DNA of 64,000 bases from a virus (Duplodnaviria; Caudoviricetes). Below, in pieces: positions 1 to 64,000 of the stretch. The position numbers and the translations under genes were made by a program. The stretch spans positions 127 through 64,126 of IMG/VR virus record IMGVR_UViG_3300042887_001670; one strand, written 5' to 3'. The first letter of the stretch is position 1; the number at the start of each line of letters is the position of its first letter. Under the pieces are notes generated by a model. It did not search any database. It had not been told where the DNA came from and saw nothing but the letters and a program-made list of their open reading frames with translations.

Positions 1-15
1 CTTATCCGCTATCTT

Positions 16-723
16 ATGCGCCATAAGCATACCAGCCCAATGGAAATGTGCGAAGTCAAGTTGCACATCCGCGCTCCGATCTTCGTGCTGCGCCAATGGA
101 TCAGGCACCGCACTGCAAGCGTGAATGAAGAATCTGGCCGCTACAGCGAAATCCGCGAGATGTTTTTCTCCCCTGAATCGGGCGACCTAGCGCCGCAGTC
201 GCTAGACAACAAGCAAGGGCGGGAAGGCGAATTTTCGCCGCACAAGCAAAAAACTATTCGCAATGTCATTGAGGCAAATAACGAATATTCGTTCGCGTCT
301 TACAAGGCACTACTTGGCGAAGATTTGGCGCGGGAACTTGCCCGCATCACCTTGCCCTTGACGGCATACTCTTCGCTTTACTGGAAGATCGACCTCCATA
401 ACCTTTTGCACTTCCTGACGCTCAGGACGGACAGCCACGCGCAAAAGGAGATTAGGGACTACGCAGATGCTATTCTCAATATCATCCGGCCCTTGTTCCC
501 TTATGCCGTAGAGGCGTGGGAGGACTACCAGCAACAAGCCAAGACGCTTTCACGCATGGACCTAGACTTGCTCGCAGCCCTTATCCGGCGGTCAAATATC
601 AAGACTCAGTGGGTTGACATGGTTGAAGAAGCGAGAGGCGAAAAAGCCTTGGCGGAGAAGTTCGGTATGAGCGGGCGGGAGTTGCGGGACTTTGTTCTTT
701 TGTTCGATCTGCCGGATTTCTAA
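16..723 (+). CDS. thyX: Flavin-dependent thymidylate synthase ThyX (probably 5'-truncated at window edge)
   Basis: RHKHTSPME, RQWIRHRTASVNEESGRY ThyX motif, ELARITLP, HAQKEIR. Confidence 0.95.
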   Translation: MRHKHTSPMEMCEVKLHIRAPIFVLRQWIRHRTASVNEESGRYSEIREMFFSPESGDLAPQSLDNKQGREGEFSPHKQKTIRNVIEANNEYSFASYKALLGEDLARELARITLPLTAYSSLYWKIDLHNLLHFLTLRTDSHAQKEIRDYADAILNIIRPLFPYAVEAWEDYQQQAKTLSRMDLDLLAALIRRSNIKTQWVDMVEEARGEKALAEKFGMSGRELRDFVLLFDLPDF

Positions 724-2048
724 TAACCCCCCGCCATCTTAACGACGCCAGAACCTACCCGGCGCCGAATGATTGGCAACAGGTTCATGACAGCATAGCC
801 AAGGGCGTCAGGCAAGTGAGTGTATTTGCCTTGTGCGACCTTGGCGACGTTGCCGTTATCATCAAAGCCAAGGCTCTCCAAAGACGTAATCAGTTCCTTG
901 CAGCGCGGATGGACAAACAGCCGGGGCTTACCGGCGGCTGATAGAAAGGCGCCGTTCACGATATTGATACGGTCACTGACAAGAGGGTTCTTGCGCGGCA
1001 TAACAAGTTTGAAACCCATACCTCGCAGGACGCTATGGTTCGTATTGCCGCCCGCAGAGGTATGCTGCTGATTGCCTGATGCGTCAGGGTAGATTGTAAT
1101 ATTCCTGCCTTTGAAGCGTTCCGAAAGAATGTCCGCATAGCGTTGGATGGTGGCGTTCGGCAATAATATTTCGTCAATAGCGCAGAAGCACTCTTCGCCC
1201 TCTCCATTCAGGAACTTAACCATAACGATGCCAGACATCGGAAAGCGGTTGAAGTCCAAGCCAAGGTGAAGGTTGCACCGTTTGTCATCGTCAATATGGG
1301 AAATGACATGCGTGCTGCGTTGGAAAGGCTGGTAGACCTTGCCGGTAGGCGACTCGAACGACGCCTCAAACTCGGTCCTGAACTCATAGGGGTTCATGCT
1401 TTGCCGTGCTTCTTCAATTTCTGAAGCGGGCACAATCCCGGCATCCACGGTCTTAATGGTATAACTAAACCAGTTTTTCTTGCCGGGGTCTAATCCATCG
1501 CAGTAGGCTTCGTAGAACCACTTGCTACCGGCGCTGACTTTAGGGGTGCCAAGGAACAAAGCGTCCCCTTGTTGGTCAGCCAAGGCAGGGCGAACAATTT
1601 TAGTCCACATCACTTCAGTAATGTCGGCGGCTTCGTCAAAAATAGCAAAAGAAATCGAAAGACCTCGCAGGCGGTCAGGCACTTCAGCACCAAAGAGACG
1701 GATCATAGTGCCTGTATTCTTCAAGACAATCGACATATCGCTGCGATTGATTTCAGAGATCATCTCAGGCGGGATGCTATCCATCAACTCGCGCCACATG
1801 ATCTGCTTGGCCATCTTCAAAGTTGGCGCGATATAAACCACAAGCCCTTTTGAAACCGCATTGGCGGCACGGTAAAGCTCGTGCTTACTAAGGAACGACT
1901 TGCCACTTCGCCGTCCTGCCACCACTACGCGATAACGGCATGGATGGAGGTAGACATGCGCCTGCCAGGGCATAAGGCCGAGGTTGCTAGTCGCCCGATC
2001 CGCTAAAACAGGATTGGGCTCCCACGTCAGTTTGTTAATCGCGTTCAT
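720..2048 (-). CDS. terL: Terminase large subunit
   Basis: Walker A VAGRRSGKS, YIAPT, LRGLSI..FDEAA Walker B, GTPK, nuclease GLDFN...DALGY. Confidence 0.95.
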   Translation of the reverse strand: MNAINKLTWEPNPVLADRATSNLGLMPWQAHVYLHPCRYRVVVAGRRSGKSFLSKHELYRAANAVSKGLVVYIAPTLKMAKQIMWRELMDSIPPEMISEINRSDMSIVLKNTGTMIRLFGAEVPDRLRGLSISFAIFDEAADITEVMWTKIVRPALADQQGDALFLGTPKVSAGSKWFYEAYCDGLDPGKKNWFSYTIKTVDAGIVPASEIEEARQSMNPYEFRTEFEASFESPTGKVYQPFQRSTHVISHIDDDKRCNLHLGLDFNRFPMSGIVMVKFLNGEGEECFCAIDEILLPNATIQRYADILSERFKGRNITIYPDASGNQQHTSAGGNTNHSVLRGMGFKLVMPRKNPLVSDRINIVNGAFLSAAGKPRLFVHPRCKELITSLESLGFDDNGNVAKVAQGKYTHLPDALGYAVMNLLPIIRRRVGSGVVKMAGGY

Positions 2049-2740
2049 TCGTCGCCTTCAGATACATCCTCGGAATCAAGCACGGCACGCTTCTTCACGA
2101 TCATCGGCATGATTTCTTCCTTGGGCTTCATGAGACGGCGCAAGTCATGGACGTTGCGTTCTTCCTCGTTGGCCTTGGAGACGGCGGTGACAAGCTGGCC
2201 AATCGACTTGGTAAGGCGGTTGAGTTCCACACGGACACTAGCAGGGTTTTCGCGAGTCTGTGCTTCCCCCTCCAAATGCTCAATTTCAGTCTCAAGCAGA
2301 TTGGAAATGCGGTCGATAATGCTATCAAGGCGCTTTGACCGCTTGCGCGTCGTGGTCAAACGCTCCGCAATCTGTGCGGCTGAGGACAAAATCACTTCAT
2401 CTTCACGGGCTTTGTTGCCTCGCAGAAGGGATAGCGCCTCTGGTGAGGGCCTTCCGGTTTCATCCATCCCCATGACCATCATGGCACGGGCAGCGTCAGC
2501 TACGCGAGGCTCTAAATTTCGCGTCCAATTGTAACGCCGAATACGATTAGAGATGGCTTGTGACGTGACGCCTTTGGCTTCTGGCAGGCGGGCCAAATCG
2601 CTTAAAGCCCAGCCAATCCTGTAATAATGCTCAATAACATCCCAATTTGCACCAGACTTCCACTTGCGCGCCTTTTGCTTGCGCGGCACCTTCATATCGG
2701 GGCGAATAGGCGTCACTTTCTCGGCCTTGTCGCTTGACAT
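2045..2740 (-). CDS. Probable terminase small subunit
   Basis: Overlaps terL start (ATGA); N-terminal HTH (WDVIEHYYRIG..LSDLA) followed by coiled coil. Confidence 0.7.
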   Translation of the reverse strand: MSSDKAEKVTPIRPDMKVPRKQKARKWKSGANWDVIEHYYRIGWALSDLARLPEAKGVTSQAISNRIRRYNWTRNLEPRVADAARAMMVMGMDETGRPSPEALSLLRGNKAREDEVILSSAAQIAERLTTTRKRSKRLDSIIDRISNLLETEIEHLEGEAQTRENPASVRVELNRLTKSIGQLVTAVSKANEEERNVHDLRRLMKPKEEIMPMIVKKRAVLDSEDVSEGDE

Positions 2741-2799
2741 GATTAGATTCTTCCTAAAAAACGTTACTAACGTTGTTTATCCACTCGCTCCCATGTTAA

Positions 2800-2818
2800 A
2801 GTCAAGGCTGCATTGACT
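2800..2818. promoter_or_regulatory. Back-to-back TTGACT boxes (divergent promoters/operator for terminase and portal)
   Basis: AGTCAA at 2800-2805 and TTGACT at 2813-2818 in the divergent intergenic gap. Confidence 0.55.
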
Positions 2819-2875
2819 TCTTGCCCGCCAAAGCGTTACCCCTGCAACCTTATATTGCTTTTCAGGATTTGCATC

Positions 2876-4282
2876 ATGGCCGTCACTGACCTTGCACCGG
2901 AATACAGCGCCAACCAAGATGACTGGCAGATGATCCGGGATGTGTTGAAGGGTGCCAAGGCTATCCGAGAAGGCGGCCAGAAGTATCTACCCCAGCTTTC
3001 AGGCATGAGTTATGGGGAGTATGAAGCGTATAAGAAGCGGGCGCAGTTCTTCAACGCTTCTGCCCGCACGTTAAATGGCCTCGTCGGTATGATCTTCCGC
3101 AAGGAACCAGAAATTATCTTAAACGGGGCTGAAGTGCTGCGCCCTCAGCTTGAAACCTGCACCGTTGATAACCAACCGTTTACTGTTTTTGCTCGCGCCA
3201 TTGTCCGTGAAATCCTAAGCATGGGTCGCGTAGGCGCATTGGTAGACGCGCCTACCAATGGAGGCACGCCCTACTTCACCACTTACATGGCGGAGAATAT
3301 TACCAATTGGCGCAACATGCGCGACGATAACGGGCGCCTTGTTGCTAACCAAATCGTGCTGAAAGAAGATTTCCTTGTAGATAGCCAAACTGGATTTGGC
3401 TCTGAGGAAGTGACCGTCTACCGAGAACTCTATCTTGACGAGACGGGTATCTACCGCCAGCGTCTTTGGCTCCCAGTCAAGAGCAAGGACAATGGCACTT
3501 CCTACCAGCCTGGAAGCGAAGTGTCTCCTATGCTGGCTGACAGTGGTTTCTTCCGAGGCGAGATGCCCTTCATTTGCTTCGGGCCTATGAAGACAGGCAT
3601 GAAGGTGCAGCGCCCGCCTATCCTAGATATCGCTGAGTTGAACGTCCTGCACTTCCAGCGTAGCGCGCAGTTGGCCCATGGCCAGTTCTATACGGCCACG
3701 CCAACATATTGGGCGATTGCGCCTAACCTTGGCGATGAATTGCCTGAATACCGGGTTGGTCCTAATACCGTTTGGCTTGTGGATCAGCCTAACTCTTGCG
3801 GTATTTTGGAATACCGTGGCGAGGGCCTTAAATACCTTGAATCTGCTTGCACGCAACTTGAATCGCAAATGGCAAGCCTAGGCGCTCGCCTCGTGGTTGA
3901 CCGCAAGAACACGGCGGGAGAATCCAATCAGGTTGCAGAGATGCGGGGCAAGGGGGAAACTTCCTTGCTTTATGAGATTGTAGACAGTGCAGAGAAAGGC
4001 CTGACAGAACTTTTGAAAATCTGGGTCCGGTGGAACGGTCGCAACCCTCAAGGCGTTGAAGTCAAGTTGAACCGTGACTTCGTTGATGCGGCACTGGAAT
4101 ACCGCACTTGGTTGCAGTTGGACAGGGCACATGCAGCGGGTAATATTGATGATGAGACGTATTATCGCGTGCTATTTGAAGGCGAGGTGCTTCCGTCCAC
4201 ATATGGCCCGGCCCAGGTCAAGAAGATGATTGACATGGCGCCGCAGTTGCGGGCAGATATGGCGCAAGAAGCACCCGCATAG
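2876..4282 (+). CDS. Portal protein (DUF4055-type)
   Basis: W..IRD...G..AIR..G.KYLP..Y..YKKRA.FFN N-terminus, PPILDIAELN..HFQ; ATG at 2876 preferred over TTG 2813. Confidence 0.85.
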   Translation: MAVTDLAPEYSANQDDWQMIRDVLKGAKAIREGGQKYLPQLSGMSYGEYEAYKKRAQFFNASARTLNGLVGMIFRKEPEIILNGAEVLRPQLETCTVDNQPFTVFARAIVREILSMGRVGALVDAPTNGGTPYFTTYMAENITNWRNMRDDNGRLVANQIVLKEDFLVDSQTGFGSEEVTVYRELYLDETGIYRQRLWLPVKSKDNGTSYQPGSEVSPMLADSGFFRGEMPFICFGPMKTGMKVQRPPILDIAELNVLHFQRSAQLAHGQFYTATPTYWAIAPNLGDELPEYRVGPNTVWLVDQPNSCGILEYRGEGLKYLESACTQLESQMASLGARLVVDRKNTAGESNQVAEMRGKGETSLLYEIVDSAEKGLTELLKIWVRWNGRNPQGVEVKLNRDFVDAALEYRTWLQLDRAHAAGNIDDETYYRVLFEGEVLPSTYGPAQVKKMIDMAPQLRADMAQEAPA

Positions 4283-4315
4283 GGCGGTGCCGTTCGCTTT
4301 TAATTTTAGGTAATC

Positions 4316-5167
4316 ATGACACAGCCCAACTTCATGAAACTGGTCAACCCTGAAGTTGGCTTCCTTCCTATGAACATCGAATACGCGGCGAGTCTTAATC
4401 TGCCTTTTGTGCAAAAAGGCGCACTTGCGGAGGTGAAAGGCGTTGTTGTCTGTGGCACAGCGCCGTCTTTGGTCAAGGCGTCTTCCCTGCGTGAGATTAA
4501 GCGGCTACAAGGTCTAGGCTATAAGATTTTTGCGGTTAAGCAGGCGATCCGCATCCTGCCGGAGTATGGCATCATCCCTGATTTCTCTGTGGCGATGGAC
4601 CCCGGAGAAAAGCAAATTAAGAAGACACCCCTTGATCCACGCGTCACATATTTCGTGGCAAGTTCCTGTCATCCAAGAATGTTTGATTATCTCATAAAGG
4701 GCGGCGCAAATGTGGTGCTTTTCCATTCTGCTTGCGGTGCTGCATCTGAAAATCTATGCGAAATGGAAATCTATGAAAAATACTTTCCAGAAAATTGCAG
4801 CTACGAAAGTGTGGCTAGTGGCGGGTTTACCGTTGTAAACCGCGCTGTCGCTGTCGCTACTTGGATGGGTGCCAAGCGCATTTGCATTGCAGGGGCGCCT
4901 TTTGGCTGGCGTGAGGATGAGGACTACTACGCGCCTACGGTTACTGAGCCTGCGGGCAACGCCTCAGGCCCTACGCTCGATGACCAAGCCCGAGTAGACG
5001 GCAAGCGGTGGTATTCCAAGGCAGACTTGCTACCCAGCGCCATGTCCCTTGCTCGTAAGGCTAAGGCCAGTCCAGGCAAGTTCGATTTTATCGGTGACAG
5101 CCTCGCGGCCTCTCTGGCCGCAAAGTCAGATGCTTTCCTAGAACGTGTTATTCCAAGCGGGAGTTAA
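4316..5167 (+). CDS. Maf/DUF115 (MptE-like) family putative sugar transferase
   Basis: VVCGTAPSL, GIIPDFSVAMDP, YFVASSCHP, GGFTVVNRA...MGAKRI.IAG pattern typical of DUF115/Maf-like domains. Confidence 0.65.
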   Translation: MTQPNFMKLVNPEVGFLPMNIEYAASLNLPFVQKGALAEVKGVVVCGTAPSLVKASSLREIKRLQGLGYKIFAVKQAIRILPEYGIIPDFSVAMDPGEKQIKKTPLDPRVTYFVASSCHPRMFDYLIKGGANVVLFHSACGAASENLCEMEIYEKYFPENCSYESVASGGFTVVNRAVAVATWMGAKRICIAGAPFGWREDEDYYAPTVTEPAGNASGPTLDDQARVDGKRWYSKADLLPSAMSLARKAKASPGKFDFIGDSLAASLAAKSDAFLERVIPSGS

Positions 5168-5328
5168 CCCCGCTTTCTGGCCCGCTGAGCCTGCGCGATG
5201 TTGTCCACCGCGTTCGGATAAGGTCGGCCTGCCTTTTCAGCACGGCGCTTGGCTGCCGCTTTGTCTTGCGGGCTAAGCGCCGTGGATCGCTTGCGGGGGT
5301 TCTTCTTTTCCCAAAGTGGCTTGTCCAT
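5164..5328 (-). CDS. Small basic protein, 54 aa (not in ORF track)
   Basis: MDKPLWEKKNPRKRSTALSPQDKAAAKRRAEKAGRPYPNAVDN...; TGATG coupling to upstream ORF. Confidence 0.7.
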   Translation of the reverse strand: MDKPLWEKKNPRKRSTALSPQDKAAAKRRAEKAGRPYPNAVDNIAQAQRARKRG

Positions 5329-5735
5329 CACTTCTTCCCCTTTTTATCAGCGGCTTCCATTTGCCGCACCAACTTACCAGACCACGCTTCACCAGCACGC
5401 CCGCCCCAAAGATTGATAGCGATTGCTCGCGCACTAGGGCCACCATCGGCTGGTTTAGCTTGCGGCGCATTGCCGTGCCGGTCAAAAAAGGCTTTCATAC
5501 GTTTAGCCGTTTCGGGCGAAATATCCTTGCCTGCGGCCAATGTGGCAGCGCGGGCCACGCCAGAGCCAATGCCCTGCTTGCCTGCTTCTGCGGTAGTCAG
5601 GCCACCACGCCCATACTTACGGCGCTGTTCGAGCCCACGCTCAGCAGCGCTCTGCACGCCTTGCGGCGGTGTAAAATCAATTGTCTCATACTTCTTCGGC
5701 GGAGCCATGGCTTTTCCCTCATAAGGGTGTTGCAT
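5328..5735 (-). CDS. Basic phage protein, possibly head-associated
   Basis: FTPPQGVQSAAERGLE...RMKAFFDRH...LWGGRAG..W; resembles small phage head-region proteins. Confidence 0.6.
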   Translation of the reverse strand: MQHPYEGKAMAPPKKYETIDFTPPQGVQSAAERGLEQRRKYGRGGLTTAEAGKQGIGSGVARAATLAAGKDISPETAKRMKAFFDRHGNAPQAKPADGGPSARAIAINLWGGRAGEAWSGKLVRQMEAADKKGKK

Positions 5736-5837
5736 TTACCATATACAATGATCTAGGCACTAATAGTCAACCGTGCGGCTGAGCCGCGCCCGTATATCGC
5801 ATCGGTTAACTGCGATCTCCTGTGGAGAAAGTCTGTC

Positions 5838-6626
5838 ATGTTTATTCGCGCTCTTAAGAACCAAATGAATTATGATGCAGAAGGCGGCGGCGGTAGCGCC
5901 CCTGATATCGCGGCCCTAGTTGCCGCAGAAGTGACAAAGGCCACTCAGGGCCTAAAAACTAAGAATGATGAGCTTCTGAACGAGGTCAAGGCCGAACGCG
6001 AAAGGCGCAAGGCATATGAGGCCCAAATTCAAAATATGGGCAGTCAAGAAGACATCAATAAGGCCCGCGATCTTATGGAGCGTATGCAGGCCGATGCGGA
6101 CCTTCGCATGATTGTAGAAGGTGGCAAGGCGGCGTTTGAGGACGTGCTTACCCGCCGCACCAAGTCTGTGGTTGGGGCTGAACGCGCCGCCAAGGAAGCC
6201 GCAGAGCGAGCAGCGCAGGAAGCCGCCGCACGGGCAGACGCCGCGCAAAACCGTTGGCGCTCTGAGCGGCTGAATTTTGAAGTGACTTCCGCCGTCAGCA
6301 AGGCCAAGGCACTACCGGAGGCTGCCGAATATATCCGTATCAAGGCTGAACAGATGTTCCACCTTGACGACGAAACAGGTAAGCCCACGCTACGAGAAGG
6401 CGTCGATGTGATCGACCGTAGCGGCAATCCCCATACGCTTGATACGTGGGTGGAGTCGCTACGCGATACCAACCCGTTCTTCTTCGGCATCCCTTCTGGC
6501 GGTGGCGCTGGCGGGGGCAATGGCCGAGGCGGCGACCGCGCTCCGGTTAGGATCAACGCCACTGACGCCAAGGCAATCAGCGGCAATCTTGAAGCGATTG
6601 CGTCTGGCAAGGCAGTGGTCGCGTAA
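5838..6626 (+). CDS. Capsid scaffolding protein
   Basis: GLKTKNDELL coiled coil, Gly-rich C-terminus, directly upstream of capsid; GGAG RBS. Confidence 0.75.
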   Translation: MFIRALKNQMNYDAEGGGGSAPDIAALVAAEVTKATQGLKTKNDELLNEVKAERERRKAYEAQIQNMGSQEDINKARDLMERMQADADLRMIVEGGKAAFEDVLTRRTKSVVGAERAAKEAAERAAQEAAARADAAQNRWRSERLNFEVTSAVSKAKALPEAAEYIRIKAEQMFHLDDETGKPTLREGVDVIDRSGNPHTLDTWVESLRDTNPFFFGIPSGGGAGGGNGRGGDRAPVRINATDAKAISGNLEAIASGKAVVA

Positions 6627-6636
6627 GCAAAAACAG

Positions 6637-6667
6637 ATACCTACGGGGCCTAAAACCCCGTAGGTAT
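6637..6667 (+). terminator. Hairpin after scaffold gene, abutting a TTGACT box
   Basis: ATACCTACGGGG-cctaaaa-CCCCGTAGGTAT. Confidence 0.5.
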
Positions 6668-6715
6668 TGACTTTGTAGTTTACTTTACCATAAGAAAAGA
6701 GCGTTTACATTTCTT

Positions 6716-6800
6716 GCCCTTGTGGGGTCGAAATTAATTCCCGCCTCCCTTGTGGGTTGTGCGCGGTTCGCGGAATCCTTCGGGTTTCAACGGCGGGAGT
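6716..6800 (+). ncRNA. Candidate structured RNA in the capsid 5' leader
   Basis: Outer stem ATTCCCGCC/GGCGGGAGT enclosing three hairpins, one with a UUCG loop; CCCTTGTGGG present twice. Confidence 0.4.
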
Positions 6801-6832
6801 GCCGGTAAACCCTATAAGCACAGGAGATTACT

Positions 6833-7969
6833 ATGCCCAATAGTTTGTCAAACCTCATTCCCCGGCTTCTCGCTCGTGGTCTTCTTGCTCTACGCGAGCA
6901 GGCGATCATGCCGCGCCTAGTCAACCTTGATTACTCGTCTGAAGGTGCGATGCGTGGCTCCACCATTGACATTCCGATCAGCAACACCTTTACCGCCACC
7001 GACGTTGCTCCGTCCATGACCCCCGCTTCGGCTCAGGACAGCACCCCCGGCCTCGTGCAGATCGCCCTTGACCAGTGGAAGGAAGTTCCCTTCTTCATCA
7101 CTGACAAGCAGCGTATGGAAATCATGGAGAGCGAATCCTTCCTCCCCATGAACGTCTCCGAGACTGTTCGTGCCCTAGCCAACTCCATGGACGGCTATAT
7201 CCACAGCCAGTATGTGGACGTGTATGGCTATGTTGGCGTAGCTGGCCAGACCCCTTTCAGCACCATCGCTGACGTGGTGAACGCTCGTGCGGCTCTAAAC
7301 CGCCAGCTTTCTCCCATGGGCAACCGCCGCATGGTCCTGAACCCGGACGCCGAGGCTCAGCTACTTCAGATTCCGGCTATGTCCGACCTGGAAAAGACCG
7401 GCGATCAGGAAGTGAAGATCGAGGGTATGCTTGGCCGCAAGTTCGGCTTCGACTTCTTCCAGTCCACCAACGTCGTGACCCACGTCGCTGGCACCGCTGC
7501 AAGCATCACTGTGGCCTCCACCACTGCCGTTGGCGCTACCTCGCTGGATATCCTCGCCTCCGTGGCAGGCACCCTGCGCCGTGGCGACGTGTTCAGCATC
7601 GCTGGCAACACCCAGACCTACGTGGTGACTTCGGCCAACGCTACCTATACCAGCACCAAGACTGCTATCTCTATCAGCCCTCCGCTGGTGGCGATTGCAT
7701 CTAGCGGTTCTGACGTGGCCAAGCGCGCCTCGCATGTGGTCAACCTTGCCTTCCAGCGCGAAGCCTTTGCCTTCGTGAACCGTCCGCTGGCTGGTGTCGG
7801 TTCTGGCCCGGAACTCGGCTCCATCATCTCTCAGATGACCGATCCGGTGTCTGGCCTGACCATGCGTATGGAAGTGACCCGCCACAACAAGCAAGAGCGC
7901 TTTGCTGTGGACGTGCTTTACGGCGCCAAGGCAGTCCGTCCTGCCCTCGCCGTTCGCGTCGCTGGCTAA
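6833..7969 (+). CDS. Major capsid protein (P22 coat-like, HK97 fold)
   Basis: RGSTIDIP, LANSMD, GMLGRKFGFDFFQSTN, SGLTMRM...DVLYGAKAVRP; strong codon bias; CAGGAG RBS. Confidence 0.9.
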   Translation: MPNSLSNLIPRLLARGLLALREQAIMPRLVNLDYSSEGAMRGSTIDIPISNTFTATDVAPSMTPASAQDSTPGLVQIALDQWKEVPFFITDKQRMEIMESESFLPMNVSETVRALANSMDGYIHSQYVDVYGYVGVAGQTPFSTIADVVNARAALNRQLSPMGNRRMVLNPDAEAQLLQIPAMSDLEKTGDQEVKIEGMLGRKFGFDFFQSTNVVTHVAGTAASITVASTTAVGATSLDILASVAGTLRRGDVFSIAGNTQTYVVTSANATYTSTKTAISISPPLVAIASSGSDVAKRASHVVNLAFQREAFAFVNRPLAGVGSGPELGSIISQMTDPVSGLTMRMEVTRHNKQERFAVDVLYGAKAVRPALAVRVAG

Positions 7970-7990
7970 AGCCAAGCGGCCTAATACAAG

Positions 7991-8021
7991 AAAGCCGGGC
8001 AGAAATGCCCGGCTTTTTTTT
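7991..8021 (+). terminator. Intrinsic terminator (likely bidirectional)
   Basis: AAAGCCGGGC-agaaat-GCCCGGCTTTTTTTT. Confidence 0.85.
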
Positions 8022-8023
8022 GT

Positions 8024-8110
8024 TGGTAGAGGCGGTGGGATTTGAACCCACAATGCCGTGAGGCCATCAGATTTTGAGTCTGACGCGTATGCCAGTTCCG
8101 CCAAGCCTCC
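8024..8110 (-). tRNA. tRNA-Leu(CAA)
   Basis: GGAGGCT..TGGC..TCAGA-CTCAAAA-TCTGA, long variable arm, GGTTCAAATCC, encoded CCA. Confidence 0.92.
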
Positions 8111-8512
8111 TTAAAGGCATTCGTATCCCGTTTCGGTGGTATAGAACACCCGCTTTACCCCGAAGTCAGCAATGCACTTAGCGCAACCCATGCAGGGTTT
8201 AGCATTGCCCAAAATAAATTGCTCTCGTTTCGTGCTAGAATATTTGACCCGGCACACATACAGGTCTGCTTTTTTCAAGCTGTCTACGTCCACAACACGC
8301 AAAGCATTGAAAATGGCGTTTGTCTCTGCGTGCCAAAAAAGAGATTCAGGGTTTTTCCCGAATTTGGCTTGGAACGGATGCGTCCGCATCTGGTTAGCAC
8401 CGAACGATATAATCTCCTTGCCACGCACGATAGCTGCCGTCATACGCGAACTTTTAATCGGAGCTACGTCTACCGCAAGCACACGCAACGTATTAAAAAT
8501 ACTTTCGTGCAT
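8111..8512 (-). CDS. Zn-dependent cytidine/deoxycytidylate deaminase family protein
   Basis: HAE ... KPCMGC zinc motif. Confidence 0.8.
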   Translation of the reverse strand: MHESIFNTLRVLAVDVAPIKSSRMTAAIVRGKEIISFGANQMRTHPFQAKFGKNPESLFWHAETNAIFNALRVVDVDSLKKADLYVCRVKYSSTKREQFILGNAKPCMGCAKCIADFGVKRVFYTTETGYECL

Positions 8513-8532
8513 TTTTTTTGTGCCTTTAGTTT

Positions 8533-8609
8533 TGGTGTAAGCGGCAGGACTCGAACCTGCACCCAGCCTGTTATGAGCAGGCCGCTCTATCCAATTAAGC
8601 TACGCTTAC
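8533..8609 (-). tRNA. tRNA with CAT anticodon (elongator Met or Ile2)
   Basis: GTAAGCG/CGCTTAC acceptor stem, GCCTG-CTCATAA-CAGGC, GGTTCGAGTCC, ACCA end; lacks initiator hallmarks. Confidence 0.9.
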
Positions 8610-8839
8610 TCTTCATCGTCTTCGTCGTCGTCTTCATGCTCGCCGTTTAACACGGCCATCTTGGCTTGTTCAAAAGCAAACACAAGCTCCATGTTGCTGA
8701 TACCCCCCGCAAAGCACATACCCGTGTCGCCGTTATTATCGAAAAAGACAATGGCGGCCTTGGCAACGCCAATCTCAGCAAGGCGCTCTGCCTGCGCCAT
8801 CAACTGCGACCTAGCGACTTCCTGCTTCTTGCGGGGCAT
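8606..8839 (-). CDS. Hypothetical protein with acidic tail
   Basis: GAGG RBS; in operon; stop codon overlaps tRNA 5' end. Confidence 0.65.
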   Translation of the reverse strand: MPRKKQEVARSQLMAQAERLAEIGVAKAAIVFFDNNGDTGMCFAGGISNMELVFAFEQAKMAVLNGEHEDDDEDDEE

Positions 8840-8850
8840 ATGTTATCCTC

Positions 8851-9492
8851 TCAGCGCGGCTTGTAGCCGCAGTCCCAAAGATAAGAGTCGATCTTATCCA
8901 GCGCATTCTTGGTGAATGCCTTGGCGTCAGAAAACTCATTTACAAACGACAGGTCAAATTGCATTTTATTCAAGTTGCCTTCGCTTCGCGGCTTCTTGGC
9001 AAAGACTTTCCTCCACCAAGGCATATTGGCTTGTGGGTCTACATCTGGCCGAGTGACCTTAACCATAAGGCCCGCCGAGAACATTTGCACCATATAATAT
9101 TCGTTCTCAAACCGAATATCATCAATGACGACTGGAACGCCTGCGGCAATAGACGTGTGGATTTTGGAAGAAGCTACTTCCACCCAAAAGTCTTCACCCA
9201 TGCAATCGCGCGCCCACTGCGTCCCTAGCGTCTGCATAGCGTAGCGCGGCGTGTGGCCTGAGAGCCAAGGCGAGGCTTCCCCCTTGGAAGAACCCTCAAT
9301 GTGCCGAGTGATCCCTTCGTCGTTAAGGCCCTGATAAGCCAAAAGAGCCCTCAACATGGCCTTTAGGCCATCAGCCATCTTGATCCGTGTGAAGCCTCGC
9401 TCATAGATCAGCGCCTCTGCAAGCGTGCTTTTGCCTGCTTGCATGTAGGGGCTATAAAGACCGATAACCGGAACTGGCTTAAACTTTTCCAT
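8851..9492 (-). CDS. Deoxynucleoside monophosphate kinase
   Basis: QAGKSTLA P-loop, MADGLK, TPRYAMQTLGTQWAR, VVIDDIRFENE. Confidence 0.9.
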   Translation of the reverse strand: MEKFKPVPVIGLYSPYMQAGKSTLAEALIYERGFTRIKMADGLKAMLRALLAYQGLNDEGITRHIEGSSKGEASPWLSGHTPRYAMQTLGTQWARDCMGEDFWVEVASSKIHTSIAAGVPVVIDDIRFENEYYMVQMFSAGLMVKVTRPDVDPQANMPWWRKVFAKKPRSEGNLNKMQFDLSFVNEFSDAKAFTKNALDKIDSYLWDCGYKPR

Positions 9493-10480
9493 AGTTTGCT
9501 CTCACCCTAACTCGTGGTTTATTTACAGCCACAGCGTCACCCCTAAACCAAGCAACGCCTGCGTCGTCTACTTCGACCAACTCAGGGGGTAATAGCACAC
9601 CCCCACGCCATGTCAACACTGCAAACCCTGGCCGCGAATAGGAAGGCGCATCTTCAGCATATTCAAAAGCAGCATGGCGCTTGTGGCTCAGGAAGCCGCA
9701 TTCTACGCCCCACCGACGCCCCCTGTAATCCTCAATGGGTGTCACTGTCAGGGCATGGGTATGCCCTGTCACCATGGTCACGCCAGCCACTACGGCGTTG
9801 TTGCGGGCAGCGCCTACGCCTTGGCGATGCTTGTGCTTGATAACCGTGTGCCCGCCAAGGATGTTTGCGTTGACGTGTAGGGACCACGACATTTTCCAAT
9901 TCGGGAAATGGTCATGGAGGCGAAAGCCGCTGATACCCTTATAGTCTGAAGCCGTCAGAGCCAACTTATAATCAAATCGTCGGCAGTGGTTCCCAACCGT
10001 ATAGAACTTTGGCGTTCCTGGCAGCAAAAGCCCTTCGATATTAGCTAGGACTTCTTGACAGGCTTCGAGTTCTGATTTCACATCAGGTTTGCGCTCCCAT
10101 CCTAGAGGCGGATGGCGAGAAAGCCCGGCGCCGTCAAAGAGGTCGCCGTTCATCACAAAGAAGTCAGGCCGCAAGGCGGGCAAGAGGGTATAGAGGGCCG
10201 CTTCTGCGGCTGTCACCCCGTCCCCAGGCCACTTGTGGCGGTCGCTCACAATGACTGCGGTGCCGTCTTCAATAAAGTGGTTTTCCCGCAAAGGGTATGC
10301 GGTGTCTCGTTCAGTCAAGTCATCCGTGATAGTGGGAAGCACGTATCCTAAAGACTCAAGTCGGCTGCGCCTTGCGTGGACGTTGCGGATATGGATGCCG
10401 AGAGCTTTAGCCGTTTGGGTAGGAGAAAAACCATTTTCAACCCAAATGCGGGCGAAGTCTTCGGCTGACGTGACTTGCAC
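9479..10480 (-). CDS. Calcineurin-like metallophosphoesterase with N-terminal HTH
   Basis: SDRH, NGDLFD, GNH, GHTH motifs. Confidence 0.85.
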   Translation of the reverse strand: MQVTSAEDFARIWVENGFSPTQTAKALGIHIRNVHARRSRLESLGYVLPTITDDLTERDTAYPLRENHFIEDGTAVIVSDRHKWPGDGVTAAEAALYTLLPALRPDFFVMNGDLFDGAGLSRHPPLGWERKPDVKSELEACQEVLANIEGLLLPGTPKFYTVGNHCRRFDYKLALTASDYKGISGFRLHDHFPNWKMSWSLHVNANILGGHTVIKHKHRQGVGAARNNAVVAGVTMVTGHTHALTVTPIEDYRGRRWGVECGFLSHKRHAAFEYAEDAPSYSRPGFAVLTWRGGVLLPPELVEVDDAGVAWFRGDAVAVNKPRVRVRANYGKV

Positions 10481-10495
10481 TCAAAAACCCCTGTT

Positions 10496-10972
10496 TTACT
10501 TCAACATCTCTGCCGCATCAAAAGGCAACGACGCTAATCGCTTCGCCCATCCGCGACCGTGATTAGGCCACGTAGGCATTTTGGTCATTGCGTCAACGCG
10601 CATAGCATGGAAGCGTTCTGCCACGCCACTAGAAAACGACGCAGCGATGGTTTTGGGGCCAACCATGCCATCAACAGGCACATTCGCGGCCCCCTGAAGC
10701 CATCGAGAAGCAGCGCCCACCCCGTTGTTTACCGCTGCATCAAAGACAAGAAGGGCTAAATCTGGCGGCAGTGAAGAACATTTTACCTTGTCCCAATAAT
10801 CAGTTTGGTAAATATCTTTAGCCTGAGCAAGCGTCAGATTAGCAATGTCGATATGCGGGTATGCCCGTTTGCTGATGCCATACCGGGTCTCACCGCCACG
10901 GTCATTTACGTCGTTTACATACCCACCTTCGTGGCCGATCAGAATCTCAAAAGCCTTATCAAATGCTGTCAT
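10496..10972 (-). CDS. Endolysin, glycoside hydrolase family 108
   Basis: HEGGYVND..DRGGETRYGIS, FDAAVNNG, DGMVGPKT, GW.KR. Confidence 0.93.
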   Translation of the reverse strand: MTAFDKAFEILIGHEGGYVNDVNDRGGETRYGISKRAYPHIDIANLTLAQAKDIYQTDYWDKVKCSSLPPDLALLVFDAAVNNGVGAASRWLQGAANVPVDGMVGPKTIAASFSSGVAERFHAMRVDAMTKMPTWPNHGRGWAKRLASLPFDAAEMLK

Positions 10973-11274
10973 GTGATTTTAAGAGACTTACCCTCGTTGT
11001 AGCGCGATAGCATGATATCAATAATCCGAGGACCGGAATATGACACGGCGATGATGACTGCGAAATTTGGGAATCCGGTCAAAGCAAAATAGTCAGCGAT
11101 GCCTTTACCAATAACGCCCATGGCAATAGCGAGAGGGACTTCCCAAAGTAGGTTCCAGCCGCTCGGCCTACGGGCTGAGGTAGCAAGGGCTAAAAGGCGG
11201 CCCAGGATACCCATGGCCCCCGCAACTGCACCATGCGTCGCCAAATCCCTTACTCCTAGATCATCAATAGGCAT
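10969..11274 (-). CDS. Holin
   Basis: Three hydrophobic segments, adjacent to endolysin; GAGGAG RBS before ATG 11274. Confidence 0.7.
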   Translation of the reverse strand: MPIDDLGVRDLATHGAVAGAMGILGRLLALATSARRPSGWNLLWEVPLAIAMGVIGKGIADYFALTGFPNFAVIIAVSYSGPRIIDIMLSRYNEGKSLKIT

Positions 11275-11355
11275 GACGCTGCGCTCCTCGTTTGGCGACA
11301 AGCAAGGGATGCAGGTATAACCTAAAAGCGCAAGGTCGATCAATACACGCGAGGC

Positions 11356-11589
11356 TTATTGGTTTTTTCGGGCGTTGGCGTCATCGAACACGGCTCCAAA
11401 CACGTAACTACCTATGACCGCGCCCGACAAGCCGATCAAGGCAAGGACTGTCTGGTGCGTCAAATTACTATCCGGGCTCCACACGGTCAACGCCGGGACG
11501 GCAAGGGCGCAATACGAAAGAGTGGCATGGATAATGCGGCGCCTACGCTTCCATTCCCCAGGCTTGGCAATCTCATTACTCATGAGCAA
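11356..11589 (-). CDS. Two-TM membrane protein (holin/antiholin-like)
   Basis: WKRRRR, two TM helices, GSYVFGAVFDD; within lysis cassette. Confidence 0.6.
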   Translation of the reverse strand: MLMSNEIAKPGEWKRRRRIIHATLSYCALAVPALTVWSPDSNLTHQTVLALIGLSGAVIGSYVFGAVFDDANARKNQ

Positions 11590-11833
11590 GAAGCTCCTTC
11601 ACACGGGTGAGTTTATCACGGCATTCGGCAGCAACAGAGTTTAGTTCCAAAATCCAGTATGCGAGTTCGGTGTCAGACATGCGCTCAGAGGGTTTAGGGA
11701 TATCAGGGCACGCTAGGAGGCTTTGAGGGATCGGCTGGCGTAGGAGAGCCTGTGGAGGCCCCGCGCAAGCCGTCAAGAGCAGCCCGCATAGCAGGAGAAG
11801 AAACACAGGAGACGGATTGTGGCGCACGGGCAA
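11576..11833 (-). CDS. o-spanin (Rz1-like lipoprotein)
   Basis: Lipobox LLTAC, Pro-rich, overlaps i-spanin 3' end. Confidence 0.75.
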   Translation of the reverse strand: MPVRHNPSPVFLLLLCGLLLTACAGPPQALLRQPIPQSLLACPDIPKPSERMSDTELAYWILELNSVAAECRDKLTRVKELLAHE

Positions 11834-12077
11834 CCCCTTCTCGAATAACGGTCACAGCCTGTTGACGCTCTTGCTGTGTCTTATGATATGCTTCCAAAGT
11901 GATTTGGGACACTTCCTGCAATCGCGCTCTTTCTTGAGCGACTTGGACAGATAGTTCTGCGGCATACTCGCGTCGGATCGCGGGCTCATGGAGAAACTTG
12001 AGCCAAAGATACCCACCAGACACAAGACTGACCAACGCTACAGGCCGAGTTAAAAAAGAAGATACGAGACTGAGCAT
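11703..12077 (-). CDS. i-spanin (Rz-like)
   Basis: N-terminal TM then coiled coil with Cys; TGATG coupling to fibre gene. Confidence 0.7.
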   Translation of the reverse strand: MLSLVSSFLTRPVALVSLVSGGYLWLKFLHEPAIRREYAAELSVQVAQERARLQEVSQITLEAYHKTQQERQQAVTVIREGVARAPQSVSCVSSPAMRAALDGLRGASTGSPTPADPSKPPSVP

Positions 12078-13276
12078 CAGATGCCTATCGCGAACCAATT
12101 GAAACCATAAGAAGTTCCAGAGGGGCTATAAGCATTGAAAGCCGTTCTGGTAAATGTGCCAATTTTTAATGCGTTTAAGCTCTGCGCAGAATCTCCCCCG
12201 GTTATAGTAAGTTGAATATTATACGCGGCGGTAGGAAAAGCAGTTGCAAATGTTATAGTTACCGCGCCGCTTGACGTTACCCCAGAGCCCCACTTCATGA
12301 TGATGCCACTCGGCAGCGTCATACTTCCTGTGGAGGATGCGGTGGTCACGAAGTCAGAGGCCTTTATAACCTCGCTACCGTTGATAGACGGATTTACTTT
12401 GAAATCTGCCTTGCGGGAAGAACGTGTGACCTCGAACACATCGCCTAACGATACTCCCGCGTCACTAAATGCTCGCAAGGCGAAGTTGCTGCCCAAGTTG
12501 GAGCTTGATTCGGTAGCGTTGGTAAGAACAGCTTGGAAGCGCGTGGTAGTGCCAGTCGCCCAAGAGAAAATCCGTTCTGTGGCTGCACCACCAAAGACAC
12601 CAGCAGTGCCAGAGACATACAGCGGGCCTGTCATAGTGTCGCCCGTTTTATCAACCGCACCCACGTTTGCGGCTGTAAGCGATGCCCAAGTAGGTGCAGA
12701 AGTAGACCCGTTCGTGCGGAGAACTTGCCCGCTCGTGCCATGGCTATTGTTAAATAGAGCAGCACCCGTTTCGTTAAATTCAAGTCGGCTAGAGCCGTTT
12801 GTGGCTAGCGCCACACGGTTCGCCCCTGGAAAGAATAGGCCGGTATCCCGATCCGTGACCGGGGACACGACCGTTGTGCTTTGAGAACCACCACCCGCAA
12901 AAGCAACATAGGTGGAGACATACATCACACCATCGCTGTCATACATGACAAAGCGAGAAGCTGACGGGGCAAAGAACAGATACTTTGTGCCAGAGGACCA
13001 ACTGACAGCCGAAGTGCCCCCTGTGTTGTTGCGGACAATAAGCGTTCGACTTACGGTTGGCGTGGCCGCAGAGGTATAAGTCCCTTCGCCAATTTCAAAA
13101 AGCGAAGGGTTCGTACGACTGTCCACTGCTACGTAAGAAACGCGAGAGCCAGAAACCACCCCCGCTAAGGCGGGCGTCAGATACCCCGAGACTGCTGCCC
13201 CTAAATCGTAAGTCCCTGTGCCCGCAGTGTCCGTTGCGACAAGAACTCGATCACCAACATTAACAGGGACGCCCAT
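12077..13276 (-). CDS. Tail fibre / receptor-binding protein
   Basis: GDRV..ATDTAGTG N-terminus, GDTMTG repeat, C-terminal LPSGIIMKWG...TFATAFP (gp53/H-lectin-like). Confidence 0.8.
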   Translation of the reverse strand: MGVPVNVGDRVLVATDTAGTGTYDLGAAVSGYLTPALAGVVSGSRVSYVAVDSRTNPSLFEIGEGTYTSAATPTVSRTLIVRNNTGGTSAVSWSSGTKYLFFAPSASRFVMYDSDGVMYVSTYVAFAGGGSQSTTVVSPVTDRDTGLFFPGANRVALATNGSSRLEFNETGAALFNNSHGTSGQVLRTNGSTSAPTWASLTAANVGAVDKTGDTMTGPLYVSGTAGVFGGAATERIFSWATGTTTRFQAVLTNATESSSNLGSNFALRAFSDAGVSLGDVFEVTRSSRKADFKVNPSINGSEVIKASDFVTTASSTGSMTLPSGIIMKWGSGVTSSGAVTITFATAFPTAAYNIQLTITGGDSAQSLNALKIGTFTRTAFNAYSPSGTSYGFNWFAIGI

Positions 13277-14073
13277 TAGTTATCTTCCTCGATCTGAAAA
13301 TCGGTTGTCCACAAATCTTCCAATTCTCGATTTACCACAGGCACGTCCGAAAATTGACCAAATAACCCTTCGCCAAGATAGTCTTCTTCACGAGCAAAAA
13401 ATACTTGCCCGGTTGTCCCTACTTCGCTTGAAGCGGTAATGATACTTGAGGCTTCGCTTTCAGTCAAAATAGGGAAAGCAATCCGCTCTACGCGGTAAGG
13501 CAAACCTCGCGTGGCATAACGAACGCCGGTCAGCCCTGCCCTGCTTGAAAGGCCAGGATCACGGAAAGAGCGAGCATGGCCATAAGCGTAAGAGTCAGTA
13601 GTTACTAGGCCGTCGCCAACCCACAGTCTGCCAAGCTGCAAATAACTAATTTCTGAGGACAGTGGGGGCACGGGGCTTTCAAAAGTCAAACGCACATAGC
13701 GCGCTGTGATGCCTGTTGCAGACCGCCAACCCCACACACCCCAAGGGTTAAGAGTGAAACTAGGTTCATAATGGTTAAGGGCGTCTGTGCCACTTTGACT
13801 AGAGACGCTGGCCCTAATCGCGACTGCCGCGCCAGACGGGGGTAAAGCACCATCGCGGGGCGCTGCAAATGCGATGACTTTGACCGCCCTACTGACGCCA
13901 AAATCAAGGTCTATGACAACATCTGCAAATTGTTTCCAATCGCCACTACGCCAATAGTTCTGCACCTGTGGCGTGAGCATACCGCGCGGCCCAAGCCCTG
14001 TGGCTTCGCTGGAAACAGTCAGCGAAGAACCACTTTGCTCCGCCCAATTTTTCCATGAGAGAACCGCGCCCAT
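13276..14073 (-). CDS. Minor tail protein
   Basis: Between hub-like gene and fibre; ARYVRLTF, LGRLWVG; TAATG coupling. Confidence 0.7.
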   Translation of the reverse strand: MGAVLSWKNWAEQSGSSLTVSSEATGLGPRGMLTPQVQNYWRSGDWKQFADVVIDLDFGVSRAVKVIAFAAPRDGALPPSGAAVAIRASVSSQSGTDALNHYEPSFTLNPWGVWGWRSATGITARYVRLTFESPVPPLSSEISYLQLGRLWVGDGLVTTDSYAYGHARSFRDPGLSSRAGLTGVRYATRGLPYRVERIAFPILTESEASSIITASSEVGTTGQVFFAREEDYLGEGLFGQFSDVPVVNRELEDLWTTDFQIEEDN

Positions 14074-15710
14074 TAACCCCACAACTCCAACTCAGCGTAG
14101 TCGCCTCTAGCAGAGATACCGCGCACAATAAAAGCCTTTCCGTTTGCCAACGTAGGGATGCCGGGCCACCTTAGCGTAACTGTCGTGCCTATTGGAATAG
14201 TCCACCAATTAAGGCCCCCCGCCCTAGGACCAACACGCGCGGACCATGTGCGGCGGGGCACTTTGTAGATTTCTAGCAAAGACTGCGCCAAAGTAGAGGC
14301 GGCAGTCTGGGACTCCAAAACCCCTGGTAATTCAGGACCATCAACCGCCAAGGGATACCTGGTTCTAACCGTAATATCAGAAGCAACAGCGAAGCGGCGT
14401 TTCTTCCCATAATACTCTTGTATATGGGTAGAAGCTGCTGCGGCTATATCCCCGCCTTCCTGCGTCGTCTCAATTTCTTGATACGACACCTTTACCCGCC
14501 ACCAAGGGGGCGTAGAACCTGACGTTTCTTCTGGTGCGCTGATTTGCATATACGGCTCGATAGCGATAGTAGAAGTGGTGGCGACAGGAGCGTAGATTAT
14601 GCTGCCTTCAAACTGACCAAGCGTATTAGCGCCCCACCATGCGGAACCAAGGCCTGCGGCCAGTTGGTTCATAGCATCTTCGACTGTGCCTTCCCGAACG
14701 ATGATGCCTACCTCTTCTTGAGGCCATGCCGTAAACGAGGAAGCAGTCGCACTCGCCACACCGCCGATCACTCGCAAGATTTGCGCGGCGACGTGGCTGG
14801 CAGTAGAGACGTAACCTCCGTCTTTTTCTCCACGCACGTCCGAAGTTAAGAATACAGGGTCGTCGTGGAGTTTGATAAATCCGCCGCCTTTATATGAAGC
14901 ATATTTGCCATTTCCAGGGTTCTCCGCGACCAGGGAGGCGTATGAGCTTGCATCCGCGTGTAATATTAAATTGAGGCCGCCATCTCGCACCGCTACAATT
15001 TGTTGAACCGCTCCGTCATGTAGTTGATATATTCGATTTACGTCATCTATCAGAACGGGCTGCATATTTCGCACAAAGCCAAAAATACGCGGCTTAGCCA
15101 CGCCTTCGAGGCCTGTGCTTCCCTCTGTCCCGCCCGCCCCCGTGTAAAGGGTATTGGCAGTGGTCTGTAAGTCAGCAGCAGCCGAACGCAGCGGCATACG
15201 CAGGGTGTCAGTGCCCTCAAAGGCTTCTGAGGCGCGAAGGGAGGCGACCTCTACCCAAGTGGATCGTGGGGCGTGTGTGGGGCGCCTGTGGGGTGCCCTG
15301 GTTAGCTTGACCCGGCGCCCCGCCACCGCCCATTCGCCTGCAATGGTATCTAGCGCGCCATCCGTGTTCGAGAAACGAAGTTCGCCTGATTCGATTTGAG
15401 CGCGCCTACCTTCTCCGGGGTAGACAGGGATGAAGCGTTCTACCGCAGGGGGTTCGAGCATACGGGGAGGATAGACGGCGATGGTGCCCGTATCACCGGG
15501 TTCCTGCACCCAGCCACGGTCAGAGGCCACGATAGTAGGCGCTGTGGCGACTGAAGAACCTCGTGTGTCTATCGCTGCCATAGGGGCACCGGAGGGCATA
15601 AATAAAGGGGGTGGGCGAGGATCGCCAACGCCTTCAGGATCAGGGTTGATCTCGATAAGCCAAACAGATTCTTCAATCGCGGCGCTAGCCGCCGTAATAG
15701 TTACGCTCAT
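14073..15710 (-). CDS. Tail tip/hub protein
   Basis: Follows tape measure; KPRIFGFVRN..PVLID...YQLHDG..VRDGG. Confidence 0.7.
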   Translation of the reverse strand: MSVTITAASAAIEESVWLIEINPDPEGVGDPRPPPLFMPSGAPMAAIDTRGSSVATAPTIVASDRGWVQEPGDTGTIAVYPPRMLEPPAVERFIPVYPGEGRRAQIESGELRFSNTDGALDTIAGEWAVAGRRVKLTRAPHRRPTHAPRSTWVEVASLRASEAFEGTDTLRMPLRSAAADLQTTANTLYTGAGGTEGSTGLEGVAKPRIFGFVRNMQPVLIDDVNRIYQLHDGAVQQIVAVRDGGLNLILHADASSYASLVAENPGNGKYASYKGGGFIKLHDDPVFLTSDVRGEKDGGYVSTASHVAAQILRVIGGVASATASSFTAWPQEEVGIIVREGTVEDAMNQLAAGLGSAWWGANTLGQFEGSIIYAPVATTSTIAIEPYMQISAPEETSGSTPPWWRVKVSYQEIETTQEGGDIAAAASTHIQEYYGKKRRFAVASDITVRTRYPLAVDGPELPGVLESQTAASTLAQSLLEIYKVPRRTWSARVGPRAGGLNWWTIPIGTTVTLRWPGIPTLANGKAFIVRGISARGDYAELELWG

Positions 15711-18700
15711 TGCGCCCTCAGACGAGCCGTGCGGAGTTCTTCACGAAGCCCTCCCACCTGTACTCGAAGTTCGGCAATGGCTTCAACTAGCCCTGTGCTT
15801 TCTTTGCCATCCGAATCCGCCGTAGCCTCACGGAGCGAGACAATCTCATCGCGGACTGCGCGCAATTCAGAGACAACGGCTTGGTTATCAGAACCATTAA
15901 CCTCAACGCCAAGGCGCCCATCAGAACCACGGCGCAAGGGCATAATAGCTTCAGGGCCAGCCTCACCGAAGAGAGCCATAGGCGCAAGCGTGGGGCTATT
16001 CACGTAGTCAGGGATGCCGCCGTTGGCGTAAGCCATGATCCGTCCGTGGCGGAATACATTGCCAAGGGCATTCTCTGTGCCACCGCCGCCCATGCCCCCG
16101 CCATTGCCTCCTCCGCCTTCGCCTGCGGATTGGCTACTTCCATCAAAACCTACATTTGAAATTTGATTGGCCTGTTCCACCGCAGCCTGAATAGCCTCTG
16201 CAATTGGCAGCAATTCAGCCAACTTACTATCAAACCGCTTGGTGTATTCCGCAGTTTCGGCAATCGCGGCGTTGGTGCGTAGGTTGGTCATTTCAGCGAC
16301 CAAGGGCACGCTTGCCAAATCAGGAAGGCTCTGCTGCGACATAGGCGTTGTCGAAAGAGATTCTAGGCCCGAGACAACACGGCCACGGATGTCGTGGAAT
16401 CCGCCTGTAGAGGCATAGGCTTCGCGGGCTAGATTGAGGAGCGTGTCTGCCGATTGCGTGATGCGGTTGAGCGCATCCACGTTGCCTGTTTGGGCCGCCG
16501 CCAAGTCGCGGTTAAATAGTTCTTGTGCGGCGCCCAAGCGCCCCATGGTAGTCGTGCCTGACAGTGGGCTGCTAGTGCGAAGCGAATCAAGATAATCGCG
16601 GATATTCTTATTAGAATCCTTCAGAATCTTAACTCGTTCTGCGGCCTGTGTCCTCTCAAGTTCAACAAGCAGTCGAGACTTTTCTTCCGCCGTGATCCCT
16701 AGCGCGTCAAGCGATGCGGTGAAGGATTCGATTTCCTTCTGGGTCTTATAAGCAAGCTCGATGCGCTGCGCCTCTTGGTCCATGCCTTCCGCCATGAGAC
16801 GGCGCACGTGCATCTCAAGGGCTGTATCACGGATAGTCAGGCTACGTTGTTCTTCCAGCTTGGCGATTTGCTTGTCTCGTGCAGCCAAAAGTTCTTCTTC
16901 GCCAATGCCATACTCACGGGCTTTGGCGGTGGCTTGCGCGAAGGAGTCAATCAGCGCGTCCATCTGCTTCTTGAACTCAGGCACGGGGTCCGCAGTCAGG
17001 CCCTTAATGGTGTCTTGTAGAGCGATAAAGCCGTCTACAAACTCTTGCAGCTTTTCAGGACCGGCAAAGGAACGGGTTGAAAGCGCCTTGTTCAGTTCTT
17101 CGTTGGCCGTAGCAGCAAACTTTAGAGAACCGAGAGCTTCGTTGAAACTTGCCGCTTCACCATAGCCGAGATTGCCCATGCCATACTTGTTGCCGCCCAC
17201 AGCGCGGACGCCGGATACTGTGAGGCCACGTTGCTTTAGATAGGCGTTGATAGCAGGTATCTTAGCGTTTGCTTCCTCAAACTGAGCGCGGCCTTGCTCA
17301 TTGTAGTATGTATCCGTCATGGCAAGTTGACCATCCTGCGACCGCAGGGCGTAACCAAAGCCACGGCTCGATTCCTTGGGGCCGAAGAGGCCGCCACCAG
17401 CGCCGCCTAGAACGCCACCAAGAAGCCCACCTGCCAATAGACCAAGAGGACCAAGGAAGCCACCAGCGGCGAGCAGAGTGCCGCCTAGCGCACCAAGTCC
17501 GCTCCCTACCATGCCACCTGTCTGGTTGCCGCCTAGCAAGGAGTTGGCGAACATACCAGCGCCAAAACCTGCACCCGCACCGCCGAGAACACCACTGAGG
17601 GAGGTGGAACCAAAAGTGCCAAAAAAACCAGGGGTCCCCGCAGAAGACATTCCGCCGAAACCAGAAGCTATGCTCGGCTCCAACAACCCCGGTATCATAG
17701 TAGTGCTTGGCGCAGTACCGAACAGAGAAGCGTTAACGCTTGAAAATAGGCCACCAGAGCCAGTCAACCCCAACGAACCAAAAATACCTTCCTTCGGGAT
17801 AAGCGAAGACAAGCCTAACAGTTGCATGATGCCGCCACCGCCACCCGCCGCAGCCCCCGCTGCCGCAGCGCCACCACCCCCCATGGCCGATAGCCCCAAC
17901 CCTAAAGTCGGGAGCATGGTGCCAGAGAAGATCGAATTGATGATCGGGTTTACGATGCCAAGGCGTAGGATAGATTGGACAATGGATGACATGACGCCAC
18001 GGATGACGTTGCCAAAGTTAAGAGCGCGGATTTCACCCTTAGCAAAGGCTTCTGTAATGGCGTCGCCAACTTGTTCAAAGGCGCGAACGCCGATGTTGGC
18101 CATCTCTTTATAAGAGTTATCGAGTTGGTCGATTTCTTGACGACCACGGACGGCCTGACGGGTAAAGTTTTCAAGCTCTCGTAAATCTTCAGGGCTGGCA
18201 CCACGATTTTGCTGCCGAACACGGAAAACCGCGAGTTCTTGCTCACGGATAGATAGAGATTCACCTAGGAGACTGCGTTCTTTTTCGAGTAGGGCAATTT
18301 CATCCTTCATACGAGGGAGGTCTTTGGCGGCGCTGACGTTTTTCTCAAGCGCTGCTTCATCCCGCAGAAGCGGGAGGATTTGCTTTTTGAGAGCGATACG
18401 TTCGGCGTCCGTCTTGGCGCCAAGGCGAATGGCTTCAGTCTCTGCCTTGAGTTGCAGTTCCGCATCTTCGCCCGCCGCCGTGCTTATGCGGTATGCGGCT
18501 GCGATCTTGCCTTGATCCGCAATTTGGGCGCGGAGGGTGGCAATGTATTTCTCAAGTGTATTTTCTGATTTGTCTCTAGCTTCTTTTACCTTCTCTTCTG
18601 AAATCCTTACTTCGTCAAGCCTCTTTGCTACATCCGGCAAAATATCGCGGAATTTATCATTGGTTCGCAACAACTCAATGACTTTTTTGTTAGACATATC

Positions 18701-21337
18701 CGCAGTAATGCCGAACTTTTCGGTCATATCAATGTCGGATACGAGCTTCTTAGCTGCTCCCGCTATATTGGAAGTTGATTGTGTATTTAACATACTCTGT
18801 AAAGCAGTTTGCTGAACGTCCGCTAAAGAGCCTGTCGTCGCACGAGCGCCACCCTCCTGTTGACGGATGATGTCGATAGTAAATTGCACATAAACGCCGC
18901 TAGAGAATTTATTAGCAAATTCGGTAATTGACTGATCGAGTTCAGAGACTCGCTTTCGCGCAGATATCAGCGAATCACTTGTAGCTTGGAATTTAGTATC
19001 AAGGGACGCCTCAACAAGTGCTTTCCTTATCTCCTCTATCGCGTCTGGGATTTCTTTGCCTTTGAAAGCCGCATTCAGCATATTGACGGCATCCAACGCT
19101 GAAAGCGTGCCCTTTAAGAAATCATTTATAATAGGGTTTGCAGCGGCATACGCTTGCTGCTCAGCTTCTAGCGCAGATCGCGTAGCCATTGCAGCTTGCC
19201 GCTCTTTTTCTTTCGCAGAGTTCATAGCCTCCGCAAGTCGGGGATTTTGTAGTGCGGTTTCAATGTTTTGTTGTGTCGTCTCTATAGCGCGGATACGAGG
19301 GGTCAATCCTCGGCGCATAGCTGCCGCCGCGCGCTCCGCCGCAGCCAATTCGCGTTGCGCTGTAGACCTCTCTATCTCCATACGTTGCTGTTCTGCTTTT
19401 GCGGCAGCGGCGACGGCGTCCCCTTCGGACAAGCCTAGCCGCTTATTCGCTTCAATACGCCGTTCAATAGCGGTTGAGGAAGCATCTAGCGTTTGCTTAT
19501 TACGGAAAAGCACTTCATTAAATTCAGAAATAGAGTCATTTACTTTTGTGCCTGCTTTATTGAGTTCATTAGTTGAGTTTGTAAATTGGTTTAATACGCC
19601 CGTTAGACCTGAAAATTCTCGTGCCAACTTGCTTACTAGACCTGCCAGCGAAGTAAACAGATCAAGTAATCCAGTGTCTTTCAGAAAACGGATAAGTTCA
19701 ATTATGCTTTTGATTACCAAAAGAATCACATCGCCAAGGGCTGCGAATGCAGCACCGATAGCCTCAGTCGCCCCGATTTCCCGTAGAGTCTTCATCGTCT
19801 CTGCGAGGGAGTTGGCGAAAGTTATAACGGCATTGTTAAGCCCACCTTCCCCAATAGCGTTAGAGAATAGGGTGAACTGTGTGCCCAAACGCCCAAACGA
19901 CGCGGAAATGCTATTAGAAGTGCGTGAAAGAGCCTCGGAACCACCAGACATCAAATTGATTTGGCGTATGAACTCTGTGCCGTATCGCTTTACGTCAAGT
20001 GATCCTTCTTCGAACCGCTTATTCAGGTCTGCCTGTCTGCCATCGACTTTAGTAACGGCCTTGTCAAGCGCCGCCATAGCGATAGGGAGGCGGTCGCCCA
20101 ACTGCAACCGCACTTCTTCCGCCATGAACTTGCCCTTGGACATTGACTGTTCCAAGGCTCGGATGACGCCCATAGTGTCAGCGGACGAGAGGCCGAAGTT
20201 TCGGGCCGCCTCAGACAACTGAGTAAACGATGTGCGGGTTTCGTCGCCGGTAAAACCTGCCCCCTTCATAGCCAGTGAAAGGCGGGCGAAAGAGTTGCCG
20301 ACTTCACCAACAGAGAACCCGATACGGTCAGCTTCGTTGGTCAAAAACTGAAGATTACGTTGGAACTCGCCGCTAGTTGCAGATACCGTCCTGAGCGTAT
20401 TTGTGAATTTCTCGTATTCCATAATAGACTGGACTATTTCTCGTGTGCCGAACGCAGCACCGAGAGCCGCGATAGCGGCGCCAGTGTTGAAAAGAATACG
20501 GCTGAAGCCGCCCAACGAAGCGTTGGCAGCACCGAAAGCGGCGGAGATTGTGCGCGCGTTATCGCTTATTCTGGGGAGTAGACCTCCAACTCGCGCAATA
20601 TCCCCGCTCAATGCTTGCATCGCTCGGTTAAATTCACCTGTTGCTTTAGCCGCGCCGATGGAATTTAGGCCATGGGTCCGCAGCGCGGATTGGTATTTGT
20701 TTATTGCATTTGTCGCGCTAGCGCTAATACCAGAGAATTGATCTGGACTTAGTTGCCTAGATGCTCGTCCGGTGATACCAGCAACGCGGGTCTGCGCTTG
20801 CTGCATAATCCGTTCAAAAGCAAGCACATCCGTGACTCGCTTTTTTTCAACCGCAGCTATTTCTTTTGCGTTTGCGATCCGTCGCTTTTCCTGCGCCTCT
20901 AGAGCCTTTAGGCTGTCCTTTACATTTGAAACAGAATTTTTCCAAGCAATGTTTGTCCTAGTAAGATCAAGGGTGCCCGCGTTGACTTTTTGGATAATTG
21001 CAAGATGCTTTAGATACGCGTTGCCGGTATCAGTGATTAGATTGCGCCGCTGAGATTCAGATACATTTGATTGGTTTATCATACGAATCATTTTTTCGTA
21101 TTGGCGCGCGGCGGCGTCAATGCGCTTCTCCATTGCCGCTAGTGCGCTCTCAGACTTCTTAGCCCCTTTCGCAGTCTCGTCCTGCGCCTTACCTAGTCCG
21201 GTGGCCTTTCCGCCGATATTGCTTACAGACTTCTCTACCTTAGCCGCAGTCGCAGCAAGCGCGTCAAGCGCCTTTACTGCGGCGCTGACCGACTTGGTAT
21301 CAACTTTGACTGTAAGATTAGCAACTGAATCCGACAA
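15707..21337 (-). CDS. Tape measure protein (1876 aa)
   Basis: Tape-measure domain ALEQSMSKGKFMAEEVRLQLGDRLP, long Ala-rich helices, C-terminal YANGG...GEAGPEAIMPL. Confidence 0.95.
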   Translation of the reverse strand: MSDSVANLTVKVDTKSVSAAVKALDALAATAAKVEKSVSNIGGKATGLGKAQDETAKGAKKSESALAAMEKRIDAAARQYEKMIRMINQSNVSESQRRNLITDTGNAYLKHLAIIQKVNAGTLDLTRTNIAWKNSVSNVKDSLKALEAQEKRRIANAKEIAAVEKKRVTDVLAFERIMQQAQTRVAGITGRASRQLSPDQFSGISASATNAINKYQSALRTHGLNSIGAAKATGEFNRAMQALSGDIARVGGLLPRISDNARTISAAFGAANASLGGFSRILFNTGAAIAALGAAFGTREIVQSIMEYEKFTNTLRTVSATSGEFQRNLQFLTNEADRIGFSVGEVGNSFARLSLAMKGAGFTGDETRTSFTQLSEAARNFGLSSADTMGVIRALEQSMSKGKFMAEEVRLQLGDRLPIAMAALDKAVTKVDGRQADLNKRFEEGSLDVKRYGTEFIRQINLMSGGSEALSRTSNSISASFGRLGTQFTLFSNAIGEGGLNNAVITFANSLAETMKTLREIGATEAIGAAFAALGDVILLVIKSIIELIRFLKDTGLLDLFTSLAGLVSKLAREFSGLTGVLNQFTNSTNELNKAGTKVNDSISEFNEVLFRNKQTLDASSTAIERRIEANKRLGLSEGDAVAAAAKAEQQRMEIERSTAQRELAAAERAAAAMRRGLTPRIRAIETTQQNIETALQNPRLAEAMNSAKEKERQAAMATRSALEAEQQAYAAANPIINDFLKGTLSALDAVNMLNAAFKGKEIPDAIEEIRKALVEASLDTKFQATSDSLISARKRVSELDQSITEFANKFSSGVYVQFTIDIIRQQEGGARATTGSLADVQQTALQSMLNTQSTSNIAGAAKKLVSDIDMTEKFGITADMSNKKVIELLRTNDKFRDILPDVAKRLDEVRISEEKVKEARDKSENTLEKYIATLRAQIADQGKIAAAYRISTAAGEDAELQLKAETEAIRLGAKTDAERIALKKQILPLLRDEAALEKNVSAAKDLPRMKDEIALLEKERSLLGESLSIREQELAVFRVRQQNRGASPEDLRELENFTRQAVRGRQEIDQLDNSYKEMANIGVRAFEQVGDAITEAFAKGEIRALNFGNVIRGVMSSIVQSILRLGIVNPIINSIFSGTMLPTLGLGLSAMGGGGAAAAGAAAGGGGGIMQLLGLSSLIPKEGIFGSLGLTGSGGLFSSVNASLFGTAPSTTMIPGLLEPSIASGFGGMSSAGTPGFFGTFGSTSLSGVLGGAGAGFGAGMFANSLLGGNQTGGMVGSGLGALGGTLLAAGGFLGPLGLLAGGLLGGVLGGAGGGLFGPKESSRGFGYALRSQDGQLAMTDTYYNEQGRAQFEEANAKIPAINAYLKQRGLTVSGVRAVGGNKYGMGNLGYGEAASFNEALGSLKFAATANEELNKALSTRSFAGPEKLQEFVDGFIALQDTIKGLTADPVPEFKKQMDALIDSFAQATAKAREYGIGEEELLAARDKQIAKLEEQRSLTIRDTALEMHVRRLMAEGMDQEAQRIELAYKTQKEIESFTASLDALGITAEEKSRLLVELERTQAAERVKILKDSNKNIRDYLDSLRTSSPLSGTTTMGRLGAAQELFNRDLAAAQTGNVDALNRITQSADTLLNLAREAYASTGGFHDIRGRVVSGLESLSTTPMSQQSLPDLASVPLVAEMTNLRTNAAIAETAEYTKRFDSKLAELLPIAEAIQAAVEQANQISNVGFDGSSQSAGEGGGGNGGGMGGGGTENALGNVFRHGRIMAYANGGIPDYVNSPTLAPMALFGEAGPEAIMPLRRGSDGRLGVEVNGSDNQAVVSELRAVRDEIVSLREATADSDGKESTGLVEAIAELRVQVGGLREELRTARLRAQ

Positions 21338-21339
21338 CC

Positions 21340-21810
21340 CTACCCCCGTCTAGTCGATCTCTTTGGCGCAGGCATCTGTTCAGATTTCTTTGACGCATCT
21401 TTAGCGGCCCTGGCGGCTTTGGCGAGGTCGGCTTGGGCTTCAAGAAATGCGGTGTCAATCACTTTTATAGCGCGTATCTCATGCGGAAGCAATACGCGGC
21501 CTGATAGGCGGATATAGGCGTCTATTTCTAAATAAGTGATGGGGTTTGACGAGAACCCATTTGACCCACGGGTTGATTGTAGGTCAACGAAACTCCCCCA
21601 CGCAAAAGTAAATTCTTCTGGCATGGGTGGCAAGTCTAGCCGCGCCTCAATCTCAAGTTTCTGCTGCTTTGAGGCGCTGTCCGTTCTGCGACTAACCGCA
21701 GATAGGGCGCGAGTGAGGCTATCCGCCTCACTCGACCCGTCTTCTTTCTTCAGGTTAAGCGCGAAATAACGTTCCGCATGTTCTTTGAGAAAAGTTAAGC
21801 TATCTTCAAA
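21340..21810 (-). CDS. Tail assembly chaperone, C-terminal (T-like) frame
   Basis: F.DLQSTR.SNGF..NPITYLEIDAY...HEIRAIKVID; no good own start; entered by +1 shift from upstream ORF. Confidence 0.75.
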   Translation of the reverse strand, partial: FEDSLTFLKEHAERYFALNLKKEDGSSEADSLTRALSAVSRRTDSASKQQKLEIEARLDLPPMPEEFTFAWGSFVDLQSTRGSNGFSSNPITYLEIDAYIRLSGRVLLPHEIRAIKVIDTAFLEAQADLAKAARAAKDASKKSEQMPAPKRSTRRG

Positions 21811-22207
21811 GAAACGTGGCGCGGTCGTCAAGCGCCTCGCTGACCTGCTCCTTGATCCACGAGAAGCGAAGGTCCGAGTAGATCGTGCGCGCAGTCGTAT
21901 CGTTCAACGGCGCGTCTAGTGGGCTGCCGTCAAGGCCTACCAGATACCAGTCCTTCGTGGCAGCAACAAGGGCCTCAGCACGCTCAGCCTCAAGCTCGTC
22001 AGCGGTCATGGTGACGCGACCACGCATCTTCAGACGCTTGTTGAGTGCTGCCTTCTGCACCTTCTGCACTTCGGGGCTGTCAAGGCTGACCACGGAAATG
22101 AAGGCTTCCTTACCCGCAGCGTCGCGCAAAGGCTGGCGCGTCTTTGGGTGTAGGATGGTAATAGGGACGGCGTTGGAAACATCGACGGCGAGGGCGTCTA
22201 GTGACAT
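21806..22207 (-). CDS. Tail assembly chaperone (G-like)
   Basis: ITILHPKT...SLDS..., WIKEQV..ALDDRATF; CAGGAGG RBS; between tail tube and tape measure. Confidence 0.8.
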   Translation of the reverse strand: MSLDALAVDVSNAVPITILHPKTRQPLRDAAGKEAFISVVSLDSPEVQKVQKAALNKRLKMRGRVTMTADELEAERAEALVAATKDWYLVGLDGSPLDAPLNDTTARTIYSDLRFSWIKEQVSEALDDRATFL

Positions 22208-22293
22208 GAGAAGCGAGACCTCCTGGGTCTTTTCAAGGTGGGACCAAAAGTGTTTTGGCAAAGGAACAACGCCAAGTCAAGCGCAAACGTATT

Positions 22294-24711
22294 TTAAGTC
22301 GTAAGAGCGCGTAATTCACTGTCAGAGTAAAAGTAGTTTGAGAGCGTAGCTGAGCGCGCCCAGCCTATGGTGTGGTTGAAGTTGCCCCAAGGAGCGCTTA
22401 ACACGGCTACGTCTGTCATAGCCGCATAGCCTGCGCGTGCAAAGGTAGAGGCGGTAAGTGCAGCCCCGTTTATTGAATATCGGGCACCTGCATAATTGAT
22501 TGAGGCGCCTATTTTATTGGTGGTGAAAGCGGGGCGTAGTTGAGCGGTTAGACTAACGCCTGTGTCTCCTACCCCATTTATGATGTATGTAAAATTTTCA
22601 GTAAAGTATGATGTATTGCTAAAAGAGCCGCCTGATGTCCCAGCATATACTACGCCACTACCTTGCGAGTTGCTTGCAGACAAAAATTCAACCGAATACG
22701 TATATCCGTTGGGTGATTGGAACCAAGGTGCATTTGCACTTAGACTATAAGTTAAGCGGTCAGCAGCGCGAGTGACTGTTGCTCCTGAAGTCTTGATCGG
22801 GCTGGTGATCGTGTTGCCTAGTTCTAGTTGTGGAAGACCGACGCGAAGCGTGAAGTCAGCCGCGCCGCTCGTTGTAATACGGATAAGGTTGCCAACAGAT
22901 GTCGTAGTGCCGAGAACCCGTGTGAGAGTGACCCGCTGCGTTCTAAGCGCGGCATTAGTAGGGGTAAATACAGCGATAGAAGAACCGCTACTATCCGACA
23001 TAATAATCCGCATTTGAGATATATTGGTAAGAGAACCCCCCACCAACTTAAAATAAGAGGATGTTGTCCAAGTTTCTCCTGTAGATGCAGTGGTTGTATA
23101 GCCACCCATCATGCTTATATCTATTGTAGCGGCGCCAGAAGTTGTGAATCGGTAGTCAATAAACTCTATACCATCCTCTGTTCCTATAGAAACGATTGTT
23201 TTAAGGGTGACGTTACCGCCCACGCCCGTAGTTGACCATCCTGTGGATGGGTTAGTGCCAGGAGTGCCTGCGACTGCACCGGCCATTGTATTGTTTCTGA
23301 CTGAGTTTGTGCGAGAGGGTTCTAACGCCAAGCCCCGCAACGCCAAACCATTTGGGTCATAGTCTACCCGCGCAACATCCGCACTCGCAACAGTCAAAAC
23401 GCCTGAACTATTGAAATATGTAGCGTTGCTGGCGCGGCTGTAGGTCCATCCTGAAGGCACGCCAGTTAGAAAACTAAAAGTCTGCGTCCTAGGGACTAAG
23501 TTGCTTGCTTGGATATAAATAGGCGCTGTGCCCTGTTGCGGATTTGCCGCAAGTGGTGTCAACGCCACAAATGGAAGTGAGACAGTAATCCCGCTATCCG
23601 AAGAAGTATCTACTTCCCCACCAGAATATTTTAGACGTGGAATGACGATGCTTATGAATTTTGTATCCGCGTCTAGGGCCTGTGTATTCTGCAATTGCAG
23701 TATAAGTTTGGATTCTGTCTCTTGAATAAACTTATCGAAAGCGGATGAACTTGAAAAAAGAACGCTAATCTGCCCCGTTACTTCTACAAATCGTCCGAAG
23801 AAGGTATTAGATACAGTTTCGGAACCTACCGTCTGCGGCGCCACCAAACTATTATTGATCGAGATTTCAGCGGCAGTAACCACGCCAAGGACGCTGTTGC
23901 CTTCAAAGAGCGTGCCATTTACAGCGGTGTAGGGGGTCGTTTGTGCCGCTTCGGTGTAGGTAGAGGCGACGCTTGTAGAAGAAAAAGAGGAAGCGTCTCG
24001 GCCTATGAGATTAAAAGAAAGAGTAGCAAGGCCAGAAGCGGGCACAGAGAACGTGACTTGATTGACTCGGACGCCTTTGAATTGTTGGTAGAGATTGCGG
24101 TCTGTCAACCAACGTTCGATAGTAAAGGAGCGGTATGTTCCGTCCAGAGAGGCTTTGCGCCCTACTTCATATACGCGATTGACAGCCACACTTGAAGAAG
24201 TAGAGGTAAGGGTTCCTGGCTCCACTTCGATTGTCGAAGAAGAAACGCTGACTGCGGTAAGATAGACGCCTGTTATACCTGCCACTGGTCCGTTTGGGGA
24301 GGTAAGGTAGAAAATCTCGCCTTCCCTGAAACCATTAGATATCAGGTTATATCCCGCAGTGGCACAAGTGATGCGGCTGTTCGCTGCATCAACACTCGCC
24401 GTAAACGCACTCGCAATAGGGGCTGCGGTCGCCCATGTTCCTCCTATGGCCGCTTCAAGCAGATCGTCCCAAGACTGTTCTGAAATTTCGCCTAGAATGT
24501 CACCAGATACACTTTTATATCCGTGAAATAAATTTTGTCGCACACGAGATGAAAGCCGTGCGTCTGGTTGCCTGATTTCTTTTTGTAGATTGACGTTCAG
24601 ATTTATATCTCGGATACGCTTAAATGGCTGGCCTACAGGCGTAGAGCCAAAGACGCTTTCCGCGACATAGCCATATTCAGCAAGCGAGCCTGTTGCGATA
24701 CTGCCGCTCAT
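22294..24711 (-). CDS. Second tail-tube-like protein with ~400-aa C-terminal fibre/spike extension
   Basis: N-terminal half clearly paralogous to 25078..26280 (TYRSFTIERWLTDRNLYQQF identical); C-terminal YSRASNATYFNSSG...LALEPSRTN...TRAAD. Confidence 0.8.
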   Translation of the reverse strand: MSGSIATGSLAEYGYVAESVFGSTPVGQPFKRIRDINLNVNLQKEIRQPDARLSSRVRQNLFHGYKSVSGDILGEISEQSWDDLLEAAIGGTWATAAPIASAFTASVDAANSRITCATAGYNLISNGFREGEIFYLTSPNGPVAGITGVYLTAVSVSSSTIEVEPGTLTSTSSSVAVNRVYEVGRKASLDGTYRSFTIERWLTDRNLYQQFKGVRVNQVTFSVPASGLATLSFNLIGRDASSFSSTSVASTYTEAAQTTPYTAVNGTLFEGNSVLGVVTAAEISINNSLVAPQTVGSETVSNTFFGRFVEVTGQISVLFSSSSAFDKFIQETESKLILQLQNTQALDADTKFISIVIPRLKYSGGEVDTSSDSGITVSLPFVALTPLAANPQQGTAPIYIQASNLVPRTQTFSFLTGVPSGWTYSRASNATYFNSSGVLTVASADVARVDYDPNGLALRGLALEPSRTNSVRNNTMAGAVAGTPGTNPSTGWSTTGVGGNVTLKTIVSIGTEDGIEFIDYRFTTSGAATIDISMMGGYTTTASTGETWTTSSYFKLVGGSLTNISQMRIIMSDSSGSSIAVFTPTNAALRTQRVTLTRVLGTTTSVGNLIRITTSGAADFTLRVGLPQLELGNTITSPIKTSGATVTRAADRLTYSLSANAPWFQSPNGYTYSVEFLSASNSQGSGVVYAGTSGGSFSNTSYFTENFTYIINGVGDTGVSLTAQLRPAFTTNKIGASINYAGARYSINGAALTASTFARAGYAAMTDVAVLSAPWGNFNHTIGWARSATLSNYFYSDSELRALTT

Positions 24712-24743
24712 CGCCTCGCTTTTTCACCCCATCACTGAATAAG

Positions 24744-25022
24744 TTAAAACCAAAGCCTGCGTGGATTTTGCGGGGAGACTTCCGAAGCCGCAAATGCAGG
24801 GTTCATCTCGTTCTTCCAAGCCATGTTAACATGGTATCCCGGTAGAACAATAGGAAGGGCGTCTTCACTCTCTTGGTCGATTAGAGTGCCGATGTCGTCA
24901 ATAGCGTCGGCTTCATTTGGGCAAGGAGTGCCCTCGTAAAATTGAAAACCTGCGTCGAGGCATGTTTGAAGAAAAGCATCTCTATCGTCAAAGCGATGGA
25001 AAGAGTAGATATATTTACTCAT
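24744..25022 (-). CDS. Small phage protein, likely partner of the spike/fibre domain
   Basis: IDDIG...GYHVN...PQNPRRLWF pattern. Confidence 0.6.
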   Translation of the reverse strand: MSKYIYSFHRFDDRDAFLQTCLDAGFQFYEGTPCPNEADAIDDIGTLIDQESEDALPIVLPGYHVNMAWKNEMNPAFAASEVSPQNPRRLWF

Positions 25023-25077
25023 GTGACTAGCGCCTCAATGGCAAAGGGTTGCCCCTTTGCCATTGACGCAATCCACA

Positions 25078-26280
25078 TTAGGCAGCATTGCCGCGCTGGA
25101 TAGAGATAGACGAAGTGCCCTGCACAACGTTGGCCGCAAGCGGCTTCAACGCCACGAAAGGCATGGTCACGGTGATGCCTGTGTCGGGGCTGTCATCCAC
25201 ATCGCCACCGCTATATTTGATACGGGGCAGAACGAGGGTCACAAACTCAGTTGTGCTGTCGAGCAAATCCTTATTCTGAAGCCGCAGAATAAGTGTTGAT
25301 TCCGTCTCGTTCACGAACTTGTTGTGCATGTCTGCATTGGTGAACAAAACGGTGATTGTGCCGCTTACGTCAGCAAATCGACCAAAAAGAAGGTCAGGCG
25401 TCACGCTGGTGCCGACGACTTGAGGCCCCGCCATGTTGTTGTTGACGGTCAACTCAGCAGCGGTGACAAGGCCAAGAACAACGCCACCTTCATAAATCTC
25501 GCCGTTGACAGCAGCAAAAGGAGTGGTCTGCGGTGAAGCGGTATAGGTAGAGGCCGCAGAAGTAGAGGAGAACCCTGTGCCGTCTTGCCCGATAACGCTG
25601 AACGTCACCGTAACTAGGCCAGAAGCCGGGATGGAAATGGTCATCTGGTTCATACGGACGCCACGGAACTGCTGGTATAGGTTTCGGTCGGTCAACCAAC
25701 GCTCAATGGTGAAAGAACGGTAGGTGTTGCCGATGGCAACCTTGCGGCCTGCAACCGAGATAGTAGCAGAAGCGGTAGCCGTGGTCCCGATAGTGCCGGG
25801 CTCAACCTCGATGGTGGACACGCCGACGCTCAGTGCGGTGAAGAAGCGATCAGTCAGACCCGCCACTGCGGGGGTTGCAGTGATTGCGAAAACGTCGCCA
25901 ACGCGAACTCCAAGCGTCGGAAAGTTGGCCGAGCCCACCGTAATACGGTTGGTGGCAGAGTTGGAAGCGACGCTGGAGAAAGGAGCCGAAGCGCCGGTTG
26001 CCCAAGTGCCGCCCATGATGGCCTGGATGAAGTCATCCCAAGACTGCTGCGAAAGCTCACCAGTAATGTCGCCAGTGACGGAGCGATACCCGTGGCGCAC
26101 GTCTTGGCGCTGACGGTCAGAGCGACGCTCCTCCGACTGATATGCTTCCTTCTGAAGGTTGACAGAAAAAGACACATCGCGGATTCGCTGAAAAGCAGAA
26201 CTGACCGGGGTAGTGCCGAAAGTTACTTCAGCAATGTACCCGAGTTCAGTAAGTGAACCCACTGCAATTGAACCGCTCAT
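25078..26280 (-). CDS. Major tail tube protein
   Basis: GYIAEVTFGTTP, SEERRSDRQ, RSFTIER, LPRIKYSGG; CAGGAG RBS and own TTGACT box at 26369-26374. Confidence 0.88.
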   Translation of the reverse strand: MSGSIAVGSLTELGYIAEVTFGTTPVSSAFQRIRDVSFSVNLQKEAYQSEERRSDRQRQDVRHGYRSVTGDITGELSQQSWDDFIQAIMGGTWATGASAPFSSVASNSATNRITVGSANFPTLGVRVGDVFAITATPAVAGLTDRFFTALSVGVSTIEVEPGTIGTTATASATISVAGRKVAIGNTYRSFTIERWLTDRNLYQQFRGVRMNQMTISIPASGLVTVTFSVIGQDGTGFSSTSAASTYTASPQTTPFAAVNGEIYEGGVVLGLVTAAELTVNNNMAGPQVVGTSVTPDLLFGRFADVSGTITVLFTNADMHNKFVNETESTLILRLQNKDLLDSTTEFVTLVLPRIKYSGGDVDDSPDTGITVTMPFVALKPLAANVVQGTSSISIQRGNAA

Positions 26281-26381
26281 ATTGTTCTCCTGAGAACTTA
26301 GGGCGGCAAAAATGCGTTGCCGCTAAAAAATATATACCTTTCCACGTATAATTGAATGGTTCCTAGCAAGTCAATGCGTGC

Positions 26382-26792
26382 TTAAGTGGGGACGTAGGAG
26401 AACCAAGGAACAGTCAGTCGGATACGCCAGAACGGGCCTTCTCGGTCATTCGACGCCATGCTCGGCGTGGCTTCGATGTTGACTGAAATTGAGTCGCTTG
26501 TCAGGACAAGGCCGCGATAGAAATGCGCCCTGATCCTCTCCGCCAAGTCAGAAGCCGGATTGGGGCCTTGGTCTTGGGGTGCATAAACATCAACCTGATA
26601 GACGCCGCTTTCGAAATCCATGGCGCTCCTGTGGTTGGCGGCGGGGCGCGTCGGCGCTGGTAAGAAGTTTACCCGCAAATGGATTTCCGTAGTCTTGGGC
26701 GTAAAAGATACGTTCTCCCACGCCACACTAGGAAGCGAAGAAAGGCTGTTGAGACGCGCGTTCAGGGCGTTACGGATTGACTTCAAACTCAT
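26382..26792 (-). CDS. Tail terminator-like protein (DUF4128-type)
   Basis: VAWENVSFTP, GVYQVDVYAP..QG, RIRAHF.RG. Confidence 0.75.
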   Translation of the reverse strand: MSLKSIRNALNARLNSLSSLPSVAWENVSFTPKTTEIHLRVNFLPAPTRPAANHRSAMDFESGVYQVDVYAPQDQGPNPASDLAERIRAHFYRGLVLTSDSISVNIEATPSMASNDREGPFWRIRLTVPWFSYVPT

Positions 26793-27274
26793 CGAACTGT
26801 CCTAGCCACGCGGGCCGCATTGGAGACGAGAGAAGGCCACGCCTTGGCATTAACGCGCATCATGCCATACGGGGCTTGGAAAGAGAACCCAGAGGGTAGA
26901 GTTTTGACTCGGCGTTCGTTGTCAAACTCATACCCACCAAATTCCAATTTACCAATATATCCAACCGTATTAACAAGGTAGAGCGTGGTATGAACACGAG
27001 GGGAATAGATCGCATAAGTAGCAGCCGCGTCCCGAGAAGTCGCTTCGCCTGTTGGGTCTAAGCGGTAGGCATTAGAATTTAGATTGGTATCAAACCCAGC
27101 AACCCACCCGCCTCTTGCCCGCCCTACACTGTTGGGGTCGTGCATACCAAAGGGAAGGTCAATCGGCGTGGCTTTGATGATGTTCGTGGCGAGTTTAGTC
27201 GCAGCGCCAGAAACCGTCTTAGCAAGTCGGCGTTCCGTCCTTTGGGCGAAATTAGCAACTTGCTGTGCGAACAT
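26789..27274 (-). CDS. Neck/tail completion protein (HK97 gp10-like)
   Basis: TPID..GRARGGW, YIGKLEFG, SFQAPYGMMRV. Confidence 0.75.
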   Translation of the reverse strand: MFAQQVANFAQRTERRLAKTVSGAATKLATNIIKATPIDLPFGMHDPNSVGRARGGWVAGFDTNLNSNAYRLDPTGEATSRDAAATYAIYSPRVHTTLYLVNTVGYIGKLEFGGYEFDNERRVKTLPSGFSFQAPYGMMRVNAKAWPSLVSNAARVARTVR

Positions 27275-27651
27275 TATTTTTGAGCCAAAAGTCGATACAT
27301 GACAACTGTGCCACTTTCCGGTATCGCCTGCACTCGTGTAATCTTATACGGCTCAGTAGTTGACACAGGGGAGCCGATTGTCATCCCTGGCTTTGGTGCG
27401 AACGCCGCGCCACTGGCAGTTAAATAAATTTCGACTTCAGAGGTTTCAGCAAACTCGGGGTCATCAAAACGACTATCACGCGAAAAAGATTTTCCGCGTA
27501 AATCTTGTGTCGCCGTGCTTGCAGTGACCGACCCCGTTGAGGGGTTGAATACCTGATCGCCTTGTCTCGATACTCGGAAAACGTCGCCGTATTTCTGAAG
27601 TAGGCGAAGACCTGTTCCGTCGCGAAGCCGTTCAAAAATACTAGCGCTCAT
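27274..27651 (-). CDS. Head closure / head-tail joining protein
   Basis: LLQKYG...FNPSTG; position between adaptor and neck gene; ATGA coupling. Confidence 0.65.
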   Translation of the reverse strand: MSASIFERLRDGTGLRLLQKYGDVFRVSRQGDQVFNPSTGSVTASTATQDLRGKSFSRDSRFDDPEFAETSEVEIYLTASGAAFAPKPGMTIGSPVSTTEPYKITRVQAIPESGTVVMYRLLAQK

Positions 27652-28139
27652 GTCCTGACGATCTGTGGGAAACCAAGGGGTTGGCAAATAGGCTTTAGGA
27701 TGAACTCGATGTCTCGAAATAGGGGCAAAGACCTCGCCCTAGAATCATACTTCACACGAATTGGCCCGATCTGTTCTTCGAGAACGGAATCGCTGCGCGT
27801 CAAATCAGGGATAAGATTCTCCCCATTACGTGACCGAAGTGCTAAAGCGCACACCGCATCTTTCAATTCTTTTGGAATCTCGCTTTCATCAACTGTCCAG
27901 CCATCGCGGCGAACAGCATATGCGCGGGGCCAAGAAAGGGCCTGATTTTCTGTCTTCTTGAGCCCGACCCAGCGTTCGTAATATGCGCCTTCGACATAGC
28001 GCATAGCCTTCATAATATCCGCATCCGCTGATACCGGAGGAGCGAGGCCATAGAGACGTGCATAAGCCGCAACGTCCGCGCCAAGAACGTATGTCTGAGA
28101 ATTGGTTTTACCCGAACCATCTTCAAGAATAAGAGCCAT
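27648..28139 (-). CDS. Head-tail adaptor (DnaT-like family)
   Basis: LEDGSG..NSQTY, QALSWPR, IPKELKDAVCALA, IGPIRVKY. Confidence 0.75.
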   Translation of the reverse strand: MALILEDGSGKTNSQTYVLGADVAAYARLYGLAPPVSADADIMKAMRYVEGAYYERWVGLKKTENQALSWPRAYAVRRDGWTVDESEIPKELKDAVCALALRSRNGENLIPDLTRSDSVLEEQIGPIRVKYDSRARSLPLFRDIEFILKPICQPLGFPQIVRT

Positions 28140-28171
28140 AACTTCCACCCCATCCGAAGGTTCGGGTTATA

Positions 28172-28915
28172 TCAATTTCCACCAGACTTTACAAAGGCAT
28201 CTCGTTCGTCAAGCCAAACAGCATCCGCTTCAGGTGAAATGGTGTTGCCCATCCAAGGGCCACCTAGCGTATAGTGGGCAATCTTTGCCGTCTGGATATC
28301 GTATCCCGGCTCACCGATAAGCGCGTTCCACTCTTGTGGTAGCGCGCCGATGTGCTTGTCTGGGTCTTTAATCCAGTCAAACCGATGTAAATCCCGCCCA
28401 GGCACCGAATTGATATGTGCAAGGTTCAAGCAATCATTTGCAAAATGATTGCAGTTGAATGCCATGACTGAGGACCAATTCTTGAAACTGTAGCTAGTCT
28501 GGATTTGACCATCCATCTTTAGCAGAGTGGATGGATTATACTGGTGCTTGACGCACATCACTGCATACTTGCTTTCTAGCAAGTCAAACAGTTTTGCAAT
28601 ATCGTCTAAGAACAGGACATCGCAATCGACAAAGATGGCCCATCCTGCATAGCCATATTTTGCTCTATGCAGGATTGGAGTCAAAAACCGGCTGATCGCG
28701 AACTCTGTTGCCTGCGGGGCTTCTGAAATCACGTCCCACAGTTTGCCTTCTCGCGTTTCAGTCTGACGCCAAATCATCCCTTGATCGCGTAAGTCGTTAA
28801 TTTTGAGAGGGACAACGCTGATGGGCACAGAGGCCCGCCGCTTCAAACTGAACTCTGCTACTTTATACGCTTCGACTTCTCGGCTATCGAAGCCCATATA
28901 GATGGTCGGCACCAT
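28172..28915 (-). CDS. Glycosyltransferase (GT-A fold, GT8-like)
   Basis: IYMGFDSRE, TEFAISRFLTP, FVDCD (DxD), KNWSSVM, EWN, HYTLGGPW. Confidence 0.85.
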   Translation of the reverse strand: MVPTIYMGFDSREVEAYKVAEFSLKRRASVPISVVPLKINDLRDQGMIWRQTETREGKLWDVISEAPQATEFAISRFLTPILHRAKYGYAGWAIFVDCDVLFLDDIAKLFDLLESKYAVMCVKHQYNPSTLLKMDGQIQTSYSFKNWSSVMAFNCNHFANDCLNLAHINSVPGRDLHRFDWIKDPDKHIGALPQEWNALIGEPGYDIQTAKIAHYTLGGPWMGNTISPEADAVWLDERDAFVKSGGN

Positions 28916-29619
28916 CAATCCCACCCAAGAATAAAATCGTCAACGACGCGCTGCTTAACCGTGGCGCCCCAAGACAAAAGCAATTCGAGTGCCGCATACT
29001 GCTTCCACTCAAAAATATCCCACGGCTTTTGCTCGATACAAATAATAGGTTTGCACCGCCGGATCATGCCTTCAGCACCAAGAACGATGGGATATTCATA
29101 CCCCTCTACGTCCATCTTGATCGCGCTTACAAAAGGATGGTTCTCTGCATCGAGCGTAGTTAAAGGCACGGTGTAGTTGATGGACGACGCCTCTCGCTTT
29201 GCGGTATCTTCCGAGGCGACATGAGTGCCCGATGTAACTTCGGGGCGATACTCCATGACCACTTCGCCAATTGCATTGCCGAGAGCCACACGCCGTAGCT
29301 CGACATTGGGCGTAGGCTTCTCTGGATGCTCAATGGTATTGAGCATAAAGCACCGCTGGTTAATCTCGATAGGCTCGTAGGCCACAACGCGGTCAAAAGC
29401 ACGGGCGAAGTGCATAGACCACATACCGACATTGCCACCTACGTCCAGCACTAGGTTGCGTCGGTTCGAAGGCGTGTGGTTGAGCATGGCGACTAAGGTA
29501 TGAAGCTGGTAACTCCCCTCGCCTTTGCTATTCTGCTTAGCAGCGCCTTCAAGGAAAGGCAAAAGGTGTTCCTCTGTGGCGGGAAGCCAAATTCCCGCCA
29601 CCTTCTTGATATCTGTCAT
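28915..29619 (-). CDS. FkbM-family SAM-dependent methyltransferase
   Basis: LDVGGNVG, YEP, IKMDVEGYE. Confidence 0.88.
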   Translation of the reverse strand: MTDIKKVAGIWLPATEEHLLPFLEGAAKQNSKGEGSYQLHTLVAMLNHTPSNRRNLVLDVGGNVGMWSMHFARAFDRVVAYEPIEINQRCFMLNTIEHPEKPTPNVELRRVALGNAIGEVVMEYRPEVTSGTHVASEDTAKREASSINYTVPLTTLDAENHPFVSAIKMDVEGYEYPIVLGAEGMIRRCKPIICIEQKPWDIFEWKQYAALELLLSWGATVKQRVVDDFILGWD

Positions 29620-30404
29620 TAGGCTTGCACCACCACATCAGAGTTGTATGAAGCACCCGCCTGCTTGCGTGCGCCCTTCAAATGATCCACATATCCCCGC
29701 CAATCAGAATTGACGATGGGATGGCTTGTGTTGAACGAGAGGTCATCCCCAAGATTGACAGCCCGCACCATGCCGTCCTTCACTCCGCCTGCCACGAGCG
29801 TATCGAACACATGGCAGTCTGTCCAAGCAGGCAAGCGGAAAACTTGGTCCTCGACGTAGACCTGCCAGAAGATGCGCAGCATCGCCACAACATTGGCGTT
29901 GTTGACGCGGAACATAAGAATGCCCGCTTCTGTGTGGTTATTGTTGCGCGGGAAGTGCCCGATATGCGCCCAAGTCGGGAACTTATCAACCAAAAACGCG
30001 TCCGTAAGAGGCTTCTTGAATACCGTGTCGCCATCAAACCAAACCAGAACTTCTGGCTGATCCCCTAAATCTAGCGCGCTGAAGATGCGGATAGTTGCTG
30101 CAATTGCAGCGGGCTTATGGGAAAACTTCACCGCGTCAAAACGGTAGTCGTAGGTGCGCCCAAAACGCCCATGGACTACGGGAGAGTTGTGCCGCGCCTT
30201 GAACTCAGTGAGGCTGGCCGCTTCTTCGTCCAGAGCGAAGAACTTCACAAGCGGCGTATCAACCGTATCATGAAGCAGAGCGGTGTCACTGAACACCCAA
30301 AGCTCAGAATCGGTCAGTGGGTTGGCGAGGTATGACTCAATCATATTTCGCCCGTATGCCTCGTAGCCTTCCTGGCTAAAAGACGTAATCGCTAGATACT
30401 TCAT
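29619..30404 (-). CDS. Putative nucleotide-sugar transferase (GT-A)
   Basis: ITSFS..GY..YG, DAVKFSHK, WFDGD (DxD), EAG, WTDCHVFD, HLKG.RK. Confidence 0.7.
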   Translation of the reverse strand: MKYLAITSFSQEGYEAYGRNMIESYLANPLTDSELWVFSDTALLHDTVDTPLVKFFALDEEAASLTEFKARHNSPVVHGRFGRTYDYRFDAVKFSHKPAAIAATIRIFSALDLGDQPEVLVWFDGDTVFKKPLTDAFLVDKFPTWAHIGHFPRNNNHTEAGILMFRVNNANVVAMLRIFWQVYVEDQVFRLPAWTDCHVFDTLVAGGVKDGMVRAVNLGDDLSFNTSHPIVNSDWRGYVDHLKGARKQAGASYNSDVVVQA

Positions 30405-30419
30405 AGTGCGCCTCTGATT

Positions 30420-30620
30420 TTAGATCGGTTCGTCGGACTGCGGTGCGGGGACGGGATAGACTTCAGGCTCTGGCTCAGGCTTGGGCTTCGCCTTTGACTT
30501 TGGCATTGCCTTGACGCTGGACCGCACATGCCCCACAAGGTCGCGCAAAGCCATATGCCGGGCTGCTTCTTCGCACAGCGTATTTAACGCCGTAGCGCCA
30601 ACAATTACTCGATTGCTCAT
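30420..30620 (-). CDS. Hypothetical protein
   Basis: ATGA-coupled ORF in operon. Confidence 0.5.
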   Translation of the reverse strand: MSNRVIVGATALNTLCEEAARHMALRDLVGHVRSSVKAMPKSKAKPKPEPEPEVYPVPAPQSDEPI

Positions 30621-31051
30621 AGAACCCCATCACTGATTGACTTCGGCTTTCGACCGGGCTTGCTTTTGACCTTTACCGTTTGGCTGCCGCCAATGACAGG
30701 CACTTCCCGCGTTTCAATTTCGGCTTCCTCCGATGCCTCTACGGGATCAGAGATAGCGGTTGTGAACTCGCTCTCTTTGGGGTCGTAGGTCGTAACCGCA
30801 AAACCCGAACGTGCCTCAAAGGCACGCTGCGGGTCCGCGTATGCCGGAGACGAAGGGTTGTGCTTGCGAGCTTCTTCGATACGCTCTTGCTGCCGTTCGA
30901 GCGCCACCATAGCGTCTGGGGCTGAGCCTCCTCGCATGGAGACAAGTTGCCATCCTGACCAAGCACTGAGGTTATCAGCATACTTGGTCTGATTGACAAT
31001 CTTTGTTCGACCTGTCGCCTTATGGCGTAACTTCACTGTCGGCAGTTGCAT
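30617..31051 (-). CDS. Hypothetical protein
   Basis: GAGGG RBS; in operon. Confidence 0.6.
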   Translation of the reverse strand: MQLPTVKLRHKATGRTKIVNQTKYADNLSAWSGWQLVSMRGGSAPDAMVALERQQERIEEARKHNPSSPAYADPQRAFEARSGFAVTTYDPKESEFTTAISDPVEASEEAEIETREVPVIGGSQTVKVKSKPGRKPKSISDGVL

Positions 31052-31059
31052 GTCACCCT

Positions 31060-31278
31060 CTATCCATAAATCTTCTTGTCAATAGGCTTGGGAATCCAAA
31101 CCTGCATCACAACCCGATTGGGTTCGTGGCGGTGCATCATGTAGATGCGATTGGCTACAGCCATATCATATGCTTGTCCAACCGTCATAGGGGACATGGG
31201 GTATGTTTTCCAGAGAAGCGGGCGCACTTCACGGCTTCGCTCACCGATGTCGATCCAAGTGTTTAAGGCTAGGGTCAT
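31060..31278 (-). CDS. Hypothetical protein
   Basis: ATGA-coupled to upstream ORF (MTLALNTW...). Confidence 0.5.
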   Translation of the reverse strand: MTLALNTWIDIGERSREVRPLLWKTYPMSPMTVGQAYDMAVANRIYMMHRHEPNRVVMQVWIPKPIDKKIYG

Positions 31279-31586
31279 GTTCCGTATTCTCCGATAACAG
31301 ATGCGCTTGTAGACTGCTTGAGCCGGCACTTATCGCAGATTCGATTGTGCGCCCCATCACTATCAAAGACTTGAGAACACGACAAGCAGTTCTTTGGGGT
31401 TTTTGGTTTTATCTCCAAAGAAAAAGCGTCCATCTCCCATTTTATTTGGACGTGCGTCACGTCCCTGCCAAGCGCCTGAGCGATTTCAGGGATCGTGAAA
31501 CCCGCACGTTTCCAGTCACGCGCTTGGCGTAAATCTCGCTCCGTCCAATATCCTATATCGGGAGGAGGTTTATTATGCCGCGCCAT
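31275..31586 (-). CDS. GcrA-like HTH plus zinc-ribbon regulator
   Basis: WTERD....W..G.TIPEIAQALGR and CLSC..FDSDG.HNRICDKC. Confidence 0.55.
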   Translation of the reverse strand: MARHNKPPPDIGYWTERDLRQARDWKRAGFTIPEIAQALGRDVTHVQIKWEMDAFSLEIKPKTPKNCLSCSQVFDSDGAHNRICDKCRLKQSTSASVIGEYGT

Positions 31587-31612
31587 TACTCACTTGGCAC
31601 AGCATACCGCTG

Positions 31613-32428
31613 TCAATCCGCGTCATAGGCACCATAATAGGGTAAAGGTCGCACAAAAAGCATAGCGTCGCTTCTATGCTCGCTTTGCTTTTTCATGTCA
31701 ATATCAAAATCACTTTCACTGTCAAATGCTTCCACCCATGCTTGGCACAGACGGCTACGAACAATGTCCTTGCTATTAAATCGGCAAACCTCCGCGCCAA
31801 TCTGATGGCGCTTTGCCAAATCAACTACGTAGGTTAGGCCAGAGTCGCGGATATCGCTCTGCTGTGGGTCGCCCGAGACGATAACCTTACAATCGCCAAG
31901 GCGCGTGACAAAAAGACGCAACTGTTCCTTGGTGCAGTTCTGCGCTTCGTCAAGCAGAACGATAGCGCCGCCGTCGAAAGTGCGGCCCCGCATGAACTGG
32001 AAAGGGGCGAACTCAATGGTCCCCTTACGGAGCCATTCTTGTGCGCGCACTTTGCCGACTAGCTTTTCAATCACATCTATAATGGGGATTGCCCATGGCG
32101 TAAACTTCATATTGAGGTCGCCAGGGAGGAAGCCAATATTCTCGCTGCGGTCAGAAGAAATCATGGGTCGAGCGACGATAAACTTCCTGCATCGCTCTGC
32201 CAGTATCTCTTGCACGGCATAATGCGTAGCGAGGTATGTCTTGCCTGCGCCTGCGGGGCCTAGTGCAAATACTTGCTGGTATTTCTGAATTGCTGAGAGA
32301 TACTTAGATTGTGCCGGGTTTTTTGGAGAAAGAGGAGCAAGACTAAACTCAGGCGTTTGGGCTTTTGGGGTTTTTGTGGCTTTGCGGGTCTGGCGCTTCT
32401 GAGATTTGGTCAGACGGATTGCGGCCAC
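31613..32428 (-). CDS. phoH: PhoH-family ATPase
   Basis: GPAGAGKTYLA, IGFLPGD, FMRGRTF, LDEAQN, GDPQQSD. Confidence 0.95.
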   Translation of the reverse strand: MAAIRLTKSQKRQTRKATKTPKAQTPEFSLAPLSPKNPAQSKYLSAIQKYQQVFALGPAGAGKTYLATHYAVQEILAERCRKFIVARPMISSDRSENIGFLPGDLNMKFTPWAIPIIDVIEKLVGKVRAQEWLRKGTIEFAPFQFMRGRTFDGGAIVLLDEAQNCTKEQLRLFVTRLGDCKVIVSGDPQQSDIRDSGLTYVVDLAKRHQIGAEVCRFNSKDIVRSRLCQAWVEAFDSESDFDIDMKKQSEHRSDAMLFVRPLPYYGAYDAD

Positions 32429-32531
32429 TGAAGTCTCCTATGCAAGTTTAGCCACTAAAAAGTAGAAAGGTCGGCGGCACTAAGCAATGCCTTGACTTAT
32501 CTTTCTCGGTTAAACGAGTATCCTCGGCCTT

Positions 32532-32569
32532 AAAAAAAATGCCGCCACTTTTTTGTGGCGGCATATTTT
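32532..32569 (-). terminator. Intrinsic terminator
   Basis: AAAAAAAATGCCGCCAC-ttttt-GTGGCGGCATATTTT. Confidence 0.8.
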
Positions 32570-32821
32570 TCAGTACATCCCGAGCGCCTTTAGATAGGCG
32601 TCCCGAATTGCCTCGCGCTCCTCTCGGTCATCCCTATCTTCCGCGCGCATCTTGATAACTTCACGGATAACCTTGGGGTCAAAACCCGCCCCCTTAGCCT
32701 CCGCCATGATATCCTTGATAGCGCTTTGGATATCCTTCTTTTCTTCATTAAGGCGTTCGACACGCTCAATGATGGAGAGAAGTCGGTCGGAGGCGATAGA
32801 GTTGTGGCCTGCTTCAGACAT
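32570..32821 (-). CDS. GapR/DUF2312 nucleoid-associated protein homolog
   Basis: DRLLSIIERVERLNEEKK.I...IKDIMAEAKGAGFDPKVIR...YLKALGM. Confidence 0.88.
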   Translation of the reverse strand: MSEAGHNSIASDRLLSIIERVERLNEEKKDIQSAIKDIMAEAKGAGFDPKVIREVIKMRAEDRDDREEREAIRDAYLKALGMY

Positions 32822-32826
32822 AGTTC

Positions 32827-33243
32827 TTAGTCCTCGTGGTTGATGGTTGTTGCGTTGTTCGCCAACATGGCGATACGATTCTCAATAAACGCAAAAATCT
32901 TTGGCGCTCGTGTCGGCAATTCAGCTAGTCCTGTGCCAAGACCGTCCGTAGGCACTACTACCGTCTTCCCTATCATCATAAACGAGTATGCGATAGTGAG
33001 TGGAAAACGGATGGCATCCTCGACAAACTCGAAATCTTCATCCTTAAAATAAGACGCTTTTTGCGTATCTGGTGCCCACTTAGTAGGCACTCCAAAACTA
33101 TTCGGGTGGCCCCGCGTGGTGCTTGCTTGCCCACCATAACCTTGGCGCCGCATATTATCGCCAAAAAGAAAAATTGTATTTGGAAATTTTTCAAGCACAT
33201 CTTGCTTAGAGATGTGTTTCTTGTAGATAAGCGTTCCAGTCAT
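32827..33243 (-). CDS. Conserved phage protein
   Basis: FLFGDN..R.G.GGQA..RG.PNSFGVPTK, DGLGTGLA. Confidence 0.6.
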   Translation of the reverse strand: MTGTLIYKKHISKQDVLEKFPNTIFLFGDNMRRQGYGGQASTTRGHPNSFGVPTKWAPDTQKASYFKDEDFEFVEDAIRFPLTIAYSFMMIGKTVVVPTDGLGTGLAELPTRAPKIFAFIENRIAMLANNATTINHED

Positions 33244-35702
33244 TTTCTATACCTTTTACCAGACCAGCCTTCGGCTTTGACGGGCAGCCCTGCCGCCCAA
33301 TCCGGCGTAGCGGCTACCAACGCTTCATACTCTGCCACGTTTCCGTAGCCCTCGTCAACCTCAGAAACCACTTCGTCATGAACTGTCAACAACACAGGGT
33401 AGTTGTGTTCCTCAAGTCGGAACATCGAGGATATCATGAGGTCGCGGGAGACAGCCTGCACCACGTTCTCGGTAAAGGTGCCAGGGCTTATAGTGGTGCG
33501 TTCCCATTTACGGGTAAGAGCGTTAACCGCGCTAATCTCTACGCCATTCTTCATCTCGCCCCAAGGTGTTTTTACCTTGCAGACGCGGGCTTCTGGGTAG
33601 TTGAGCGCACGGCCTGATGGTAAAAGCAGGCGCAGATTGCCATCGCGCATCCTGAACTTCATGTTCCGCAGTGTGACCACGCTGTTTGGGTTGCTGATTG
33701 CGCGCATCGCGGCGCGTTCCAAGGCATACCAAAGGCGTGGAATCTTAGAATAGGTTTCGCGATACAGAGTAACGACGCGCTTGTATTCTTCCTCTGGCAA
33801 AAAAATCTGGTCCTTGGCGCAAGTCAAAGCGAACTTAGGGGCACCCATGGCGTAGCCCAGACCCAATATACAATTATGAACAATTAAGGGTCCGCGATCC
33901 GTGTGTATCATGAACCTGTTGCGCGGCCCCGCATTTACAAGATCGTAGACGGGCTTCAAGGTCTTGGATTCTACGTTGCAGTTCCCCGACACTCCGCCTA
34001 TTGTTGACGTTATCTTTACGGGAGACAAACCGCAAATTTCCGGGGAGATAGCCGAGATTGTTGTCAGCCCTATCAAGCTCAAACTCAGGGACATCCCAGT
34101 TTTCAAGACTGAGCAGATACTTGAGGAATTCCCTTCGGTCTTTGATCCAAGGCTCGTAGACACGCAAACCCCGTCCACCATAGTGCGCGTATCCTGAATC
34201 ATTGGGATTGCAGCACCTGTTGATGATCGCAGATATCCGGTTAAGCAGCCGCGTCCTATGGTCATCATCGGGGCAAATATCCGCATAACCCCAAAAATTC
34301 TTTCGCGTAGTTCCGCTTTTAGTGTTGGCGCACAGCGCGCATCGCGTGCTGGTGAAATTTCTATACGAGTTATTTGGCACGGAGTATTCTCCGGGGCTGC
34401 AATCGCACTGGACAATAAGGCCCGCGGTCCCTCCCCTGACTCCAATAAAATATCCGGTGACGGTAAGTTTCCCGCTGCGGTGGCCAATGCTAGGGATAGG
34501 GAATCTCTGTCTTGCGCCAGAAACCCGGCGTCCAACCAACTCGTCCCGCACAACACTCGATGATCCGGAGTCAACCAAATCCCGCACAAAGGCAACACGC
34601 TTTGCGTGCAATTCGACAAGACTCCCAGATGCTCTACCCATTCTTCACCGTCCCAAACTTTCATATCAAAAGTGATTTGTTCTATCGGGACAAGCCCGTG
34701 GTCCGTATATACCAGAGTCCCTTCGGCAATGCACGCCTTTCCTAGTTGCCTCTCTTTAGGGTTGTCCTTTTTATTAAGAGGTTTTTTATAAACCACGCTC
34801 GCAAAGTTACAGTAAATATCATCGCCATTCGCAAATTGGTCAACAAGGTCTTGCTGCCCCGCCAACCACGCCAGAACACGGGCCTCGATAGCTGCGAAGT
34901 CTGCTGCGTAAAGCACCTTCCCTTTTGCGGCCATGACAAGGCTGCGGATTACGTCAGCAGCTACGGTCTGCACCGGGCCAAAGCACATCTCAATAAGGTC
35001 GATATCCCCTTTCTTAATATAGGGGATAGCCTCTTCAGGTTCTTTGAGAATTTCAGGGCGGGGCAAGTTCTGCAACTGAACCCCTTTGCCCGAGAAGCGT
35101 CCTGTGGACGCCCCGTGATAGAGCAAGTTGCCGTGGATGCGGCCTTCGCTATCAGCCATGTTGAGGATGGCTTGTAGCTTTTTTGTGGAGGACTTGGCGC
35201 CGATCTGGCGTATCTCTAGGACTTCGCGCACCTGTGGCGGCAGCGACGTATCTTTGAGCGCGTTAACGATGCCTTGCTTATCAAGACTCGTGAAGTGGCT
35301 GCCTTGCATGGCGAACCACTGGATCATCTTGTCGCGTTGGTTGATCGTCGTGACAAGACCATTCGTGATCTTGGCAAGACGTTCGTTCAGCCTGCCCCCC
35401 GCCTTCTCTACCAACTCTAGGGCCATGCGCGTGGTTTCAAGGTCTACGCTTATGCCCCTGTCATTGATGATTTGGTCAAGCAGATAGACTTGCCGCTCCG
35501 ATGGTGAAAGGGGGTAAAGCCTTGTCTCAGCTAGGCGTTCAGCCTCCACGTCTGTGCGGCAATATTGATATAGTTTCTCAAGGCGCGCGAGGTATTCGAT
35601 ACGCTGCTTTTCACGCGTTGCCTCTGTCTTGCCAGTGATCTCAAAATCGTCCCACCAACGGACGTGGGCGAAGTCGTCGTCGTCTTCGTCTATGTCACTC
35701 AT
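33240..35702 (-). CDS. DNA polymerase family A, C-terminal part (ExoIII + polymerase), intein-containing
   Basis: YCRTDV, HGASTGRFSG...QNLPR, DFAAIEARV (motif A), RQLGKA|CILGLGY (motif B), TVHDE (motif C). Confidence 0.93.
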   Translation of the reverse strand: MSDIDEDDDDFAHVRWWDDFEITGKTEATREKQRIEYLARLEKLYQYCRTDVEAERLAETRLYPLSPSERQVYLLDQIINDRGISVDLETTRMALELVEKAGGRLNERLAKITNGLVTTINQRDKMIQWFAMQGSHFTSLDKQGIVNALKDTSLPPQVREVLEIRQIGAKSSTKKLQAILNMADSEGRIHGNLLYHGASTGRFSGKGVQLQNLPRPEILKEPEEAIPYIKKGDIDLIEMCFGPVQTVAADVIRSLVMAAKGKVLYAADFAAIEARVLAWLAGQQDLVDQFANGDDIYCNFASVVYKKPLNKKDNPKERQLGKACIAEGTLVYTDHGLVPIEQITFDMKVWDGEEWVEHLGVLSNCTQSVLPLCGIWLTPDHRVLCGTSWLDAGFLAQDRDSLSLALATAAGNLPSPDILLESGEGPRALLSSAIAAPENTPCQITRIEISPARDARCAPTLKAELRERIFGVMRIFAPMMTIGRGCLTGYLRSSTGAAIPMIQDTRTMVDGVCVSTSLGSKTEGNSSSICSVLKTGMSLSLSLIGLTTISAISPEICGLSPVKITSTIGGVSGNCNVESKTLKPVYDLVNAGPRNRFMIHTDRGPLIVHNCILGLGYAMGAPKFALTCAKDQIFLPEEEYKRVVTLYRETYSKIPRLWYALERAAMRAISNPNSVVTLRNMKFRMRDGNLRLLLPSGRALNYPEARVCKVKTPWGEMKNGVEISAVNALTRKWERTTISPGTFTENVVQAVSRDLMISSMFRLEEHNYPVLLTVHDEVVSEVDEGYGNVAEYEALVAATPDWAAGLPVKAEGWSGKRYRK
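33873..34733 (-). mobile_element. Intein (287 aa) in PolA motif B
   Basis: Starts CIAEGTLV, block B LTPDHRV, ends VYDL..AGPRNRF....LIVHN followed by Cys; removal restores KA-CILGLGYAMG. Confidence 0.92.
33874..34641 (-). CDS. HNH homing endonuclease encoded in an alternative frame inside the intein
   Basis: GKLTV..QCDC, RC.NPN...Y.HYGGRGL.V...W, ELDRADNNLGYLPGNLRFV....N.NNRR. Confidence 0.88.
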   Translation of the reverse strand: MGRASGSLVELHAKRVAFVRDLVDSGSSSVVRDELVGRRVSGARQRFPIPSIGHRSGKLTVTGYFIGVRGGTAGLIVQCDCSPGEYSVPNNSYRNFTSTRCALCANTKSGTTRKNFWGYADICPDDDHRTRLLNRISAIINRCCNPNDSGYAHYGGRGLRVYEPWIKDRREFLKYLLSLENWDVPEFELDRADNNLGYLPGNLRFVSRKDNVNNRRSVGELQRRIQDLEARLRSCKCGAAQQVHDTHGSRTLNCS

Positions 35703-35711
35703 GCTCGTGCC

Positions 35712-36464
35712 TTAATACAGCGAAAAAGGCCCTGCTTCAAACGCTTTCTCAATCCGATCTTTTGCGATGGCAAAATATTTGTCGTCAAGTTCGATACCGA
35801 TGAACTTGCGGCCAAGGTTCATCGCCGCGACGCCGGTTGTGCCGCTGCCCATGGTGAAGTCGAGAACGGTTTCGTTGGGGTTGGTGTAGGTCTTGATAAG
35901 GTATTCCATGAGAGCGACGGGTTTTTGGGTGGGGTGCCCACAATTTTTGTCCATCCCAAAAGTCAGAATTGTTTTAGGGTATGAGTGGGTCCGTATGACT
36001 TGTAATTTCTGCTTAGTAGTTGCCCCTCCCATTAACTCTGTCCTGCTCGACTCTACGCTGGAACCTTTTTGTGGTTTAGATTTCAACGTCATCTGAGGGT
36101 CATATGTAGGCGCGTTGCTATAAAATACACTTATACTCTCATTTTGCGCCATTGGTCTTTTTTTTGCTACAAGATGCCCCCGGGCAGTTACTTTATCCCA
36201 CACCCAATCATACTTATACATTTTTATGTTACTGACACGCATGTGGGAAGAAAAAGGTTCCCCACCAAATAATACGACAGCACCGTTCTTCTTCGTGATG
36301 CGCTTCAACTGTGCCCACATCGGTTCAAACGGGATAACAGAATCCCATGAACACGCGGTCGTGCCATAAGGCGGGTCGGTCAAAACCATATCCACCGAAC
36401 CATCCGGGATTTCCTTCATACGCTCAAGGCAGTCGCCCTTGAGCAGCGTCAGCACGTCCTTCAT
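35712..36464 (-). CDS. DNA adenine/N4-cytosine methyltransferase (beta class), between the two pol halves
   Basis: GDCLE, TDPPY, HPTQKPVAL, LDFTMGSGTTG, FIGIE; ATGA overlap with pol N-fragment stop. Confidence 0.93.
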   Translation of the reverse strand: MKDVLTLLKGDCLERMKEIPDGSVDMVLTDPPYGTTACSWDSVIPFEPMWAQLKRITKKNGAVVLFGGEPFSSHMRVSNIKMYKYDWVWDKVTARGHLVAKKRPMAQNESISVFYSNAPTYDPQMTLKSKPQKGSSVESSRTELMGGATTKQKLQVIRTHSYPKTILTFGMDKNCGHPTQKPVALMEYLIKTYTNPNETVLDFTMGSGTTGVAAMNLGRKFIGIELDDKYFAIAKDRIEKAFEAGPFSLY

Positions 36465-36910
36465 ACTTTCTTCCCTTTCCTCGGCTTCGTCATTTTCAAC
36501 ATATGCCTGCTGCCTTCCATGTCCTTTTGGATCGGCAGGCTTAGTGCCTCGCCAAGCCCTTCCAATGACCGTGGAAGGGCCATGGCTGCCGCCATGGCGG
36601 CTGTGCAGAACCATTGCTCCAACGCCACAGGGGCGCAGCCATAGTGCGCTACGGCGATGTTCTTAGTAATCAGCCGTTCGAACTGCGCATTGTGCGCAAA
36701 AATCGGAAAACCCTGCCTGATATGCTTGTTCAAATCCATGGGCCACGGAAGATCAGGCGTCCATATCTGGACAGGTTCTGCGTTACGGCTATACCCCATG
36801 CACAGGATATCGGTGCTGGGGTGTTCAGCGTAGCGGTAGATGCCCACCAATTTGAGATTGGCGGTGGATTTAGTTTCGTAGTCAATGTGGTAAATGGGTG
36901 TATCTTGCAT
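36461..36910 (-). CDS. DNA polymerase A N-terminal fragment (ExoI/ExoII)
   Basis: IDYET, YAEHPST, AHNAQFER, LPRSLE...KDMEG..MLKMTKPR. Confidence 0.88.
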   Translation of the reverse strand: MQDTPIYHIDYETKSTANLKLVGIYRYAEHPSTDILCMGYSRNAEPVQIWTPDLPWPMDLNKHIRQGFPIFAHNAQFERLITKNIAVAHYGCAPVALEQWFCTAAMAAAMALPRSLEGLGEALSLPIQKDMEGSRHMLKMTKPRKGKKV

Positions 36911-36913
36911 TGG

Positions 36914-36944
36914 AAAAAAGAAGGGGCATTTCTGCCCCTTCTTC
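36914..36944 (-). terminator. Intrinsic terminator after SSB
   Basis: AGAAGGGGCA-loop-TGCCCCTTCT with U-tract on minus strand. Confidence 0.75.
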
Positions 36945-36951
36945 TCCTGCC

Positions 36952-37524
36952 TTAGAACAAGTCCTTGGCATCGCCTTCGCTGATATTGCTGCCAGCAACA
37001 TCATCGAAGTCGTTATCAGCGCTGCGCCCGCCGCCAGTTGCGATACGCTCGCCATCGTCAATGAACTGAACATTGTTCAGTCCAAACGACACGCCCTTGT
37101 TGCCGCTGTTGTCATACCCGAAAGCATTGACGCTCGCGCGCACGAAGCAGCCAGGGTAGAGGCGATCTTCGTCGGTGATGACAGGGAACTTGCCTTCGAC
37201 CTTCTTGCGGTCCACTACCTTGGGCTGCTTCTTGCTGCTTACGGTGATGAAGATGCAATCGTCGTCAAAGCCAGCGGTGCCTTCCTTGTCGGAACCAGGA
37301 CGGAAAGGCGAACGCACATTCTTTGGCGGCTTTTCACCAAACTTGGCCTTAGCGGCAGCGCCCGCCGCCTTCTTCAGATTCTGAAACTCGGCGGTTTCCT
37401 GCGCGGCCTTGTCGAACACAAGAACACAGGAAAACTTCGGCGTGTTGCCATTGAACCCACGAGGCTCAAACAGAGCGGGAAAAGCAAGTCGGGCCTTGGG
37501 GGTAACTACGTTCGTCTCGCTCAT
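36952..37524 (-). CDS. ssDNA-binding protein (DUF2815 / T7 gp2.5-like)
   Basis: RLAFPALFEP, YPGCFVRASV, GNKGVSFGLNNVQ..DGE, acidic tail ending in F. Confidence 0.9.
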   Translation of the reverse strand: MSETNVVTPKARLAFPALFEPRGFNGNTPKFSCVLVFDKAAQETAEFQNLKKAAGAAAKAKFGEKPPKNVRSPFRPGSDKEGTAGFDDDCIFITVSSKKQPKVVDRKKVEGKFPVITDEDRLYPGCFVRASVNAFGYDNSGNKGVSFGLNNVQFIDDGERIATGGGRSADNDFDDVAGSNISEGDAKDLF

Positions 37525-37615
37525 CTGAGCGTTCTCCTTGGAGCCGGGTTGGCGTGCATTTTGCCCCTTGTGCGCGCACACCATTGCCCAGCCACGATGT
37601 TAAAGAGGGGCAAAA

Positions 37616-38842
37616 TTATTCGTAGTTGCGGAAGCCGTCATGGTCCAACGCCAACGTGTCATCAAACTCTCCGCCGATCTGGACCACAACTGCGGGCCGT
37701 TTGTCGGATAGCGATGCGATGGTGTTGCCTGAAGATACTGCCACAATGACCTCTGCCAGTCTATCCTTAATCGCCTTCTTCTTACCAAGTTTTTCCTCGG
37801 CTTGCGCGGGCGAGATTAGCTTGCGCGTGAAGATATCGTCATCCTCAAGACCCATGCTATTCAGGAGGTCAATGGCATCATCTTCGCTTTGCCACTTGCG
37901 CTGCGCCCGCTTGGCTACGAGCTTGTAGCCGGGGACAACGCCACCCTGTTCCAACTTACGCTGCGCGTATGCTTGGACAGAGTTGATCCACCCCTTGAAT
38001 ACATCGGCCTTGGCGAGAATCTGGCCGATCTGTTCTTCGCTCAGGCCCTCGGGCTCAGGGGGCAAAAAACCATCGTCAAACTCCGCTTGTGCCAGTGCTA
38101 CCGCCTGTTCGTGTAGGCGAGGGCACTTAGGCTGCGCCAAGCAGAACCGGCAATGGTCGCCCGCGTTAAGGGCAGCATCGGCCTCCTGCGTCTTGTGTGC
38201 TGCGGCGAGAAGGTCATCCGCGAACTCGATGCGAAGTGAGTAGGCGTCTGTCTCGAAAGACCTGATATGCCCATCAGCATGGCGGTAGCGGGGCTGCACG
38301 ATGACCATACGGATATGGCGCGGGAAGATGCCTTCCTGTGCCTCCAAAGCCAGCATGGCGCCCAAGGCATAGTAAGAAAGCTGAGGAGAGTTCTGCACCT
38401 TCACAGGCACACCAGCGCCATACTTCAGGTCCATTACGGTCAGGCGCTTCTCACGTTCATTCCAGATGACCGCATCCGCTGTGCCAAACATAGGCACAGG
38501 CGGATTAAGGGCCTCTAGCGTGAACCGTTGTTCGATGAACAGTTTGTTGCCTTTGGCTTCGGCCAGCACCGCGTCAACATAGACCTGCACCGCCTCAGCC
38601 ATATCTTCCGTGACTTCAAAGCCCTCAATCTCCTGCTCTAAGAAGTCAGAAGCAGGCTTGCCTTGGCGCAAGCACATCTCCGCCAACTCGTGTGCTGCGG
38701 TGCCTTCGCGTGCATATTCAGAAGAGATATTTGGCATCCCCTCAGATAGATTGACAGAGCCAGGGCAGGCGATCCACCGAGAAGCGGAACTCGCGCCCAA
38801 AGAAGCATGGGCACGATCAGCATGGACAGGCAGGTTAGACAT
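37616..38842 (-). CDS. Cas4-like PD-(D/E)xK exonuclease (DUF2800)
   Basis: HASLGASS..RW..CPGS, EGTAAH, GTAD, DLKYG, QLSYYA, GDHCRFC. Confidence 0.9.
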   Translation of the reverse strand: MSNLPVHADRAHASLGASSASRWIACPGSVNLSEGMPNISSEYAREGTAAHELAEMCLRQGKPASDFLEQEIEGFEVTEDMAEAVQVYVDAVLAEAKGNKLFIEQRFTLEALNPPVPMFGTADAVIWNEREKRLTVMDLKYGAGVPVKVQNSPQLSYYALGAMLALEAQEGIFPRHIRMVIVQPRYRHADGHIRSFETDAYSLRIEFADDLLAAAHKTQEADAALNAGDHCRFCLAQPKCPRLHEQAVALAQAEFDDGFLPPEPEGLSEEQIGQILAKADVFKGWINSVQAYAQRKLEQGGVVPGYKLVAKRAQRKWQSEDDAIDLLNSMGLEDDDIFTRKLISPAQAEEKLGKKKAIKDRLAEVIVAVSSGNTIASLSDKRPAVVVQIGGEFDDTLALDHDGFRNYE

Positions 38843-39356
38843 TGATTATGGCCCGTGTGATAGCGCGATAGTATTTCATGCACGCTTGGGCATCAAAGTC
38901 GGATACTCGCGCCATTTGTGTGTTGTCCGCAATCTCCTTACGAGTTGCGTCAGGACCGATTTCAGAGAGTCGCGCAGAAAGTAGATCGCGGCAATACTTG
39001 CGGCCTTGCTCTACGTTTTTAGCAAACCATTCGTCGGGGAACATCGGAAAATCACGTTCTTCCACATTAAACGTATCGCTGTGGTAGGCGTCCATTTCCT
39101 GACAGTCTGCCGCTTCTTCCACAATCTCGATCTGTTGCGGCTCTACAACGGCCACGGATACTACCGTAGAAGCGTCAGTCTTGCGCGGCCTGCCGCGTGG
39201 GCGCTTCTCACCTGTAGAGGCAACAGTGGTCGTATTCTCCACCGTATCCTCTTCTAGGCTCACGCCCGCAAGAAGGTGGATAGCGTCGTTAGAAATCCTG
39301 TGGATGCCTTTGATCGCCGTCTCGGCAATCAGGGCAATCGCTTCGTTGCGGTCCAT
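38835..39356 (-). CDS. Hypothetical protein with AT-hook
   Basis: KRPRGRPRK; position typical of the replication module. Confidence 0.65.
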   Translation of the reverse strand: MDRNEAIALIAETAIKGIHRISNDAIHLLAGVSLEEDTVENTTTVASTGEKRPRGRPRKTDASTVVSVAVVEPQQIEIVEEAADCQEMDAYHSDTFNVEERDFPMFPDEWFAKNVEQGRKYCRDLLSARLSEIGPDATRKEIADNTQMARVSDFDAQACMKYYRAITRAIINV

Positions 39357-39366
39357 CTTATACCCC

Positions 39367-40776
39367 TTAGAGCATGATTTCGCTGATTTGCTTTGACTTG
39401 CGTATGATAACGCGAGTCAAATCTTCATCAATCGAGCCAGCCAATACCACGTATCTGGCAAGCACGCTAGAACTTTCTTGGCCAATTCGGTGCGCCCGCG
39501 CCGCTGCTTGGACGTTCTCGGCAGGGGTCCACGACGGTTCCATAATCAAAACATTATCGCTTGCCGTCAGCGTAATGGCAGAGTTAGTAGCCGTGATCTG
39601 CCCAATAAAGACACGGATATCCGGTTTGCCTTGAAAGTCATCAATCGCCTTTTGTCGAGTATTCCGTGCGGTGTCCCCTGTAATCACGACAGGGGAAAAG
39701 GCTTTGAGCTTTTCCGCTACTTGTGAGATAACTTCTCGATGGTAGCAGAACAAGATAATCTTCTTCGCGCCATTCTCCAATTCTTCTTTGATGAAATCAC
39801 TTGTCGGCTCTACTTTTGCAAGCCCGACAGCGCGGCGCAAGGATGCAAGCGCTTGCTTATCCGCATTACGAAGAATATCGTCTGATAAGGTGCCGTCTTT
39901 GTTATGGTGGTTTGCAGCCGCTGCGGCCAGGACGGCTTTGACTTCTGAGATAGCTTGCGTTTTCTCAAGCGCCATCACTTCCTTGAGCGCGGACTTGGGC
40001 GGCTCAAGAACAATCGTGCCCCATTGGAGTGCGGGCAACTGCGTCAACACATCTTCTTTCTTACGTCTGATGAAGAAACCATCAATACGTTGGCGCAATT
40101 CGCCTGTATTTTTGTTGCCTTTAATACGCTCAACTGTCCGCATACCAAAATGCAGTATGTCCAAAACGCAAAAGTATTTTACGAATTGAGCATAGGTCAT
40201 ACGCCCGTCTGGCGTTTGTAGCCGCTCGGAGGCTAGTGCGCGTAGGTGCGTGTAGATTTCTGAAGCGTTGTTTGGCAGCGGAGTGCCAGTTAGAATCCAT
40301 GTGCGTTTGGTGGCGGCTAGAATGCCGCCTTGGCCGTTAAGCCTTTCGCCATAGACTGCTTTCGTGCGTAGGGCTGTTCGGTTCTTAAGTGCGTGCGCTT
40401 CGTCAATGATAAGAAGATCAAACCCCATATCAAGGATTTTAGCGCGTAGTGTAGGATTGGCGAGCATATCGTAGCTGACAATAACCACATCTGCTTCAAG
40501 TGGAATGTCAGACTTGATATTTTTAATCACGAAAGTTGTTCGTGGAATTATCTGCCAATTCAGCATTTCGCGCTGCCAGTTGATCCGCGCCACGGCAGGA
40601 CAAACGACTAGAATGCGGCGCAGATTAAGGGCATCCGCCGCCCTGATCGCCTGCGCCGTTTTACCAAGCCCCATGTCGTCAAAAAGACCGGCATTGGAGT
40701 TGTCGGTCTTTTTGGCAACAAGGAAGTTGACGCCTTCAATCTGGTAGGGGAGAAGGCCGTCTTGCCAGTTAGGCAT
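39367..40776 (-). CDS. SNF2/SF2 helicase
   Basis: DDMGLGKT, DEAH, LTGTP, QAAARAHRIGQ. Confidence 0.93.
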   Translation of the reverse strand: MPNWQDGLLPYQIEGVNFLVAKKTDNSNAGLFDDMGLGKTAQAIRAADALNLRRILVVCPAVARINWQREMLNWQIIPRTTFVIKNIKSDIPLEADVVIVSYDMLANPTLRAKILDMGFDLLIIDEAHALKNRTALRTKAVYGERLNGQGGILAATKRTWILTGTPLPNNASEIYTHLRALASERLQTPDGRMTYAQFVKYFCVLDILHFGMRTVERIKGNKNTGELRQRIDGFFIRRKKEDVLTQLPALQWGTIVLEPPKSALKEVMALEKTQAISEVKAVLAAAAANHHNKDGTLSDDILRNADKQALASLRRAVGLAKVEPTSDFIKEELENGAKKIILFCYHREVISQVAEKLKAFSPVVITGDTARNTRQKAIDDFQGKPDIRVFIGQITATNSAITLTASDNVLIMEPSWTPAENVQAAARAHRIGQESSSVLARYVVLAGSIDEDLTRVIIRKSKQISEIML

Positions 40777-41251
40777 TGCTCAACCCATAATAGGCCAACA
40801 ACGCACTCTCCGCCCTACCATCGTCCTTTACGCGCTTAAACAAATCTACCTTGTCAGGGAACAACGCCATCGCCTTCAAGCGCGCTCCTCCCTTGTCAGC
40901 AGGAATGTTCATGCGCCGCTTCCACGTTGCAGGGTGGACGAGCGTAGTAGGGATTTGAAGTGCCGCCAAGACCCCTTCGATCTGTCCAAGATTGCGCCCA
41001 AAAGAGAAAGCGCCGACAGCGCCTTCTCCTGGTCGAACGCCGACACTTTCAAGGAATGCCTTCTGCGGTGCCATGTTTTTTATCATAGCCGCGAGTGCCG
41101 CAGGGGGCACGCTCCTGCGCTTCTTACCGTTAACGACGACTTCGATAGTCGGCATGTCCTCGATAGCAAGAACTTTACCGTTTTGGTCAAGCAGGGCCAA
41201 AGCCCCGCTTAGACCTGGGTCGATGCCAAGGATCAAAATACGTCGCCCCAC
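40769..41251 (-). CDS. RuvC-like Holliday junction resolvase
   Basis: LGIDPGLSGA, FSFG, P..WK, DGRAESALLA. Confidence 0.85.
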   Translation of the reverse strand: MGRRILILGIDPGLSGALALLDQNGKVLAIEDMPTIEVVVNGKKRRSVPPAALAAMIKNMAPQKAFLESVGVRPGEGAVGAFSFGRNLGQIEGVLAALQIPTTLVHPATWKRRMNIPADKGGARLKAMALFPDKVDLFKRVKDDGRAESALLAYYGLSNA

Positions 41252-42189
41252 TCACCCTTGGTCGCCGCCTTGCTATACTCAGTGGCGCGGTTCTCGAAAA
41301 AGTTGGTATGCTCTGGTGCGTTCAGCAACTCATCGAGCCAAGGTAGGGGGTTGTCCTTGACCTTGTAGATTGGCACCATACGCAACTGAAGCAAGCGCCT
41401 ATCTGCGATGAAGCGGATATACTGCTTGATTTCATCGGCAGTCATGCCATGCACGGGGCCTAGAGCAAACGCCAAATCAATGAACGCATCTTCATGCTCT
41501 ACGATAGTCTTGCAGATTTCGTAGATTTCAGCCTTGAGCGAGTCGTCAAAAAGACTTGGATTTTCCGCGCAATAGGTATGGAAAAGCCGGATGATATTCT
41601 CACAGTGCAACGTCTCGTCTCGAACAGACCACGCAATGATCTGCCCCATGCCTTTCATCTTACCAAAGCGAGGGAAGTTAAGGAGCATGGCAAAAGAAGC
41701 AAAAAGTTGTAGCCCTTCAGTAAAGGCACCGAAGGCTGCGAGCGTTTTAGCTACCTCTCGTGGATTGTCCGTCGAGAAGCTGCTGAAGTAGTCATACTTG
41801 TCGCGCATCTCCTTGATCTGCATGAAAGTGGTGTATTCACTCTCAGGCATTCCGACCGTATCGAGAAGATGCGAGTAAGAAGCGACATGGACTGTTTCGC
41901 TAGTCGCAAAAGCGGACAGCATCATGACCACTTCGGTTGGCTTGAAGATAGGCAGATAGTTGTGGACATAGTTTTCCGCCACGGACGCATCAGCTTGCGT
42001 GAAGAAGCGAAAAATCTGTGTCAGTAGGTTCTTCTCAGAAGGCTCTAGGCGCTTCTGCCAATCACGCACATCGTCTGCCAGGGGCACTTCCTCTGGAAGC
42101 CAGTGGATGCGCTGCTGCTGAAGCCACGCATCATATGCCCAAGGATAGCGGAAAGGCTTGTAGCCGATGGACGGAGTGGTGAGAGACAT
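41233..42189 (-). CDS. nrdB: Ribonucleotide reductase class Ia beta subunit
   Basis: YKPFRYPWA, HWLPEEV, FFTQAD, EGLQLF.SF, RDETLH, NFFENRATEY. Confidence 0.95.
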   Translation of the reverse strand: MSLTTPSIGYKPFRYPWAYDAWLQQQRIHWLPEEVPLADDVRDWQKRLEPSEKNLLTQIFRFFTQADASVAENYVHNYLPIFKPTEVVMMLSAFATSETVHVASYSHLLDTVGMPESEYTTFMQIKEMRDKYDYFSSFSTDNPREVAKTLAAFGAFTEGLQLFASFAMLLNFPRFGKMKGMGQIIAWSVRDETLHCENIIRLFHTYCAENPSLFDDSLKAEIYEICKTIVEHEDAFIDLAFALGPVHGMTADEIKQYIRFIADRRLLQLRMVPIYKVKDNPLPWLDELLNAPEHTNFFENRATEYSKAATKGEWGDVF

Positions 42190-42337
42190 GGCGTTCCCTT
42201 TCCAGGCTTAGTGGTTCGCAGGACGCGCAACTTACTCCCCCTTGACGGCGCTGGCAAGTGCTTTCCTATTGTGTTTGAGCGACGCTGTATGGTAGGGAAC
42301 AGGATAGGCCCTGCTGCTGATTTCCAAGGGACATCTG

Positions 42338-45300
42338 ATGCCAATCACCATTTCGCTCTACAACCATACTGTTGCGCGTTTTGCTTCGGGTGCCAACGCC
42401 GCCAGCGACACATATAAGTTTAAGCTGCTGACTGCTGCAACGTTTGATGCGGCTCATACGACTTTGGCTCAGACAGGTGGGACCCAATCAGGTTCTTCTA
42501 CTGGATATCCTGCCGGTGGCGCCACGCTGACTGGTGTTTCCATCGTGGTGGTTGCCCTTAATGCGGCCCGCTTTGATGCTGATGACGTGAGTTTAACGGC
42601 GACGGGTGGTTCAATTACTGCCAGTTACGGTATTCTCTATAATGACACTGACACAGATGATCCTCCGGTCGCATTTGTGGATTTTGGTGGGTCGCAAACC
42701 GCCGCCAATGGCAGCCCTTTCAACGTGGTCTGGAACGGCTCGGGTATTGTCACCTGGGTCACAGATGATACGTCTCTCTATACGCTTCCTGCTGCGACCG
42801 CCAATAACCTTGGTGGCGTGCGCGGCGGCGCCAACCTAACTCTCAGCCAAGATGGTGTTCTTAGCCTCAGCAGCACCAACGTCATTTCTGCCCTTGGCTT
42901 GACGCCCGTTAATTCGGCAGGGGCTGCTGCGGCGGCCCCGGTGCAGTCCGTGGCTGGTCGAACTAATGCGGTGGTGTTGGGTGCGGGCGATATTACCTCT
43001 GGAATCTTTGACGCCGCGCGTCTGCCTTTAGCTACAGGTAGCACAGCGGGGGCTGTCATCGGTGGTTCAAACTTAAGTCTCGCTGGCAACGGCACGCTCA
43101 GCCTTAGCAGCACCAATGTCATCAACGCACTTGGCTTGACGCCTGTTGATTCGGCAGGGGCCGCTGCGGCTGCGGCTGCTGCACTAAATTCATCCTTGCG
43201 CCTCTACGTGACGACCACAGGTAGCGACAGCAATGCGGGCACATCCCCTGCGTTGCCCAAGCGCACTATCAAGGCTGCCGTGGAATCCGCTGCTGCGGGC
43301 ACAACAGTTTTTGTTGAATCAGGCAATTACGTCGAACAAAACCCGATCAATTTCCCTGCGCGTGTCTCTCTTGTTGGAGATAACCTGCGTCGCGTGGATG
43401 TTCGCCCAACCAACCCTACTCTTGATATTTATCATTTGCAGTCGGGTTGCTATGTCTATGGCGTCACCTTTCGCGACCACGCCGCGCCCGCATACGCTTG
43501 CGCCTTCCCTTGCGCCACGGCACGCGCTACGGTTAATGGCAGCGGCGTCATCACAGGCCTGACACTGCTTTACAGCCCGTCTGGATACTCGTCTGCGCCT
43601 GAGGTATGGATTGAGCCTCCGTTCAACGGGGGCACGCAGGCGACCGCGACGGCGAATATGTCAGGTGGCCTGATTACAAGTTTCACGATAGTCGAAGGCG
43701 GCTCTGGGTATGATGCGACTGACCGCCCTTGTGTCTCGATTAAGCACCCGTCCCCGCCTTCCATCACAAGTTCGCCTTATGTACAGAACTGCTCGTCCAT
43801 CACCGGGCCGTTTGACACGACAGGTGTGGCCTTTGCCTCTAACCTAATCGTGCCGCCATATGATGAAAATAACGTAGCAGGCACAGGGCGTATTATTGAT
43901 CCTCGCGGTGCCGGTGGCGGCATCCGTGTGGATGGTCAGGTGGTGGCAAGCGGTAGCCCACTAAACAGTTTCGTGGCAGACGCCTTTACCCAAATCAACC
44001 AAGGTGGCCCTGGCCATCTAATTCTAAACAAAGGATACGCGCAGTTCGTTTCCTGCTTCACCACATTCTCGCATACGGGTTACGAAGCACGCGCAGGCGG
44101 TTTCGCCAACGTCTCAAATAGCGTGCTTGACTTCGGCACTTACGGTTTGCGTGCGCGGGGTTATTACCCTGTGGCCCAAGTAAGCGGCACGGCGGATGCT
44201 ACCCTCCGCAGCACGGTTGCTGGCTTTACGGTCACGAATGGCGGTAGTAACTACACCAGCCCGCCCACGGTTGCGGTCTCTGGCAACGCTACGGCAGTCG
44301 CAGTTATTGAGAATGGCGCCGTGGTTGCCGTGAACGTCACGTTTGCTGGTAGTGGATATACAAGCGCGCCTAGTGTCTCGTTCTCAGGTGGCAACGGTTC
44401 TGATGCTGCGGCTACGGCACAATTGGCGAGTTCGGGAAGCATTACGGTAGCCGGGTTATCCCGTCGCCCTGATGTGGGCACCACGGTTGCCAAGATCGGT
44501 GGTAACTTCTATTCGATCACGGGCGCATCGCCTCTTGTTGGTGGTAAAAGCACGCTATCCATCTACCCTGGCATCCCATCTGTTGACGCGGGTAACGCGG
44601 TTGATGTCCATGACGTTTCGTTGATTACATCCGGCTCGCTTGTCACAGAATATGTGGGGAGCGGTGTCACCTACAACGCGCTTCCCAAGTTTGGCGGCAT
44701 CCCCAATCCAACCAATGCTATTTCAACCACGGCACCTGGGCGCATCTACTATGCGATGCTGACGGAGACGGGCAATTTCTCTATCGGCCCGTTCTTCTCA
44801 GTGGAACAGTCTACAGGCACGGTCACAATCAATAGCGATCAGTTCAATTTGGCAGGCCTTTCATCTATCGGGCCTTTCAAACGCAATGGTGTCGCAGTTG
44901 GCGTGCAATTGCAAGAACTGTCAAATAACGCCACGCTTCTAGCCAGCACAGGCCAGAATGACGGCAATACAGCGCCAACACAATTTGCCGTCAAGACTTA
45001 TGTAGATGGCCGCACGCTTGATAATCTGGCTGACGTGGTAGCAACAAGTCCCTCGGCTGGGCAGGTCTTAGCGTGGAGCAACGCCAATCAGCGATGGGAG
45101 CCTAAGAGCCTTGTCGTAGCAGATGTGTCGGGCGCTGTGCCTGACACGCGCAGCGTCTCCACGGGGACGGGCCTGAGCGGGGGTGGCGCTCTGTCCGCTG
45201 ACCGCACTCTAGCACTTGCCAATACCGCCGTTACGGCGGGGGCTTATGGCACTGCTTCTGGGGTCGCGACGTTCACCGTTGACGCGCAGGGGCGCTTGAC

Positions 45301-46894
45301 CAATGCTTCTACCCTAAGCATCACTCCTGCGGGTATCGGCGCTGTGCCTGATACGCGCAGCGTCTCAACGGGGACGGGCCTAAGCGGTGGTGGCGCTCTC
45401 TCCGCTGACCGCACTCTAGCACTTGCTAATACCGCCGTTACGGCGGGGGCTTATGGCACTGCATCTGGGGTCGCGACATTCACCGTTGACGCGCAGGGGC
45501 GCTTGACCAATGCTTCTACCCTAAGCATCACTCCTGCGGGTATCGGCGCTGTGCCTGATACGCGTAGCGTTTCTACGGGGACGGGGCTGAGCGGGGGTGG
45601 CGCTCTGTCCGCTGACCGCACTCTAGCACTTGCTGATACCGCCGTTACGGCGGGGGCTTATGGCACTGCATCTGGGGTCGCGACGTTCACCGTTGACGCG
45701 CAGGGGCGCTTGACCAATGCTTCTACTGTAACCATCACCCCTGCGGGTATCGGCGCTGTGCCTGATACGCGTAGCGTTTCTACGGGGACGGGGCTGAGCG
45801 GGGGTGGCGCTCTGTCCGCTGACCGCACTCTAGCCCTTGCTAATACCGCCGTTACGGCGGGAGCTTATGGCACTGCATCTGGGGTCGCGACGTTCACCGT
45901 TGACGCGCAGGGCCGCTTGACCAATGCTTCTACCCTAAGCATCACTCCTGCGGGTATCGGCGCTGTGCCTGATACGCGCAGCGTCTCCACGGGGACGGGC
46001 CTGAGCGGGGGTGGCGCTCTGTCCGCTGACCGCACTCTAGCACTTGCTGATACCGCCGTTGCGGCGGGGACTTATGGCACCGCGTCTGGCGTAGCAACGT
46101 TCACCGTTGACGCGCAGGGCCGCTTGACCAATGCTTCTACCACCGCCATCTCCATCACCGCAGCAGCCGTGAGCGGGCTTGCGACTTCCGCCACCACCGA
46201 CACCACGAACGCCGGTAACATCACCAGCGGTACGCTGGTGGCGGCCAATGGCGGCACCGGACAGACGAGTTATACGGTGGGCGATCTGCTCTATGCCTCG
46301 GACAGCACTACTCTCGCGAAACTGGCAGGCGTGGCGACGGGCAACGCACTCATTTCCGGCGGTGTCGGCACAGCGCCGAGCTTCGGCAAGATCGGGCTGG
46401 CCACGCATGTGAGCGGGACGCTGGCTGTGGCGAACGGCGGGACCGGTGGCACAGATGCTTCGACGGCTCGGACCAACCTAGGTCTTGGCACTGCCGCCAC
46501 TAAGGCTGGGCCAACTGGCGACATTGTTGGCACGACGGACACCCAGACACTCAGCGCCAAAACGCTCACCAACCCGACCGTGACAAACTACACGGAGACG
46601 GTGGCGACTTCGACCGGCAGCACGACCATTGACCTCACCAACGGCACGTTGTTCAAAATCACGACGAACGGGGCCGTGACCATCACGCTGCCGTCCAGTG
46701 TGGCGGGGAAGAGCTTTGTGGTGATTGTGGCCTATGGTGGTGTGCATACGGTCACTTGGGCTGGTGGATCGACGCTGAAATGGGCAGGCGGCACGACGCC
46801 GACCGCCACAAGCGTCAACGCGAAGTTTGATATTTTCACGTTCTTCTGCGATGGCACCAACACGTATGGCAGCATCTTCGGACAGAACTTCTGA
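42338..46894 (+). CDS. Large fibre/adhesin-like virion protein (1518 aa)
   Basis: YVTTTGSDSNAG..KRTIKAA beta-helix start, SPYVQNCS, GSGY repeats, VDAQGRLT fibre repeats, GGTG repeats. Confidence 0.8.
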   Translation: MPITISLYNHTVARFASGANAASDTYKFKLLTAATFDAAHTTLAQTGGTQSGSSTGYPAGGATLTGVSIVVVALNAARFDADDVSLTATGGSITASYGILYNDTDTDDPPVAFVDFGGSQTAANGSPFNVVWNGSGIVTWVTDDTSLYTLPAATANNLGGVRGGANLTLSQDGVLSLSSTNVISALGLTPVNSAGAAAAAPVQSVAGRTNAVVLGAGDITSGIFDAARLPLATGSTAGAVIGGSNLSLAGNGTLSLSSTNVINALGLTPVDSAGAAAAAAAALNSSLRLYVTTTGSDSNAGTSPALPKRTIKAAVESAAAGTTVFVESGNYVEQNPINFPARVSLVGDNLRRVDVRPTNPTLDIYHLQSGCYVYGVTFRDHAAPAYACAFPCATARATVNGSGVITGLTLLYSPSGYSSAPEVWIEPPFNGGTQATATANMSGGLITSFTIVEGGSGYDATDRPCVSIKHPSPPSITSSPYVQNCSSITGPFDTTGVAFASNLIVPPYDENNVAGTGRIIDPRGAGGGIRVDGQVVASGSPLNSFVADAFTQINQGGPGHLILNKGYAQFVSCFTTFSHTGYEARAGGFANVSNSVLDFGTYGLRARGYYPVAQVSGTADATLRSTVAGFTVTNGGSNYTSPPTVAVSGNATAVAVIENGAVVAVNVTFAGSGYTSAPSVSFSGGNGSDAAATAQLASSGSITVAGLSRRPDVGTTVAKIGGNFYSITGASPLVGGKSTLSIYPGIPSVDAGNAVDVHDVSLITSGSLVTEYVGSGVTYNALPKFGGIPNPTNAISTTAPGRIYYAMLTETGNFSIGPFFSVEQSTGTVTINSDQFNLAGLSSIGPFKRNGVAVGVQLQELSNNATLLASTGQNDGNTAPTQFAVKTYVDGRTLDNLADVVATSPSAGQVLAWSNANQRWEPKSLVVADVSGAVPDTRSVSTGTGLSGGGALSADRTLALANTAVTAGAYGTASGVATFTVDAQGRLTNASTLSITPAGIGAVPDTRSVSTGTGLSGGGALSADRTLALANTAVTAGAYGTASGVATFTVDAQGRLTNASTLSITPAGIGAVPDTRSVSTGTGLSGGGALSADRTLALADTAVTAGAYGTASGVATFTVDAQGRLTNASTVTITPAGIGAVPDTRSVSTGTGLSGGGALSADRTLALANTAVTAGAYGTASGVATFTVDAQGRLTNASTLSITPAGIGAVPDTRSVSTGTGLSGGGALSADRTLALADTAVAAGTYGTASGVATFTVDAQGRLTNASTTAISITAAAVSGLATSATTDTTNAGNITSGTLVAANGGTGQTSYTVGDLLYASDSTTLAKLAGVATGNALISGGVGTAPSFGKIGLATHVSGTLAVANGGTGGTDASTARTNLGLGTAATKAGPTGDIVGTTDTQTLSAKTLTNPTVTNYTETVATSTGSTTIDLTNGTLFKITTNGAVTITLPSSVAGKSFVVIVAYGGVHTVTWAGGSTLKWAGGTTPTATSVNAKFDIFTFFCDGTNTYGSIFGQNF
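45131..46141 (+). repeat. Five near-identical 207-nt (69-aa) in-frame tandem repeats
   Basis: Units start at 45131, 45338, 45545, 45752, 45959 (GGCGCTGTGCCTGA...). Confidence 0.95.
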
Positions 46895-47781
46895 TGTTTA
46901 CCTTAGCGGGAAAGAGCGCACGGAGTGCTTCCGGGCCGTTCGCGCTTTTCGGCGGAGGAAATACTACCGTTAATGTCGCCGTGACAGACAAATACACCTA
47001 CAGCGGCGATACAGTATCAGCGGGAACTAATCTTGGGACAGCGCGCCGATCCCTCGCTGCTGCGGGTAACAGCACACAGGGTATTTTTGGCGGAGGATAT
47101 GACACCGCTGTTACCGCCGTGACTGACAAATACACCTACAGTGGTGATACGCGAGTGGCAGGAACTGCTCTCGGAACAGCGCGCCGAAACCTCGCTGCTG
47201 CGGGCAACAGCACACAGGGTGTTTTCGGCGGAGGAGGTACACCCTTTCTTACCGCCGTGACTGACAAATACACCTACAGCAGTGATACGCGAGTGGCAGG
47301 AACCGCTCTTGGAACAGCGCGCGAAGCCCTTGCTGCTGCGGGTAACAGCACACAGGGGATTTTCGGCGGTGGAATCGCCGCCGCTGTTACCGCCGTGACT
47401 GACAAATACACCTACAGCGGTGATACGCGAGTGGCAGGAACTGCTCTCGGAACAGCGCGCTACTTTCTTGCTGCTGCGGGTAACAGCACACAGGGTGTTT
47501 TCGGCGGAGGAGGAGGTGCACCCTCTTTTACCGCCGTGACTGACAAATACACCTACAGCAGTGATACGCGAGTGGCAGGAACCGCTCTTGGAACAGCGCG
47601 CGAAGCCCTTGCTGCTGCGGGTAACAGCACACAGGGGATTTTCGGCGGTGGAAACGCCGCCGCTGTTACCGCCGTGACAGACAAATACACCTACAGCGGC
47701 GATACACGAGTGGCGGGAACTAACCTCGGAACAGCGCGCAACCTCCTTGCTGCCTCGTCCTCATCTCCGGGTGGCTTTTGA
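46894..47781 (+). CDS. Kelch-like six-bladed beta-propeller repeat protein
   Basis: Six 46-47-aa repeats FGGG-x6-AVTDKYTYS.DT..AGT.LGTAR-x2-LAAAGNSTQG. Confidence 0.8.
   Translation: MFTLAGKSARSASGPFALFGGGNTTVNVAVTDKYTYSGDTVSAGTNLGTARRSLAAAGNSTQGIFGGGYDTAVTAVTDKYTYSGDTRVAGTALGTARRNLAAAGNSTQGVFGGGGTPFLTAVTDKYTYSSDTRVAGTALGTAREALAAAGNSTQGIFGGGIAAAVTAVTDKYTYSGDTRVAGTALGTARYFLAAAGNSTQGVFGGGGGAPSFTAVTDKYTYSSDTRVAGTALGTAREALAAAGNSTQGIFGGGNAAAVTAVTDKYTYSGDTRVAGTNLGTARNLLAASSSSPGGF
46948..47755 (+). repeat. Six 138-nt in-frame repeats with two hypervariable patches each
   Basis: Units at 46948, 47086, 47224, 47362, 47500, 47641. Confidence 0.93.
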
Positions 47782-48410
47782 TGCACGCGAAAACCAATCG
47801 CAATAACCACGACTTTCAAATCTTGCACTTTCTTGCGGGTTCCTGCCACACGGCTGACGGTGCATACGCATTGCTCTGCGACCTACGCGATGACCGTGCG
47901 GACGCGCTCAAACAGGCCACAGCCGCGCACCTTCGGGAACGTGCCAAGATACTCCGTGCCGAGCGCCGGATGGCCTCGGACGATGAGGCTGAGCGTCTGG
48001 AAGGACAGGCCGATTTGGCGGAGGTCGAAGGCTACGCCGAGACGTTGTCCAAGAACCTCGCAGGCGCAGAGGCAGAGTTGGCCTTCATCCAGCAGTGCAT
48101 CGCACGCCTCCAACCGCTGCGCCGCTACGCGCACCTACCCGATGCCGAGGCGCACGAAGCCTGTCAGCGCGAGGAATGGCGATTGGAACTTATCGACCGG
48201 GCGCAGAATCTCCTGCTGACATCTGGCACAATACCGCACGACCACCTCGCCACGATGCGCCAGCATCCTGATTTTGCCACGCATATCCTGCCCGCCATTC
48301 ACCAAACCAAGGCGTTGATGGCTGAGGGCACTTCCGATACTTTGCTGACCGCGCTGCGCCCGCTGGAAACGCTATTGTTGGAGACTACACCCCCATGTTT
48401 GCTCGAATAG
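47781..48410 (+). CDS. Hypothetical helical protein coupled to the propeller gene
   Basis: TGATG coupling; coiled-coil character. Confidence 0.65.
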   Translation: MHAKTNRNNHDFQILHFLAGSCHTADGAYALLCDLRDDRADALKQATAAHLRERAKILRAERRMASDDEAERLEGQADLAEVEGYAETLSKNLAGAEAELAFIQQCIARLQPLRRYAHLPDAEAHEACQREEWRLELIDRAQNLLLTSGTIPHDHLATMRQHPDFATHILPAIHQTKALMAEGTSDTLLTALRPLETLLLETTPPCLLE

Positions 48411-48901
48411 AAAACGGTGTCGCCGTGGCCTACCCGGTCGAGCCGCGCGCTGAACAGCCTAACACGTCGTTCCCGTGGGATTGGCCCGGTGGCGTAGTGA
48501 ATGGCGTTCAGTATGCCAGGGTACGCCCAGTCGATGTGCCGGTTGCGTCCGTGGCGCAACGGGCGGTAGAGGTGAGCCCAGCGCTGATTGATGGCGTCTG
48601 GACTCAGATGTGGATGCTCGTTGACCTGACGTTGGAGGAACAGACAGCGCAACTGGAAAATTGGCGTCGGAGCTTGTCGGTAAGTCCGCTTCAGATTCGC
48701 CGCGCGTTGCGTCAGACGGGCCTGTTTGAGGCCGTGTCCGCCTTTGTCGCCTCTGCTGACGATGACGTACAAGATGCGTGGGAGTATGCCACGCAGATCG
48801 ACCGCAACAACCCTTTGATCGTTGCGGCCGCTCAGGCGCTCAGTGTGACTGACGCGCAGGTGGATGATCTGTTCCGCAAGGCCTCGGAGATTCGTACATG
48901 A
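48395..48901 (+). CDS. Tail fibre assembly-like protein
   Basis: P.LIDGVWTQ.W, VSPLQIRRAL, AWEYAT.IDR, VDDLF. Confidence 0.65.
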   Translation: MFARIENGVAVAYPVEPRAEQPNTSFPWDWPGGVVNGVQYARVRPVDVPVASVAQRAVEVSPALIDGVWTQMWMLVDLTLEEQTAQLENWRRSLSVSPLQIRRALRQTGLFEAVSAFVASADDDVQDAWEYATQIDRNNPLIVAAAQALSVTDAQVDDLFRKASEIRT

Positions 48902-49419
48902 GCCTGCCTCCTAACCTTGGTGCGCTTTGGTCTGGCACCCGTGATCTACACCATGCTTGTGAAGCGCACGCGGTAGGGCAGCGTATGCTTGCAGGTCAAG
49001 TCTCTCCGCAAGAATGGGCAGATTGGCTTGCTGCCTTTCACGTTATCCACCTTGTCATCGACAAGACGCTACCTTCTCACTATACGCGCGCACCACTTTT
49101 GCTTGAGGATTTTACCCATCTGCCGCCTCCGCATATGCCCTCGGCTGCGTGTGCTTTTGCGGCTGACCTTAGCACACCTTCCGATATTCTTGGCGCTTGC
49201 TACGTGCTACACGCCGCCCATCGCCGTGGGGGGCGGGCAAAAGCGCAAATCATGCGCAGTGCCGGTTTGTCTACGCGACACATTGAATATGAACGTGAAG
49301 GCGAAGTAGAAACTTTTATCCGCACCTTGCGCGACAGGGCAGACCTTATCTCTCCTGCCCGTGCAGCTTTTGCAGCGATGTTAGCCACGATGGACGAGAT
49401 ACAGGCAAGACATGGTTGA
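48898..49419 (+). CDS. Heme oxygenase-like protein
   Basis: TRDLHHACE (proximal His), LL.D, GACYVLH.AH..GG, AF..M C-terminal helix. Confidence 0.6.
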   Translation: MSLPPNLGALWSGTRDLHHACEAHAVGQRMLAGQVSPQEWADWLAAFHVIHLVIDKTLPSHYTRAPLLLEDFTHLPPPHMPSAACAFAADLSTPSDILGACYVLHAAHRRGGRAKAQIMRSAGLSTRHIEYEREGEVETFIRTLRDRADLISPARAAFAAMLATMDEIQARHG

Positions 49420-49612
49420 ACTCGCACTCCCCGCTGCTGGTGTTTTTGTGTCAGGCCGAGTGCCTGACATAATTACCATGTCAGTTGCGGATGTGCCGCC
49501 ATTTCGCACATATTATGTAGAGAGCAACCCACGTATCTATGTCTTGCCTTCATCAATACGGAAATACTATGTCCCGCTGTCCTCGCGGAAATACCCTATT
49601 CTACCTGAGTAG
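49412..49612 (+). CDS. Hypothetical protein
   Basis: Overlapping start in operon; internal R.YYV repeats. Confidence 0.45.
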   Translation: MVELALPAAGVFVSGRVPDIITMSVADVPPFRTYYVESNPRIYVLPSSIRKYYVPLSSRKYPILPE

Positions 49613-49620
49613 CAGCCTTA

Positions 49621-49989
49621 TTGCTTCGCACCCTCGGGAGAGGGTATAAAACTGTATTCGACATTTGCGTTTGCGGAGCAAAAGCCGTGACAGAAATTAT
49701 CAAGCTCAAGGAGCAGCATCCTCAAGACGACTTGGATCACGCATTTAACTTTGCGGAATGGTTCAGCGTTGGCGACACTCTCTCATCTTGCGCCGTATCG
49801 ACCTCACAAGGCATCACGCTCGGCGTGTCTTCCAAAGCACCAACCATTTCAGGAAATGAAGTAGTGCTTTGGCTGACAGGTGGTACGCCGGGTGAAGAAT
49901 ACTTTGTCCAAGTTACCGCTCAGACAAGCCAAGGCCGCAGAAAGACGGTGGATGGGTCTATTACGATAATAGACCCTACCTCACCTTAA
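49621..49989 (+). CDS. Small virion/fibre adaptor-like protein (true start probably GTG ~49687)
   Basis: P.D.LD..F.F..W, VVLWLTGGTPG..Y.V....TSQGR. Confidence 0.6.
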   Translation: MLRTLGRGYKTVFDICVCGAKAVTEIIKLKEQHPQDDLDHAFNFAEWFSVGDTLSSCAVSTSQGITLGVSSKAPTISGNEVVLWLTGGTPGEEYFVQVTAQTSQGRRKTVDGSITIIDPTSP

Positions 49990-50153
49990 TCGACGGACCC
50001 GTTCTCCCCGCCAGCGTCTTCCTTCCCGCTTTCATACGCCTCCATGACCTTGCCATGAACAAACATGGCAACCTCTAAGCGCGTCTCATTGCTGAGATTG
50101 GGGAAATACTCTTTCAGATCGAAGTAGATATCGGTCTGGGTAGGGACTCTCAT
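49986..50153 (-). CDS. Hypothetical protein
   Basis: ATGA-coupled to nrdA stop. Confidence 0.45.
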   Translation of the reverse strand: MRVPTQTDIYFDLKEYFPNLSNETRLEVAMFVHGKVMEAYESGKEDAGGENGSVD

Positions 50154-51925
50154 TGACATACCTCGCATGTTTCGCCGTCATTGGCGTTCTTGGCAGGGAT
50201 TTTTTCGCTTACAACTTCAGCGCGTTGCACCGAAAGAGATCGGCAATAGTATAGCCCCTTGAGGCCAGATTTCCATGCCCGCATGTGCGCTTCGTGAAGT
50301 TCCTTCTTCGTGGTATCCGCAGGAAAGAACAGGTTCACAGACTGGCCTTGGTCGATAAACGGTTGACGGTCTGCGGCGAGGCGGATGATGAAGTTCTGGT
50401 CAAGTTCAATAGCAGTCTTGAACGTCGCCTTCTCCCAATCGGTCAAGAACTCAAGGTGCTGGACACTGCCCTTGTTTGCCACGATGCTGTCCCAAGTGTC
50501 CTTTGTATTCTTACCATACTTGTTAAGAACCGCAGACAGGTAGGTATTTCGGACAGGGAAAGAACCAGAAAGGGTCTTTTGCGTGAACACGTTTGCGGGC
50601 CATGGCTCGATACAGGGCGAGACTCCGCCACAAATGATTGAGATGGACGCTGTGGGGGCGATTGATGTCTTGTTCGAGAACCGCTTGTGGAAGCCTGCTT
50701 CCTCAGCGTCAGGGCAAGGTCCGCGCTCGTCTGCAAGCACCCTGTCCGCTGCTTCAACGCGGTCTTGGATATGCTTGAAAATCTTCTTGTTCCAGGCAAT
50801 CGCAGAAGGCGACTCGAAGGGCACGCCTTGGCTTTGTAGGAAGGAGTGGAAGCCCATGACGCCTAGGCCCACAGAACGCTCCTGCGTGGCGCTGTAGATG
50901 GCTGCAGCCATGCTTGGTGGCGCACGGTCGATGAAGTCCTGTAGGACGTTATCAAGGAAGCGCATAACATCCTCGATGAACTTCGGTGTGTCCTTCCAAC
51001 TCATGTAGGTATCGAGGTTGAGGGAGGACAGGCAACATACTGCCGTTCGCATCTCCCCGTGATGGTCGCGGCCTGTAAATAATACCACCTCGTTGCAAAG
51101 GTTTGACGTGCTAACAAACAAGTCTAACTTCTTATGATGCTCTGGGATATGCTTATTCACAGTATCAACAAACAGAAAATAAGGCTCGCCCGTCTCAATG
51201 CGTGCTGTCAACAGCCTGACCCAAAGCGCGCGTGCGTCAAGCGTTTTGAGGACAGCGCCATTTTTGGGGCTAACAAGGTTCCACGTCTCGCCTTTCTCTA
51301 CAGCGTGCATGAAGGAGTCAGGGATGACGACCGCGTGGTGTAGATTGAGGGACTTGCGGTTAGTATCCCCGCCAGTAGGGCGGCGCATTTCGATAAATTC
51401 TTCGATCTCAGGGTGGCTCACGTCTAGGTAGACAGCCGCAGAACCACGACGCAGGCTGCCTTGGCTTACCGCTAGGGTCTGGCTGTCCATGACCTTGAGG
51501 AAGGGCATGATGCCGCTGCTCTCGCCACGTGCGCCAATGCTTTCACCCACGGCGCGCACGTTGCCCCAATAAGTGCCGATGCCGCCGCCGCCAGACGCCA
51601 GCCACACGTTCTCATTCCAAGTGCCAACGATGCCTTCGAGATTGTCTTCAACCTCATTTAGAAAACAACTAACTGGGAGCCCGCGCGTAGTGCCCCCGTT
51701 GGCTAGGACAGGCGTGGCAGGCATGAACCAAAGCAGGCTCATATATTGATATAGACGCTCAGCGTGCGCCTTATCATCGGCGTATGTACAAGCAACGCGG
51801 GCGAATAGGTCTTGATAGCTTTCGCCGGGGAGAAGGTAGCGATCCTTTAGGGTTTGCTTACTGAAGTCCGTCAGGAAAACGTCACGGCTACGGTCAACGG
51901 CAATAGAAAAACGCTTGGCGCTCAT
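50150..51925 (-). CDS. nrdA: Ribonucleotide reductase class Ia alpha subunit
   Basis: ATPVLAN, PVSCF, SNLCNE, VCCLSS, IAPTASIS, DQGQS.NLF, LYYCRS, C-terminal CEVCQ. Confidence 0.95.
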   Translation of the reverse strand: MSAKRFSIAVDRSRDVFLTDFSKQTLKDRYLLPGESYQDLFARVACTYADDKAHAERLYQYMSLLWFMPATPVLANGGTTRGLPVSCFLNEVEDNLEGIVGTWNENVWLASGGGGIGTYWGNVRAVGESIGARGESSGIMPFLKVMDSQTLAVSQGSLRRGSAAVYLDVSHPEIEEFIEMRRPTGGDTNRKSLNLHHAVVIPDSFMHAVEKGETWNLVSPKNGAVLKTLDARALWVRLLTARIETGEPYFLFVDTVNKHIPEHHKKLDLFVSTSNLCNEVVLFTGRDHHGEMRTAVCCLSSLNLDTYMSWKDTPKFIEDVMRFLDNVLQDFIDRAPPSMAAAIYSATQERSVGLGVMGFHSFLQSQGVPFESPSAIAWNKKIFKHIQDRVEAADRVLADERGPCPDAEEAGFHKRFSNKTSIAPTASISIICGGVSPCIEPWPANVFTQKTLSGSFPVRNTYLSAVLNKYGKNTKDTWDSIVANKGSVQHLEFLTDWEKATFKTAIELDQNFIIRLAADRQPFIDQGQSVNLFFPADTTKKELHEAHMRAWKSGLKGLYYCRSLSVQRAEVVSEKIPAKNANDGETCEVCQ

Positions 51926-52003
51926 GGCATTTCCTGCTCAGGACATATTTAAGGGAACCCCCACCTTAACGCGGCTAAGGGTTTTTAGGAAAGGTCTTGA
52001 CTT

Positions 52004-52285
52004 TTAGTTTTCGTCGTAAAGGCTACTTGCTTCGCCCTTCTTGATTTCAGCCACGTAGTTTTCGGCACTTCCTGCCAGTGTAATGACAAGGGCCGTAAAA
52101 GCACGCTTTGTATCGTCGCTGAGGTTTTCCACACTGTTGTGGATATTCTCGATCAGTTCAGCCGTGTACTTGAGGCCGTGAATGAAGCCGCACGCAAAAA
52201 CGGAGCTACCTTCTGCGGCTAGTTCAGCACCTAGAGCCATTCTATCAATGGTGCCGAGTTTGGAGAGAATCGGATGGTCTTCCAT
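52004..52285 (-). CDS. Hypothetical protein
   Basis: TAATG coupling to kdsA. Confidence 0.55.
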   Translation of the reverse strand: MEDHPILSKLGTIDRMALGAELAAEGSSVFACGFIHGLKYTAELIENIHNSVENLSDDTKRAFTALVITLAGSAENYVAEIKKGEASSLYDEN

Positions 52286-53136
52286 TAGTAGGCTCCTGTG
52301 TATTTGGCACTCTTAACAAGATCGTCTATGGCCGTCAAGCGACGCATGAGGCCGTGCATCCTATACAAGGGCACCATGTTAGGCCCGTCAGATAGTGCCT
52401 TGTCGGGGTCTGGGTGAGTTTCAATGAACACCCCCGCCACGCGCACAGCCACCGCAGCGCGGGCCAAAGGCTCTACGAATTGCCTCTGGCCGCTGCTAGC
52501 CCCGCCTGCCCCGCCAGGAAGCTGGACAGAGTGTGTCGCGTCAAAGATAATAGGGTAGCCTGTCTGCTTCATGATAGGTAGTGAGCGCATATCAACGACA
52601 AGATTGTTATAGCCGAATGTTGTTCCGCGCTCAGCTAGTAAGATTTTGCTATTCCCAGCTACGGTGAGCTTTTCTGCGACGTTTGCCATGTCGTTTGGGG
52701 CGAGGAACTGCCCTTTCTTGACCATAACAGGTAGCCACGTCTTGGCTGCTGCCACAAGAAGGTCTGTCTGCCGACAGAGGAAGGCAGGGATTTGTAGTGC
52801 GTCCACAACGCCTTCCAAGGCATAACAATGTTCGCGTTCGTGAACATCTGTGATGACAGGCAGCCTGAAAGTCTCTCTGATTTCTTGGAAGATGGGGATC
52901 GCAGCCTTGAGGCCGATGCCCCGCGCGCCAAAGCTCGAAGTCCGGTTAGCCTTATCGAAGCTGGCCTTAAACACGAGGTCCACATCGAGGCGCTTGGCAG
53001 ACTCCGCAAGGGACTGCGCAATCTCTAGTGCCTGCTCCCTGCTCTCAATCTGGCAGGGGCCTGCAATAAAGGACAGCGGCAGCGCATTGGAGAAGGAGGC
53101 ACGGCCAATCTCTACGGTATTCTGGCGCGGGAGCAT
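52285..53136 (-). CDS. kdsA: Kdo-8-phosphate synthase
   Basis: IAGPCQIES, KASFDKANRTS, QIPAFLCRQTDL, KKGQFLAP, ERGTTFGYNNLVVDMR, DATHSVQLPG, ETHPDP..ALSDGP. Confidence 0.95.
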   Translation of the reverse strand: MLPRQNTVEIGRASFSNALPLSFIAGPCQIESREQALEIAQSLAESAKRLDVDLVFKASFDKANRTSSFGARGIGLKAAIPIFQEIRETFRLPVITDVHEREHCYALEGVVDALQIPAFLCRQTDLLVAAAKTWLPVMVKKGQFLAPNDMANVAEKLTVAGNSKILLAERGTTFGYNNLVVDMRSLPIMKQTGYPIIFDATHSVQLPGGAGGASSGQRQFVEPLARAAVAVRVAGVFIETHPDPDKALSDGPNMVPLYRMHGLMRRLTAIDDLVKSAKYTGAY

Positions 53137-53138
53137 GG

Positions 53139-54674
53139 CTAAATCCTGATATGGAGGGTATCAGAAGCACGACTTACGGCCACATAGCAAGCCGCTTGCT
53201 TATCTTCGTGGTCCCTAATCGTCTCAAGGTTGGGCCAATCCACGAAAACATGCTTGTAGGTAGAACCTTGGGCTTTGTGCGCCGTGCTGGCATGTTCGTA
53301 GAGAAGAACGGCGAACTTGCTACGAAAACCAAAATAATCTCTTGCCCATGCAAGCCCTCGCAGGGATGACCAAGAGCCTTTGGCTGGCGTAAAGGTCTGC
53401 TCGTCGGTCATGAAATCGAGCGAGTATGTGAGGTATTTTGGGTTTTTTAGTGCAGCTTCATAAAGCCAATCATACTGCTCTGGCTTGAAGAACTTGCGGG
53501 CCTGCGCCTCGGTAATCGAGAGACGCTTGTTATCTTCGATGCCTCCGCGCGCAAAGCGCTTTTCTAGTTCGCGGTCGAGCTTAGCGAGTTGGTCCGCAAA
53601 CTTACGGACATTGCCAAGTGCGTCTTCCAACGCTGGCTTCAAGTGGTTGACGTACATATCAAACGTCAAACCTTTTGCATCAAAGGTAAGGTTAGTCTCA
53701 GGGTTGAAAAGAGAAAGATCGTAGTAAGGTATCGTCTTCTCAGAGAACGGGTGGCGTTCTTCGGCCATGAAGCCGACATGCTTTACTATAAGTTGGCTGT
53801 TGTTGTCTGCGACTTTAATGTTGGAATACTTGCCACTCGTAGCTCCGCGCGCCCAGATAAAGAACGGGGCCTCAGTCAAGATAAGATTTTCTTCAGGCAT
53901 GAAGTCGTGAACGTCAGCGCCGTAGATGGCGCGGCGCTTCATCCTATTTAACTCGCTCACGCGTTTGTTGGTATAGGCCACAGCGACGGCATCTTGCGCG
54001 GATACGAACGCCTGCTCGAACTTGTCGCTCGAATGGTATGCAAAGACGCTTTGGTTATCTATGGCATCTAGGTCGATCTGGCCTGTTGTGCGGACGGATT
54101 TACTGACAGCCACGATACCTTGACTGCCGCTTCGCATGACTTCAGCTAACTTGAAGCGCACAGGTATCTTCTCCACCGCATCCACGATGGACGTGCCTTT
54201 TACAGGGCGCAACTGTGCAAAGTCGCCTGTCAGGATAGCTTGCGCTTGCGCCGCTTCAACCGCGCGTTTGATGGCGCGCATGTCTGCGACATCAACCATT
54301 GAGACTTCATCGAGGACCAGAATGCTACCAGATTCCAAGGTATCTCCGCCGCCTCTTTTCCACTGCGCTTGGCCTTCTTCATCTGGGTCATCTGTGGTTG
54401 AGGGTGCTTTACCAATCAGGGCAGAAACTGTGGTGGCCGCAACAGAGATGCCATAGCGGGCAAGAGACTTCACCAGCACGGACTTGGCTTTGTGCGTCGG
54501 ACAAGCGACTAGGACAGGGCGCTTGGTGCTTTCCAGGGCCTTGATAACGTGGGAGATAGTGAAGGTCTTGCCGCTGCCCGCAGGGCCAAGAAGGAGCGCA
54601 AAAGAATGCTCCTTCTTGGTGGCAAACTCAATCAAGCCATCGGCGGCTTGGCTCTGAAGGGTATTCAGTGTCAT
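53139..54674 (-). CDS. Dda/RecD-like SF1 helicase
   Basis: GPAGSGKT, PTHKA, DEVSM, GDFAQLRPV, TAHKAQGST, YVAVSRA. Confidence 0.9.
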   Translation of the reverse strand: MTLNTLQSQAADGLIEFATKKEHSFALLLGPAGSGKTFTISHVIKALESTKRPVLVACPTHKAKSVLVKSLARYGISVAATTVSALIGKAPSTTDDPDEEGQAQWKRGGGDTLESGSILVLDEVSMVDVADMRAIKRAVEAAQAQAILTGDFAQLRPVKGTSIVDAVEKIPVRFKLAEVMRSGSQGIVAVSKSVRTTGQIDLDAIDNQSVFAYHSSDKFEQAFVSAQDAVAVAYTNKRVSELNRMKRRAIYGADVHDFMPEENLILTEAPFFIWARGATSGKYSNIKVADNNSQLIVKHVGFMAEERHPFSEKTIPYYDLSLFNPETNLTFDAKGLTFDMYVNHLKPALEDALGNVRKFADQLAKLDRELEKRFARGGIEDNKRLSITEAQARKFFKPEQYDWLYEAALKNPKYLTYSLDFMTDEQTFTPAKGSWSSLRGLAWARDYFGFRSKFAVLLYEHASTAHKAQGSTYKHVFVDWPNLETIRDHEDKQAACYVAVSRASDTLHIRI

Positions 54675-55143
54675 GGTTTACCTTTTCGTATGCTTCTGCG
54701 AGTTTCGCAGGAGTGGGTTCGTCAGCTTGGTCTTGGTATCGGCCATTATAGCCTTGAGTGGGGTTGACGACAAGGTGGAAAACCACTTGGGCTATAGGTT
54801 GTCCTGCGAGTAGGTGGATAGGCTGATAACCTTGGTTCTTGAGTTCCAAGGTCAGGTATCCGCGCCACCCCGGTTCGATCACGCCGACCCCGACGAACAA
54901 ACCAAGACGGGCCAGAGATGACTTGTCGTGTAGAAAACCAACGAGGTCGGCAGGCACAGCAAAGTGTTCGTAGGTGCTAGCGAGACGAAATTGACCGGGG
55001 TAGAGGTCTAGGGGTTGCTTGATTCGGATGTCATATCCGGCAGGGCCAGCGCCAAAAGTCATACCTGTTTCGGGATGATGGGTGCGTGGGTTGGCCGGGC
55101 AAAATATGGACCGGGCGAGGATTTCTGAGCCGGTAATAACCAT
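54628..55143 (-). CDS. dcd: dCTP deaminase / trimeric dUTPase family
   Basis: PAGYDIR, DKSSLARLG, IEPGWRGYLTLEL, YNGRYQDQ. Confidence 0.85.
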   Translation of the reverse strand: MVITGSEILARSIFCPANPRTHHPETGMTFGAGPAGYDIRIKQPLDLYPGQFRLASTYEHFAVPADLVGFLHDKSSLARLGLFVGVGVIEPGWRGYLTLELKNQGYQPIHLLAGQPIAQVVFHLVVNPTQGYNGRYQDQADEPTPAKLAEAYEKVNHDTEYPSEPSRRWLD

Positions 55144-55158
55144 TTGTTTTTTCTCCCT

Positions 55159-55644
55159 TTACGGTAGGAGGATAGAGCAAGCCACATCTGCGGCTTCATT
55201 CAGGCTATCCACCCAAAAGCCAACTGCACTTACGACCATGGCGTGCTTGGCAATAGAGTTGCGGCTCCTGTCCTTGGAAATTGCAAGGATCGGCACTTGA
55301 AGCGCGAAGCCAAAACCAATCTCCATGATAGTGCCGAGCGAAGGGGGCGCACCTTCGTCCTGTTCAAGAAGGTTGGCGATAATGAGGTCCGCAGTGCGGC
55401 AGTCATTAAAGTCACGGCTTAAAATGGCTTTGCTTGTGGCCAGCGGTGAATAGAAAGGGTAGGCGCTGGTGGTAAGAGGGCCTTCGTGCTTTAGAGCGCC
55501 CTTGCCACGCAGGGGGCTGTAGCCTCGGATAGCGCCGTTGCTGCTGCTTTGAAGCAGATGATCGAGGTCCATGCGCCAGTTTTGCGCTTCGTCATAAGTG
55601 CTGCCGCCAATAGGGCCTGCTAGATAGACTTTCTTGTGCATCAT
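55159..55644 (-). CDS. Nucleoside 2-deoxyribosyltransferase-like protein
   Basis: VYLAGPI, WR, RD..D...AD, SLGTIMEIG. Confidence 0.8.
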   Translation of the reverse strand: MMHKKVYLAGPIGGSTYDEAQNWRMDLDHLLQSSSNGAIRGYSPLRGKGALKHEGPLTTSAYPFYSPLATSKAILSRDFNDCRTADLIIANLLEQDEGAPPSLGTIMEIGFGFALQVPILAISKDRSRNSIAKHAMVVSAVGFWVDSLNEAADVACSILLP

Positions 55645-55719
55645 TTTGCTCCTTTATAGGGCTGATTACTGCTCGGTGGTTTTTGAGCGGATAGGGTGGG
55701 GGTTATACACCCCTATATC

Positions 55720-56016
55720 TTAAGCCTCTTGCGTCAGTAACGTCAAAGGATCATAAACCGATACCCTTCCCGCGAGTATGGCTGCGCGGCAAGCGTTGTA
55801 GCCTCGTGTGCAGTAAAGCGCGGGGAGAAGCGACGGATTTTGTTCAATTTTAGCTTCTGGCACCACGAACAACCCAGCCCCCTCCGCCTCCGCCACCGCG
55901 AGGGCGCGACGGATAACTGCCTCTGCGATTTGCTCATCCGTGGCGCCGTTCAAGCTATCAACGGCCTCGCGATACGCCCGCGCCGCCGCCTCCACCATGC
56001 GTTCAGAGAGGGTCAT
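55720..56016 (-). CDS. Hypothetical protein
   Basis: MTLSERMVEAAARA..., GYNACRAAIL; phage accessory type. Confidence 0.55.
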   Translation of the reverse strand: MTLSERMVEAAARAYREAVDSLNGATDEQIAEAVIRRALAVAEAEGAGLFVVPEAKIEQNPSLLPALYCTRGYNACRAAILAGRVSVYDPLTLLTQEA

Positions 56017-56161
56017 GGGGGGGCCTTGGGTTGGTGCGCAAGTTCGTTCAACAGCGCCTTCATGCAATCATCGGACGACAAGCAAAAACGTTCACCGGGC
56101 TTTTCCGTTTTGCGCAAGCCACGAACCCCGTTGCAAATTGGGCAAATGCGGGCGATGGGGG

Positions 56162-56407
56162 TCATGTCCCCTCCTTCAGCGCGCGGATGGCGGCGGCGAT
56201 GGCTTTAGCCTCCCCGGAACCGGGCGCTTTTGTTCCGATACCGCCGACGAACCATTCATGTGTTTCCGCCACCCCCGCGCACCGCTCCCGCTCGGCCTTC
56301 GCGATCAACGGCGCGACGGCGGCGAGGACTTGGCGTAGGTCGCCTTCGCCATCAACCCACGCCCTCATGGCCGTCCCCAGCAGTTCCCCCGACACCTCAA
56401 CCTTCAT
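56162..56407 (-). CDS. Hypothetical protein
   Basis: AERERCA..A...IAAAIRAL motif; overlapping operon. Confidence 0.6.
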   Translation of the reverse strand: MKVEVSGELLGTAMRAWVDGEGDLRQVLAAVAPLIAKAERERCAGVAETHEWFVGGIGTKAPGSGEAKAIAAAIRALKEGT

Positions 56408-56819
56408 AGCCCGGCTCCTTCGCGAGTGCTGCGCGGGCGACGGTCAGCATGTCGGCAAGGGTGCGCTCGGCCAACACTTCGCCGTCCCGCGCGCCACCAT
56501 CGACACGGACGCGGATCGACGTTTCGTTGGGGTCCAAGTCCAGTGCGTCGCAAATATCAGGGATGACGGCGACAAGCGGGCTCAACGCCCCCCGCAACCG
56601 CTCCACCTCCGCCCGCAGCGCGGCGACCTCGGCGGGGGTGGCAACGGGGGCGAGGTAGCGATAGCCATATCGGTAAGCCGCCTCGGGCGTCACCCAATCG
56701 TCCTCACCCCATTCCCACTCTTGGCGATCAGCGATCCAAAGGACAGGGTTGTGCTCTGTAAGCCAATGCCATCCATCCACATCGCGTAGTTCCTCGCGCG
56801 GCTCACAACGCGCGCTCAT
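56397..56819 (-). CDS. Hypothetical protein
   Basis: ATGA-coupled; ALRAEVERLR, ARAALA. Confidence 0.6.
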   Translation of the reverse strand: MSARCEPREELRDVDGWHWLTEHNPVLWIADRQEWEWGEDDWVTPEAAYRYGYRYLAPVATPAEVAALRAEVERLRGALSPLVAVIPDICDALDLDPNETSIRVRVDGGARDGEVLAERTLADMLTVARAALAKEPGYEG

Positions 56820-57118
56820 GCCTGCGGCTCCGTGGCTGCGGCGAGCATGGCGCGGATGCCGTCAATAGCTTGGTCAAAGTCCTTGAGAAAATTGGTGTTC
56901 CACGATTGGCCATCACGCGCGGCGCACAAGACTAGCAACGCGATTTGCAACACCACTTTGTCGCCCACCGCGTAGCCAGCAGCGGCGAGGGCGGCCAAAA
57001 TCACATCGGCATTGCGGTTCCGGCCCACATCATCGTGAGCGCTGTGCATCAGCAAGTTGTCTGCTATCACATCCCGCGCGCTGACCATTTTGCCAAGGTC
57101 GGGAATATGGTCGCTCAT
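56816..57118 (-). CDS. Hypothetical protein
   Basis: ATGA-coupled chain. Confidence 0.55.
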   Translation of the reverse strand: MSDHIPDLGKMVSARDVIADNLLMHSAHDDVGRNRNADVILAALAAAGYAVGDKVVLQIALLVLCAARDGQSWNTNFLKDFDQAIDGIRAMLAAATEPQA

Positions 57119-57453
57119 GCCCCATCCCCCTTCACCAGCGGGAGTCGGACGGTGCCGAGGCGACGCCAGCCGTCCATTAGTAATCCCGATGCAAACCCAC
57201 TTGAGGGGTCAGCAAGACAGCGCCCACCTCGCGCGGTCCCAAACAATGCCACCTCCACCACCCCCGCAGGCACGGGATCGGCAGGGAGGGCGTCGAGGGC
57301 GGCGAGTGCGTTAAATAGCGACTGTGTGTCGTGTAGGGTTGCGCCATACCCATCCAACTCAGGACGAGACGCGCACCAGATACGCACTCTCGTAGCCACG
57401 GCCTCTAGTGCTTGCAAGCGGGCCAAGCTCTTACTTTTCGTAGTTTCAGTCAT
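57115..57453 (-). CDS. Hypothetical protein
   Basis: AAGGA RBS; first gene of leftward operon. Confidence 0.55.
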   Translation of the reverse strand: MTETTKSKSLARLQALEAVATRVRIWCASRPELDGYGATLHDTQSLFNALAALDALPADPVPAGVVEVALFGTARGGRCLADPSSGFASGLLMDGWRRLGTVRLPLVKGDGA

Positions 57454-57544
57454 TTAGGGGTTCCTTTCTTCTCCCTTGACCGACAAGGGCAAGGCGTGGC
57501 ATAGCCTACCACGCTCCTCAACGCAAGCGGGAAAGTTGTTGTAA

Positions 57545-57988
57545 ATGCAGATCAACATGGGGGAGCCTTATTGGCTCTTTGACCGTTCGCAGGTCCGACG
57601 CCTTGAAGCCGATGCTCTCTACGTAGGCGACTTTGCGGTGCGCAGCAGCAAGGGCATTTGGTCCTCTATCCCTGTGGCCGTGTTCTATACCCCGAAGCCC
57701 CGTGAGGGCTACACCAACCACTACTTTGGCGTCTACAAGTCCCAAGCGAGGCTTGATATGCCAACTTGGATGATCTGCGACGCAACTTCAGTTGCGACTC
57801 ACCTTTGGCACGGATTGGAGATGAAGGGCGAAGTTATCTTCTCTCGCTGGCGCCATGACTTTAGGTGTTTCTCCTTCGGTGGCCCTTACGTCGATGGTGG
57901 GGCTGACTATACGCGGGTTGTAGGGCTTACCAACCTCGCGAAAAACGTTTCACTGCGCCTCGTAGACGGTATTTTTAAGGTAATCTGA
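57545..57988 (+). CDS. Hypothetical phage protein
   Basis: HYFG, IFSRWRHDF...VDGG.DY; TGATG-coupled to primase; TTGACC box at ~57476. Confidence 0.65.
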   Translation: MQINMGEPYWLFDRSQVRRLEADALYVGDFAVRSSKGIWSSIPVAVFYTPKPREGYTNHYFGVYKSQARLDMPTWMICDATSVATHLWHGLEMKGEVIFSRWRHDFRCFSFGGPYVDGGADYTRVVGLTNLAKNVSLRLVDGIFKVI

Positions 57989-60900
57989 TGCACTTCATCT
58001 TCGCGTGCGACCACCCACAACGTAAGACGTTCACGATGAGTGGGTCTTTCAAACCCATTCAGAAGCCCGCAAAGGCCAATACATATTGGATTTCTGACGT
58101 AGTTAGTGGAGTAGACAGCCTTGAAAGCCTGTCTGCTGCTATCAAGGGGCGTTTGAAGCACCCAAAGGGTGAGAGGTTTGCAGTCATGCGTGGGGTTTGG
58201 CACCCCCTGGCGGAGATGTGTGCTTTGGAGGAGCAGCGTAAGGCACATATCACGGAGATGGGAAAACAGGGCAAGCCCGTTCCTGCTTCGCAGATGGTGC
58301 CCTTTGTGCGGAAAGGCGAAAAGCATCCGCATTTCCTACGCCGTAAGGGCATCGTGCAGGACTTGCCGGTAAATTGGGTTTGTTTTGATTTCGATGGCCT
58401 TCAGATTGAAGGCATGGGCGACTTTGACGTGGCCAACCCGGTGCCGTGGGCGCAAAAGGCAATCGGGGTGGAGCTTGGCCCTGATTTTGCTTGCGCTGAT
58501 TACGTGCTGCAACTTTCTTCCTCAGCGGGCCTAAAGCCTGGAATCTCAGCGCATTGTTGGTTTTGGCTGGAACAGCCGATGGATGGAGCGGCGTGGCGGG
58601 CATGGTATTCACGCAGGACGCGCGAATTGGGCCGCAAGCCTCGCATTGATAAGACCCTCTTTGAGCGTGAGCGTATTCACTATATCGCCACGCCAAAGTT
58701 CGACGGTGGCACAGTAGACCCTGTGGCCGAAGCGGGGCAGGACAGGTATATCTTGGTTGAGAATTTTGATAACCAAGTCTACCTCAAAGACGTAGAAGGG
58801 CTTCATACGGAGGCGCAAGCTGAACGTGAGGAGGTCACGGTTGATTTCTCCGATGAAAGTGAGCGCGCACAGGAGGCTTTTAACCGTCCCGGTGTGATCG
58901 GCGCCTTCAATCGGTGCTTCTCCATATCGGACTGCATCAATCGCTTTCTATATGACCATTACCGCATAGACACGCGCGATGGCCGCGTGACGTGGCTCAA
59001 GAGTGATAGTGGGGCTGCTGGTGGGTGCCGCATCGTGGCTGGCAACACGCGGATGTTCTCGACGCACAATGGTGACCCGCTTGAAGGCTATGTGGGCACT
59101 GCCTTCGACCACATCCAAGCCGTGCTGTTTGATAACGATTATACGTCTGCCGCAGAGTGGGCGCGCACTCTGCCTGAAGTGGCGGCAGAGATGGAGCGCG
59201 TGGAAATGGGGGTGTTTGATGACGAAGCCCCTTTGGAGAGCTTCAAAGCTGACGTAGCCTTAGCCACGCCTGGCGGCGCTGAGAGCGTTAAGGTCGAGAC
59301 ACCAGAAGATGTGATGGCGGAATATCCGATGCCGAAGAAGTGGCACGGACAGGCAGCCTCCTACCGCCTCGCGGAAGGTGTGTGGTGGTATGGCTATGAG
59401 AAGGCGGAGGAGGAAGACGAGGAAGGCTCGAAGAAGAAAAAGAAGAAGGGCGGTGGGCCTTTCGTCAGTCTTTGGACACCTATTACCTTTGTCCGCGAAT
59501 TTGTCTCGGCCAATAGCGGTGAGATTACAACTGAATATAAGCTGCGCGATAAGTGGGGCAAACCCGTCTCGGTGATGATCGAGAAGGGCAGGGTCGTTTC
59601 CGCGCCAACCGACGTGCTTGCTCGGCTTCACTCCCTTGGTTGGTTGTTCGAGATTAACGCGGATAAGGCATTCCTGCACTATATGCGCGTGAAGTCCCCT
59701 GACGTGGTTTATTCATCCCTTGATAACAGAGGGTGGGACAAGCGAGGGGTGGCGTTCGCCGTTCCTAGTGGGGCCATCTTTGGTGCCTCTGACGCCATTC
59801 TCAGGCCTGACCTCGTGGTGGGGGAGAAGGTGTCTCGCGGCGGCAGCCTTGAAGGATGGCGCGGCGTTATAGACGGCGTGTTGGACTTGGAAGGCTGCGC
59901 GCATTGGGCTTTGGCCGTGGCTGCGGGCTTTGCGGGGCCGTTGGTTGGGTTGCTCAATTTGCCGACGAGTGGTTTGGCTTTGTGCGGTGAAACCTCCAAG
60001 GGCAAGACGACCGCATTGAAATTGGCGGTTTCCGCTTGGACCTCGCCAGACCCACAGGCTAACCGCGATGGTGGCTTGCTTGTGAGCCTGCGAGGCACAT
60101 CGAACTCTGTGGATGTGTTGGCTGAGAACGCCAACCATACGATCTTGGCCTTGGACGAGACGGCCATGATGCAGGCGAAGGACTTGGAGAGCCTTGTGTT
60201 CTCCGTGACCTCTGGTGCGGGCAAGGCGCGCATGAACATCACAGGGCAAGGGCTGCGCAAGTCGTCGGTGTGGCAGACGTTCGTTCTGATCTCAGGCGAA
60301 CAGGGCCTTGCTCAGCGGTTCGAGGATGCCACAGGCAAGAAGATGGCCAAAGGCGCTGCGGCCCGGCTGCTGGACGTGGACGTGGACGCTCTTGACGTTG
60401 TGGTGACGGACGTAGAGGCGTTGCGGCGCCTTGAAGCAGGGGTTCTTGAGAACTTTGGTTGGGCGGGGCCTGCCTTTGTGGAGGGATTGGTCAAGGGTGG
60501 CTTCGTTGATCGCGTCGGGGAGTTGCAGGCTCGCCTAGGCCAGCATGAGTTGAGGCTTGGTGAGAACAGGACGGGGTTGGTGTCCCGCGTGGCGCGCGTG
60601 GCGGCGCTGCTGGCCCTGGCTGCGGAGTTGGCTGAAGAGTTTGGCATCTTGTCGGTGGGAAGTGCAGAGCGGATTTCTAGCGCCATTCTCGCCGTATGGG
60701 GTGCTTTTGAGGAGAGCGCTGCGGCGAACTCGGAAGAAGCGATTGTGGATGACGTGCGGCAGTGGATTGCCAAGCGCCTCAACATGTCGATCTTCGCCGT
60801 AGATGACACGTCACGCCACAGCGTTGAAGCGGATGGATGGCATGATGGAGAACTGGTTTATCTCCTTGCGGATAGGATCACTCAGCCGAGCAAAGGCGCA

Positions 60901-61089
60901 AACAGGCAAGCGAATGTGGTGAAGGCGCTTAGCGCGGTGGGTGTGTTGCAGCGCCAAAAGAAAGCGCAGGCGTCTTCCTCGTATATTCCAGGGCGCGGTG
61001 ACAACATCGCCCACTACAGGATAAGCGCCAAAGCCCTCGGTATCATGCTCGATCCCGAGTTTGAGATAGAGCCCTCCGCTGCGGAATAA
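57988..61089 (+). CDS. Primase-helicase (AEP-like N-terminus + DUF927 + P-loop helicase)
   Basis: WVCFDFDG, SSSAG...HCWFWL, G.LEGW, GETSKGKTT, LDE, SGE. Confidence 0.8.
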   Translation: MHFIFACDHPQRKTFTMSGSFKPIQKPAKANTYWISDVVSGVDSLESLSAAIKGRLKHPKGERFAVMRGVWHPLAEMCALEEQRKAHITEMGKQGKPVPASQMVPFVRKGEKHPHFLRRKGIVQDLPVNWVCFDFDGLQIEGMGDFDVANPVPWAQKAIGVELGPDFACADYVLQLSSSAGLKPGISAHCWFWLEQPMDGAAWRAWYSRRTRELGRKPRIDKTLFERERIHYIATPKFDGGTVDPVAEAGQDRYILVENFDNQVYLKDVEGLHTEAQAEREEVTVDFSDESERAQEAFNRPGVIGAFNRCFSISDCINRFLYDHYRIDTRDGRVTWLKSDSGAAGGCRIVAGNTRMFSTHNGDPLEGYVGTAFDHIQAVLFDNDYTSAAEWARTLPEVAAEMERVEMGVFDDEAPLESFKADVALATPGGAESVKVETPEDVMAEYPMPKKWHGQAASYRLAEGVWWYGYEKAEEEDEEGSKKKKKKGGGPFVSLWTPITFVREFVSANSGEITTEYKLRDKWGKPVSVMIEKGRVVSAPTDVLARLHSLGWLFEINADKAFLHYMRVKSPDVVYSSLDNRGWDKRGVAFAVPSGAIFGASDAILRPDLVVGEKVSRGGSLEGWRGVIDGVLDLEGCAHWALAVAAGFAGPLVGLLNLPTSGLALCGETSKGKTTALKLAVSAWTSPDPQANRDGGLLVSLRGTSNSVDVLAENANHTILALDETAMMQAKDLESLVFSVTSGAGKARMNITGQGLRKSSVWQTFVLISGEQGLAQRFEDATGKKMAKGAAARLLDVDVDALDVVVTDVEALRRLEAGVLENFGWAGPAFVEGLVKGGFVDRVGELQARLGQHELRLGENRTGLVSRVARVAALLALAAELAEEFGILSVGSAERISSAILAVWGAFEESAAANSEEAIVDDVRQWIAKRLNMSIFAVDDTSRHSVEADGWHDGELVYLLADRITQPSKGANRQANVVKALSAVGVLQRQKKAQASSSYIPGRGDNIAHYRISAKALGIMLDPEFEIEPSAAE

Positions 61090-61094
61090 ATCAG

Positions 61095-61136
61095 AAAAAT
61101 ACCCCCCGAATTAATTTAATTCGGGGGATTTTTTTT
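61095..61136 (+). terminator. Intrinsic terminator
   Basis: CCCCCGAATTA-att-TAATTCGGGGGATTTTTTT. Confidence 0.8.
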
Positions 61137-61160
61137 GACCGAGCGCCGAGACAGCGCCGT

Positions 61161-61498
61161 TTTTGGATGGTTCTGGATGGATTGGATGGTTCTGGATGGA
61201 AAATTGGATGGTTTGCATCGCCATAAGTCCTTGATAAACCTCATTTTGGATGGTTTGGATGGTTTGGGTGGTCACTTTATACAGTCTGGCTCAGAGAGGG
61301 GGAAAATAAATAGGATAAATATTTTTGGATTATTTATCTCTCCATCTTTCTTTCTTTTCAAAAAGATATAAAACAACCATCCAAACCATCCAAACCATCC
61401 AAACCCCCTTTTTCCCAAAGGTTTTTCAAGGGGTTATGAAATTGGATGGTTTGCCATTTTCCGCAACCCTAACCATCCAATCCATCCAATCCATCCAA
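61161..61498. repeat. TGGATGG/CCATCCA iteron array around an AT-rich core: probable replication origin
   Basis: About 14 copies in both orientations, 9-10 nt periodicity, AT-rich 61300-61375, directly after primase-helicase. Confidence 0.75.
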
Positions 61499-61537
61499 GG
61501 CTTGAAATCCCCCTACGGCGCCGTCCATACCAAGTGC

Positions 61538-62146
61538 ATGAGCATTTTGATCTTCGATACCGAGACTTCCGGCCTGATAGACAGGCGCTTTGAAGCCGAA
61601 GACCCTGAGCAGCCTGACGTGGTGCAGTTGGCCGCGTTGCTCTGCGGCGATGACGGTGAGGTTCTCTCCACCGTCTCGTGCTTAGTGCGCCCCGACCTCA
61701 AGGCCATCCAGCCGGGTGCTGCTAAGGTGCATGGCATCACGCAGGCGAAGGCTAACGCGCACGGCTTGGAGGCGCCTGCGGTGCTGGGGGCGTTCGGGGC
61801 GATGGTGGACCGCGCTGACGTGTTGGTTGCCCACAACCTCGCCTTTGACGCTCTCGTGCTTCGGACTGCTTGGCACCGCGCCTTTGGCGCCGACTTCCGG
61901 GAACGCCTCTATGGCAAGCGGGCGTTCTGCACGATGAAGGCTATGACCCCTGTATGCAAAATCCTCTCAGGACGCTCCAAGCATAAGACGGACTACAAGT
62001 GGCCTAAGCTCAGCGAGTGCATCGACTTCTTGTTTGCTGAGCGCCTAGAGGGGGCGCATGATGCCCTTGTGGACGCGAGGGCGTGTGGCCGGATATACTT
62101 TGAACTGCAACGCAGGAAGGGTCTTGCGGACAATCAGGAGGGCTAA
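61538..62146 (+). CDS. DEDDh 3'-5' exonuclease (DnaQ-like)
   Basis: FDTETSG, VHGIT, VAHNLAFD, CTMK, WPKL.E, AHDALVD. Confidence 0.9.
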   Translation: MSILIFDTETSGLIDRRFEAEDPEQPDVVQLAALLCGDDGEVLSTVSCLVRPDLKAIQPGAAKVHGITQAKANAHGLEAPAVLGAFGAMVDRADVLVAHNLAFDALVLRTAWHRAFGADFRERLYGKRAFCTMKAMTPVCKILSGRSKHKTDYKWPKLSECIDFLFAERLEGAHDALVDARACGRIYFELQRRKGLADNQEG

Positions 62147-62149
62147 GTC

Positions 62150-62320
62150 ATGCCGCTGAAGCAGGGTTATGGCAAGAAGACCATCTCGGAGAACATCGCC
62201 AAGGAAGTGCGCTCCGGGCGCGAGACGAAGCAAGCCGTCGCTATCGCCTACTCCGTGGCCAACAAGGCTCGCAAGAAGGCGGGCAAGCCTCCTCTGAAGC
62301 AGAAGGGCGGCAAGGAGTAA
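62150..62320 (+). CDS. Small basic protein, 56 aa (not in ORF track)
   Basis: [23 protein letters not shown]...KQAVAIAYS..; AGGAGG RBS; followed by hairpin 62331-62363. Confidence 0.75.
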
Positions 62321-62442
62321 GCACAAGGCCAGAACGGCTCTGGCGACGCTCAGGGCCGTTCTACTTTGGGGTTGACACATCTCAGCCGCCGGGGTACCTA
62401 GAGCCTTCTAGCCTTCTCAACGCATGGATTTTAGGAAAGCAC

Positions 62443-62826
62443 ATGCAAACTCAGTCCGCAGTAAGCGACAACCTTTACAATACGAACGGCCTGCCCCCTT
62501 TCACTCCGCCATCCACGACTGCCGAAGCTCGTGAGCGCATCGCCCAACTGAATGTGGCGATCATGAGCATTCAGGATCAGGTTGAATACCGTGAGATGAC
62601 GCAGAGCCTGGACCCGGAGTGGTTCAAGAAGGCTACAACGTCGAAGCGGTTTAAGACGCTAGAAGTGCAGCGTCTCCAAGCCTGGATTGACGAAAGCGCA
62701 CGCGGAAATGGACCGACGCTGAACGACGCCATCGTTTCTCTTTTGAAGGGCGAATATGCGCCTGACGATTGGGACGGCATCGTGCAGGACGCACAACGCT
62801 CTATGGAAAATGGAACCAATGACTAA
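62443..62826 (+). CDS. Hypothetical protein
   Basis: AGGA RBS; TTGACA box at ~62372. Confidence 0.6.
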   Translation: MQTQSAVSDNLYNTNGLPPFTPPSTTAEARERIAQLNVAIMSIQDQVEYREMTQSLDPEWFKKATTSKRFKTLEVQRLQAWIDESARGNGPTLNDAIVSLLKGEYAPDDWDGIVQDAQRSMENGTND

Positions 62827-63214
62827 GCACTGTATGATCCCTGCATACTACGAGATTGCGTATTCCGCTGACCTTCTGACTGACGCTTGCCATCTCGCCT
62901 CAAAACAGGCGGGATGGTGGGACGGGGTTGACCCCCGCGACCCCTACGTGACAGCGACGAAGCTGATGCTCGCCGTCAGCGAGTTGGCTGAGGCTATGGA
63001 AGGGGCTCGCAAGGGCCTGAAAGATGACAAGCTGCCTGACTGCGAAATGCTTGAAGTCGAGTTGGCAGATTGCGTCATCCGCGTTTTTGATTTGGCGGGC
63101 GCCTTGGGTTTTAGGAACTTTGGCAGCACGCTTTCGCGTAAAATGCAGTATAACGCTTCTCGCGCCGACCATAAGCCAGAGAATCGCGCAGCCGAAGGAG
63201 GGAAGAAGTTCTGA
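62819..63214 (+). CDS. MazG-like NTP pyrophosphohydrolase
   Basis: KLML..SEL.EAMEG.RK...D.KL....EVELAD..IR.FDLAG, KM.YN..R.DHK. Confidence 0.8.
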   Translation: MTKHCMIPAYYEIAYSADLLTDACHLASKQAGWWDGVDPRDPYVTATKLMLAVSELAEAMEGARKGLKDDKLPDCEMLEVELADCVIRVFDLAGALGFRNFGSTLSRKMQYNASRADHKPENRAAEGGKKF

Positions 63215-63834
63215 TGGACGACGAAGAAGAACGCATTGTCGCTCAAGACAATTTGCTGTCGCAATCTCGGTCGCTTGTAGCGATGGCAGATTTGGTTGAT
63301 GATCGGTTTACTGGTGTCGTTGAAGAGATTGATTGCGCGTGGAACTCCCATTGCCCAATTATTTTTTCTGGCGTTGGTAAGTCAGGGCTTGTAGGGCGAT
63401 ATCTCGCGTCGTGCTTCAACGCCATTGGCGTCCCTAGCGCATTCCTACACCCTACTGACGCAGTTCACGGAGACATGGGTATCCTACAAGGGGCTGGTGT
63501 TCTCATTGCGCTTTCCGTTTCTGGGGAGACGAAAGAGCTTGAGCCAATTCTCAACCGGGTTATCTACCTAGATACACCTGCGTATCTCATTACAGCTGGT
63601 GGGGATGAATGCACGCTTGCGCTAAATGTGCAGAACGTGCTGCCGCTCGCTCGGCTACCCGAGATTGATCCTTCAGGTATGGTGCCTCTGAAGGCATCTC
63701 TGATGCAGATGGCGTTAGGCAATGCGCTTGTAGTGGCGGTGGCTGAAAGGATCGGTTTCAACAAAAATAAGCTAGCCGTGCTGCACCCTGGTGGCTCTAT
63801 AGGCGAGAAGTTGCAAGAGGAAGGCGCCGGTTAG
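63214..63834 (+). CDS. Arabinose-5-phosphate isomerase (KdsD/KpsF-type SIS domain, no CBS pair)
   Basis: SGVGKSGLVG, FLHPTDAVHGDMG, SVSGETKEL, MALGNAL, HPGGSIG. Confidence 0.88.
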   Translation: MDDEEERIVAQDNLLSQSRSLVAMADLVDDRFTGVVEEIDCAWNSHCPIIFSGVGKSGLVGRYLASCFNAIGVPSAFLHPTDAVHGDMGILQGAGVLIALSVSGETKELEPILNRVIYLDTPAYLITAGGDECTLALNVQNVLPLARLPEIDPSGMVPLKASLMQMALGNALVVAVAERIGFNKNKLAVLHPGGSIGEKLQEEGAG

Positions 63835-63847
63835 GCGCCTTTTTTTT
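63822..63847 (+). terminator. Intrinsic terminator
   Basis: AGGCGCC-ggtta-GGCGCCTTTTTTTT. Confidence 0.8.
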
Positions 63848-64000
63848 GTTTCCGAAATCCACGGGTAGGTTCAAAAAATTTAGGGGGTGGGGGTTTTTGC
63901 TGTAGGATTTCGCGTTTCCGGCATGTGTCCAAAAGGCTATATAGTGCGAGTGGGATAACGACCAGTCTCGAACCGTCTACGGTATACCGGCTTGGGCCCC

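Follow-up and report, generated by a model that had tools for sequence, protein, structure and literature searches.

On the minus strand of the window, by which we mean the whole 64,000-nucleotide stretch of viral DNA that was analysed (IMG/VR record IMGVR_UViG_3300042887_001670), lies an uninterrupted open reading frame of 820 amino acids (33240..35702) for the precursor of a family A DNA polymerase (PolA), which matches both the Pfam family DNA_pol_A (E 1.8e-24) and the PHROG DNA polymerase family phrog_17 (E 1.6e-81). The frame runs straight through an intein of 287 amino acids (33873..34733, minus strand; CIAEG...LIVHN), which begins with Cys1, ends in His-Asn and is followed by Cys+1 of the C-extein. 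The insertion site reads RQLGKA/C-ILGLGYAMG, the slash marking the junction, and we take it to be motif B of PolA by the motif of E. coli Pol I. Nested within the intein, on the same strand, is a second ORF of 255 codons plus a TAA stop (33874..34641, minus strand), a candidate homing endonuclease gene. The starts of the two ORFs are 1061 nt apart, that is 3n+2, which places the nested ORF in the −1 (+2) frame, and the third position of a polymerase codon is the first position of a nested codon. The nested stop (33876..33874) consists of the T of the CAT and the AA of the AAT codon at the end of the intein, where the minus strand reads CAT AAT TGT. The initial annotation had placed the intein and the nested ORF at these same positions, and we could confirm both, as well as the PolA ORF, from the ORF listing and the translations, together with the overlap of the nested stop with the His-Asn codons in the minus-strand sequence and the motifs YGGRG and ELDRADNNLGYLPGNLRF in the nested translation.

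For comparison, we took the best 80 of 337 relatives found in IMG/VR, dropped one fragment and examined the remaining 79 loci, whose 78 full-length inteins fell into 52 clusters at 85% nucleotide identity. Across the 52 aligned inteins C1, T55, H58 (T55 and H58 being the Thr-x-x-His of block B) and N287 are invariant, H286 is nearly so (at least 90%, one cluster having Ser-Asn), and the +1 residue is Cys in 51 clusters and Ser in one. In all 52 the reading frame of the host protein continues through the intein without a stop codon. The structure predicted for the in-frame intein has high confidence in residues 1-90 (pLDDT 93-98) and in the C-terminal lobe (260-287; pLDDT 94-97), and a Foldseek search returned mini-inteins (DnaX, DnaB, RecA) in all of its top rows with a probability of 1.00, although with E values of only 0.009-0.03; the Pfam match to Hint_2 fell below threshold (E 0.093). 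Judged by C1, TxxH, HN/C, the predicted Hint fold and the continuous frame, the insert is an intein of the class 1 type, and its conserved catalytic residues and essential host gene suggest that it would be removed by protein splicing. The N-terminal splicing lobe covers residues 1 to ~97 (34443..34733, minus strand), where constraint follows the polymerase frame, and the C-terminal lobe, with the His-Asn end, residues 257-287 (33873..33965, minus strand). Between them, residues 100-254 (33972..34436, minus strand) form a stop-free stretch predicted to be a disordered linker (pLDDT 30-41, without secondary structure) and matched by no Pfam or NCBIfam family, and as protein it is not conserved; the initial annotation had seen neither a LAGLIDADG nor an HNH motif in this in-frame middle, and no folded domain is predicted there. 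A split intein or fractured gene was considered and rejected, as a single ORF spans the intein in the window and at all loci uncut by a contig end.

The two-frame arrangement was present at all 79 IMG/VR loci examined and, with the same frame offset, in the seven GenBank phages examined, namely Sodalis SO-1, Escherichia Pubbukkers, EBPR siphovirus 2, Vibrio 97.13, Pseudomonas MR14, Salmonella S10 and Jersey. In 51 of the 52 clusters no stop interrupts the nested frame over at least nt 104-797 of the intein, the exception being cluster L055, which carries a nested-frame stop; the third frame contains 8-40 stops. The earlier proposal that two frames have been kept open over this region is borne out by these counts, and so is the expectation that relatives would hold the nested frame conserved and uninterrupted. 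Moreover, synonymous resampling of the nested protein of the window predicted 5.9 stops in the polymerase frame (P(0)=0.0008), and the same procedure predicted 2.5-6.2 stops for six relatives (P(0)=0.0002-0.04); none was observed in any of the seven sequences. In six free-standing relatives of the nuclease, the equivalent frame contains 3, 8, 7, 11, 6 and 11 stops over 142-161 codons. Since resampling expects stops and none is observed, the openness of the polymerase frame over the nested ORF is more than chance. This observation bears on the GenBank record of SO-1, which notes "contains type I self-splicing intron" and "HNH endonuclease", as would suit a group I intron with a homing endonuclease ORF in which the open polymerase frame is incidental. 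However, none of the 52 clusters has a stop in that frame, where 2.5-6 would be expected, no Rfam match was found at E up to 1 in 33200..35800, Cys1, TxxH and HN/C are invariant or nearly so, and the ends of the insert, which are predicted to fold as a Hint domain, evolve under purifying selection in the polymerase frame. We therefore give the intron explanation practically no credence.

If the nested ORF encodes a separate protein, constraint should follow its frame in the middle of the intein and the polymerase frame at the ends, as the initial annotation had predicted, and this is the pattern that we found in 51 representative inteins (1275 pairs). Read comparatively and not as absolute values, because overlapping frames confound the measure, pN/pS was 0.40 in the intein frame vs 1.36 in the nested frame at intein nt 2-200, 1.12 vs 0.38 at nt 300-770, and 0.40 vs 0.98 at nt 770-860. 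Over nt 300-770 the nested-frame value was 0.19 in the 14 closest pairs. In the middle region amino-acid identity is 0.21-0.31 in the intein frame vs 0.40-0.65 in the nested frame, and in seven lineages the least conserved base there is position 3 of the nested codon, which is position 2 of the polymerase codon (0.34-0.40 vs 0.52-0.76); at both ends, in the same number of lineages, it is position 3 of the polymerase codon. Selection switches frame, acting on the nested frame in the middle and on the intein frame at the splicing ends. A nested ORF that was only the decaying relic of a free-standing endonuclease gene in a mini-intein, open by chance or hitch-hiking, could account for the internal stop in the single cluster L055 and for the two ends of the ORF, where it shows no constraint of its own. 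It is much harder to reconcile with a frame open in 51 of 52 clusters differing by more than 15% in DNA, with pN/pS of 0.38 overall and 0.19 in close pairs, and with the 18 residues that are invariant across 60 nested-family proteins, a confidently predicted fold and the signs of recent transfer described below, and we regard a relic as extremely improbable.

What the nested protein may do is suggested by its family and its predicted fold. It matches the PHROG family phrog_374, "HNH endonuclease" (E 2.6e-27, residues 51-218), and further families with this label (phrog_3377, E 1e-17; phrog_2081, E 5.4e-17), its PHROG matches being HNH or restriction endonuclease families. Pfam HNH models matched none of 60 nested-family members at E up to 0.1, the NCBIfam search of the nested protein returned no HNH family, and the nested-protein family had no Pfam match to the endonuclease VII family. 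A PDB sequence search with the nested protein found no nuclease and Foldseek nothing at E up to 0.001, I-HmuI appearing only at rank 35 (E 2.1). The AlphaFold model (mean pLDDT 86.9) contains two parts. Residues ~50-105 (34327..34494, minus strand) form a zinc-ribbon or small beta-barrel region with the pattern CxC...CxxC, presumably a DNA-binding module, in which C79, C81, C101 and C104 are invariant in the 60 sequences and which resembles Tudor/KOW-like barrels (Z 3.4-4.7). Twelve of 60 relatives carry the Pfam CapR homology domain, described as a DNA-binding module of phage homing endonucleases (PMC10448857); the best match has E 6.3e-6 and covers residues 51-103 of P0008. The nested protein of the window itself does not match this domain. 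Residues 113-216 (33994..34305, minus strand) form the nuclease-like domain, with D190-R191, Y198, N202 and N214. Its top structural match (VIA-align) is PacI (3m7k_A; 84 residues aligned over model residues 113-216, rmsd 3.1), with a Z of 5.1 that is middling by the scale of the tool, and DSSP assigns strands to residues 188-191 and 203-206 and a helix to 208-214. Of the Asn residues, N202 and N214 do not vary among the 60 sequences and N211 is conserved in at least 90% of them, the spacing of the motif suggesting structural or metal-binding roles, and Y198, between the two strands, is also invariant. D190-R191 is present in 60 of 60 sequences and likewise in the six free-standing relatives. 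From an alignment with I-HmuI, R191 would presumably occupy the position of the general-base His of HNH enzymes, at the end of the first beta strand. The initial annotation had called this an apparently intact HNH endonuclease; PHROG HNH families match, but the Pfam and NCBIfam HNH models do not, and with an invariant Arg where the catalytic His would be expected the word "intact" goes too far.

The absence of the general-base His is shared with the best fold match, as PacI (His-Me finger group 20, PDB 3m7k) also lacks it, and a Tyr of the PacI omega-loop is thought to replace it (Jablonska et al., 2017; PMC5714182). The invariant Tyr198 of the nested family lies in what would be the corresponding stretch and may be its equivalent. 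PacI differs in being a homodimeric restriction enzyme, and it has no detectable sequence similarity to the nested protein. With Arg at the position expected for His, catalysis by the nested protein is unproven and the protein is a candidate only. It could instead be a real and conserved former nuclease that now works as a sequence-specific DNA-binding regulator or targeting factor, the intein spreading by ordinary recombination or through another phage nuclease. Besides R191 in 60 of 60 sequences and the failure of Pfam HNH models in all 60, this explanation has a precedent in CapR, a homing-endonuclease DNA-binding module turned repressor (PMC10448857), and two His-Me groups without both His and Tyr are probably inactive (PMC5714182). 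Nevertheless, the D-R pair is also present in the free-standing relatives, which are placed between phage genes like homing endonuclease genes, and this explanation would thus require every member of the family to be inactive; moreover, the omega-loop Tyr of the likewise His-less PacI, as described there (PMC5714182), finds a possible counterpart in the invariant Y198. Together with the flank patterns presented below, these points make a former nuclease unlikely.

The most likely start of the nested ORF is the ATG at 34639..34641 (minus strand), the only nested-frame ATG after the last upstream stop, which takes its first base from the end of the intein's Glu31 codon and its TG from that of Trp32. 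In 49 clusters with the WDGxxW motif, the codon at this position is ATG in 21, GTG in 21, TTG in 5 and CTG in 2, a conservation of NTG that says little because the invariant Trp codons of the intein dictate it for the most part. We found no strong or clear Shine-Dalgarno core before the ATG of the window; in 28 of 51 clusters a GGAGG-like core lies 5-10 nt before an ATG that follows six bases further on, at nt 98. Over the first ~36 nested codons no constraint is seen in the nested frame (pN/pS 1.36, a comparative value), and the true N-terminus could for this reason differ from that given by ATG 34641. Judging from sequence, we infer that the nested ORF is translated and that ATG 34641 is its start. 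Alternatively, −1 ribosomal frameshifting from the polymerase frame could yield a fusion of the N-extein, part of the Hint domain and the nuclease; the nested frame indeed lies at −1, an in-register G_GGA_AAC occurs in the window at nt 260 of the intein, and the ATG of the window is without a good ribosome-binding site. That heptamer falls past the start of the conserved nested part (~nt 200), however, and across the clusters an X_XXY_YYZ heptamer occurs in the usable region in only 8 of 52, with no position common to more than three, while the GGAGG-like cores before the nt 98 ATG fit internal initiation. Frameshifting accordingly seems very improbable to us.

Comparison of intein-plus and intein-less alleles, which the initial annotation had suggested, was informative about mobility. 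Four intein-less IMG/VR genomes (L090, L093, L094 and L095) are 95-100% identical to the window over ~6 kb, and their junction reads GKA-S-VLGLGY. The differences between them and the window are concentrated at −66 to +12 nt around the insertion site, where the intein-less alleles resemble more distant intein-less relatives. On the N-extein side, the patch (34734..34799, minus strand; columns −66 to −1) is common to the intein-plus genomes, and identity to the intein-less genomes in this bin is 74-77% vs 95-100% elsewhere; on the C-extein side it comprises 12 nt (33861..33872, minus strand), including the codon of Cys+1, which is Ser in intein-less alleles. Conversely, the intein-plus locus L091 is 85-93% identical to the window in its backbone and 95-100% across the intein and flank. 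The terminal 16 letters of a contig from an RNA-library run are identical to the intein-less junction, although such contigs cannot show translation or RNA ends. This sharply bounded flank patch looks like recent homing with co-conversion, and the patch and an intein identity above that of the backbone fit break-induced co-conversion better than they fit a nested protein that no longer cuts DNA.

We consider it highly probable that, as a whole, the locus is a PolA intein with a separate homing nuclease gene overprinted in the same-strand −1 frame. The polymerase precursor would be translated straight through, with ~97 N-terminal and 31 C-terminal residues of the intein building the Hint splicing domain, and the ~155 residues between the lobes would be an unstructured tether whose sole constraint is the absence of a stop codon; splicing would then excise the whole insert from the polymerase. 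The nested frame would give a ~29 kDa protein with a zinc-ribbon DNA-binding module and a His-less nuclease domain of the beta-beta-alpha-metal-like kind, translated most likely from an internal start on the polymerase mRNA, ATG 34641. This nuclease would cleave polymerase alleles that lack the intein, close to the insertion site, and in the course of repair the intein would be copied across along with ~66 nt of flank upstream and 12 nt downstream. Both the activity and the target of the nuclease are read from sequence here. The observations under this reading are the two open frames, the switch in selection, the frame-specific folds of the models, the presence and absence of the intein in relatives and the bounded flank patch. 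The two-frame arrangement in PolA inteins thus proves to be old and widespread, and apparently it is still mobile.

The initial annotation had allowed that alternative-frame intein nucleases might have been reported in a few phages. A 2025 preprint on actinophage inteins describes a same-strand "frame 3" endonuclease VII-like nuclease and suggests the invasion of an intein by a free-standing endonuclease gene (Gosselin, Arsenault and Gogarten, bioRxiv 10.1101/2025.01.02.630785), and a paper of the same year reports an out-of-frame HNH in a methylase insert without a splicing domain (Genes, 2025; PMC11855218). The actinophage inteins, as described there, share with ours the splicing domain in the extein frame, a same-strand second ORF between the splicing blocks and a structureless in-frame middle; they differ in that the out-of-frame nuclease is endonuclease VII-like, HNH inteins being in frame, and in having DNA polymerase III alpha among their hosts. 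By comparison with the main text of the preprint, the window family has a His-less HNH-like protein with a zinc ribbon, sits in PolA motif B, and occurs in uncultured lake phages and in phages of Gram-negative hosts (Jerseyvirus, Dhillonvirus, Vibrio and Pseudomonas phages). A same-strand out-of-frame intein nuclease is already known since 2025 with a different nuclease family, and the window carries a further case. The methylase insert of ShiLan also is a stop-free insert in a host gene that conceals a third-frame HNH gene, but no splicing domain is detectable in it and it is presumed to be retained as a protein loop, whereas the Hint blocks of the window family are conserved and under selection. 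Fractured genes likewise place a separate nuclease gene between the splicing halves of an intein in an essential gene, with a broken host ORF and trans-splicing (Dassa et al., 2009; PMC2677866), unlike the window family, whose ORF is continuous in 52 of 52 clusters. The "intein-containing DNA polymerase precursor" of Jerseyvirus and Dhillonvirus and gp38/gp39 of SO-1 have the same intein family, nested ORF and frame offset, with nested proteins 41-46% identical to that of the window. In their records one of the two is annotated, either the intein or (SO-1) the nested ORF, there labelled an intron ORF, and our literature search found no paper on the two-frame arrangement in these phages.

In textbook inteins one polypeptide both splices and cuts DNA, and the PolA family splits these jobs into two frames. 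Their separation across many lineages lends direct support to the view that inteins and nucleases were originally separate selfish elements. The family also offers a natural case of long-term overprinting in which one frame is selected for protein sequence and the other only for openness, and its layout explains why the polymerase has been annotated inconsistently as "intron", "endonuclease", split polymerase or "hypothetical protein". In addition, the nested nuclease may be the second example, after PacI, of a beta-beta-alpha-metal enzyme without a catalytic histidine. Taken jointly, the data may indicate that overprinting here is stable, long-lived and successful and no passing stage toward a fused intein-nuclease, with ~700 nt of double coding in at least 52 diverged lineages, homing that continues with ~80 nt of flank, repeated moves between two insertion points in PolA motif B that lie 12 nt from each other, and as the driver a His-less nuclease of the PacI-like kind, produced separately from the polymerase; we offer this joint reading tentatively, holding it a shade less probable than its opposite. 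If it is true, these inteins would be a natural model for nuclease acquisition by inteins ("splicing first, nuclease invades later"), in a family available in culturable E. coli and Salmonella phages. The close relatives in cultured Jerseyvirus and Dhillonvirus phages make splicing, initiation, cleavage and homing accessible to phage genetics.

The window is a linear, 64 kb IMG/VR virus record with a completeness of 64% (CheckV), and its stretch occurs in lake-water metagenomes. The minus strand carries an ORF of 820 aa (33240..35702) coding for a family A DNA polymerase (Pfam DNA_pol_A, E 1.8e-24; phrog_17, E 1.6e-81), which is interrupted at RQLGKA|C by an intein of 287 residues (33873..34733, minus strand) that starts with Cys, ends with His-Asn and is followed by Cys. 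Inside the intein, one base back on the same strand, lies a nested ORF of 255 codons that runs from an ATG at 34641 to a TAA at 33876..33874, a stop whose T is the third base of the His codon and whose AA opens the Asn codon. The coordinates, frames and motifs of the initial annotation for both elements were all correct according to the ORF listing, the sequence and its translation. We modeled the in-frame intein from a 52-sequence alignment and obtained pLDDT values of 93-98 for residues 1-90 and 260-287, while residues 100-254 showed values of 30-41 and no secondary structure. With Foldseek, the confident parts matched the mini-inteins DnaX, DnaB, and RecA (probability 1.00, E 0.009-0.03), and C1, T55, H58, and N287 are invariant in the 52 aligned inteins. 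Neither the in-frame intein nor the nested ORF hit a meaningful family in Pfam or NCBIfam, and the in-frame middle, as had been suspected, is predicted not to be a folded domain. The model of the nested protein (60-sequence alignment) reached a mean pLDDT of 86.9, a contrast indicating that one reading of this DNA yields a folded protein and the other a tether. We rejected a group I intron as the explanation for the element, since an Rfam scan of 33200..35800 gave no match; moreover, the polymerase frame is open and under selection, and the Hint residues are conserved. A split intein was also discarded, as the polymerase frame is continuous.

To establish how widely the arrangement is kept, we turned to its relatives. 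A tblastn search with the nested protein returned 614 phage genome records. Among the best 30 rows, 21 lay under genes named DNA polymerase, and the other nine under genes called "hypothetical protein" (six) or "endonuclease" (one), in an unannotated record (one), and in the gp38|gp39 pair of Sodalis phage SO-1, listed without product names. Both polymerase and nested ORF are annotated in the SO-1 genome, the latter as an intron ORF, with the same +2 frame offset found in the window. This offset and the two open frames were present in all seven GenBank phages fetched, out of 152 records spanning at least 80% of the precursor, and in 79 of 79 IMG/VR loci analyzed, which came from the best 80 of 337 relatives. 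After grouping 78 full-length inteins into 52 clusters at 85% DNA identity, we found the polymerase frame free of stops in every cluster and the nested frame open in 51, with the open stretch starting no later than intein nt 104 and ending no earlier than nt 797, while the third frame contained 8-40 stops. The nested frame is therefore kept in relatives, as had been anticipated, with one exception. That cluster (L055:2882-3724, a related locus) has a stop at intein nt 581 and an open intein frame; its nuclease may be decaying towards a mini-intein. When synonymous codons were redrawn with the nested protein fixed, between 2.5 and 6.2 stops were expected in the polymerase frame, and the probability of finding none was 0.0002-0.04 per lineage (seven lineages). 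Six free-standing relatives of the nuclease have 3-11 stops in the corresponding frame.

The pattern of substitution also differs along the element. Across the seven lineages (41-54% protein identity), conservation in the intein middle is lowest at position 3 of the nested codon, equivalent to position 2 of the polymerase codon, and at both ends it is lowest at position 3 of the polymerase codon. We then estimated pN/pS by frame for 51 representatives (1275 pairs), values that are confounded by the frame overlap and are to be read only comparatively: 0.40 in the intein frame and 1.36 in the nested frame for intein nt 2-200, 0.87 and 0.55 for nt 200-300, 1.12 and 0.38 for nt 300-770 (0.19 in the nested frame of the 14 closest pairs), and 0.40 and 0.98 for nt 770-860. 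Despite the confounded estimates, it is clear that selection changes frame between the ends and the middle of the intein, in agreement with the constraint predicted from the window, which was to follow the nuclease frame in the middle and the intein frame at the ends. A decaying relic was rejected on the grounds of this selection on the nested frame and its being open in 51 of the 52 clusters.

The nested ORF had been described as an intact HNH endonuclease, a label that holds only in part. PHROG families carrying the HNH endonuclease annotation do match it (phrog_374, E 2.6e-27, residues 51-218), and the residues of its C-terminal half are spaced as in an HNH motif (D190-R191 ... Y198 ... N202 ... 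N211, N214), but none of 60 family members matched the Pfam HNH models and an invariant R191 occupies the place where the general-base His is expected. A CxC...CxxC zinc ribbon (C79, C81, C101, C104) is invariant and, in 12 of 60 relatives but not in the copy of the window, is recognized as the Pfam CapR homology domain; according to Barth et al. (PMC10448857), the CapR-type zinc finger is a DNA-binding module of phage homing endonucleases. We consider it improbable that the nested product is a conserved DNA-binding protein devoid of catalysis, and infer that it is catalytically active. Its top structural match, with a middling score, was the restriction enzyme PacI (Z 5.1, rmsd 3.1, 84 residues). 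PacI has no catalytic His, a role that is taken over by a Tyr in an omega-loop (Jablonska et al., PMC5714182); in the nested protein, the invariant Tyr198 lies between the two strands. Searching PDB sequences with the single protein and with a 60-sequence profile retrieved no nuclease, only weak matches to the COX5B zinc ribbon (E 0.24-0.97), and Foldseek of the model against the PDB gave nothing at E up to 0.001. Considering the likeness to PacI, the absence of Pfam HNH matches and the replacement of His by Arg, we regard the protein as a candidate His-less, PacI-like beta-beta-alpha-metal nuclease and not as a canonical HNH enzyme. In the unrelated phages APSE-4 (P45, EU794056.1) and Streptococcus phage Javan101 (MK448666.1), genes labeled DNA polymerase likewise cover weaker hits to the nuclease-like domain, with 31-38% identity across 82-96 residues.

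As for the synthesis of the nuclease, the nested frame has a single ATG past its last upstream stop, the candidate start at 34641, which is built from the intein Trp32 codon. The NTG triplets at intein nt 77, 92, and 194 follow necessarily from the invariant Trp27, Trp32, and Trp66 codons, so their conservation as start codons carries little weight. An ATG at nt 98 is present in 28 of 51 clusters, 5-10 nt after a GGAGG-like core made by conserved Asp-Gly-Glu-Glu codons; no such core was found before the ATG of the window. A −1 frameshift could also give access to the nested frame, and the window does have a G_GGA_AAC heptamer at nt 260, common to three clusters including its own. Nevertheless, slippery heptamers occur in only 8 of 52 clusters, none of them conserved, and with 44 clusters lacking one, frameshifting is unlikely as a family trait. 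A metatranscriptome (run X20) yielded a 238-nt contig within the intein (33952..34189) together with contigs from an intein-less relative; these are blind to RNA ends, strand and translation, may reflect DNA carry-over and leave 34214..34819 uncovered, so they allow no inference on expression.

The comparison of intein-less and intein-plus alleles proposed in the initial annotation proved feasible. Searching with the N-extein, we identified four intein-less IMG/VR genomes (L090, L093, L094, and L095) that share 95-100% identity with the window over ~6 kb and read GKA-S-VLGLGY at the junction. Their differences from the window are concentrated between −66 and +12 nt around the insertion point, a patch in which the intein-less alleles resemble the distant intein-less L097 and L098, and the other version is common to all intein-plus genomes. 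In the intein-plus genome L091, the backbone is 85-93% identical to the window, and the intein and its flank 95-100%. Judging from these sequences, both patterns are as would be expected of recent homing with co-conversion of the flanking extein. A DNA run (X12) contained a 959-nt contig (window 33802..34760) ending ~30-70 nt beyond the intein, and the last 16 letters of a contig from an RNA library match the intein-less junction exactly, which indicates that these lake samples contain both alleles. In four public runs, no junction that skips the intein was reported. Metagenomic homologs of the nested protein come mostly from contigs of ~900-1300 nt, about as long as the intein itself. It seems that assemblies are interrupted at its borders, which is what a mixture of alleles with and without the intein would be expected to produce.

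We also compared the positions flanking the insertion (33861..33872 and 34734..34745 in the window) across loci L010 and L016-L088. One polymerase motif contains two insertion points separated by four codons, and the inteins at both are homologous, as are their nested nucleases: GKx|C(I/V)LGLGY in 17 of 52 clusters (that of the window among them) and GKxxxL(G/A/S)|CG(Y/F)G in 34, with one cluster (L070) being ambiguous. The closest relative of the nuclease has a different site assignment in 10 of 51 clusters, as in L020 and L021 (76% identical), although three of these 10 pairs involve L070; the comparison suggests that the family has switched sites repeatedly. In Salmonella phage S10 (NC_073193.1; L014:4639-5633), a "putative intein containing helicase precursor" is found three genes downstream of the intein-bearing polymerase. 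Another variable insert is the methyltransferase gene located between the proofreading-domain and polymerase ORFs (35712..36614 and 36461..36910, both on the minus strand). It is absent from the near-identical L090, L093, and L095 and from L091, is represented in L094 by a version that is 57-63% similar, and contigs of three DNA runs diverge from the window at 35693. Two loci without the methylase (L006 and L007) have the exonuclease and polymerase ORFs in different frames with a ~48-nt overlap, so the splitting (or frameshifting) of the polymerase does not depend on the insert. With the polymerase gene as query, a distant DNA search of phages gave two short matches only.

The first description of intein nucleases encoded out of frame on the same strand is a 2025 preprint on actinophages (bioRxiv 10.1101/2025.01.02.630785), whose authors call the arrangement rare, and another 2025 paper reports an out-of-frame HNH in a methylase insert without splicing (PMC11855218). 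The nuclease in the preprint is endonuclease VII-like, unlike that of the PolA intein, which belongs to a different nuclease family and sits in a different host gene. GenBank records annotate pieces of the PolA intein family, and our search found no paper on this two-frame organization of PolA inteins in Jerseyvirus, Dhillonvirus and related phages, a search outside which lie subscription papers and supplements that may list related cases; PMC8425127, in the text available, mentions inteins and homing endonucleases in general terms only. The out-of-frame intein nuclease is thus already known as a kind, and the PolA intein family is new in its nuclease family and host gene. Its membership is also far larger (337 IMG/VR relatives, and 152 GenBank records of which seven were studied), and the quantitative evidence for frame-specific selection and recent homing is new as well.

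Follow-up and report, generated by a model that had tools for sequence, protein, structure and literature searches.

The window analysed here is a 64,000-nucleotide stretch of a viral genome (IMGVR_UViG_3300042887_001670:127-64126). All features described below lie on its minus strand, where a DNA polymerase is encoded in two separate open reading frames (ORFs). The upstream ORF (36461..36910) encodes a 149-residue PolA N fragment, the N-terminal half of a DEDDy 3'-5' exonuclease domain. It contains the ExoI motif IDYET at residues 9-13 (36872..36886; D10 and E12) and the ExoII motif HNAQFE at residues 73-78 (36677..36694; N74, F77, and E78). The downstream ORF (33240..35702) encodes an 820-residue C fragment precursor with the ExoIII motif YCRTD at residues 47-51 (35550..35564; Y47 and D51) and the thumb, palm, and fingers (PF00476, E 1.8e-24). 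Coordinates and motifs therefore agree with an earlier sequence-only reading, which had placed ExoI and ExoII in a 149-residue ORF and ExoIII with the polymerase in another. The upstream neighbours encode an Enc34-type ssDNA-binding protein (36952..37584; PF10991, E 1.5e-41) and a DUF2800/PD-(D/E)XK nuclease (37616..38842; PF10926, E 2.4e-93).

A Pfam search of the N fragment returned no family, and it matched phrog_17 'DNA polymerase' (E 4.1e-15). The C fragment translation contains DFAAIEARV, RQLGKA..LGLGYAMG, and VHDE, which we take to be polymerase motifs A, B, and C; together with the PF00476 domain, these assign the enzyme to family A. All three DEDDy signatures, ExoI (DxE), ExoII (Nx2-3[FY][DE]), and ExoIII (Yx3D), are present and conserved, distributed across two chains. 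The ExoII motif of the window departs from that of Klenow in having Glu instead of Asp, although contiguous relatives share this, carrying either residue at this position. Exonuclease and polymerase are not encoded on one polypeptide: translation of the first ORF stops after residue 149, and polymerase coding resumes 762 nt downstream.

The space between the fragments is occupied by an intact gene for an orphan beta-type N6/N4 DNA methyltransferase of 250 residues (35712..36464), which matched PF01555 (E 6.7e-34, residues 24-235) and phrog_67 (E 5.9e-80). Its ATG overlaps the TGA stop of the N fragment within an ATGA (36461..36464), an overlap also found in four related loci (L006, L007, L072, and L073). 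A 9-nt spacer (ggcacgagc; 35703..35711) separates its TAA from the ATG of the C fragment, so that the ORF coordinates confirm the coupling and spacing described previously. In the motif order of the beta class, DPPY lies toward the N terminus, as TDPPYG at residues 29-34 (motif IV), and FxGSGTT toward the C terminus, with MGSGTTG at residues 205-211 (motif I, FxGxG). Among solved chains, the nearest are CcrM (6pbd, E 8.5e-22), DpnA, RsrI, and MboIIA, all N6-adenine enzymes, and the target is probably N6-adenine. No cognate restriction endonuclease adjoins the gene, as both neighbours are polymerase fragments, and no homing endonuclease lies at the break, where the insert carries PF01555 only. 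Membership in this family suggests both the specificity and a role as an anti-restriction gene.

The methyltransferase has a variable, AT-richer core (35940..36285), presumably its target-recognition domain. In 200-nt windows, GC content was 0.41-0.47 over approximately 35900-36400 versus 0.50-0.59 on the flanks; in 30-nt windows, the core ranged from 0.34 to 0.50 with a single window at 0.57. The AT-rich core noticed from the sequence is thus evident at both scales. Identity to the L006 enzyme was 27-63% in the core and 83-100% in the flanks. Likewise, the four methyltransferase variants from five loci have the first 34 and last ~75 residues in common, with divergent cores, and metagenome contigs diverge from the window around the core, at 35927-35936 and 36331-36372. 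The gene is patchily distributed, occurring in three subclades of the tree.

The C fragment carries an insertion of its own, 287 residues in polymerase motif B (RQLGKA|C...VHN|CILGLGYAMG; 33873..34733). Without it, the fragment measures 533 residues, compared with 531-533 in relatives that lack the insertion. Its motifs and weak profile matches identify it as a class 1 intein: Cys1, a block B TxxH, a terminal HN, a +1 Cys, and precise in-frame presence and absence, the latter exemplified by L001, where the site reads RQLGKASVLGLGYAMG. C1, TPDH, and the terminal HN are invariant in A6, with the +1 Cys seen in the window only. The intein is present in 5 of the 15 loci covering the insertion site. 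A profile search against the PDB matched intein chains only, weakly (E 8e-4 to 1.2; NEQ068 8e-4, PI-MtuI 0.012). A Pfam search of the intein gave no match, and its AF2 model was unusable (mean pLDDT 31.1). Nested within it in another frame is a 255-residue HNH homing-endonuclease ORF (33874..34641; phrog_374 'HNH endonuclease', E 2.6e-27), and the intein frame itself is open, with 0 stops over the 285 codons read. The HNH ORF has the same frame offset in L002, L004, L072, L056/L146, and L063. Neither the intein nor the methyltransferase-free relatives described below figured in the sequence-only reading.

We found the polymerase split at the same loop in 18 distinct loci, the window included. 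Twelve are free of any insert, five carry the methyltransferase (the window and the four loci sharing its ATGA overlap), and one, L078, carries an unrelated 105-residue ORF for which Pfam returned no family. Because the 12 insert-free loci are still split, the split is independent of the methyltransferase. The earlier proposal that the methyltransferase itself divided the polymerase is therefore not supported: these 12 loci have no insert, yet their ORFs lie in different frames and overlap. The same loci, which include the split but methyltransferase-free relatives that had been called for, bear out the view of the gene as an inserted element, and they support its description as inserted and dispensable. 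Stop and start codons of the insert-free loci overlap by 4-8 nt, through GTGA or TTGTCTGA. The overlap is 4 nt, with the ORFs one frame apart, in 10 of the 12, and 8 nt with a TTG start in L076 and L077. The GTGA junction is common to ten contigs, in two sequence versions.

Stand-alone homologues of the N fragment (n=17; 112-162 residues, 50-93% identical) are of steady length, with 15 of 17 at 146-153 residues, and all of them stop at the same place as the N fragment of the window, after KPRKG (18 aligned). Alignment with contiguous homologues, as suggested earlier, places the cut in a loop that is variable among them, after KDMxG..LKM.KPR and before Y.YC..D. Of the rows for 150 loci, 26 have a split gene (16 distinct N regions, or 15 if L018 is left out) and 107 a contiguous one (92 distinct; 31-68% identity); the remainder comprises 16 rows without the C part and 1 row for the window. 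Every locus with N-fragment identity of at least 70% and both parts visible is split, and the closest full-length, contiguous proteins are 64-70% identical. In the tree, the split clade, the split pair L077/L078, and the contiguous pair L028/L079 form a three-way fork, so that the tree does not establish one origin of the split; nor does it order the split relative to the arrival of the methyltransferase. The phages with the split form a group of uncultured lake phages.

Sequence comparisons indicate that both polymerase halves are under purifying selection. The dN/dS ratio was 0.05-0.27 for the N fragment, at dS of up to 1.2 (dN 0.104 and dS 1.17 between the window and L007), and 0.02-0.12 for the C fragment. 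All 18 N fragments have H73, N74, A75, F77, and E78, with D10 and E12 nearly invariant, and all 21 C-fragment sequences have Y47, C48, and D51. The gene is thus contiguous in relatives and kept here as two selected pieces.

Structure models were consistent with association of these pieces. An AF2 model of the lone N fragment had a mean pLDDT of 81.4, with residues 101-149 at 45-69. Most of its named top Foldseek matches were exonuclease domains of proofreading or DnaQ-like type and DNA polymerases that bear an exonuclease, although weak (best E 3.2e-3). The two-chain complex, which the sequence-only reading had proposed to model and which was modelled here from alignments made in this analysis, scored 0.83 against 0.11 for the best of 3 controls. 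Of 157 solved complexes 116 attained this mark, as did 2 of 215 mismatched pairs, and passing it may reflect likeness, because single-chain PolA exonuclease domains have been solved. Runs shared at least 78% of contacts, with partner pLDDT of at least 83. In the modelled interface, residues 41-80 of the C fragment meet residues 8-12, 21-41, and 71-79 of the N fragment, with D51 of the C fragment touching D10 of the N fragment. The complex model would fit assembly of the two products into one active enzyme. Together with the shared split position, selection, and conserved catalytic residues, it sustains the earlier suggestion of a two-chain PolA with an exonuclease site formed in trans.

The new termini are oppositely charged. 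As noted earlier, and as read in the translations, the N fragment ends in a basic tail (KPRKGKKV) and the C fragment starts with an acidic head (MSDIDEDDDD). A basic-then-acidic loop is already found in contiguous relatives (KPRAVDEDG in L028, KPRRPRKDEPE in L010). The pattern is amplified in split forms, in which net charge is +6 to +7 for the tail and -5 to -7 over the opening 14 residues of the head. By analogy, such charge-complementary ends may help the chains associate; they are absent from the confident contacts of the complex model.

We weighed several ways in which this arrangement could mislead. As the window belongs to a metagenome-assembled viral contig, 64% complete by CheckV estimate, the real gene could be unbroken, its insert or frame break being a chimera or sequencing error. 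However, both junctions are spanned, with 0-1 differences, by contigs from independent lake-water runs that belong to different studies. Contigs of run X3 cover 33844-35826 (0 differences) and 36044-36898 (1 difference), and run X2 covers 35652-36464 (0 differences) and adds two methyltransferase-less joints. With the methyltransferase at the identical place in four other loci and the GTGA junction recurring in ten contigs, the proposed check on the assembly revealed no misassembly, and we regard an artefact as having virtually no chance of being correct. Rejoining of the halves into one mature chain, by a self-splicing intron around the methyltransferase or by protein ligation through a split intein, is scarcely more credible. 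Introns and inteins do occur in phage polymerase genes, this very gene has an intein 1 kb downstream, and fractured genes with split inteins are on record (PMC2677866). Against this, an Rfam search of 32500-37500 on both strands, at E up to 1, found no intron family; its four matches, with E 0.067-0.42, are unrelated and score far under gathering, in keeping with the earlier impression of no visible intron structure. The methyltransferase is preceded by 0 nt and followed by 9 nt of non-coding sequence, too little to accommodate a ribozyme structure beyond the coding sequence. Moreover, the twelve insert-free relatives keep the stop and the ORFs in different frames. There are no intein halves at the new termini: the N fragment, itself without a Pfam domain, ends 8 residues past the last conserved exonuclease block, the C fragment opens with 10 acidic-rich residues, and these tails of 8 and ~10 residues contain no Hint blocks. 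Some RNA runs contain a small part of the stretch (shares 0.05-0.11).

Two further explanations concern how the fragments are used, and we consider each improbable. The N fragment could be a decaying leftover, leaving a polymerase without proofreading, or a repurposed protein, as might be suspected from its failure to match a Pfam family and the moderate confidence of its lone model at residues 101-149. Yet its dN/dS is much like that of the C fragment, its length is steady, and its catalytic residues are invariant or nearly so, and its partner chain has ExoIII residues that are just as invariant. Alternatively, a programmed -1 frameshift at GTGA could fuse the polymerase in insert-free relatives, making the methyltransferase allele of the window recent and possibly crippling. 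The one-frame offset at most insert-free junctions, an A-rich run (GGGCAAAAAG) just upstream of the GTGA overlap, and the 8-nt overlap with TTG start in L076 and L077 would fit such a mechanism. The stop, however, reads GTC GCG TGA, without a slippery heptamer, and the start stays at the same C-fragment codon across three different junction sequences, namely TTGTCTGA and GTGA with either a KVA or a KSA tail. Methyltransferase alleles also occur in three subclades and several lakes, with intact flanks that are under selection. We give this frameshift the same slight credence as decay.

We therefore favor, with good though incomplete confidence, a non-covalent two-chain family A polymerase with a composite proofreading site, whose junction serves as a slot for anti-restriction methylase cargo. 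The two polypeptides would associate without covalent rejoining, the N fragment giving the ExoI and ExoII residues (D10, E12, and E78) and the C fragment ExoIII (Y47 and D51) and the entire polymerase domain. Because ExoI and ExoII reside on one chain and ExoIII on the other, the proofreading site would be composite. The cut, which separates ExoII from ExoIII within a loop that is variable and charged, would be an inherited, fixed trait of one lake-phage clade. In most members, the overlapping stop and start (GTGA or TTGTCTGA) would couple translation of both ORFs; in methyltransferase alleles, the upstream ATGA and downstream 9-nt spacer could yield three proteins from one message. Conserved methyltransferase ends and polymerase flanks may allow recombination to move the gene in and out and likewise to swap its central specificity region. 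The C fragment would need to splice out its intein before becoming active.

A more speculative extension, which we hold to be possible but rather doubtful, is that the break persists because it is useful, opening in mid-operon, among the replication genes, an expression slot that is translationally coupled. Recombination via the conserved flanks and ends would then trade entire cargo genes, as well as specificity cores of the methyltransferase, within the population. The amplified charges of the basic tail and the acidic head would be adaptations for keeping the polymerase chains together, like those of Aeh1 NrdA. If true, the slot would amount to a population-level anti-restriction switch.

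Known systems resemble individual features of the two-chain polymerase. Rhizobium phage RHph_N65, Roseobacter phage RDJL Phi 1, and Pseudomonas phage PaMx74 encode single-chain members of the same polymerase family, with 39-47% identity to the N fragment among the matches listed; they stand for phages whose PolA belongs to a gene module with the DUF2800 nuclease and the Enc34-type ssDNA-binding protein (PF10991). In the phage collection, identity to the N fragment never rises above 47%, which leaves the split clade without any cultured representative there. Of the upstream neighbours in the IMG/VR loci checked, DUF2800 was found in L010-L013, L015, and L016 and the ssDNA-binding protein in L010 and L011. 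For the intein, published examples have a splicing domain in frame with the host gene and an endonuclease in an overlapping frame, with the intein frame open (bioRxiv 10.1101/2025.01.02.630785, 10.64898/2026.09.14.751524), as in the window. The other-frame enzymes described in the available parts of those accounts are Endo VII-like or LAGLIDADG, with HNH mentioned there only as an in-frame type, whereas the window has an HNH enzyme and a family A polymerase as host gene.

Divided polymerases have several precedents. T7-like cyanophages of clade B and the OM43 phages MEP401/402 encode a family A-type polymerase in two ORFs, with a small unknown ORF between them in MEP401/402 (PMC12695635, PMC10580990). 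By description, the whole exonuclease domain is a separate ORF in clade B, whereas the cut in the window crosses this domain. In PhiKZ, cryo-EM is reported to show that the products of two genes form a stable complex of polymerase and exonuclease (PMC13648687). The window likewise derives polymerase and exonuclease from two genes, with the complex only modelled; unlike the window, PhiKZ has, as that account describes it, a family B enzyme split in the palm insertion, with its genes far apart (gp82 and gp50). A further precedent is the family B gp43 of Aeromonas phages 25 and 44RR, reported as split into 43A and 43B, with a seg gene at the break in one relative and a short intercistronic stretch in another (PMC2988022). 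Both are two-gene replicative polymerases, and for each the same question arises of whether the insert caused the split or invaded one that already existed. In contrast to gp43 with its homing endonuclease insert, the window has a family A enzyme, a methyltransferase without nuclease, and a cut that divides the exonuclease fold between its ExoII and ExoIII motifs.

Another parallel comes from a different enzyme, the ribonucleotide reductase of phage Aeh1. Its NrdA-a/NrdA-b pair is described as dividing the active site over two chains, with mobE between the halves and overlapping its neighbours; the upstream half has a positive C-terminal tail and the downstream half a negative N-terminal one, both foreign, AT-rich, and shown to be essential (PMC3045599). 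Unlike the mobE type, the window has no homing endonuclease at its break, and 12 of 18 split loci are insert-free. Its charged ends derive from a loop in contiguous relatives and have a putative role, in contrast to the Aeh1 tails as reported. The two systems nonetheless share a partitioned active site, an overlapping inserted gene, and the order of basic and acidic tails (PMC3045599).

The polymerase gene of the window lies in a tight row of minus-strand genes. The window makes up nearly all of an uncultured viral record of 64,126 bases and also encodes tail genes, ribonucleotide reductase, helicases and a primase. A DUF2800 nuclease (37616-38842) marks the upstream end of the row. It is followed by an Enc34-type ssDNA-binding protein (36952-37584), the 149-aa N fragment (36461-36910), the 250-aa methyltransferase (35712-36464), the 820-aa C fragment (33240-35702) and a DUF7831 gene, all on the minus strand. 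The N fragment contains IDYET (residues 9-13) and HNAQFE (residues 73-78) and ends in KPRKGKKV, while the C fragment starts with MSDIDEDDDD, contains YCRTD (residues 47-51) and matches PF00476. The methyltransferase ATG overlaps the N-fragment TGA as ATGA, its TAA is followed after 9 nt by the C-fragment ATG, and its core is AT-richer than its own flanks. Since the ExoI/ExoII ORF, the beta methyltransferase, the ExoIII/polymerase ORF, both joints, the AT-richer core and the charged termini were all present as the sequence-only reading had described them, that observation was confirmed in full. A promoter and terminator scan of 33000-37700 was uninformative (3 and 6 sites versus 3.4 and 5.3 expected) and placed no minus-strand terminator between genes. 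The RNA-type runs X21-X24 contained 0.05-0.11 of the window's words. The same phage also carries a PhoH-like gene (31613-32428, minus strand; phrog_170, E 9.7e-70) and two tRNA genes, Leu (CAA) at 8024-8110 and Met (CAT) at 8533-8609, both on the minus strand.

Stand-alone homologues of the N fragment were sought among proteins of similar length, and related polymerase loci were collected by scanning viral, genome and metagenome contigs. The search returned 17 stand-alone proteins of 112-162 aa (15 of them 146-153 aa) that were 50-93% identical to the N fragment, and the alignment revealed a shared end point after KPRKG in every one. The scans yielded 150 loci. Split genes accounted for 26 rows (16 distinct N-region sequences, including L018) and contiguous genes for 107 (92 distinct sequences, 31-68% identity); 16 further rows ended before the C part and one was the window itself. 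Every locus with at least 70% identity and both parts visible was split. Full-length forms, searched for among longer proteins, reached at most 70% identity, the closest being P0018 (678 aa, 68%). A phage-collection match that spanned two annotated features (H23) was rejected as a split form, as it is a contiguous 669-aa polymerase. The scan of genome contigs gave a single relative, L018, which is 40% identical and lies on a Melainabacteria MAG contig. Its frame break, within the N-terminal exonuclease region of the polymerase (L018:6001-6431), is distinct from the split of the clade; a prophage remnant and a misassembly are both candidate explanations.

We then compared the junctions of 18 distinct split loci. 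The set counts the window as well as L073, the contig of which stops within the insert, and excludes the contigs of P0012, P0014, P0015 and P0017, four stand-alone N fragments of greater distance. Twelve loci contained no insert. In ten of these the N-fragment TGA overlaps a GTG start as GTGA, and in the remaining two (L076 and L077) the start is TTG and the overlap TTGTCTGA. A methyltransferase occupied the junction in five loci (the window, L006, L007, L072 and L073), and L078 held an unrelated 105-aa ORF (L078:867-1184, beginning MTFEDEEDWFYQ) to which Pfam assigned no family. The sequence-only reading had the polymerase split by the methyltransferase gene and proposed a search for split relatives lacking it. 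Such relatives make up 12 of the 18 split loci, with only overlapping stop and start codons between the fragments, and the gene is therefore not split by the methyltransferase. Our comparisons indicate that the split is real and old, independent of METHYLTRANSFERASE, and that cargo occupies the junction in a gene that is already in two pieces.

Splicing and misassembly were weighed as further explanations of the interrupted gene. With permissive thresholds, Rfam returned four weak, unrelated matches and no intron in 32500-37500. Non-coding sequence around the methyltransferase amounts to 0 nt on one side and 9 nt on the other, and insert-free relatives keep the stop and the frame change, in agreement with the earlier statement that no intron structure is visible. 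Contigs from an independent lake-water run (X3) covered 33844-35826 without a difference and 36044-36898 with one, and jointly bridged both polymerase/methyltransferase junctions, such that misassembly was not borne out. Metagenome run X2 contained 35652-36464 unchanged. It also contained two joints that lack the methyltransferase and carry 6 and 12 other letters in its place, and one of the two matches the L008-type junction. Parts of the window left uncovered in runs X5 and X8 were not taken as absence. The methyltransferase-bearing split, as judged from these sequences, is neither an intron nor an artefact.

As a member of PF01555 and phrog_67, METHYLTRANSFERASE in the window has the N6-adenine enzymes CcrM, DpnA, RsrI and MboIIA as its nearest solved relatives, and no restriction partner is encoded beside it. 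The four full variants (the window, L006:6447-7217, L007:6435-7133 and L072:510-1268) share their first 34 aa (through DPPYG) and last ~75 aa, and differ in their cores, which are presumed target-recognition domains. At the DNA level, the flanks of the window and L006 genes are 83-100% identical, and the AT-richer stretch at ~35940-36285 is 27-63% identical. Metagenome contigs (X2, X3 and X5) match the conserved ends and then diverge at or near the core borders. Alleles with and without a methyltransferase are intermixed in three subclades of the C-fragment tree. Most simply, the methyltransferase is read as a cargo gene which would have been moved and re-cored by homologous recombination. By analogy with what orphan phage methyltransferases generally do, its role may be anti-restriction. 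A second methyltransferase-like gene is present in the same phage (28915-29619, minus strand; phrog_8156, E 1.4e-21). The frame of the junction gene stays open for 150 nt further upstream, to an ATG within the N fragment (35712-36614, minus strand; MVLHSRHGG...). Because the corresponding out-of-frame stretch of the N fragment is open in L001-L003 and closed in L004, L008 and L075, this extension is probably not coding.

The C-fragment tree contains an 18-row clade (support 100/100) with a three-way fork between the main split group, the split pair L077-L078 and the contiguous pair L028-L079, a topology compatible with a single origin of the split. Junction sequences examined for methyltransferase deletion are explained neither by simple ATGA-to-ATGA deletion nor by clean insertion, and give no order for insert versus split. 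Aeromonas phages 25 and 44RR raise the same question, insert first or split first, for their gp43 (PMC2988022).

Alignment with contiguous homologues located the cut. The N fragment ends directly after the conserved KDMxG..LKM.KPR block, and the C fragment aligns from the loop ahead of the ExoIII helix (Y.YC..D). In contiguous L010, L028 and L079 this loop is 40-48 aa long. Its sequence in the nearest contiguous sisters, L028 and L079, is KPRAVDEDGVRWWDTLEITGK, compared with KPRKGKKV* / MSDIDEDDDDFAHVRWWDDFEITGK in the window. Split forms carry a net charge of +6 to +7 in the N-fragment tail and -5 to -7 in the first 14 C-fragment residues. As the loop of L028 and L079 is already basic and then acidic, the pattern is older than the cut and amplified in split forms.

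Both fragments bear the marks of retained function. Nei-Gojobori comparison of the window with nine relatives gave N-fragment dN/dS values of 0.05-0.27 (dN 0.104 and dS 1.17 versus L007), which speaks against the decay that the sequence-only reading had named as a counter-case. C-fragment values were 0.02-0.12 (first 300 and last 200 codons). H73, N74, A75, F77 and E78 of the N fragment are invariant, D10 and E12 are nearly so, and 21 C-fragment-type sequences show no variation at Y47, C48 and D51. Searches with the N fragment found no Pfam family and, among PDB sequences, a single chance match (E 1.7). Its AF2 model had a mean pLDDT of 81.4, high for residues 11-100 and moderate thereafter. 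The named top Foldseek matches were mostly proofreading/DnaQ-like exonuclease domains and exonuclease-bearing DNA polymerases (phiVC8 and G20c PolA, Pol III epsilon, RNase T, T7, phi29 and Klenow); the best, phiVC8 polymerase, was weak (E 3.2e-3), and nothing fell at E ≤0.001.

We modelled the N fragment together with C-fragment residues 1-325. The complex scored 0.83, versus 0.11 for the best of three controls, and passed a mark that 116 of 157 solved complexes attained, as did 2 of 215 mismatched pairs; because single-chain PolA structures exist, this pass shows likeness rather than binding as such. At least 78% of contacts agreed between runs, with partner pLDDT of at least 83. The ExoIII helix (C-fragment residues 41-80) packs against the ExoI and ExoII strands, D51 contacts D10, and the charged termini lie outside the confident contacts. 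As the cut passes through the proofreading fold, catalytic residues fall on two chains. The proposal of a two-chain PolA with an exonuclease site drawn from both chains is thus supported at the level of prediction, by motifs conserved on both fragments and by the modelled complex. The interpretation in which it was embedded held in part, since a gene split by the methyltransferase was not supported.

The C fragment contains a further element, a 287-aa in-frame insertion in motif B (residues 324-610; 33873-34733, minus strand) that we predict to be an intein. Its boundaries read RQLGKA/CIAEG...LIVHN/CILGLGYAMG in the window; L001, which lacks the insertion, reads RQLGKASVLGLGYAMG at the same site. 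All six intein sequences share Cys1, TPDH and the terminal HN, and the +1 Cys was observed in the window. A profile built from these sequences matched only intein chains in the PDB (NEQ068, E 8e-4; PI-MtuI, E 0.012 and weaker). Pfam at E up to 1 found neither Hint nor HNH, and the AF2 model was unusable (mean pLDDT 31.1). Another frame of the intein encodes a 255-aa HNH endonuclease ORF (33874-34641, minus strand; phrog_374 'HNH endonuclease', E 2.6e-27). Over the 285 codons read, the intein frame is free of stops and the other four frames contain 4-27. The same frame offset recurs in L002, L004, L072 and the distant contiguous polymerases L056/L146 and L063. At these distant loci, identity amounts to 49-58% for the HNH frame and 35-37% for the intein frame. 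The element was present in 5 of 15 loci covering the site. One low-depth X2 contig (depth 2.4; window 33860-34801) skips 940 bases around the intein and may represent an allele without the intein from the same lake sample. Out-of-frame endonucleases of Endo VII-like and LAGLIDADG types have recently been described in inteins (bioRxiv 10.1101/2025.01.02.630785, 10.64898/2026.09.14.751524). The accessible text of both papers mentions HNH as an in-frame type only. The predicted intein of this polymerase gene is of a rare type, with its HNH endonuclease out of frame.

The clade shows all states: contiguous genes, split genes with an empty junction, and split genes whose junction holds one of four methyltransferase variants or another gene. 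Because these stand side by side in nature, it is a ready-made system for asking how a composite exonuclease site assembles, whether subunit supply can tune proofreading, and whether breaks in genes last as sites where defence-evasion genes land. What is new is the combination of a cut DEDDy fold, all intermediate states in one clade, exchangeable methyltransferase cores and an intein with an out-of-frame HNH. In a literature search with most subscription journals outside its scope, we found no description of this combination, no report of a PolA that is interrupted between ExoII and ExoIII, and none of a methyltransferase at a PolA break. Individual elements have counterparts in the accessible portions of published work. 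Two-piece phage polymerases include gp43 of Aeromonas phages (PMC2988022, where that text does not state the cut position) and the PhiKZ enzyme, cut in a palm insertion of the polymerase part (PMC13648687). A small ORF lies between the polymerase halves of OM43 phages MEP401/402 (PMC10580990), and in Aeh1 NrdA the active site is composite and the tails are of opposite charge (PMC3045599). In T7-like cyanophages of clade B, the exonuclease domain is a separate ORF (PMC12695635). That cut separates whole domains and the PhiKZ cut lies in the polymerase part, whereas the cut in the window passes through the proofreading fold itself.
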